A model generated the notes under the pieces. The model was not told where the DNA came from. It did no database searches and saw nothing but the letters and a program-made list of their open reading frames with translations. Positions 1-64,000 of a DNA stretch of 64,000 nt are shown in pieces; position 1 is the first letter of the stretch; each line of letters begins with the position of its first letter. The stretch lies in assembly GCA_002269645.1 (NCBI GenBank), contig NIVC01000654.1:313009-377008 (forward strand), written 5' to 3'. The stretch comes from Macrostomum lignano. Lineage: Eukaryota. The translations under genes and the position numbers were made by a program.

Positions 1-510
1 CCTCCCAGATCCTCAGTTGCTGAGTCAGCCTCCCAGATCCTCAGTTGCTGAGTCAGCCTCCCAGATCCTCAGTTGCTGAGTCAGCCTCCCATGTAGATCC
101 TCAGTTGCTGAGTCAGCCTCCCATGTAGATCCTCAGTTGCTGAGTCAGCCTCCCATGTAGATCCTCAGTTGCTGAGTCAGCCTCCCATGTAGATCCTCAG
201 TTGCTGAGTCAGCCTCCCATGTAGATCCTCAGTTGCTGAGTCAGCCTCCCATGTAGATCCTCAGTTGCTGAGTCAGCCTCCCATGTAGATCCTCAGTTGC
301 TGAGTCAGCCTCCCATGTAGATCCTCAGTTGCTGAGTCAGCCTCCCATGTAGATCCTCAGTTGCTGAGTCAGCCTCCCAGATCCTCAGTTGCTGAGTCAG
401 CCTCCCAGATCCTCAGTTGCTGAGTCAGCCTCCCAGATCCCTAGTTGCTTGGCCAGCCTCCCAGATCCTCAGTTGCTGGGCCAGCCTCCCAGATCCTCAG
501 TTGCTGGGCC
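1..510. repeat. 28/31-bp minisatellite (CCTCCCAGATCCTCAGTTGCTGAGTCAG; variant with a 3-bp ATGT/AG change)
   Basis: Tandem units read directly; same family as arrays at 15.3 kb (reverse) and 36.3 kb. Confidence 0.95.
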
Positions 511-1664
511 ACCACCGTCCTATAAAAAGTATGTAATTTGGTTTAGAAGTTCATCGCTAAGTCCAAATCAAGTTCTTTGAGCTGAATGTTGACTCAGAAG
601 GCAAAGCGCAGTGCTTCATCTGTCATGCAGCTACATGTACAACAATGAAGCGTACATTAAGGAAAATATTAATCACAAGAATTATAACAGTACCGCGTCC
701 GCATTTTATTATTTCTAATACAATGTATGGATCACGTTAATATTAGTCCAATACGGCAAGCTAGCCGCACGCAGTTTACACTGAGTGAGCGCTCACCAGT
801 ATGTACATTTTATTGATGACAACAGTTAGTATCTGTGCGCAGGTGCTTGAAAATAAAATTGATAAAAACGCACGAATATTTTCACTAGTCCAGTGTCAGT
901 CAAATTATAAGAAAAATTACAAAAAAATCTGGCGATTTTCGTTCTACTCTACTGGCGTTATAATAGTAGTAAAAGTAGCTTTATTCCTGAAAACAAAAAT
1001 TGTGAAAAAACCGACTGAACCAAATAGGAATAACGCAGTTAAAACTGTTGAGGGAAAATTTAGATATTGTTATCAGTTTGATTGAATACTATGCCCTCTA
1101 ATTGTTGTCCAGACTATAATTGAATTAATTTGGTCAGAGGTGCAGCTGTACTTTGTTAGGCGTGAACAAATCAATTAAAGTCAGATAACAATTAGATATC
1201 TACAATCGACGATTTCATACTACTCTTGGCCAAAAGTAACAAATAATAAATACTTAATGTACGAATACGGTAGATTTTATGACTATTGAATTGCTCAAAT
1301 TTTCTACGGAAATGAAATCAAATTTTACGGCATCTATTAAAACTAAATCAGTGCAGTTCACAGGGAGCAGGCAAAACTTGCAGCGCTATTGAATCAATTT
1401 TAACAAATCAAAACGAAAAACAATACAAATTTTTAATCTATCGCTTGTTACCAGTAATCAAAATAAATGGCGCACAATTGTGGAAATAAAAACGCAACGC
1501 AAACATGTACAGGCAAATAAGCACGCGGGCTGTGATTCTCATGAAAATTTGAATAATTAATAAAATTATGAGTTTGCCTGCATGATTTTTAGCATGACAC
1601 AAGATCAAGATAAAATAAGATTTGGATCTTCAAAGAGGCAATTAATTATTATAGATGAGTAATT

Positions 1665-2695
1665 GGTAGAGACAGACCTCTGAACCTTCAGGTGTCATTG
1701 GTAGAGTCAGACCTCTGAACCTTCAGGTGTCATTGGTAGAGTCAGACCTCTGAACCTTCAGGTGTCATTGGTAGAGACAGACCTCTGAACCTTCAGGTGT
1801 CATTGGTAGAGTCAGACCTCTGAACCTTCAGGTGTCATTGGTAGAGTCAGACCTCTGAACCTTCAGGTGTCATTGGTAGAGACAGACCTCTGAACCTTCA
1901 GGTGTCATTGGTAGAGTCAGACCTCTGAACCTTCAGGTGTCATTGGTAGAGACAGACCTCTGAACCTTCAGGTGTCATTGGTAGAGTCAGACCTCTGAAC
2001 CTTCAGGTGTCATTGGTAGAGTCAGACCTCTGAACCTTCAGGTGTCATTGGTAGAGACAGACAGACCTCTGAACCTTCAGGTGTCATTGGTAGAGTCAGA
2101 CAGACCTCTGAACCTTCAGGTGTCATTGGTAGAGACAGACCTCTGAACCTTCAGGCGTCATTGGTAGAGTCAGACCTCTGAACCTTCAGGTGTCATTGGT
2201 AGAGTCAGACCTCTGAACCTTCAGGTGTCATTGGTAGAGACAGACCTCTGAACCTACAGGTGTCATTGGTAGAGACAGACCTCTGAACCTTCAGGTGTCA
2301 TTGGTAGAGTCAGACCTCTGAACCTTCAGGTGTCATTGGTAGAGTCAGACCTCTGAACCTTCAGGTGTCATTGGTAGAGACAGACCTCTGAACCTACAGG
2401 TGTCATTGGTAGAGACAGACAGACCTCTGAACCTTCAGGTGTCATTGGTAGAGACAGACAGACCTCTGAACCTACAGGTGTCATTGGTAGAGACAGACAG
2501 ACCTCTGAACCTTCAGGTGTCATTGGTAGAGACAGACAGACCTCTGAACCTTCAGGTGTCATTGGTAGAGACAGACAGACCTCTGAACCTTCAGGTGTCA
2601 TTGGTAGAGACAGACAGACCTCTGAACCTACAGGTGTCATTGGTAGAGACAGACAGACCTCTGAACCTTCAGGTGTCATTGGTAGAGACAGACAA
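1665..2695. repeat. 35/39-bp minisatellite (GGTAGAGTCAGACCTCTGAACCTTCAGGTGTCATT +/- GACA)
   Basis: 35-mers dominate the left part and 39-mers the right part. Confidence 0.95.
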
Positions 2696-2829
2696 AAACT
2701 TCAGGCATAATTGAATAGAAACTTCAGGCTTTCTGAATTCGGATTCAATTAAAGACTCAAATTTGCAGTCAAGAACCTCTGAGCGGCAGGTAAAGCAAAG
2801 CTTATTGTTACAGTAAAGACACGCGCCAT

Positions 2830-5800
2830 TCAAACCCTCCCATTGCCCGCACTGCCTGTCGGTCGGTGATGCGCGGCGCAGAACTGCGCAATCCGGTCGC
2901 AGGCCTCCGTCATCATGTCGGACGGCACGGTCAGGACGATCCGGAAGAACATGCCGATCTCGAAGCAGCGAGAGGGCAGGCAGAACACGGACTGCTCAGT
3001 TACTAGACGCTCGGTGAAGGCCATCTCGTCTGGGAAGTCGGGATACTCAGACTGCGAGAAGCCCACCATCATGTACATGGCACCCTCGGGCATCACTGGC
3101 CGGAGTCCCGGCACAGCGCTGAGCTTGGCGTAGCTTAGCTTGGCGTTCTCCTCGATGCACTTCAGCGTGGAGGCGTAGAACTCCGGCGGGGTGAACTCCA
3201 GGATGTCCGGGATGGCCGCCTGCGGGATTAGAGATTGGAGAGATTCGATCCGGAGATTAGATCCGCGGAGGTGAGATTAAAGAAATCTGGAGAGGGTGAG
3301 ATAAGAGATGGGTAGGGAGATCTAAAAGGAATGAGATTAGACAAGGAGATCTACAGGGCTGAGATTAGACATAGAGAAGTCTGTATGGCTGAGATAAGAG
3401 ATAGCGAAATCTGTAGGAATGTGATTAGAGATTAAGAAATCTGTAGGGGTGAGATTAGAGATTTAGGAAATTTTTAGAAGTGAGATTTTAAGTTAATAAA
3501 TCTGTGGGGCCGTAGGGGTGAGATTAGACACAAGGAAAGCTGTAGGGGTGAGATAAGAGATTGGGAAATCTTTAGGGGTGAGATTAGACACAGAGAAATT
3601 TATAGGGGTGAGATTAGACACAGGGAAATCTGTAGGGTTGAGATTAGACGCAGGGAAATCTGTAGGGGTGAGTTTAGAGATAGGGAAATCTGTAGGGGTG
3701 AGTTTAGAGATAGGGAAATCTGTAGGGGTGAGATTAGACGCAGGGAAATCTGTAGGGGTGAGATTAGACACAGGGAAATCTGTAGGGTGAGATTAGACAC
3801 AGGGAAATCTGTAGGGGTGAGATTAGAGATAGGGAAATCTGTAGGGGTGAGATTAGACGCAGGGAAATCTGTAGGGGTGAGTTTAGAGATAGGGAAATCT
3901 GTAGGGGTGAGTTTAGAGATAGGGAAATCTGTAGGGGTGAGATTAGACGCAGGGAAATCTGTAGGGATGAGATTAGACTCAGGGAAATCTGTAGGGGTGA
4001 GATTAGAGATAGGGAAATCTGTAGGGATGAGATTAGACACAGGGAAATCTGTAGGGGTGAGTTTAGAGATAGGGAAATCTGTAGGGATGAGATTAGACTC
4101 AGGGAAATCTGTAGGGGTGAGATTAGAGATAGGAAAGAATCAAAAGAGTGAGATTAGATCAGAGGTCACACAGAGATCGCAGAGTCTCACACCTGGCAGA
4201 CGGTGTTAGGCCCCAGAATCCTGGTGCTGAGCGCCAGCAGGCCTTTGCGCACCTCGGCAAAGTGGCCCTTGGCGTCGTAGACGACAATCCAGCCCTGACG
4301 CCAGCCGGGCACCAGCCAGCGCTTGGTGAGGCCGCCGCAGCTGAGCACGGGCACATTGGGATTCACCGAGGCGAACCAGTGAAACTCGTGCCCGGGGAAC
4401 ACGAAATGGGCGTAGATCTCGTCGGCTATGATTGGCACCTGGATTGTGCGCGCGGAGTTTGATTAGTGTTATGAGCTTTTAGTGATGAAGGAGAGAGAGA
4501 TTGAGATTCAGGGGTACAGGGGAGAGGGTGCTCGAAAACCACACCCAGGTAAGTGTGACGGACACAACAGGTAGACACACGCAACAAGAACACAGGTAGA
4601 GAGACATTAGGGGACACAGGTACAGACAGACACAACAGGAGACACAGGTGGACAGACACAACAGGAGACACAGGTGGACAGACACAACATGGGACACAGG
4701 TAGAGAGACACAACATGGGACACAGGTAGAGAGACACAACATGGGACACAGGTAAGGCAGAACAGGGGACACAGGTAAGGCAGAACATGGGACACAGGTA
4801 AGGCAGAACAGGGGACACAGGTAAGGCAGAACAGTGGACACAGGTAAGGCAGAACATGGGACACAGGTAAGGCAGAACAGGGGACACAGGTAAGGCAGAA
4901 CAGGGGACACAGGTAAGGCAGAACAGGGTCAGAAACTCACCTTGTACCGCTCGGCAATGTGAGCGATGGCCCTGAGGTGCTCCCTGGTGTACACAGAACC
5001 GCAGGGATTGGACGGATTGTTCACCACGATGGCGGCTGTGCGATCGTCGATGCTCTCCTCCAAGTGGGCGAGGTCAACCTCCCACTGCCTGTCGGCCAGC
5101 AGGTTATAGGAGCGGGCCTCGATGCCCAGGGACTCGGCCAAGGTGCGGTAGATGGAGAATCCCGGCCTGGGGATCAGGATGTTATCCCCGGGATTGGCTA
5201 GCACGCTGATGCACAGGTCAAGCGCGGAAGAGCAACCCGAGGTCAGGATCACGTCCTGGGGGGGGGGGGTTTGGGGCGGGTTTCGAAAGATTTTGGGATT
5301 ATTTTGTTCGTATTCCGGGACTTAGACTCGACTCTTCTGAAAGCTGTGGTCCTTTGGCTTCTTATACTCTCCTCGTTTCTCCTTCCCCCTGCTCTCTATT
5401 CTCCTTCCCCCTGTTCTCAATTCTCCTTTCCCCTGCTCTCTATTCTCCTTTCCCCTGCTCTCTATTCTCCTTTCCCCTGTTCTCAATTCTCCTTTCCCCT
5501 GCTCTCTATTCTCCTTCCCCCTGTTCTCAATTCTCCTTTCCCCTGCTCTCTATTCTCCTTCCCCCTGTTCTCAATTCTCCTTTCCCCTGCTCTCTATTCT
5601 CCTTCCCCCTGTTCTCAATTCTTTTTTCCCCTGTTCTCATGTCTTCCCAAAGGCATGTACTCAATGCAAATCGATCAGAATGATTATAAGTTATTCAGGA
5701 ACAATGCATGCAAGCTTTAACTGTACTGCAGCAGCAGATACACCCAAGGCAAGACAGCCAGGGTAATTGCAGCGCAAAGTACAAACTTGCAATATCACGC

Positions 5801-8800
5801 CAGTTGAGCGTGGTCAATTTGAATTCGCTCTGGTATGTATATACAAGCGTACTTGCGTTTGTCGGTCTCCGTTCTTTGAAGTTGACACACGTGTAGTCAG
5901 ATGCTAGAATTTCTAGAAAGCATCTATCTACCGACCGCTATAGATATACAGTTTGCATAGAGAACGGGTCATTGTAGCCTGTTTAATAACGGTTTAGGTT
6001 TATAATTTTTGCTGGATTTCACGACGAACGAGCGTGAATGCGTGAACACGGGACTTGATTTTTTAAAAGTACTGGAAACATAAAAATGTAAAAATATGTA
6101 CTACATGTACAGCACCAAATTGACCTAAGCTGAAATAGAATTCAAGATGGAATTAACAGCCAAGACTGATGCTTTAGGCACTGAATTTTGTGAATATTTG
6201 ATTTGGTGAATACGGCACTGACATTGGTGAATATGGCACTGGATTTGGTGAACATGGCACTGAATTTGGTGAACATGGCACTGAATTTGGTGAATATGGC
6301 ACTGATATTGGTGAATATGGCACTGATATTGGTGAACATGGCACTGATATCGGTGAATGGATGACACTGAAGTTTGTGAATGGGTGAGTAAGGAGCTATA
6401 ATTGGTGAATAAACTGCCATTGTAATCGGTGACGTCACGCTTGTCAACCATTCGTGAAACTAGAGCAAAAATTATAGCGAAAATACTAAAAAATCTTTAA
6501 CTAGATTTCTGCAGTCTCGAACAGAGCGTCACAAACTATTTCTTATTGCCGATAAGATAATGCGCCTGTGTTAAGATCATATCAGGAGTTGAGTGACCAT
6601 ACTACAGCTGGCTCACCTAATGCGCAGCCACCGGCCCGCAGCATGGGAGGTTATTGGTCACGTCAAACAGAGCTACGAGCTATAGAGCGGCTGGCAGTCA
6701 CACAGACATGCAATACCTTTGGAAACACTTGTTAGCACCTTACTAGGCTGCGGCACCCACTGAAGGAGCAGAGGGGACAGTCACTGAAGGATCTGAGGGG
6801 ATAGCCACTGAAGGAGCTGAGGGGACAGCCACTGAAGGAGCTGAGGGGACAGCTCCACTGAAGGATCTGAGGGGACAGCCACTGAAGGATCTGAGGGGAC
6901 AGCCACTGAAGGATCTGAGGGGACAGCTCCACTGAAGGAGCTGAGGGGACAGTCACTGAAGGATCTGAGGGGACAGCCACTGAAGGAGCTGAGGGGACAG
7001 CCACTGAAGGAGCTGAGGGGACAGCCACTGAAGGAGCTGAGGGGACAGCCACTGAAGGAGCTGAGGGGACAGCCACTGAAGGATCTGAGGGGACAGCCAC
7101 TGAAGGATCTGAGGGGACAGCCACTGAAGGAGCTGAGGGGACAGCCACTGAAGGAGCTGAGGGACAGCCACTGAAGGAGCTGAGGGGACAGCCACTGAAG
7201 GAGCTGAGGGGACAGCCACTGAAGGATCTGAGGGGACAGCCACTGAAGGATCTGAGGGGACAGCCACTGAAGGATCTGAGGGGACAGCCACTGAAGGAGC
7301 TGAGGAGACAGCCACTGAAGGATCTGAGGGGACAGCCACTGAAGGATCTGAGGGGACAGCCACTGAAGGATCTGAGGGGACAGCCACTGAAGGATCTGAG
7401 GGGACAGCAACTGAAGGATCTGAGGGGACAGCCACTGAAGGAGCTGAGGGGACAGCCACTGAAGGAGCTGAGGGGACAGCCACTGAAGGAGCTGAGGGGA
7501 CAGCCACTGAAGGAGCTGAGGGGACAGCCACTGAAGGAGCTGAGGGGACAGCCACTGAAGGATCTGAGGGGACAACCACTAAGTGATCTGAGGGGACAGC
7601 CACTGAAGGAGCTGAGGGGACAGCCACTGAAGGAGCTGAGGGGACAGCCACTGAAGGAGCTGAGGGGACAGCCACTGAAGGAGCTGAGGGGACAGCCACT
7701 GAAGGATCTGAGGGGACAGCCACTGAAGGATCTGAGGGGACAGCCACTGAAGGATCTGAGGGGACAGCCACTGAAGGAGCTGAGGGGACAGCCACTGAAG
7801 GATCTGAGGGGACAGCCACTGAAGGATCTGAGGGGACAGCCACTGAAGGATCTGAGGGGACAGCCACTGAAGGATCTGAGGGGACAACCACTAAGTGATC
7901 TGAGGGGACAGCCACTGAAGGATCTGAGGGGACAGCCACTGAAGGAGCTGAGGGGACAGCCACTGAAGGAGCTGAGGGGACAGCCACTGAAGGAGCTGAG
8001 GGGACAGCCACTGAAGGAGCTGAGGGGACAGCCACTGAAGGATCTGAGGGGACAGCCACTGAAGGATCTGAGGGGACAGCCACTGAAGGATCTGAGGGGA
8101 CAGCCACTGAAGGAGCTGAGGGGACAGCCACTGAAGGATCTGAGGGGACAGCCACTGAAGGAGCTGAGGGGACAGCCACTGAAGGAGCTGAGGGGACAGC
8201 CACTGAAGGAGCTGAGGGGACAGCCACTGAAGGAGCTGAGGGGACAGCCACTGAAGGAGCTGAGGGGACAGCCACTGAAGGAGCTGAGGGGACAGCCACT
8301 GAAGGAGCTGAGGGGACAGCCACTGAAGGATCTGAGGGGACAGCCACTGAAGGATCTGAGGGGACAGCAACTGAAGGATCTGAGGGGACAACCACTAAGT
8401 GATCTGAGGGGACAGCCACTGAAGGAGCTGAGGGGACAGCCACTGAAGGAGCTGAGGGGACAGCCACTGAAGGAGCTGAGGGGACAGCCACTGAAGGAGC
8501 TGAGGGGACAGCCACTGAAGGAGCTGAGGGGACAGCCACTGAAGGATCTGAGGGGACAGCCACTGAAGGAGCTGAGGGGACAGCCACTGAAGGAGCTGAG
8601 GGGACAGCCACTGAAGGATCTGAGGGGACAGCCACTGAAGGAGCTGAGGGGACAGCCACTGAAGGAGCTGAGGGGACAGCCACTGAAGGAGCTGAGGGGA
8701 CAGCCACTGAAGGATCTGAGGGGACAGCCACTGAAGGAGCTGAGGGGACAGCCACTGAAGGATCTGAGGGGACAGCCACTGAAGGATCTGAGGGGACAGC

Positions 8801-9507
8801 CACTAAAGGATCTGAGGGGACAGCCACTGAAGGATCTGAGGGGACAGCCACTGAAGGATCTGAGGGGACAACCACTAAGTGATCTGAGGGGACAGCCACA
8901 AGTGATCTGAGGGGACAGCCACTAAGTGATCTGAGGGGACAGCAACTGAGGGGGCACACACTGAAGAGAATCCAAGGACGGTTTGAAAAGACACAAAAGC
9001 AAGACCACAACAATAAAGACAAACCTTGGCCTCAAGATTTTGATATCCCTCGCAAACGGAGTACTTGGCCACGGCAGTTCTGGCTGGCTCGTACCCAACA
9101 GACGGGGCGTACCCATTGCATTTGCCGTTCCGCAGGCGCTTGTCAACCAAATCCAGAAGCTGTTCCGGTGGAGACAGATTACCAAATATGGTCGGATCGC
9201 CGATTGACAGGGCGATCATCTTTTTCTCCGGATTGGGGGTCAATTTCATTTGGTCGACAATTTTTCTAATCGGATTAGAGGTGCACTGAGCCATGCGACT
9301 CATCGGGCAGTGCCATTGTTCGCGAACTCGAATAAGAGGCTTCTTGAAGTTGGCGGCGGATCCGTTGGTTCTCGGCTCCTTCGGGGCAGGCACAATTCTC
9401 CCATCGATATCGTTCGCAGGATTCTGTGCTAGCATGGATTTGCGTTTCAGTGACATCTTCTGCTGTTGCTGCTGTTGCTGGATAGCAACTTCGCTAGTCT
9501 TTCGCAT
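2830..9507 (-). CDS. TAT: Tyrosine aminotransferase (PLP-dependent class I), about 477 aa, 4 coding exons
   Basis: Exons 9507-9025, 5255-4941, 4438-4193, 3219-2830 join in frame with GT-AG sites. Motifs [41 protein letters not shown] and PLP-Lys [13 protein letters not shown]. An upstream non-coding exon probably ends at the donor near 11830. Confidence 0.95.
3228..4165. repeat. 30-bp intronic minisatellite in TAT
   Basis: Unit GAGATTAGACACAGGGAAATCTGTAGGGGT, about 30 copies. Confidence 0.95.
4590..4930. repeat. ~23-bp intronic minisatellite (ACACAGGTAAGGCAGAACAGGGG)
   Basis: Tandem units read directly. Confidence 0.9.
5375..5640. repeat. 22-bp pyrimidine-rich minisatellite (CCCCTGCTCTCTATTCTCCTTT)
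   Basis: Tandem units read directly. Confidence 0.9.
6190..6420. repeat. 21-bp minisatellite (GGTGAATATGGCACTGATATT)
   Basis: Tandem units read directly. Confidence 0.85.
6765..8955. repeat. 24-bp minisatellite (GAGGGGACAGCCACTGAAGGA(T/G)CT), about 90 copies
   Basis: Two interspersed variants (GATCT/GAGCT) and a recurrent ACAACCACTAAGTGATCT variant. Confidence 0.97.
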
Positions 9508-9614
9508 GATTGCTGAGCTGCTTGAACACTCTTATCTGCAATGCATTGTGTTGTGCAGGAGTTTCATGTACATCCGCAGTTACTCTCCCGTGTTGGCTCT
9601 GTCACACTGTATAG

Positions 9615-11065
9615 ATGCACTCAATCTGGCGCTCTCAGACACTCAATCTGGCGCTCTCAGACACTCAATTTGGCGCTCTCAGACACTCAATCTGGCGCTC
9701 TCAGACACTCAATTTGGCGCTCTCAGACACTCAATCTGGCGCTCTCAGAACTCAATCTGGCGCTCTCAGACACTCAATCTGGCGCTCTCAGACACTCAAT
9801 CTGGCACTCTCAGACACTCAATTTGGCGCTCTCAGACACTCAATTTGGCGCTCTCAGACACTCAATCTGGCGCTCTCAGACACTCAATCTGGCACTCTCA
9901 GACACTCAATCTGGCACTCTCAGACACTCAATCTGGCACTCTCAGACACTCAATCTGGCACTCTCAGACACTCAATCTGGCGCTCTCAGACACTCAATCT
10001 GGCGCTCTCAGACACTCAATCTGGCACTCTCAGACACTCAATCTGGCACTCTCAGACACTCAATCTGGCACTCTCAGACACTCAATCTGGCACTCTCAGA
10101 CACTCAATTTGGCGCTCTCAGACACTCAATCTGGCGCTCTCAGACACTCGATCTGGCGCTCTCAGACACTCAATCTGGCGCTCTCAGACACTCAATCTGG
10201 CGCTCTCAGACACTCAATCTGGCGCTCTCAGACACTCAATCTGGCACTCTCAATCTGGCGCTCTCAGACACTCAATCTGGCGCTCTCAGACACTCAATCT
10301 GGCACTCTCAGACACTCAATCTGGCGCTCTCAGACACTCAATCTGGCGCTCTCAGACACTCAATCTGGCGCTCTCAGACACTCAATCTGGCACTCTCAGA
10401 CACTCAATTTGGCGCTCTCAGACACTCAATCTGGCACTCTCAGACACTCAATTTGGCGCTCTCAGACACTCAATCTGGCGCTCTCAGACACTCGATCTGG
10501 CGCTCTCAGACACTCAATCTGGCGCTCTCAGACACTCAATCTGGCGCTCTCAGACACTCAATCTGGCGCTCTCAGACACTCAATCTGGCGCTCTCAGACA
10601 CTCAATCTGGCACTCTCAGACACTCAATCTGGCACTCTCAGACACTCAATCTGGCACTCTCAGACACTCAATCTGGCGCTCTCAGACACTCAATCTGGCG
10701 CTCTCAGACACTCAATCTGGCACTCTCAGACACTCAATTTGGCACTCTCAGACACTCAATCTGGCACTCTCAGACACTCAATCTGGCACTCTCAGACACT
10801 CAATCTGGCGCTCTCAGACACTCAATCTGGCACTCTCAGACACTCAATCTGGCGCTCTCAGACACTCAATCTGGCGCTCTCAGACACTCAATCTGGCGCT
10901 CTCAGACACTCAATTTGGCGCTCTCAGACACTCAATCTGGCGCTCTCAGACACTCAATCTGGCGCTCTCAGACACTTAATTTGGCGCCCTCAAACACTTA
11001 ACTTGGCGCCCTCCTCAGACACTCAATCTGCGCACCCTCCTGAGACACTTAATTTGGCGCCCTCG
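9615..11065. repeat. 22-bp minisatellite (CTCAATCTGGCGCTCTCAGACA) in the probable TAT 5'UTR intron
   Basis: About 65 copies between the donor near 11830 and the acceptor near 9538 on the minus strand. Confidence 0.95.
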
Positions 11066-12149
11066 TCAGATACATTAAATTTGTCACTGAAAATTATCAG
11101 CCAGCATAAGCCTAGGCAACACCTAGACATTTTATAATTGTATACTGAAGTCACTAATTTTGCTTCGATCTGGAGTCAACTATATCTGGGCTACTAAGGT
11201 AAATTGTTGTTTATTCAAACTGTTGAAATTTTCAAGGTCACTGGCTTTTTCCTATCTAATAAATAGAATCAGCCAGAGATATAGGCTGTATAGGTTAGGC
11301 AATTCTGGTTAAATTCCGAAAGCACAATAAGATACCGGCGTTTGACTAGCTAGAAATGTTGCATGGTCTGCACCGACTCTTTAAACTGTGCATTAAGCTT
11401 GACTTTGTCACTTAGTAAACAGAAGAAGAGAAGAGATTTTCTATCGGGTTTGTCAAGTTTCTGTTAAATTTTGCAGCTTTCTTAGTCTTTCTCACGAGGC
11501 AAATTTGTTTTAATTTAAGTTAATTTACTAAGCACAGGACACGTGCACTAAGCCCAAGTATAACGACACACCCCCTTATTATAATGCTGGCCATATCTTC
11601 CTTTGAAGTTGACGTTTGATTATTGATTACACAAAAATGTTTAGACAATGACTAAGTGCGATAAATTTGCACTGATTTTTAATGTACTTTTCTAAGAGAT
11701 ATCAGTTGTCTTTTATTTCGATTTTATTATACTTTCTACTTGCAATAAATTTTACATGATTATTATAATTATAATAATCATTAGCTGCATAATAAAATTA
11801 AGAAAAACAACCAATGCAATATACTTACCGTCTTCCGTGTCGACAATAAAGTTTTTGATTCCCTCCGACGATGATTATGCAAGATGAGTAACAATAAGGT
11901 AATAAATATCAACTGATCTTTCTTAGTTCTCAAGGCCGTTTTTTAATTCACAATACAAAATGAGCGGAATGCTCTATAATTTAATAGTGAATTCTTAGAA
12001 TTACTAAGAAAGAAAGACTTAGCAGCGATGAAAGAACAGGGGTGTTTTAGGACAGAAAAGTACAACATACAGAACGGTACGGACGGTTAAAATGCCTTGA
12101 AGACACGCTATTATTTCTTTCTGAAGGCAGGAAATCAGGCTTAAATTAC

Positions 12150-12700
12150 CGAAAGAGAATTGGGTAGAAGAATAGGGAGTCGCAGAATGTTGGCAGACAG
12201 AAAACGGGGTTCAAGCAAGCAGTTTTTATACCCCCCCCCCTAGATTCGCCTGCGCGTTTATACTGTGCATTAGAGGTACGGGCCTGGGGTGGATTTTCCG
12301 GACAAACTGGTCTTAAGAGCGCGCGGAGGGTGGTAGGTTGGGGGGTTAGTAAAAGCGCAAGAACTGGAATTGAATGTACAGTCACTGTTTGTGAATAACG
12401 GTGGCGGAGAGGGGTGGGTACGAATGAGGTAAGGGGGCCGCGTCGGCTTGTGCCCAACCCAGCCAGCCAGCCACCCCAAACCGGTCATAAAACGCGCGCC
12501 CGCGATTATTTTCTCAATCCAACCCTTCCTCGCCTCTGCAGCTGAAGCAATGAACGCGATTTCTCTATTGGCTAAGAGAGCTAATTCAAGGTCGACACAG
12601 CTGATCACGTGACCGGCCCAACCCATTAACTGTAAGTAGCTTGCATGTAGTGGAGTGGACACAGCCAAACTTGAGCAGGTCGTACGGTAAACAGTAACGT
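12150..12700 (-). promoter_or_regulatory. Probable TAT promoter (GC-rich island with CCAAT, E-box and TATA-like site)
   Basis: CTATTGGCT near 12566, TCACGTGAC near 12605, minus-strand TATAAAA near 12256-12262; lies upstream of the 5' exon donor near 11830. Confidence 0.4.
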
Positions 12701-13369
12701 TACTTTACTGGATTTGAGCCTTTGGGGCTTCCAGGACTCCCAAGACTCACTAAGAATGTAGTATTAGTATTGGGAAGAAAATGTAGATATAAGTACACAC
12801 AACTTTGTTTTAGTACTCCGAATTTTCGTTGTTCCATTGGGCATTCTCCAGTCTACAAAGTATATGTAAATATAAATTGCTTGATTCTGTAAAACAATGA
12901 TAAGCTCGTATTAATTTAAGACAAACGAAAATAATTAATTGTAATCCACTCCAGTCAAATATTCGAGTGAACTAGCATATACGTCATTAAATGAATATAT
13001 TTATAGTTAATGATTCATTTCATCAAGACATTCGCGGCCGGGCAATATACGATGCAGTGCTTTCAGCATTCTTTGGAGAAATCACCAACACGCTTAATTT
13101 TACTAAAGTACACACAGTCACTGATTTAGAGGCAATAAGAGATGCGAATTGGAAATAGTTTTGTTCACGTTATACTGACACCAGTATAGGACACCAAATA
13201 TAACTGTGACCAAATTATCACTGTCAAATTAGCTGAGAACATCCTGACTACATATCAAAACTAAAACTTTCGCTTCCAGAAATTTTACCCTTTAAAGATT
13301 CTATAAATGTCCTTTCAGATCTCAAAGTTAACAATTGCAAGGTAGATCATGGAAATTCTGCTTTAGATT

Positions 13370-13625
13370 AATGCAATCTCAACATTTAGATTCCGCATTC
13401 CGGAAATCGCATCCTTCAGATTCCGAAAATATCACTTTCAGATTCCAGAAATCTCACTCTTTAGATTCTGGAAATCTCACCCATTAGATTTCGGAAATCT
13501 CACGCTTTAGATTCCGTAAAGCTCACCATTTAAATTCCGGAAATCTCACCTTGAAGACTCCGGAAATCTCATTCTTTAGATTACGCAAATCTCACCATTT
13601 AAATTCGGGAAATCTCAGCCTTTAG
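13370..13625. repeat. Degenerate ~23-bp repeat (AGATTCCGGAAATCTCACCC...)
   Basis: Shares AATCTCACCC..AGATT with the reverse complement of the 30-bp TAT intron repeat. Confidence 0.75.
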
Positions 13626-13997
13626 ATGACGCGGGCAACCTCAATAACGATTTTAACTGTCGTCATTTAAACAAACCGGGCATAGAAAGAAATAATTAAG
13701 AAATAATAAAATTTGAATTAACATATAGAATACAAAATGTTGTTGCTACTTGTATTAAAAAACTCGTGATTAATTTCAAGCCGGGACAAACAATAATAGC
13801 CAAGACGAAACATACTACTTTAACTAGGTTTATCCAGCTACATTAGAGAGTAGCAAAGAAAGCAAACGTCGCTTAATATCTGTAAGAGGAAAAAACAATA
13901 AATTGCAAATTTGCAACTATACTACTGACCAACAAAATTTCTAAGTAGAAAATAGAAGCACATTTTTATATAAAACAAAAAACTGCAATTATTGAAA

Positions 13998-25862: not shown

Positions 25863-26098
25863 ACGGCCCTTTTAAGGTCATCTAGTTAAAACGGCCCCTT
25901 TGAGGGTCACCTTACTAAATTTAGACAGCTTATTTAATCATGCAGTTGCAATATGCAGACAAAATACCTCTCAATCAAATATTTTTGGGTTTTCTGGATT
26001 TTTTATTTGTTTTTATATTTTTGCATATATTCTCATAGTTGATTTGAAACTTATTTACAAATAGATTTTCAGAATCGTGCTCCTATGTACGAGTCTTC

Positions 26099-26674
26099 TT
26101 AGGGTGGCTTCTGCTGGGCATGCCGGTTGAACCTGAATCGGCACCGGTGTCCTGCCTGTGGCCTCATAGGTCCTGGTTGATCACAGAAGAAACAGTGACC
26201 CGGTTTTGGCTCTGGTCTGGTTCCACTGAATCGGTGCCTCTTCCAATTCAGCATTGGTTGGGGTGTCTGCGGTACTGTCTTAGTCTCTAGGCTGATGTTG
26301 GTGAAAATTATAGTTAGAGTGACGAGGCACTCCATCAGCGCTTCCATGCCCTTCTTCTGTCTCTGTTCCTCACTCTCTCCGTACTCTTCAATAATTCTTT
26401 GGCGGATGTACTGATACTTGAAGTCTTCTTTCCTGTTGCTCAGTCTGCGCTTGACTCTTTCTGGGATGTTCAGATTCGCGAATAACTCTTTCTTGCACTC
26501 TTCCTCACTGAGCTTCTTATTCCTACAATGCTGCTCGAAGGTGATCAACCACTTGCGAATATCTTCGCCAGGGGTGTACTTCTCGAATCTTTCTTCTCTT
26601 GTCACTTTCCCTAGACAGTCTCGCAGTTGTTCTGCTAGCATGGCAATGGCATCATTAGCCTGGTTCTGATTCAT
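26099..26674 (-). CDS. Truncated Gag-like ORF
   Basis: First ORF after the PBS; capsid-like FEKYTPGEDIRKWLITFEQHC...; broken zinc knuckle CFFCDQPG. Confidence 0.65.
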   Translation of the reverse strand: MNQNQANDAIAMLAEQLRDCLGKVTREERFEKYTPGEDIRKWLITFEQHCRNKKLSEEECKKELFANLNIPERVKRRLSNRKEDFKYQYIRQRIIEEYGESEEQRQKKGMEALMECLVTLTIIFTNISLETKTVPQTPQPMLNWKRHRFSGTRPEPKPGHCFFCDQPGPMRPQAGHRCRFRFNRHAQQKPP

Positions 26675-29530
26675 CTTCTCTTGAAAAACTTTTTCAAATT
26701 TTTCTTTGGAATTCTTCTGTTCTGAGAATCTTTCTGAGTATTATTTTCTATTCTAACCTTGAGAGTTCTCGCCATTTCTCTAATCTTTATCGCTGCTACC
26801 AAGTTGTCGTAGGGCTTACTTCTGTCCTCCAACTATCCCACTATTGCCACCAAAGTTGTCGCAGGGCTGTTTTACCTCCTACTCTATCAATTTTAATCCC
26901 AACCACTGATACCAAGTTGTGCTAGGTTTTCAATTTTCCTCTGCTGATTCTGCCTTTGGTATCTCTAACTGTTTCTTAGAATTTCACTTAAATATACTGG
27001 TAGCGTCTTATGTATTAATCTGGTAGCGTTCTTAGTATATTAGTCTGGTAGCGTTCTTAGTATATGGCCTGAGCGGTCTTACTAGTTTATGTACTTTCTC
27101 TCTCCAGTCTGGGCATTACCGAGATTAGAGGGTCACAGCGATTACTCTTGGTATTACTCTTTGCATGAATCCCAATTGCAACCTCCAACCTTCTTTACAA
27201 TACTTTTAGAAATGAACAATGATATGAGAATGATTTATAGAACACGTTTTGAGCTTATAGCTATTGAACAAGTGTTGTCTTTTCTTGCCTACAATTCTCT
27301 TCCTTTTATACTAGTTGATCACGTGTATTTTAAATAAATTGTTACAAGTTGAAAATATTTTGAGTATTAAAACAACAAATATAAATTTCGCGCTAATTTG
27401 AAAAATGAGTTTATAAGAAACAAAAGGTACCACTATTACATATATTGCATGAATATTAAAAAATTATTATATAAAAATTTCAAGTTGATAAGTTTATCTA
27501 TTTAAAATGACAAAAGTTATGGCAAAATTCTCATTACTTTTGAAACACCCTTCATAATAAGCTTCAAACTTCATTGATTCTTTAAAAAATACTTTTTTAT
27601 TTCTACTAACTTATTAGCCTGCTAATCTGCTATACTCTAAAAATATTAAAATTTTGTTATTTCTATACATCATAAAAAATTGTTTTAAACAACTATGAAA
27701 ATTTCAGTAGGCCTAGGCTATATTAAATACTAAAAAGGTAGGCCTAGTATTAGAAAGTAAGTTGAACAAAATAAATAACCTTAAAATCTCAAGAATAGGC
27801 CCTACTAGGCCTAACCTCAATAAACTAGGCCTAGGGCCTACACAATGATTTAAAACTTTTTTTTAAATAACTCTTACTCTTTTTGAGATGCAATGCAAAG
27901 ACTTTTGATCACAGAAGAAACAGTGACCCGGTTTTGGCTCTGGTCTGGTTAATAACCAGATGCAATCTGTTTGCCAAAGTATTGCAAACAGCCATCCATC
28001 ATATTAGAATACTAGGCCTATTATATAAAATTAGAATTAATTAGTACTTTGGTTAGGCCTATGTATCTATCTAGTATGAAAATTGTATAGTAGTAGTATT
28101 AATACTTAGACCTAGACCTTAGACCTAGGCCTAGTATTAAAAATAATATAGTAGGCCTAATAAATTACTTTATAAATATATTAAATATACTATACTAATA
28201 TAGTATAAAAATAATCCCAGAATTTTACATCATAATAAGTAAAGAGAGAAAAGCAACCGTTAGAACAACTTGGAGTCAGCTTTGAGATTAGATAGAAGCA
28301 CTTTATTCATTCATTTGCGAATGAATGCACGAATGCGTCGATCGATCGTGCGTCGTTCATTTAAAGTGACATATATTTTAAATAAAAAACATTTTAAAAT
28401 AGGGTGAAATATACACAGCATTTGCTTTCTAGATTAAAAAACAAAGAGTTTTTTGTGAAACCACTTTTTGTCACTTTATCGCTAATATACTTCACAATAG
28501 CTAGTCGATTGTGCGCCATTTGTTTAAGATTACATTTGACTCGAAGTCGCGCGTGGATTCAAAACATTGGAAAGTGGAAATCGAATCTATTAAACTGGAT
28601 TTAAATCTAGAAGTTTCAGTCCGGCTTTAGACTAGAAAGTTAAGTTACGTTTTTTCTGAAATGGCAATAGCATCTATTGAATTTCAGAGTCAAGATTTAA
28701 CACTGTAGAAGCTGAGTGGCGGTAAACTGAGGGGAGTTACTTACTACTTTTAGTATGCCTTTCACTTGCATGGTCTGGGTTCAGATTACAGATCTGATCT
28801 CAACTTGTTAGCAAAGGTATTTAATTCAGATTATTAAATTGTAGAATAAAAATACTACATAATGTTCTATGCACTTTTCTCAATTTTTTGTTCTATATAT
28901 GAAATAATCCTTGTTGGGCCTATTAATAATTTTAAAGCAGCATTCTGGTAGGCCTAAGCCATCAAGGCTATTTTTCTAGACTAGACATACCTATCCATCC
29001 CTATTCCCTATTGTAATAAATAATCATTAGTGCAGATAGTGTCTAGCACAAATTTGTAGGCTTATCTAGTAGTATAGTATAGTCTACCCTAGTCTAGACT
29101 TACGCATATTAAGCCTTAAGGGAAGGGTGTAACTGGGTGTTTGCTATTTGGCAATCAATCTGGCATAGGGGGCCTAGTCTAGACCTTGGCTCCGATAGGG
29201 CTATTTTACTATCTATGGTTTTCACTTAATATAAATATTTGGCAAAAAAATAGTCATAAAGTCTTCAATTATTTTATATAAATAATGAAATAAGTTAGGG
29301 CCTAATAACTAAAGGATTCAACCCCACTTTAGTGAAGGAATTTTCGGCAAAAGTCAATAATGGCAAAAAAGACTTTTGCAATGACCATTTCATCTAAAAT
29401 TGATCCACTTTGGCAAAGGGTTATTTTTATTATTGGCAAAAGGCAAGCAATTATGCATTATATGTGTAGTAATTATAACAAATAAAAAAATTGGTGTCTA
29501 TAAAAAAAATAGAATGAACAAATTGAGCAT

Positions 29531-29860
29531 TTAAAATTGATTATTAAAATTAAAAGTTGTTTGGGCTAAGACATTTAAAATAAAGTTAAATATATCCATT
29601 GTCATTATCATTGTATCCATATTCATCATGCCAGTTGGCTTGGTATTCCTGATTTGCTGTGTTTGCCAGATGACTGGGCATCCAAAGATTGGGTACATTC
29701 TGTGGATTTGTGTATTGCTGCAGCTGTCAATGCAGTCAGCTTCAATCTTCAGACTACATGTGCTATATGTAGTCTGTACTAGTAGTTTAATGTATTTTTG
29801 CTTGCCTGAATGGTCAGCAACACGCAAAACCTCTTCACACGAAATTTGTGCCATCAAATG
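29531..29860 (-). pseudogene. Possible degenerate Penelope-like RT fragment
   Basis: Weak resemblance only (IMTMD..., ILNVLAQTTFNFNNQF versus the LxxxxFxFNxxxYxQ motif). Confidence 0.25.
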
Positions 29861-30084
29861 AAAAATATTTTCTTACACTCTTGCCTTAACACATTGGTGC
29901 ACCAGATCAGACGCTTCTCTGTTGGTAGATTTTTTGGGGGATGATAATGTCTGCTTGATCCTTGTTGAAAACCCTACATTAGACAACCGTTGCTTGGCAC
30001 ATTCTGTGTGAATTGCAAACAACACAGCGCCAATATGTAGTCTACTAAGTGATCCATGACAACAAATGAAAATTGTCCATTAAC

Positions 30085-30215
30085 TCCGCTAGTGGCAGCT
30101 CCTGATTGGGTGGCTCTGCTAGTGGTGGCTCCTGATTAGGTGGCTCTGCTAGTGGTGGCTCCTGATTGGGCAGCTCTGCTAGTGGTAGCTCCTGATTGGG
30201 TGGCTCTTGATTGGC
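30085..30215. repeat. Short 30-bp minisatellite (CTCTGCTAGTGGTGGCTCCTGATTGGGTGG)
   Basis: About 4 units. Confidence 0.8.
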
Positions 30216-31529
30216 ACATGGCTGGCACTACCAACTTATCTATAGCTCGCCTGGGGTTTCAATTCATGCTCACGTACATGAACAGAATAATACATGTATG
30301 TGAAAAGACAATGTGTGCACATATATATGCACTGATAAGTTATATCCGTACCTTTCTATATCTGGATATATTGTTGGTGCAAAATCCCTGTTTGACATTT
30401 TTGATGCTGCCATCCACCATATCTATCACAACTGATGGTGTGTTGATAAGCACTTACAATTTTCTCATAGAGAAAACATAAATTGCTAGGTGCATTCATA
30501 AGTGCAGAGCGCAAGTCAAGTTTTTCTGAAAACTAAGCAGAAATAGTCTAGTGCTATTGTGTTTGTTTAATTATGCTCAATCTTTCTAGTGATTAAATTC
30601 ATTTATTCATGTATTGGTTAGTACATATGGACTAGCAGCCATGTCTCCAACTCTCACCCCCCTATAAATCCATCAATTGTACTTTGCATGATGTATATAC
30701 ATTTTTAAATGTGCAAACTGCAAATATCTGTCTAAGCAGTCAATGATCTTTTCTAGTTAAGTATCTTTTCGCCGAAGTGGTTAATTTCTTTTGACAAAAT
30801 GTGTATCTGTGTAGACAAAAAATTCATCTTCACCAAAACATCTTTTGCTAAAAATTAGTTTGCTGAGATGGGCTGCACCCTAACTAAGTATTTTTATTAT
30901 AAGCCTATAAAAGCTTATGGCACTACTGTTTTTACCTAGCAAGGAAATTCAAAATGCCTTATAATGATTGAGATCATGCTGTTTTTATTGTATATAATAA
31001 ATAAACATGGATCTAGTTGCTGTGTCAAGTATATAAATAATCATATGATTATTTATGATTATATATATAATCAATATATATATAATAAAATACTGATTGA
31101 TATCATAAATAATCCATAATATAATTTTATATCCCCTTCTATCCAATCAATCGCACACAAGGCTACCAGGTTCAAAGTTTTAATATAAGATAGTTCATAA
31201 GTAATAATAAGTTGCTAAACATTGTCTATTTATCATTATAAATAAAGATATTAATGGTGTAAGCAAGACTGCCATATACCAAGACCGCCACACTTGGGGG
31301 AGCTAGCTAAGGGAGAAATTCAGCTCAATGTGTTATTAGATAGTGCTAGAGAGGAGATAAGTGGGTAGGAGCTTGTCCTTGTCCCGTATAGCAACCTGTG
31401 CCTCAACATTCTCAATGAGTGCCAGGCCAATTGCATCTTCACCAATGGCATTGCCTCAACACTCAACCTGAGACAATGTTACTCTGTAGCTATCAACTCG
31501 CGCGTTACCATCAATGACCACTGGAACCA

Positions 31530-31970
31530 TGGTGAGCTTCACTGCTACACCAATGGTTCTAAGCAGTCAGCCAACACTGGTTTTGGTATTAGAGTCTTCC
31601 TGAATGAGAGGGTCATCGCAACCCACACTTAGTACACTGGGGTCAATCCAGTGTCTTCCAAAATAAAGTTCTCACCATCAGGTCTTGCATTGCAAAGCTT
31701 CTTGCCACTGGTGTATCTAGTTATAACATCATTTTCCATTCGGACAGCCAAGCTGCCTTGCACGCCATTAGTAGCTATAGTACTAATTCTGCTATAGTCT
31801 TTGCCTGTATCAAACTCCTCAATATGTTAGACTCCATCAACAAAATCACCTTTAAGTGGGTTCTGGGACATGTGGGGATCCAAGGGAATGAGTTGGCTGA
31901 CGCCCTTGCAAAAGTGGGCACCTCTGGCTCTTCTCTTGGTCCTGAACCTACCAGGATATGGCATTAGCCA
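31530..31970 (+). mobile_element. Non-LTR retrotransposon RNase H remnant
   Basis: LHCYTNGSK (YTDGSK motif), SDSQAALHAI, ITFKWVLGHVGIQGNELADALAK..GPEP. Confidence 0.8.
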
Positions 31971-32643
31971 TTTAGGGATTAGTAGAATGGGTGCTTGCAC
32001 CTTCCCATTGTGTCCCCCTAGGAGAGCCCTGCAACTAAGTCAAGCTGTGGCAGTCTTAGTGTATGGCAGTCTTAGTCATGTGCCATATTAATTAGGCATC
32101 TGATCTGATATGAAGCCTGAAGGTAGTAGGTTATAGGTTTTTTTATTACTAATGGCTAATTGATTGTAGGTGCTTTTATATTTTTTGCTGAATTAATCTA
32201 TTTGAAAAATATTTCAGAATGGCAGATATGCTTAACATTTAGCATATTTATAACTCTTAAAAGACAATTGTTAGTTTCAAGTCTATATATGGCAACTCTG
32301 AACCAGTGCTTTAAAAATTGTTTAGAGTTTTTTTACATGATGCAAACCATACTTTTAGTAAAACCAACCCTCAAGACACAGGTTGTACATGCCTAAAAAT
32401 TAGAAATTAGACCTCGTGTTGGTTGTGCTGGTTTAGAGTCAGCAGAATGGGCAGAAATGCCTTAGTGTTATTTGGGAGATAATTTTGCTTAAGGTTGTTG
32501 TGCCATGGTGCCCACAGCTTTATTCATTTATAATAGCGTACAGTATGTACTTGACAAGATAGTAGATACGATTTCTAGCATTAGTCTATCACATATTCAT
32601 TTACCTAATAGATTTCCAGGTGCAGTCTCAAACAGTCTAGCTA

Positions 32644-35600
32644 ATGGAATACAGCGACAATCTGGCATCCAATGAGCAAGTGCAGATAGACTTTCAGGGC
32701 ATTGAACTGCACGGACTAAATGGAGCCAATGGTTCCGATGGGGCTAATGGCATCGAGACTGAAATCTATCCTGGCTTAGAGGAGCGCGAAATTGTCACTG
32801 AGTTTGGCGTCCCCCTGCGTGTCTACGTGCATAGGGGCAGCAAGTGCTGCGGATCTATCATCACCTATCACGATTTGGGAACTAATCGTTAGTTTTGCGA
32901 AATTTTTAAAACAGATTTCGTCACCCTATACATTTATCTGTCAGCATATATCCGCTGTACCTACAGCATACCCATCCGCCCTTACAGCATATCCATCCGT
33001 CCTTACAGCATAGCTGCATACTCATCCGCCACTTACAACATACCCATCGGCCCCTACAGCACATCCATCCGCCCTTACAGCATACCCATCCACCCCTACA
33101 GCATCTCCGTCCCTTCAGATTCAGAATATCCGGCCCTACCTATAGCATATCTGCCCCTACCTACAGCATATCCGCCCCCTACCTACAGCATATCCGCCCC
33201 CTACCTACAGCATATCCGCCCCCTACCTACAGCATATCTGCCCCTATCTAAAGCATATCTGCCCCTACCTACAGCATATTCGCTCCAACCCTACAGCATA
33301 TCCAACCTTGCCCTTTTCAAAGACTCTAAATAATTACTAAATCGCACGCCTTTACCACCTGTCACACGCGCAAGATCGCTCCCTATTGAGATTCTTCAAT
33401 CACCCGGACATGCGCGTGATCATGGACTACTTCACCGTCTATCATGTGTGCGCGCCTGGTCACCACGACACTGCTGGCCCGGTGGCGTCCGAGTGAGTGT
33501 TTGATTTTATTAGTTGTAGTTTTATTCTTTAAATTCTTCAACTCATTCATGCGCAACGTAGGGAGGGATTCACCCGGCCGTTTCTATTGGCAACACACAC
33601 TACAAGTCGCTATTGGACAGAATAGTCGTCACGTGACTGCTCTCAGCCAATAGCGACTTACATGTGTGTGTTGCCAATAGAAACAGCCGGGTGATTCCCT
33701 AGGTTGCGCCCAAGCATGTTATTTGTTGTGTTATGAATAATGCCTGTTGTTACCATAGGTGTTGTTAGCTTGTATAAAATTGTGAATTACTTACATCGCG
33801 CATATAAAACAACTTATTTTTTAAAGGGTGATTGTTTCCGACGATCCTGAAGGGTGAGAAAAGTATTCTGATAATTGTTTTTTAGTCCAATATTTATTGT
33901 TGCCGTAGATGCTCGCGGCCGCTAAGCACTTGTTTATTTTAATTAAATAACGTGCACTGTCATATCTTCTCATTCTTCTGTCTGAGAGATTGTTGCGCAC
34001 TGGGTGATTCATTATATTAGTTCTAACCAAAATGTATGTAGCAAAAATGTTGCTTTAAAGTTGCTCGTAATGCAAATTTTTATCGAATTTAAGGAATTTA
34101 TACAAAGTCGTAATTTTGTCTGTTATAATTCTCAAATTTGTAATTATGCAACTTTTGTTCATGTTCAAATCCACAGAAATAAATCCTTGAGATAAAAGTA
34201 ATCTACTTCAAACTGCCCTGTCATCAACAATCAACCCTTCAAACTGCTCTGTCATCAACAATCTACCCCTTAAACTGCCCTGTCATCAACAATCTACCCC
34301 TCAAACTGTCCTGTCATCAACAATCTACCCCCCAAACTGCCCTGTCATCAACAATCAACCCTTCAAACTGCTCTGTCATAAACAATCTACCCCTCAAACT
34401 GCCCTGTCATCAACAATCTACCCCCCCCCCAAACTGCCCTGTCATCAACAATCAACCCTTCAAACTGCTCTGTCATAAACAATCTACCCCTCAAACTGCC
34501 CTGTCATCAACAATCTACCCCTCAAACTGCCCTGTCATCAACAATCAACCCTTCAAACTGCCCTGTCATCATCAATCAACCCTTCAAACTGCCCTGTCAT
34601 CAACAATCAACCCCCTCAAACTGCCCTGTCATCAACAATCTACCCCCTCAAACTGCCCTGTCATCAACAATCTACCCCCTCAAACTGCCCTGTCATCAAC
34701 AATCTACCCCCCCCCAAACTGCCCTGTCATCAACAATCTACCCCCCCCCTCAAACTGCCCTGTCATCAACAATCTACCCCTCAAACTGTCCTGTCATCAA
34801 CAATCTACCCCTCAAACTGTCCTGTCATCAACAATATACCCTCAAACTGCCCTGTCATCAACAATCTACCCCCCCCCCTCAAACTGCCCTGTCATCAACA
34901 ATCTACCCCTCAAACTGTCCTGTCATCAACAATCTACCCCTCAAACTGTCCTGTCATCAACAATCTACCCCTCAAACTGTCCTGTCATCAACAATCTACC
35001 CCTCAAACTGTCCTGTCATCAACAATCTACCCCTCAAACTGTTCTGTCATCAACAATCTACCCCTCAAACTGTCCTGTCATCAACAATCTACCCCTCAAA
35101 CTGTTCTGTCATCAACAATCTACCCCTCAAACTGTCCTGTCATCAACAATCTACCCCCTCAAACTGCCGTGTCGTCAATCTACCCCCCTTCAAACTGCCC
35201 TGTTATTATATAATAGTTTTCAATATTTTAAATGCTTCTTAAGCGTAGAGATTAGTTTTGATAAAATCATGAAAGCTTATTGCCGTGTTAAGTGACACCA
35301 ACTGAATATTGGTTGAAAATGATTTTGTACTAAAGAATATTATTTTCAGTGATGTGTACAGGTAATTATTGTGCTACGTCTGACAAATTATTAATAAATC
35401 ATATTCGCCTGGTATAGATAATTAAATTTGTCTAATTTATTTACTATTTGGCTAACAATTTAAACGTGGCATATTTTAATTGCTTTGTATATTTTTGTGT
35501 CATAATTAAACTACACGCACTTCAATCTGTTCTAATCATCGTGTGCATCTTTTCAGAGGCAGCGTTCGCGAAGGCCTCCTTGGCAGTGGGGGTGGAGCCA

Positions 35601-37094
35601 CTGCCACTAATGGATCGGCCTCTAATACTAGCTATGCCGTCTATGGACAAGGAAGGGGCACTGTGTAAGTTGAGCCCAGATTAGTGTGGCTGCCCGGGGA
35701 ATCGAACCCGGGGACCCTTATTTATATAGCAAGAGCTAAAACATAGGATAATTTAAAATTAATTATGAATCTACTACTACTCATTCTTCTACTAATTTTA
35801 CTAATACTCACTACCCCTACCTGCACCCATTCCTACAGCCCGTCCTACCCCAGCCTAGACCAGCTAGCCGAGATGCTGCAGTCTGTAGTTCAAGCCTACA
35901 GCATATCCTGCTTTGTTGGTGTAGGAATTGGCGCCGGCGCCAATATTTTGGCGCGCCATGCGCTGCGTCATTCGGAGCGCGTACTCGGCCTGTTCCTAGT
36001 TAACGCGAACGCTCACTCGGACAATACCTATTATAACTGGCTGTTCGCCAACTACAATGCCGAGTGGGACAGGTTGAAGCACGGGGTATTGACAATTAGC
36101 GCCCAGCGAGCCCTGGAGATGCACTGGTTTGGCCACACCGAGTCGGAGAGCGTTGATCTCATCGAGCGGTACAGGCGGCACCTGCTGAGCCTCTGCCTGC
36201 CTAATGTGGCCGGCTTCATTCAGGCCTACAACCAGCGGCCCGACCTGGGCATTCAACGGGGCGGCAGGACTCTTCCTGTGCAGGTATGACGGGCTCAGTT
36301 GCTGGGCAAGCCTCCCAGATTCTCAGTTGCTGGGCCAGCCTCTCAGATTCTCAGTTGCTGGGCCAGCCTCCCAGATCCTCAGTTGCTGGGCCAGCCTCCC
36401 AGATCCTCAGTTGCTGGGCCAGCCTCTCAGATTCTCAGTTGCTGGGCCAGCCTCCCAGATCCTCAGTTGCTGGGCCAGCCTCCCAGATTCTCAGTTGCTG
36501 GGCCAGCCTCTCAGATTCTCAGTTGCTGGGCTAGCCTCCCAGATCCTCAGTTGCTGGGCCAGCCTCCCAGATTCTCAGTTGCTGGGCCAGCCTCTCAGAT
36601 TCTCAGTTGCTGGGCCAGCCTCCCAGATCCTCAGTTGCTGGGCCAGCCTCCCAGATTCTCAGTTGCTGGGCCAGCCTCTCAGATTCTCAGTTGCTGGGCT
36701 AGCCTCCCAGATCCTCAGTTGCTGGGCCAGCCTTCCAAATCCTCAGGCTTGCTACATGCTGCATTCGATCCAAATCATCAGTTCAAGCCCCACCATCCCC
36801 ACCCCTCATCAGACATTCCTACTCACCGGGTCGCTAGGCAAATACCAAGCCAAAAGCCTGGTTGCCATGAACGCCCGATGCGATCCATCCAAAACTGAAT
36901 ACCTCATCGCTGACGAAGCCGACGGCATGCTGATTGAGGAGCAGCCGGACAAAGCCGCCGGCTACCTGCTGGGCCTGCTGCGCGAGACCGGCCTGGTGGC
37001 TTTCCTCACCCCGGCCAGAGTGCGCGAGCAGGCCATCCGGCTCAGCACCGACGCTCTGATGCGGCGGGACCAGTCTGGCGTCGACGTTTGTTAA
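32644..37094 (+). CDS. NDRG: NDRG (Ndr) family alpha/beta-hydrolase-fold protein, about 398 aa, 5 coding exons
   Basis: Exons 32644-32887, 33375-33492, 35557-35664, 35839-36283, 36813-37094 give 1197 nt in frame. Motifs [45 protein letters not shown] and DPSKT. Confidence 0.9.
32945..33305. repeat. ~23-bp intronic minisatellite (GCATATCCGCCCCCTACCTACA)
   Basis: Direct reading. Confidence 0.85.
33551..33709. mobile_element. 159-bp palindromic element (MITE-like) in an NDRG intron
   Basis: Arms GCGCAAC..CACCCGGC.GTTTCTATTGGCAACACACAC..AAGTCGCTATTGG / CCAATAGCGACTT..GTGTGTGTTGCCAATAGAAAC.GCCGGGTG..GTTGCGC; centre GTCACGTGAC. Confidence 0.75.
34195..35205. repeat. ~31-bp intronic minisatellite (CAAACTGCCCTGTCATCAACAATCTACCCCT)
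   Basis: Direct reading; variable C-run. Confidence 0.95.
36294..36745. repeat. 28-bp minisatellite (third locus of the family)
   Basis: Unit GCTGGGCCAGCCTCCCAGATCCTCAGTT. Confidence 0.95.
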
Positions 37095-37219
37095 ATTTAA
37101 TACTTTTTATGACGTGCTCGCTGCTGTTACTCTCGACTTGAGGTTTCGTCTGACATGTTGGGGACGATGGCCTTGCAATATTGATTTGTAGGTTAATACA
37201 TAAACATGGAAGGGAGGGC

Positions 37220-37231
37220 AAACAGACAGAC

Positions 37232-37269
<38 letters not shown>

Positions 37270-37288
37270 GAGACACAGACAGACAGAC

Positions 37289-37321
<33 letters not shown>

Positions 37322-37385
37322 CACAGACAGACAGACGGACAAGACAGACAGACGACAGACAGACAGATAAGACAGACAGACAGAC
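37220..37385. repeat. (GACA)n microsatellite
   Basis: Direct reading. Confidence 0.95.
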
Positions 37386-40300
37386 ACAAAGATTCAGCTA
37401 GATGCAAATATTGATTGATAATGAATTTATTGCTTGGTAAAAGCAACATTTTACAATGTTTATCTGTATAAAAGAATTTTCAGGCGCGAGTTCGTGTTCA
37501 CCTGATCAGTAATGGTGCACTTCACTTACTTTTTTATCTGAACTGCACCATCTTCGATTGCGTTGGAAGCGCAGTGCGCTGATTTTTTTCGATTTTTTCG
37601 CGAATTTTTACTGTTATAAATATTACGAGTAATTGAGCACTGTATATGCGCCGTAGCTTAAGCCTGTAATTCTGATTTTTCGATCTGTTTGTAAATAAAT
37701 TCGGGCTTCTGTCAATAATTAAAATAGAATCAATTTCTAAGCGCAGTTTTATTAGATTAGTGTTTTATGTATTGACCAAATTTCGTTACTTTATTAAGGA
37801 GTTTTAGCCAGTTTTAGTGTTGAACAAAATATAGGCAGCACACTTTTGCCTAATTGTCCAATTTAAAAGGTTCTGTTGTACTTTAATTTAAGCTGTTATG
37901 GCTAAAATTCCTGTCGTTGACAGTAAACACAGTCTGGAAAGTTTTGCAACAACCATCGTATTTATTGCACTTTGTGTTGTAAATAATTTATGAGAGTGCT
38001 CACTCATTTGTCGTGTTGGGTAAATTGCGCGGTATTTGGTTTGGCTTTTAAGTAGATGGTGTCCACAATAATCCTGTGCTAATCCATATTATCACTAATT
38101 TGTTTTATAACGTCGCTTCTATAGCGCTTCCGATTGTCGCAAAACTATTAAATTTTGATTATAACAAATAAAGGTTTTTATTCTGTTGGATAAATTAATT
38201 TTTAAAAGAATCAGTTTGGCATTTTCGCGTCATAAAAATATTGAATTCGATAGAATAGCTATTTTATTGTCTTGTCTTAATTTCAGCTTTCAGCCAGACT
38301 GCATGCAACCTATTAGCAGCTTTTTTAGTGCTACGTGAACGACGGTCCTAACTGCCTTTATGCAATGAAATTTTGTTTAGTCAATATGTTAATTAATAGC
38401 ACGTACGGTTCATGGAGCTATGCACCTGTTTTATATAGCTTCTAACGCCAAAGTTGGCTTTTAGAATCGAAATTTATAGGACAGCTGGTGCGCCCTAGAA
38501 ACGAAATTAATTATATACACAATAAAATTACATTAGAATAGCAATCTACGACTAAGACCAATTGAATGCGATTTAATGCGATTATACAGAATACCATGCA
38601 GCTATGCACGCATCTTAGTCACTTGTATATAAGACGTTTAATGCAGTTCCTTTAAGCTCACATTTAAAGCTGTTAAAGTACAAGTGAAATGTACACGAAA
38701 ATGCATATGCATCTAAAGCATCTTAAACGCGGGCAGTCCCTCATCATTAACGTTAATGATATATGTCAATGACCAAAGACGAGAAGAAAGAACAAAAATA
38801 TAAGTCTGACGAGAAGTTACATCATAACGAATGTATTCGAATTCACCTAAATGCCTAATTAATCTCTTTGTTCATAACGATGATCATGCAAATTTAACAA
38901 CTTCTTACTAATGAACTTTAATATGTGAATTAAAATGGTGAACTTTATGCCCAGTTGTCAACGCGCTACATTTTTAGATATTTCTGTTCGGTTGTTGAAT
39001 TAACGAACGCAGAAACTAGATATAATTATCCGGGCGCCCAGTGGCACCAAAAGGGGTTTGGCCAATAGGAGGGCGGCTCGTATATTTATGCACGCGGGGA
39101 AGGAAAGTTCTGGAAAGACCGGGAGAGGGAAACTTCTGGAACTCGTAAACAAGTCCGCGGTGGAAGTTTCTAGAAACGTTGTCCCCGAACTATCTCTACG
39201 CATTGCATGCCTTTGCAAAACACAACAATTCATTGGCAAATGAGCATTTAAAAGCGTGTAAATATAACTACTCTTAGAAGGTTTTTTAGTGATTCTGAAA
39301 ATAGTCTGTACTGTACTTTGAAGAAATTTCCCTAGATGAAATCGTCATGCCATTTCTTAGCAGATCTGTCTGGAGCTTCTCGCTACGTTCTTGCAAGAAC
39401 GTAACAGATCTGCACTATTTAAATATATAGGCAGAACTTACAAGATCTGCAGGAAGATCTTGCACGGTCTGCACAAGCAGATCTTAGAAGATCTGGGCAG
39501 ATCTTGTAAGATGTATTAAGCTTTACCAATTGAATGCATTGTCCGTCTTATCAAATCTTCCCAGATCTGTTTAGTAATCCATTTATAAAACCCCAATGCA
39601 CTAATCTAATTCCAATAAAGAACACGAGTTATGACAGGACTTTCTTATTTGATTCTGCACTTTTAGTATTGTGCTAGTAAGCTGCCAGAACAAAAGCAAA
39701 TGTCATTGAACAATCAAAATAAAGTAGACATATTTATTTGTGAAAATGTAAACAAATACACATATGCTCATGAAATAAAACTTGTATGCACAAGGGAAAT
39801 AGCACAAGCAAAAAATAAGTCAACTTCAAAACAAAAGTTAAGCACACATTCAATAGAAGAAATACTAATGGTACAATGGACTAATGAAATTAGGGTGAGC
39901 AATACTTTTAGCAACTAAAAAATAGAAGCAGAAACATTTGAAAAAAACCAGGTGCATCTTTTACTACAATGTACAATTAAATAGGTTTGCAAATAATTGA
40001 AACTGAAAGAGTCCAGTACTGAAAGATTTTAAAGTCAATATTGCTAGAAAGCTTACTTTGTTATCAATAAAAGTAGGTCTATAAGAGCTCTTAGTAATAA
40101 TTTAGGGCTCTTTATCATGTTGCATTTTTACTTTAGGCTGGCTTCATTTTTTCTTTTAGCAATCATAGGATGCTTGCCACTTTGCCACTTGGTATAAAGA
40201 CAAGCTTGGAACCCATAAGTAGTAATGCCATATTGACCATGTAAAGTAGCAGCAATGAAAGGGAAAATTGTAGTAAAGTTCTGGGATTATAAACATTAAT

Positions 40301-40690
40301 ATTCAATTCAAAATAACTAAAATATAAAACAAATATTGTTGTTATATTTTTAAATAGTCAGAATAATAACTTTTGTAAAAGTTTTATGGTCTAATTAAAT
40401 TTAGACCTATGTTTTTCTTCTATTCTATATTTTTCATATTATTCATCTAGGCCTATCTAGCATAAATACTTTTAGATTTTAATATGGCTATATATATTTT
40501 TCAAATAGTAGGTCAAGGCTTAAGATAACTTTCTAACAACCATAAGCCTATATTTAAGCATCCAGGTTTAATTTTAATTCATAAAAACTATACCCTATAT
40601 AGCAATTACAATTTTTAGTAGAATAGGGCCTATTTTATTTTACAATAAAAATGATAAGCCTAGTACTAGTTATAACACTATTTACTAAAA

Positions 40691-43600
40691 GGGTAATTCC
40701 ACGAGATGATGGTCGTTGGGTTGGAGCAAATAATAATCAGTAATCATACAAAAGACAAACTAAATTGAGACTTTGTGAGTTCTATATTTATGGGCGTGAC
40801 CTCTAGATTGAGATGAGATACATTCTAAAGTCATTTGTCTTACTGTGTTGATTTAGCAGAGAGAAACTTTCGATGACGGTCGTTTTTGGTGAAAGTTTAT
40901 GTAACCAACTTTTTAACTCAAGTTTAAGATTTCTGCAAATCAGGCAAGTTTTTATCTCAATTGATCATTAATTGTAGTAAACAATAGCTAGATAAACAGT
41001 TACAAACAATTATTACATTTTAGTAGATAAGTTTAACTGTGTTGCACGTTTTTTCTTAAATGACGGTCGTTGACTGACGGTCGTTTGTTTCAAAAAAACG
41101 ACCGTCAGTTTTAAAAAATGTATCAGGATTCTCTATTTTTAGGTAAGATCTCGGTTAAAAGATTGTTTATAATCCATAGTTGTTCATATTAAAATTATAT
41201 AATGCTTGTCTAACCATAAAATTTATCATACCTGTTTCACATTTCAGATCAAACGTACTTATGCACCTTCAACAAAACATCACTTCATGATTGCACAACT
41301 CAACATATGATCATAAAGATGGACAGTCCTAATCTATTCAACAATTCAAAGAATAGATAACAATTAACAAAACCAAAGGCAAATACAGATTATTCGTTAG
41401 GCAATAAGCAGTAGTACCAATGGATAGTAAAAACGTCCTTAAAGCAGTTCAAAAATCTGAAAATTTAAAATGGCCACGCGAGTCGGTAGGCACAGGGGGC
41501 TGCAAAATAGTGAGGATGTCTTCGGCGGCGTAATAGATTGAGTCCTTCCTTCGAGGCCATACAAAGCTTCCACCACTCTTCACCATCACGTTAACTTTCC
41601 ACTCCATTTCAGGACCGGATTTGATCTCCTCAACTTGGCCTGGAAACGACTCTCCAAAATAGTTCACAAGGGCCCAACAGCCAACGGTGAGTTGCATAGC
41701 GATGGAACCCGGCTGACCAGGAGGCAGACCCTGAGTTTCAGGCCTGGTGCTTGGTGTTACTGAACTGGCTGCCACAGGGGCCCGGTGGCGGGTAGACTGC
41801 ACAGGGTTGAGTGCAGTTTCGGCCACCCCTGACAGCGCATAGCCTACTGCACGCGGAGCTGCAGATGTAGCCACCCAGCAGTGTAGCTTTTTTATGCCTG
41901 GAATCTGCCAGAAGAATTGAGGATGGACTTTCAGTAAATTTAATTGTATTACACTTAAATTTATTTTCTGCTACCGAATTCCAATATTATTGACTTTCAT
42001 TTTAAAATTACAGGTAGTGCATGTAAATACCTCAGGAGCAGCCAAAAGAGCTGGTTGAAATCGATCAGCATACTCCTGTTGGATGTCACACTTTTTAATC
42101 AGGTGACAGTCAATATCGCACTTTTCAACAACCCTAACGAAGTCTTCAGCGTCCTGGACGATAGCGTTGCGAGTTCTAACTTCGCACCAGGCAAAGCGCT
42201 TCAGAGTCCCACCGAGGCCATCGATAGCCCCCTTGCCATGGGACGTGGCGAAGAATTCCCACGACAACTCGGCCAGCTCGAACTCACGGCATGCCAATTC
42301 AGTAAAGTGGAACATGAACTTGTTCTTAAATTGGCTCGCAGGGCCGTCGCTCCAGAACCGGACCCGCTGGCCTGGTGTAGCGAACCTCTGGATAAGGGGA
42401 AAATTTATGCTTATATGGTTTTGTGTGACGCAAAAAACGGATTTTTAGAAAGTTTTCCAAAACTTTGGAATGAGTTTTCAAGTTATCGTATTACCCGAAG
42501 TAGGTAGGACAGAAGCACCGAAACTGTTGACTTCGTGTGGTCGGTTGAGTCGCTCACCAGGGCCAACATAATGGAGCAGGATTTGCGATAGACAGCAACG
42601 GTGAATATCGTCACCTGGTTTTGGCACCAGTAGGCTTGCTGTGTTGCATCCTGGTGCGCGCAGGTATAATTTTCACTAAAATCAAAGTGAAAAATTTGCT
42701 CGTCTTCAGCGAGAGCAGCCTTCCTATCGCGATAAGCGGCCGACTGGTGCACTCTGGTCCTCTCATGGACAATAAATTTGGGCAGCAACGCCAGCAGGAG
42801 CTTGTGAGCCGTGTCGACTGTGACGGCTCGGGCATCTTGCTCCATTCGCTGCGACTGCTCGTTGCGCTGCCAGAAGCGGAAGGTGACCCCATCCTCTAAA
42901 ACCTCAGGGTCAGGATTGGGGATGCGATGACTATCCGAGCTGCTGCACACATCGCACAAGCCAACGGCGCACCGTGGGGTGGCAGGATTACAGTAGACAA
43001 CCGTGGCTAGCCAATCTGATGAATAGGCTGGAAGCCTGGTGACCTGCGACAGCGCATTGCAGACGCTGGAAAAATACAGAGGTTACATGTATGAATAAAA
43101 TTTTTACTTTAATGGTTTTTTACTGGTTGATTTATCAATTTAAGTTGTAAAGTACCTTTTAAAATTCTCGTGTTCGAGGCAACAGCACGAATAGACCGGC
43201 GTGTTGCCGAAAGGCACAACATGCTTCGGGCGCAGCTCACAAAACTTTGACAGCGAGACAATGTGCCCTGATTCGCGACTGAACAGGTTATGCACCTCCT
43301 TAAGACTCATTAAGAGGTACCGCTTCTGAATGGGTTCATTATCGACACGCACATATTCCTTCCGACCAGGAGAACACTGGGAAATGTCATCCCTTAGGAA
43401 GAAATTTGTGACGTCCATAATGACCTCATCCGGTAGACGGCACCTCACAATGGGCTTCGGAAGTGGCAGACTGTTCTCTTGAACCAGGCGCATCAGAATC
43501 GTCTGTCGCCTTGAAGGGGTCCTTGGAAGTGCATCGCGAGCCCTATGATTGAGAAGTGTGGGTAGACGAATGTACATAATGCAGTTTTCAGAATTAGAAA

Positions 43601-44905
43601 CCACATGTATTAATCAGTTTAATCAAGGAAATGAAAAATCAGATGTCCAAAGTAGAGGCTCTGTATATTTTTACTTACTTGTTCAATGCACGAGAAGTCG
43701 CCTGCTTCGTTTTATATGCATCCTGTGCATCGGGCTCAGGAACAGCAGCATCAGCAGCAGCCTTCTGGCGTGCACACCAGGCCTGGTAGCGCAATCTGCC
43801 CTGCTCACGCTCCTTCTTTATTGTTGCCTCCGATTTCTGCTGCTTCCGGCGGCGAGCACTTCGCAGCCTTTCCTTTTCTTTAAGAGTGCCAGCATGTTTT
43901 ATGCGATAGTTTTTACTATTTAATGCCTGGCTTTTTTTTGGACGTGGCATGATTAAAGACTAAGACTTGACGTCTAGTTAGACTACTAATGCTGAAGATT
44001 AAGGCATGTGTTAAGGTGCAGTGCAAACTAAAGTGGAGAGTTCTAGGTGCATGGTTAGTAATTTGAACAAACTTTTTAATAGCGCAGGTTGAAAATGATT
44101 TTAAGGTATCAAACAAGTAATTGACACTTATACATTTTTAATGAAAGACTTGAATTCCAGTATATTTTTCTTTACAATCAAAACTGTACAAACTTTGAAA
44201 TAGAAATTGAATAAGTAATTCACATTTTAAAAAGACATGATTTTAAAATATCAGTAAATTCAGTTTTTTGTATAAAATTTAGGAATAAATGATAGTAATT
44301 CAGGTTTTATGAAGATCAACAGATTTTAGAATACCAGAAAATGATGGTCGTTAGGTAACTTTGCAGGGTTTTTTTAGCATGTTACACTTATCATACACTA
44401 ACAAAAATGACTATAAACTTAAATATAGGCTTGGAAAACATTTTAGCAAAAAATTATCAACTTATAAACCTCTTGAAAATTAGTACAACAACTTTTTGTA
44501 AAAAAAATGATGGTCGTTTTTAACACTTGGAAAAAGGAAGTCAAACTTTTTAAAATATAAAATTATGATAGATAGAACTATATTAGATCATAAAACTTTA
44601 TAATTTCAGTCTTTAGATATAAGAAAGAAAGATTTTTATTATTTATGCACTTGATGCATTATGTTTATTAACTTTTTTTCTTGTTGAAAACTAGATTAAC
44701 TTTTTATAATGTCCCGCGGGACATTTAAAATCTTGCAAGGGTACCATGATCAAAACAAAATATTTATACCTAGAGGTAGATAAATGTGTATGAAACTACA
44801 TAAAAATGAAACTATACATAATTATATGCAAATTGAAATATTCACGTTTGCAAATAATTAAAAAAAAATTTCTATACCTTTGATGACCCTATCATGGAAT
44901 AACCC
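40691..44905 (-). mobile_element. Complete Sola-like (Sola2-type termini) DNA transposon, 4215 bp
   Basis: Termini GGGTAATTCCA / TGGAATAACCC; 4-bp TSD AAAA; repeated subterminal TGA(C/T)GGTCGTT motif; internal transposase gene. Confidence 0.8.
41449..43950 (-). CDS. Transposase, 680 aa, 5 exons, no stop or frameshift after splicing
   Basis: Exons 43950-43679, 43542-43156, 43065-42495, 42387-42031, 41904-41449 sum to 2043 nt. Motifs FDFSENY, WSDGPASQFKN and FFATSHGKGAIDGLGG (DDD triad). Confidence 0.85.
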
Positions 44906-47147
44906 AAAAGTAGACATTACACTCTTAACCTAAGTGTTTAAAATCAAGGAGGGATTAAAACCAAGTTTTACAGATATGTCAGTCTACCTATTTATAAATC
45001 TAGATAAGCATTTATAAAACAAACAAAAACAGAGTAGACCTATTTAATTAAGATTTACTTACTAGCTAGGTCACTAGAACTAGCCTAGCCCTAGCCTAGG
45101 GGCTAGAACTAGGTATGTATGTATAAATATAATATAATGAAATGCAAAAGACTACAAAAATACTGATCTATGTTAGTGTATGTAACTGAATTTCTGAATT
45201 ATTAATGGTAATGGAATAATGAATTATTAATGGACAATATCGCTAGGTCTAGACATGCATTCTGTTTTTATTAAAGCATAGAACAAAGTCATAGGCCTAG
45301 GCCTACTCATACTTATAGGCCTGGGAGTAGGAGACAAGCCTAGATATATATATAGATATAGATATATATATAGCATACTGCATACATTTTATAGTCAGTC
45401 TGTCAATTATGTCAAACTTTTTTTTAATTGATGACGCGATCTGCTCTTCATTTAAAGCCGTAGCTATACTCAATCAACAAAGTTATTATGGCTAAAAAAT
45501 AGTGATACCACACTATGATACAATTTAAGGAATTAAAAATTACGTATTCGGCCAAGTCAAAAGAAAGAACTGAGATGGATGGATAAATTGCAAGAGCGAG
45601 AATTCAAACTATAAGGGTGCACTATGTTCAGAACTGCGGAAAAAATATTTAAACAAATTCATTTACTGTTGGCTGCCAAAAGAACAACTAAAATAAATAA
45701 AAATCATTAAACAAACGTAATTACTAATAATTTAAATATTTTGTGGAAAAAACAATTCAGACACTTTTCAAAACTGGTCTGTACAGATCTGCAAGAACTG
45801 ATCTGACAAGATCCAGCAGAGAAATGTGAAAATATATGAAAGTCTTTTTCTGATATACAGTTGGAAATTTTGTTTTCTCTTTACCTAAGAAGTATTTTCT
45901 AAAAAATCACAAAAGTTTTTAACGTACCAAACAATAAAAAATGGCTTGCAAAGATTTGCAGTAAGATCTTGTAAGACAAAAGCAGATACAGATCTGCTAA
46001 GAGATTTAAGTAAAAACAGATCTGTTAAGAATGTTAACCAAAATTCACAGATCTGTTAAGAAATTTAAGTAAGAACAGATCTGCCAAGAATGAGTGAACA
46101 GAACTTCATCTAGGGTTATTCTAGAATAATTCCAGAATCAAACACCTGCAAGATCTTAAAACAACTCTTATTAACTTATCGGGCAGATGTAACTAATAAG
46201 ATCAGATGACATGTGATCTGCAATTGGAGTACAGATCTATTCAGAAATCACAAGGTGAGTGAACAGAATGTTCTCTAGGGGTTATTCTTACTTTTAATAG
46301 TATTATACATGTACATACAAATTTTTAAAACTAAATATTTAATACTTTTTTAGCTGTAAATCCCTTTTGATGTACCTCTGTGTTTCGCTAAAGCTTGAAA
46401 AGCAAATACAGTGCATTATGGAAGTCTGTTTTGGAAAAGGGCAAGATTTTTGTATTTTCTATGTTAACTTAACGGATTAACACTTACAGTACGTTTCTCA
46501 GTTAGCTCGTAACTTTCAGTTAACTTAACGAAATTAAAAGTTAATAAGTTAAGACTTTTTACCGCTAATGCTTATGCCATTAAAGGAAGTTAAGATTTTC
46601 ATTAACGATGTCTAATGCAACACTTTTATTTTTAATAACACGTTATTGCAAGCTTTAGAAGTTAATTAATATTCAATGATCGACGACTTTTATGGTGGGT
46701 TCCGTGTTTTAACGCATTTCCCTGCTATTAATTAATACCTTTGTAGGTTTTACGCATTTATTTCAGTTTAAATAGTGTATCCACCCCTTAGTAAACGTTA
46801 ACGTTGGGAAATTCTGACTGAAACCCGATAGATGCAACAAAATATATGTACGCATGTACCATGATTCAAAATTGCCGGATCGTTTAACGATAATAAGCAA
46901 AATAAAAACAAAACAATAAAGAATTTATGAGAAATCAGGCCGGTTTTTTAATACATGGTTAAAAACGCTTTAGAATGTTATGTATGTACATATTTTTTTA
47001 TAATACTTACAAGTATAATGTGTTTATTTACTGTTAATTGGCGCGGTTTTAGTTCCTTTTCTATAGATTATTACCATAAAAAATTTATCAATAACTACAG
47101 AAAATTTGGAACCATTGTTAACACTTTCTGGCAGACAAACAGCAACA

Positions 47148-47534
47148 ATGCCGCTCTTTGGAAGCAAGTATGTGGTTCCTAATTTTTCACGTAAAAAGTC
47201 TAGCTCCCTATCAAGCATTAATCTTCAAGAAGAGCGAAATCGACAGCTCGTCGACCTGCCGAATAAGAAGCTTCAAGTGAATCTCGATGGCAATAAGCTG
47301 ACATTTGAAAACGGTCTTTGGATTAACGAGTCACACGGAAGCCTTCAAAATCAACGCGACTACCTAGACCTTGCTAAGCGGAATGAACAACTGGAAGAGC
47401 AGAATAACCTGCTGAAGTTGAAGGTCGACCTACTGTTAGACATGTTAACTGAAACAACTGCAGAAATTCACTTGCAAGAGACCGAAATCAAGCAGCTTCG
47501 CGATATGCAGCGGAAAAGCAAGGCTAAGAACTAA
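47148..47534 (+). CDS. CBY1: Chibby family protein (beta-catenin antagonist / basal body), single coding exon
   Basis: MPLFGS.., RKKSSSLSSI, LTFENGLWI, NEQLEEQNNLLKLKVDLLLDMLTETTAE. Confidence 0.92.
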   Translation: MPLFGSKYVVPNFSRKKSSSLSSINLQEERNRQLVDLPNKKLQVNLDGNKLTFENGLWINESHGSLQNQRDYLDLAKRNEQLEEQNNLLKLKVDLLLDMLTETTAEIHLQETEIKQLRDMQRKSKAKN

Positions 47535-49218
47535 ATTGGGGCGAGGCTTGTGCTTGACCAGCTATTTTAGCCAATCAAACATACAGTAATTCAATTGTCT
47601 GAACAGTTTGTTTAGAGTAGCAAGGTGACATGCTAAGTTTAGCTACTTGTGCATGTTAGTGTCAACCATTTCAAGTTATAAATAGGCAAGTTCATGTTTT
47701 TAGTGTAAAATATAGTACCTTTGTTTGCTTGCAGGTCAAGCAATAATATTAAATGAAACTATAGTAATTTAGTAGTGTTTACTGCTTTATAATAAGCAAT
47801 ATAACTCATCCAAAATGAAGACTTTTCTCAACATACCAAGTTAAAGGTGAATACAACTTTATGTTTTGTTTTTTAATTATAAACAAATTATTACTTTTTT
47901 ATTACACAAGACATGTGTATTTTATCGATCACAATTATTTTTCTTTTAGGTATACCATTAGCTTATAAAATACTTTTGATAATTTTTAAAGCACTAAAAC
48001 TTAGTTTAACTTTTTAATTTGGTACTACCATTACCAAGCAACATTTTGTTGATATATAGTTTTAGGGAATCAATTGTATTAAGTAAGCTATATTATTCTC
48101 ATGTATTCTAAAGTAAAGTTCAGTTGATTGTTTTTTTGTTTAAATGTGTTTAATGTATGTAATCTAATTATTAAAATATAATTGGACCAAATGTATATTG
48201 AATACATTTTTGAAAAATGCTTTTGTACCAGCATTCAAATCCTGTTTAAATTTTCTTTATGTATTTTTTGACATTTATTAGAGAAAGAAAAGAAATGAAG
48301 CAGAATGACAACACACATGAAACATTTAATTTATTGATCCAACATGAGCTGAAGTGTCTGGAGTATGCAGCTCAGCAGAGATACAAATATAAGTATGATT
48401 TTATATTCATACCGAATATGCACTTTTAAAAATCAGTATTGTATTTTAAATTTTCGCATCGTACAAGTTATAAACTGTTTGAGAAACATAGAAAAAATGA
48501 AACAACAGATTTGCACAAGCAGATAACTTTAACAGAGTACGCTTGTATTGTTGATTTTTACTAATACACGTACATAATTTCAATTTAGTTACGAGTCAAC
48601 ATCTTGCGAAGATGACGTCACAGGATTAGAAGCCGAATTTTCCGGTGTTTTATCTTCTGTTTCCTTTGTTAAGTCGGAGTCGGACTGCAATTTAGAAAAA
48701 TAAATTTTATTATTAGGTCAGCGTAGAAAATTTAATAAAACTAATGGACTAGATAATTGTATCGATAACGTGTTCGTTATATCGATCGATTTGTAGACCG
48801 CAGAGTTGCCAGATCTTTTGCAAAGCAACAAAAACTGGCAATAGCTTCCATTGTCACAGAGTCTCCGAATTGGCATTTTCTCTAATTTCTCTAAAATAAA
48901 ATTAAAAAGCGGGTTTTTTAAGGAGACAGAAGAATTAAATTTAGGCTCATTAATTATATTTTTTGTTTTAGCTATATTCATATAGAAACATCGAGGTGTC
49001 ACGCGACTCTCCGTACTGTCCTCGTAACTCCACTAGTATATATGGAACTACTAGTGAGTAGTAGTGTGTGTTTCGGTTGTCTCTAAAATACGATAGAATT
49101 GAGGAATCAAACAATTTATCTTATTAAAGTACCTAAAAACAGGAATTGAGGATTCGAAGTTATAATGCCAATTTTGCAGCTTAATGTGAGGATAATTTTA
49201 ACAGTTTAGAACTGCCAA

Positions 49219-55959
<6,741 letters not shown>

Positions 55960-56084
55960 GAGCAGCGGTGGCGACGCGATTTTTTGGCATTTTCATACGC
56001 TTGTATAGGATGGGGGATTTTGGTAGCTTGAAATCATGGGCTGTGGATCGGTGTAGCTGGAGTCTGGATTCTTAATTCAGACAA

Positions 56085-57150
<1,066 letters not shown>

Positions 57151-58926
57151 AATCAGACTCCATCCCTACTAAAAATCAAGTCAACCTAAATAAGACACGA
57201 TGATATAACTACTAGATATAACTATAACTAAATAGCCATAATAACAGAAGTGGCACTGTTTATGATTAAAACTATTTTAAAGCTGAAGTACGAACAAAGC
57301 ACTCATCGAGTTGTCCTATTAAGCCTGTAAATAACGCTTTCCAAATCAGCTGAGACGTAGGCAAGAAAATAAAGGCAAAGCTAATTAAAAGCAGAATTAC
57401 TTGATGAGTATAAATTAGCAAGCAGCTTTATTTATAACAACTGAAACTGAGTACACAATAACAGAAAAAAGCACCAGAGCAGCAGACCGGAAATCAACCG
57501 GAAAATTAAAACAAGCACGCGAAAGAGGAAACTGGCCAGCATTGAAATTAAGCTGTCTGAAGGAACTGAAAAAGCATAGTTGGTACGATACCAATGCTAT
57601 AATTTTGGCGAAAAGAATGATCTTGAACACCGGCATATGCAAATTACAAACTTAAAAAGCTGTAAAACGAAACAGATAAATTTATATTAAATATAGTTTA
57701 AACCAGAATTAAATTAATTTGGCAAACAATCAGGGAAAAGAAAATAGGGAAAAGAAAATTAGGGAAAAATAAACTGTAATACGAAGCATATGAAGCAACT
57801 ATTAATACTATATGAACATAGTACCTAAGCAGAAAAACTGGACGAACTGATAACTGATAATTGTATTGAAGAAGCTGAAGAATCAAACAAAAAATAGTTG
57901 CAGAATAAAAGCAAACAAAATATGCAGCAAAATATATAAACGCAACGAGTTTTCTAAAGCAACAAATAAATTAATAAAAATAAATGCCTACAAGCACCCA
58001 AGAAAGTAACTATAGTTGTACTTTTGGATGGAATACATGTAGCAGATACTAAACGCATGTAAAAATGACTAACATATTTGTTGTGAATTTTTTTCTTGTC
58101 TAGCGTAATTGCGTTCGTTTAGCGGAACAGAATTACAAACTGGTAGAGACAAAATGAGGGTACAATATTGGTAAAAAGCCAAAGGAAATGTTTTAATTGC
58201 TTATCTACTTTATTAACGGGTACCAATTAGAGCTTATATAGTTTGGTTGTAAAAGTAACGGATAAAAGGGTTGCACTAGTGACACAACAGCACATTAAAA
58301 AGATGAGCCATTTTATTATCGATTTTTTTGAAAAAGCCACCTCACCTCCAACCCGCCCCATAGCGCGTGCAGGACGGTTGAGGCTTATCGATTTTTTAGG
58401 CTCCTTACCCCAGTCCCCCCCGCCACGTACTATAAACACAAAGCGCGTGCCAGGGGTTTGAGGCTTATCGATTTTTCTAGTCGACCGTACCATAAACCGG
58501 CTAACAGTTTTCTACCCCTAGGCCGGCATCCCAAAACCCATTTAAAAGCTTAGGACTTGTGCGCGCTTTAGTCAAGGCCTACTTAAGTAACTATGTTTCC
58601 TAGAAAATGTTTGAGGCGGGTTTTTGCCACCCAAAAACACATCCAAAGTTGTATTTTCCGTCTACTTAAGTAGTCCTTGGGTTTAGTTTTAATCGGCTTA
58701 AAGATACATATTGCAATGTATTTAGAAACGGGAGATTAAATAATGTTTTTTATTGTTTGCGTTTAAAGTTTGAAGAGAAGACGACAAATATTTTGAAAAG
58801 TAGACTTGAATACGAAACGCGTTAGCAATGCGTGAGCGCCAACATAAAAGGCTACAGGCCAGCAGAAAAGCTTGAACGGGATAAAGATTGGCTTGAAAAA
58901 CTAAAACTAAAGTAAACACAGGTATA

Positions 58927-61900
58927 TTAGACGAACACTTTCCCAACAATGGTTCCATGCGAATCGACACTAATAGCCAAATTAGAATCCTTAACTGGAT
59001 AGGCTTTGTCTGGTAGAACTCGACCAATTAATACGCAATCAATTAGCCATAGCGGACACACTGACATAGCATTTAATCGGCAACAGCCAATGCATATTGG
59101 AGCTGATCGATAGCTATCAACAGTGCGACCTCCGGCTGCACGAATTAGCTTGAGCAACTGCGCCCGATCGAGGCCGGTCAACGATGGAGCAATGTACATT
59201 TCGGCAAGCTTAGCAAACAGTTTCGATCGCTTCTTCTCTTCAGTAGCAGTTAACGAAGAAGAACAATCATGCGCAACTCTAGAAGCCAAACTACTGGCCT
59301 GCTGAGCCACACTGTAGCTATTCATTGGCAGCCAGGAGCGTTTAGCTAAACTGTCAATGATCCAATCGATGCTAACTATAGGCACACTGTAAGCTAGTGC
59401 GGAGAGCACAGCCAATGTCCGCTTGGGTGGATTACAAGTCACTAGCACGGCTGTATTCGACGACAGCGTGTCCGACTGAAGAGGGAGTAAATAAAAACAA
59501 TATGATTTAATAAACGATAAAGCTACTAATAATAAGGGGGTCAATTACATTAGGACAGCTATTGCTAAAATTGCGACTCAAGAAAAAAACTATTTTAACT
59601 ATACGATCGTAAATTACGGAAGTTGCTATATTGCGACGATTGGCTCTTTTTGCAACTTTGAAATGCCATTGGTGGCGGCAATTCTAGCTGATGTTCCTAC
59701 TAATATAAATGCATTACTAATAAAAGTTCTAATAGGAAAGCAAGAACATACCGTCACCAGACTGTAAGTCTCCGGCATGCGACCCAATGCTCTTTGAACC
59801 GTACGACGCTGCTCGGAACTGAGACCGCTAACTGATAATAATGGCAATTGAAAATCGTCTAAAGATCGACGCGACGGTACAGAATTAGTACTAGTAGAGC
59901 TGCAAGCCTGGCTAGCCTGACTAATCTGGCTAGACGAACCAGTGCTATTCTTTTTGTTAGTTTTATCTTTGCTGGTGACATTGGTTTCTACGGCAGTTTT
60001 GCCAGTTGATAAGTTCCGTTGAGATCGGCGTCGCTTTAATGTTCGTTGAACTGGTTGGCTGACAGTCCTACTACTAGTAGTAGTAGTAGTAGCAGTAGAT
60101 GTAACACTCGATGCGTACGAAGAACTTTCAATAATAGACAAGCCTGACGCTGTAGTAGTAGTAGTAGTAGTTGCTGACTGCCTCCGACCGCTAATGCGTC
60201 GAACTGACGATGGAGGCGCAGGTGACTTCTTATTAGCACTACGAGGCTTGGTAGTTTTGTTTGTAGATTCACTATTGCAAGCGTCGAGAATGCCCATACC
60301 AGATGTGTCGGATGCTGTAGAAGCTTGCGAGCATGCGGCAGAAGCAGATGCATCTGTAGCAGCCTGCGGCGTTAACTTTGCACCGGACGATTCTTCGGCA
60401 ATGTCTAACAGAGTGACAGGATTGGCAGAAGCCGCAGTTTGTGCTTTTGATAACAAGCTGCGAGTTTCTTTATCTAGATTCGACTGACAGCGAATATCCC
60501 ACAAAGCAACGCGAGGAGACGAATTTCGAGCAACCAGCTGTTCCGAAACTTTTGAAGTTGTTGACAATGACATGACAGGCGTAGAAGTCTGTGCCGATGA
60601 AGCTTGAGGCGTTGCCGATGACGCTTGAGGCGTTGTCGAAGTAGGAGTAGTGGGGGTGTCAACGGCGGAAACGGGAATAACGGAAGAAGACGACTTTAAA
60701 GGCGCCGACGATCGATTCGCAATGGACTCGATACTGGCAACGTCAACATTAGCGGCAAATGTGATTCTACGAGACTGTCTCTGCTGCGAGTCTTTACTAG
60801 TGCTAGCCGATTGAAGAATCGACTTTCGAATCGACGAAGCCGTTGATAGCTGCGAACTAGAGGCTGCTTCTTGCGAGAGTGATCCAGTAGACGGAGGCGG
60901 CTTCTGCTGCTGCGCAGGAGGCGTTTCAAAGCGACCATTGGTTTTCAATATAGCCGCTAGGCCCGTCTGCAATTCGCCAAAATCGGATGTCATTACGGCG
61001 GGCAGCTGCCGAGCTACCAAGCAGTTGGGCTTAGTAGGACCAAAACGGAATCGATGATTATGACTAATATTTGAGACTTTTTTAACGGCACCAGTAGAAC
61101 CAGTTCGTTTCACATTGGTTCCGCTGCCGCCGCGACCGGGCAAATTGGCAACGACCTGACTAGGCGATGGAGCCATACACAATTTAGCAGCCTGATTGTT
61201 GCTTTTTTGAGCTAGCAAGCGTAGCACAGGCTTTGGAAATGCACGATAACAGGCTACCTGATCGGCTGTAGCCGGAGAATCGGTCGGCTCCGATAGTTCA
61301 TCGTCTTCAGCCGTATAGAGTCGGCGATATTTTGGCCGTTTATCTTGAGCCCCAGTTTTATGAGTCAAATTTATTGGCGACGAATCGTTTCCGATTGTTG
61401 CCGTTGGAGATGGCAATTCAATGCCGTCGAATGGCCGTCGAGGAGGCGGCACTTGCGACGGCGCCTTTGACGTGGTAGCTTCACTGGTAGCCAGATTAGC
61501 GACTGACTTTTCGTTTTGAAGCATCATTAAACTGCGCTTCTGCCGATTGTAGCGCCGCTGCTCGGCCGAACTAACGCAGGAAACAACGCGCGCAGAATCG
61601 TTCGGCGACTGCGAAGAACGCGATCGTCGAGATCGAGAATTCACAGGCGTCATTGCTGTCGTGTTTGATGAAGCTTTTAACGATAATGACTGACGGCGAC
61701 TGCTAGTTCGCCGACGAGCAACACCAGATGGGGTTGCATCGTCTAAATTACGCAATTCTACTGATGAGGCTTGCGAACTAGACAGAGAGTCGGAGAATGA
61801 TGCACAAAAATCGTCTGTCTCGGCGTTGTACAGACGACGCTTGCCAGGACGCGGGCGAAGTGGCACGGCAGCTGGCTGGGGAGGTGGCGCGGGTTCTGCT

Positions 61901-62946
61901 GCAGGTTCTGGCGCATGTTCTAGCGCAGGTACTGGCGCGGGTTCGGGTTCCAACGATAACTGAGGAACAGGCGTTGTCTCAACAACAATATTGGCTTCAT
62001 TTTCCTGAGCTGGCGTCTCGGGAGCAAGGATGACAGCAGGTTTCTTAGAATCCTCATCGACAGACTTTTTGTCGTCGCGTCCAACAACATCCCGATTTTC
62101 GTCACCATCTTCAACGTCGCTGCCAACAGATGACGAGTCGCTCAGACTGCCGTTGAATCGAATACCGTCGCGTCGCTGCTGGTCTAAACGTTCTTGGAGC
62201 TCTTTCATCGATGGCGGTGTCGTTGGAACGCGAAGCTTCACGGATAGATAATAATTATCGTTGAAATTGGCGTACTCCTCAGCCGACTTCTGGCAGGCAA
62301 TTTTCAACGAATCTACAACCGCAGTTTTCATGCGCTTTCTACGCAAACGATCCGCGCTAGACTTAAGCTCCTTCTCCGGGTCGAGTCCAGGCTGCATAAA
62401 CCGACGCCTCTGCTTGCGCAGCTGATTCAACAGAGGCGACGATGTGCCACCAGCTGAGTTGTCGTCCGCTGACCAAGCGCCAGCTGGGAGCAGGAACGGT
62501 TCGTGACTAACTTGACGTTTAGCTTTAATGCAGGCTAAGGGCCAGCTTACAGAGACCATTGGAATGCCGTGCTTAACAGCAAAATCGTGAGTCTTTTTTC
62601 TACCAGCACGATAGAGAATGTGAGTGACGCTTAAATTAACCCGGTCGCTAATGCTTGCGCCCAGACGGGTCATCTCTTCGGCAATGCCTTCGCTGCGATC
62701 TTCAATACCTTGACGAATTTCAACGTAGAATCTTACGCCGGTCAGCAGGCGACTAAGATCAAAGGGTTCCGCCGACTCATTATCCACTGACTTGGTTGCT
62801 TCTGACGTTTTTGCTACGGGAGTCGATGTTGGTGCGGCAGCTTCGGCGACTAGACCAGATGAGGAAGATTCTGAATCGGACTGGATTTCTATCGGGGCCG
62901 TAGCCCTGCCGTTTGTTACGGCGTGTGACCGCACAGCCGTGGCAGC
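58927..62946 (-). CDS. MCPH1: Microcephalin (one N-terminal BRCT and tandem C-terminal BRCTs); 5' exon(s) lie upstream of 62946
   Basis: Exons ~62946-59752 and ~59476-58927. N-BRCT LTGVRFYVE..LGASIS..SVTHILY..VSVSWPLAC followed by RRFMQP; C-BRCTs PKRTLAVLSALAYSVPIVSIDWI..SL and KLFA..MYI..LIRAAGG..WLIDCV. Confidence 0.85.
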
Positions 62947-62984
62947 CTGCAACATTAGGTATAGAACAAATAAACATATAAATT

Positions 62985-63420
62985 CGATTCTACAGGTTGC
63001 TTTGGGGCGATTTTACAGGTTGCTTGTGGGCTATTCTGCAGGATGATTGTGAGCGATTCTACAGGTTGCTTGTGGGCGATTCTGCAGGATGCTTGTGGGC
63101 GATTCTACAGGTTGCTTTAGGGCGATTCTACAGGTTGCTTGTGGGCGATTCTACAGGTTGCTTGTGGGCGATTCTGCAGGTTGCTTGTGGGCGATTCTGG
63201 AGGATGCTTGTGAGCGATTCTACAGGTTGCTTTAGGGCGATTCTACAGGTTGCTTGTGGGCGATTCTACAGGTTGCTGTAGGGCTATTCTACAGGTTGCT
63301 TTAGGGCGATTCTACAGGTTGCTTTTGGGCGATTGTACAGATTGCTTTAGGGCAATTCTACAGGTTGCTTGTGGGCGATTCTACAGGTTGATTGTGGGTG
63401 ATTCTACAGGTTGCTGGTGG
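62985..63420. repeat. 23-bp intronic minisatellite (GGGCGATTCTACAGGTTGCTTGT)
   Basis: Direct reading. Confidence 0.93.
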
Positions 63421-64000
63421 GCGTTTCTAAAAATAAAGATTAACTTACTCGACTAAACAAAGAACATAAATAAACATAAGACAAAAACTACTGCAATTGT
63501 GATCAAAGCTTAATAGCAAACAAATTGTTTTCTCTAAGCCCAAGACAAAAAAGATAATAAGGAAAAACAGAAGAATGGATTAGGGAACCATGGATTATGG
63601 ATTATGGATCCAGGACAATAACTATTATATAAATAGTAGAAGGTACAAAGACGAACATCAATTCAGTGCACCCAGCTTAGCTATTGTGTAACTGTCCCAG
63701 GAAGCGAGACCAACAATCAAATAAGAGGGCAATAATTAAGAGTATGACAGACGCATGACGAAGTGAGACAGGGTAGTAACTAATCCTGGAAATTTTTCCA
63801 GAGCCAATTCACGGCAAAAAACGGTTGCTACACGACTATACGCTTGGTTAGCTTTAAGAGGAGCAGGCAAATTTATTTACTTAAACAAGCGCAATATACA
63901 AGATGCTACTTATATTACTACTTGAACAAGTAACAAATCATGTACATTGACCGGATAAGTTTAATACACTGGTTAGATTTAGCTACTTAATTTAAATATC

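Follow-up and report, generated by a model that had tools for sequence, protein, structure and literature searches.

Variable arrays of tRNA-Leu primer-binding sites and LTR ends in a Macrostomum lignano Ty3/gypsy family and their likely origin in reverse transcription

A family of LTR retrotransposons has, according to the standard model, one primer-binding site (PBS) and one fixed LTR end. The locus examined here lies in a window of 64,000 nucleotides of Macrostomum lignano DNA (contig NIVC01000654.1, positions 313,009 to 377,008 of the forward strand) and raises the question why an LTR should contain further copies of its own LTR-end and PBS junction. The initial annotation suggested that the LTR grew by repeated shifts of priming to a downstream PBS, leaving a record of earlier primers. 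Comparison of the window copy with family members and relatives leads to a different reading, to which we assign a probability of about 0.75: the 3′ end of the LTR is a variable array of modules, with a last module that differs between copies, and was likely built and reshuffled by reverse transcription.

The window element is a non-autonomous Ty3/gypsy LTR retrotransposon of about 5.14 kb on the minus strand, with direct TG...CA LTRs, a target-site duplication (TSD), a PBS and a polypurine tract. In window coordinates it is composed as follows.

27441..27444: TSD, TATA, 4 bp; partner copy at 22297-22300
26805..27440, minus strand: 5′ LTR, 636 bp, TG...CA
26918..26927, minus strand: innermost LTR-end mimic, closing the LTR core
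26857..26917, minus strand: unit B, made of linker, PBS-like 19-mer (26896-26914), spacer and LTR-end mimic
26805..26856, minus strand: unit A, made of linker, PBS-like 18-mer (26835-26852), spacer and LTR end
26783..26804, minus strand: junction PBS, imperfect, for tRNA-Leu AAG/TAG, with a 3-nt linker
26099..26740, minus strand: truncated gag-like ORF, 41% identical to gag residues 1-154 of a pol-carrying relative
24617..25015, minus strand: remnant of the pol C-terminus
23340..24269, minus strand: ORF3, 309 aa
22961..22974, minus strand: polypurine tract, adjoining the 3′ LTR
22301..22960, minus strand: 3′ LTR, 660 bp, with one 24-bp repeat more than the 5′ LTR
22301..22423, minus strand: units A and B in the 3′ LTR, with PBS-like sites at 22331-22348 and 22392-22410

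Read in the sense of the element, the 5′ LTR runs from the core end through a linker, the PBS-like 19-mer, spacer B, an LTR-end mimic, a second linker, the PBS-like 18-mer and spacer A to the true end, which is followed by a linker and the junction PBS. Unit A is terminal in the window copy and internal in other copies. A search of the window copy for protease (PR), reverse transcriptase (RT), RNase H (RH) and the core of integrase (IN) gave no match. For ORF3, considered as a possible env of the errantivirus type, no Pfam family was found; it is common to relatives and present in this copy, in which pol is deleted. An imperfect palindrome at 25119-25219 lies within a stretch of about 200 bp that is missing from the relative L109; a small element has probably inserted there. 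Positions 27905-27950, some 460 bp beyond the 5′ LTR, are an exact 46-bp copy of the internal segment 26177-26222. Elsewhere in the window, two long ORFs with BRCT domains occupy 58927-63012 on the minus strand (1128 aa free of stops); we take them to be TopBP1-like.

The three junctions noted at the outset are present, with LTR-end sequences starting at 26805, 26857 (+52) and 26918 (+61), and both inner units recur in the other LTR. The PBS-like sites were compared with a partial set of host tRNAs taken from the genome, which holds 15 distinct 3′ ends of Leu, Ser, Lys, Ile and Val tRNAs only. Among these 15 ends the best partner of all three sites is tRNA-Leu(AAG/TAG) with its CCA end, so that the expected match to host tRNA 3′ ends is found and the units can be described as copies of a tRNA-Leu PBS. 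The predicted pairing energies are −24.5 and −22.6 kcal/mol for the two inner sites and −16.7 for the junction PBS; a perfect site gives −39.0. For unit A the pairing window is offset by one base, which lowers the identity count and leaves the duplex nearly whole. In a strict motif test one such site was found in the LTR, against none in 2000 dinucleotide shuffles. Successive primers of different kinds, as implied by a record of earlier primers, are not what these matches indicate, as both window units point to the same tRNA-Leu(AAG/TAG). No perfect Leu-CAG or Leu-CAA site was present in the family loci screened with the partial tRNA set, and the use of different primers by different units was rejected on that ground. 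At L037-L039, tRNA-Ile(TAT) genes are linked to short genes resembling tRNA-Leu(TAA); both have an unusual form and are possibly SINE-like or foreign. Hexamers of the poly(A)-signal type occur inside unit B of the window element and inside unit G of the relative L127.

A further argument of the initial annotation was that the part of the LTR holding the units is identical between the two LTRs while the rest has diverged. The first 182 bp are indeed identical. The LTR pair differs by 16 substitutions in 636 aligned columns and one 24-bp indel; CpG sites hold 10 of the 16 substitutions, and only 4 of the 38 CpG columns fall in the identical part. With rates set by site class, an identical run at that end has P = 0.049 and a run of that length anywhere has P = 0.20. 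The identity is largely accounted for by CpG content and is not good evidence for the proposal; selection or conversion, considered as causes, were rejected for this reason.

Whether the units act as boundaries can be judged from other copies. These were collected by DNA and pattern searches of the genome and from fetched flanking stretches, a sample biased by the searches used. A parser resolved 129 distinct LTR records (65 solo, 33 5′, 27 3′ and 4 tandem), with the caveats that records with zero units are skipped, some decayed units are missed and haplotype duplicates may remain. At L126, and likewise at L446, elements in tandem share a middle LTR. The family arrays comprise at least 10 spacer types in 36 different array strings of up to 7 units, and the commonest array is a single well-formed unit (42 of 102 records other than 3′ LTRs). 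An exact 4-bp TSD flanks 37 of the 43 solo LTRs, out of 65, in which both ends were called. The last unit of these 37 is G in 12, A in 6, C in 6, H in 4, E in 3 and D in 2, with F, I, N and an unnamed unit once each, which makes 10 types, 9 of them named. Solo LTRs of this kind bear out the view that unit ends are genuine LTR boundaries. For the two inner ends of the window LTR the outcome is divided: unit B (26857) is terminal, with exact TSD, in three distinct insertions (7 of 30 loci), but the core end at 26918 is terminal in none of 20 matches.

These boundaries bear on the simplest alternative, in which the arrays are ordinary tandem repeats produced by slippage, unequal crossing-over or gene conversion between LTRs and priming is irrelevant. 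Identical tandem units are found in L108, L456 and the metagenome contig L351, and minisatellites are abundant in the genome. Tandem repetition as such would not place LTR ends at unit ends with exact TSDs, give both LTRs of young copies one common array, or enrich exact tRNA copies at the junction. We consider this explanation quite improbable for the arrays as a whole, but the tandem identical units in L108 and L456 could stem from slippage or unequal recombination at the DNA level.

How units enter the LTR can be seen in full-length copies. Both LTR ends could be called in 28 of 36 family stretches, and the other 8 were dropped. In 25 of the 28, a single PBS lies between the 5′ LTR and the leader. 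In the other three (L111, L127 and L434, all with intact TSDs), the LTR end is separated from the last PBS by one or two extra units, which implies that an upstream junction set the boundary in these copies. A leader unit behind a shorter LTR, with confirmed TSD, is also found in L206, which belongs to another family. An exact 18-nt copy of the tRNA stands directly after the LTR end in 8 of the 28 copies (including L127 and L434) and at one of 46 inner junctions; for this manual tally Fisher's test gives p = 0.0014, with the reservation that the copies are kin and the samples not independent. The last PBS is also the better preserved one at the primer end, since at least 11 contiguous primer-end matches are kept by 5 of 8 variants of the last PBS and by 1 of 71 distinct inner variants. 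Insertions of 1-2 nt recur at PBS positions 5-8 in family loci and in L189, L195 and L449, and they also affect junction PBSs that set the LTR end.

The clearest case is the pair L434 and L435, whose internal regions are 96-98% identical and whose modules form the same row. The LTR of L434 stops behind the first module, that of L435 behind the third. The single tRNA-perfect site among the 46 inner junctions is in L435, where it lies within both LTRs. Reverse transcriptase copies the first 18 nt of its primer, and an exact inner copy is therefore the expected footprint of a PBS that was used and later absorbed. Absorption of a PBS into the LTR, as first proposed, is thus upheld by this copy, with the pair itself unpolarised. 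Copy C206 has the opposite asymmetry, with two units in the 3′ LTR and one in the 5′ LTR. A route of unit birth may be visible in L454, for which no TSD was called: it contains three units, each consisting of a perfect PBS and the last 16 nt of the LTR joined after a GGGAT match.

If absorption occurs, the array might be read as an ordered fossil record of primers, in which each unit is a former leader with its PBS, absorbed once. Apart from the absorption in L435, such strict serial growth is favored by L376, a metagenome contig outside the M. lignano genome in which perfect sites for first Leu-CAG and then Leu-AAG stand in series. Within the family a one-way chronology does not hold: seven adjacent pairs of units occur in both orders, some units are duplicated in tandem, and one 3′ LTR is longer than the 5′ LTR of its element. 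The family loci moreover lack a perfect site for another isoacceptor, and every unit needs an LTR end of its own, which plain absorption of leader sequence does not supply. Strict serial growth is on these grounds very unlikely.

A mechanism in which reverse transcription both builds and reshuffles the array can be outlined in four putative steps, all of which are read from DNA copies. In the first step, the LTR end would be set by whichever PBS primes. In the second, during plus-strand transfer, the 18-mer copied from the tRNA could anneal to the complement of another PBS, or at a short GGGAT match, in cDNA of the same or of a co-packaged RNA, by which modules would be added, deleted or swapped. 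In the third, progeny would prime at the most downstream PBS and so absorb the leader modules into both LTRs. In the fourth, the inner PBSs would decay at their primer-proximal end, favoring the last site. The array would then be mainly a self-renewing by-product, and a benefit to the element is possible. Some observations count against this scheme: in the window element, the predicted pairing with the tRNA is stronger at the inner sites than at the junction PBS, and the innermost mimic was never terminal in its 20 matches. Furthermore, the PBS after the LTR end of L111 is not tRNA-perfect, and the LTRs of L189 and L449 end at an imperfect downstream PBS despite a perfect one upstream. These three ends imply that complementarity alone does not choose the site.

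A function of the array could lie in the binding of the primer itself. Upstream of the array, the LTR shows a second resemblance to the same tRNA.

26999..27114, minus strand: antisense tRNA-Leu(AAG/TAG) body match, colinear; in the other LTR at 22495-22635

Its boxes correspond to the variable arm, the anticodon stem, the D arm and the 5′ strand of the acceptor stem. The acceptor box coincides with a repeat of 24-25 bp, present three times at 26999-27114 and three to four times across the LTRs. With regard to a tRNA-derived Pol III promoter of the Helenus/TRIMp3 kind, ARAGORN found no tRNA, and this split tRNA-Leu match is present in the LTR. For the region, which was picked by eye after inspection, the predicted duplex with the tRNA body beats 60 of 60 shuffles, with z-scores of −5.2 and −4.7 for Leu-AAG and Leu-TAG and −2.9 for the next best, Leu-CAG. 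None of 60 shuffles reached the match in L127, L197, L188, L200 and L199 either, with that of L199 not Leu-specific; the match is absent from L189 and L193 and weak in L198. Columns of the body match are conserved at 0.93 against 0.81 for intervening ones (34 columns each, 73 cores). In the modeled duplexes, contact between the primer tRNA and the element RNA could extend beyond the PBS to the body match.

It is conceivable that the array was selected as a multi-site platform for tRNA-Leu, where inner PBSs and body match would together capture, unfold or bridge the tRNA on the genomic RNA, along the lines suggested for Drosophila gypsy and Ty3. The specificity of the modeled pairing for Leu-AAG/TAG, its recurrence in relatives and the better conservation of its columns are consistent with such a role, as is a lone PBS seed upstream of the PBS in 96 of 105 metagenome stretches. 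The match is missing or weak in L189, L193 and L198, though, and the number and order of units vary freely, down to the one well-formed unit of the commonest array. We regard the platform as a tentative possibility that falls short of being probable. It is compatible with the preferred reading, which covers only the origin of the array.

Alternatively, the inner PBSs could be decoys that absorb 3′ tRNA fragments (3′-tRFs) which would otherwise block priming or translation, a proposal already made with the first description of the sites. In favor of decoys, 11 primer-end matches survive in the commonest last PBS, whose distal half is mismatched, at least 7 distal matches are kept by 21 of 71 inner variants, and 20 of 28 copies still have an imperfect PBS at the junction. 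Against this, additional sites in cis might just as well provide more targets, and related families have kept perfect inner PBSs. The argument from seed matches is further weakened by a preprint that, in its accessible part, reports seed-independent repression by tRFs (10.64898/2026.01.22.698655). A decoy function appears improbable.

The architecture extends beyond the family. Exact copies of the 18-mer number 666 in the genome, compared to none for a control, and among the first matches listed there are families with unrelated U3, about 57-61% identity in RT and the same layout. Units with perfect PBS lie inside both LTRs of L188-L191, L193, L194 and L196. In an RT tree built without named reference elements, ten RTs from the genome and a further M. 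lignano protein form one clade (100/99), to which the array-bearing families tested belong. The relatives have a CCHC gag and a pol that is closest to Ty3 among solved structures; in the searched region the pol of one relative is 100% identical to a protein labelled Macrostomum lignano. Relative L127 has the pol order PR-RT-RH-IN and a Ty3-like RT, as in Ty3/gypsy elements. Its IN follows RH, for which reason a strict Gmr1 assignment (IN before RT) was rejected; the 4-bp TSD and the use of tRNA-Leu would tentatively point to the Gmr1/Osvaldo group in the broad sense. The array is a real, clade-wide and dynamic LTR architecture.

Similar arrangements may exist outside the flatworm. In a metagenome collection, 105 stretches match the double-site pattern (L308-L412). 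A script flagged 9 of them as full units, which on inspection by eye are four arrays (L315, L351, L370 and L376), four with a seed only and one ambiguous case (L344). The marine contigs L315, L351 and L370 contain 2-5 tandem units of LTR end, perfect or decayed PBS and spacer. In the short contig L376 (positions 754-830) the unit with the perfect Leu-CAG PBS precedes the perfect Leu-AAG PBS, and this arrangement seems the closest approach to a two-primer record. The fetched flanks of these four gave no match to gag or pol, so that their nature as LTRs is deduced only from the form of the junctions. In the other 96 stretches a perfect tRNA-Leu PBS is preceded, at 50-79 nt, by a single PBS seed, which measures 9-12 nt in 94 cases and is possibly a conserved second tRNA site. 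Several stretches match integrase some 2.7 kb beyond the PBS, which suggests the Gmr1 domain order. In L367 a perfect PBS precedes another antisense segment resembling tRNA-Leu, together with its inverted copy, as if copying had overrun its usual stop. Among 21 matches from a scan of viral contigs, those inspected look like chance or simple repeats and gave no gag or pol match.

A bolder view combines these elements. The U5 of the whole clade could be a selected, recombining array of cassettes, which together with the body match would serve as a device for tRNA-Leu capture or tRF buffering, and reverse transcription would keep yielding new combinations of tRNA site and integrase end. We consider this doubtful; if true, the arrays on unrelated marine contigs, one of them with sites for two Leu isoacceptors, would represent a recurrent LTR design.

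A single living family here displays several working ends, intermediates held in the leader and absorbed primer sites side by side. It serves as a natural readout of primer-site choice, errors of second-strand transfer, the tolerance of integrase for different ends and the growth of LTRs, and as a natural test system for control by 3′-tRFs in a tractable animal. In practice, families that bear such arrays can have their PBS wrongly placed by callers of LTR boundaries and in consensus libraries.

A search of a library of open-access literature revealed no description of PBS/LTR-end arrays. Comparable situations exist for parts of the architecture. Engineered HIV and MLV vectors with two PBSs reportedly prime at either site with loss of the intervening sequence; these are laboratory constructs and are said to lack duplicated LTR ends. 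For M. lignano itself, Ty3/gypsy elements of the Mag, CsRN1, Gmr1/Osvaldo and Mdg3/Micropia groups have been described, with which the present elements share host, superfamily, the order PR-RT-RH-IN and a CCHC gag (PMC12801592). Neither 'PBS' nor 'tRNA' is mentioned in the accessible main text of that article and its bioRxiv version, and three family motifs sought in its supplements for a clade label gave no match. In Drosophila gypsy and yeast Ty3, tRNA-binding sites near both the 5′ and the 3′ end have led to the proposal of a tRNA bridge (PMC1635307). More than one tRNA-complementary site per element is a shared trait, with pairing only predicted in the window element; the gypsy and Ty3 sites are fixed and come without a duplicated LTR end, and the available part of that paper describes neither a variable array nor a moving boundary (PMC1635307). 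HIV-1 MAL has a partial PBS duplication and an extended tRNA-U5 pairing upstream of the PBS (PMC3185550), and both traits have a counterpart here, where the pairing of the tRNA body upstream of the PBS is a prediction. As far as the accessible account goes, the MAL duplication is a single 23-nt insertion downstream of the PBS, without LTR end and not in the LTR (PMC3185550). The Helenus and TRIMp3 elements likewise carry a tRNA-like sequence in the LTR, and Helenus has a 4-bp TSD in animals and is mobilised by Gypsy; according to the available text, it is a TRIM of small size in which the A and B boxes are conserved and the tRNA-like part is not complementary to the PBS (PMC10886601). Membership of the window element in this group was rejected in view of its 5.1-kb length with remnants of gag, pol and ORF3. 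Unlike Helenus, elements of the present family are 5-9 kb long and contain either coding remnants or an entire pol; their tRNA match, which has the isotype of their own primer, is broken into parts and runs antisense to the RNA of the element.
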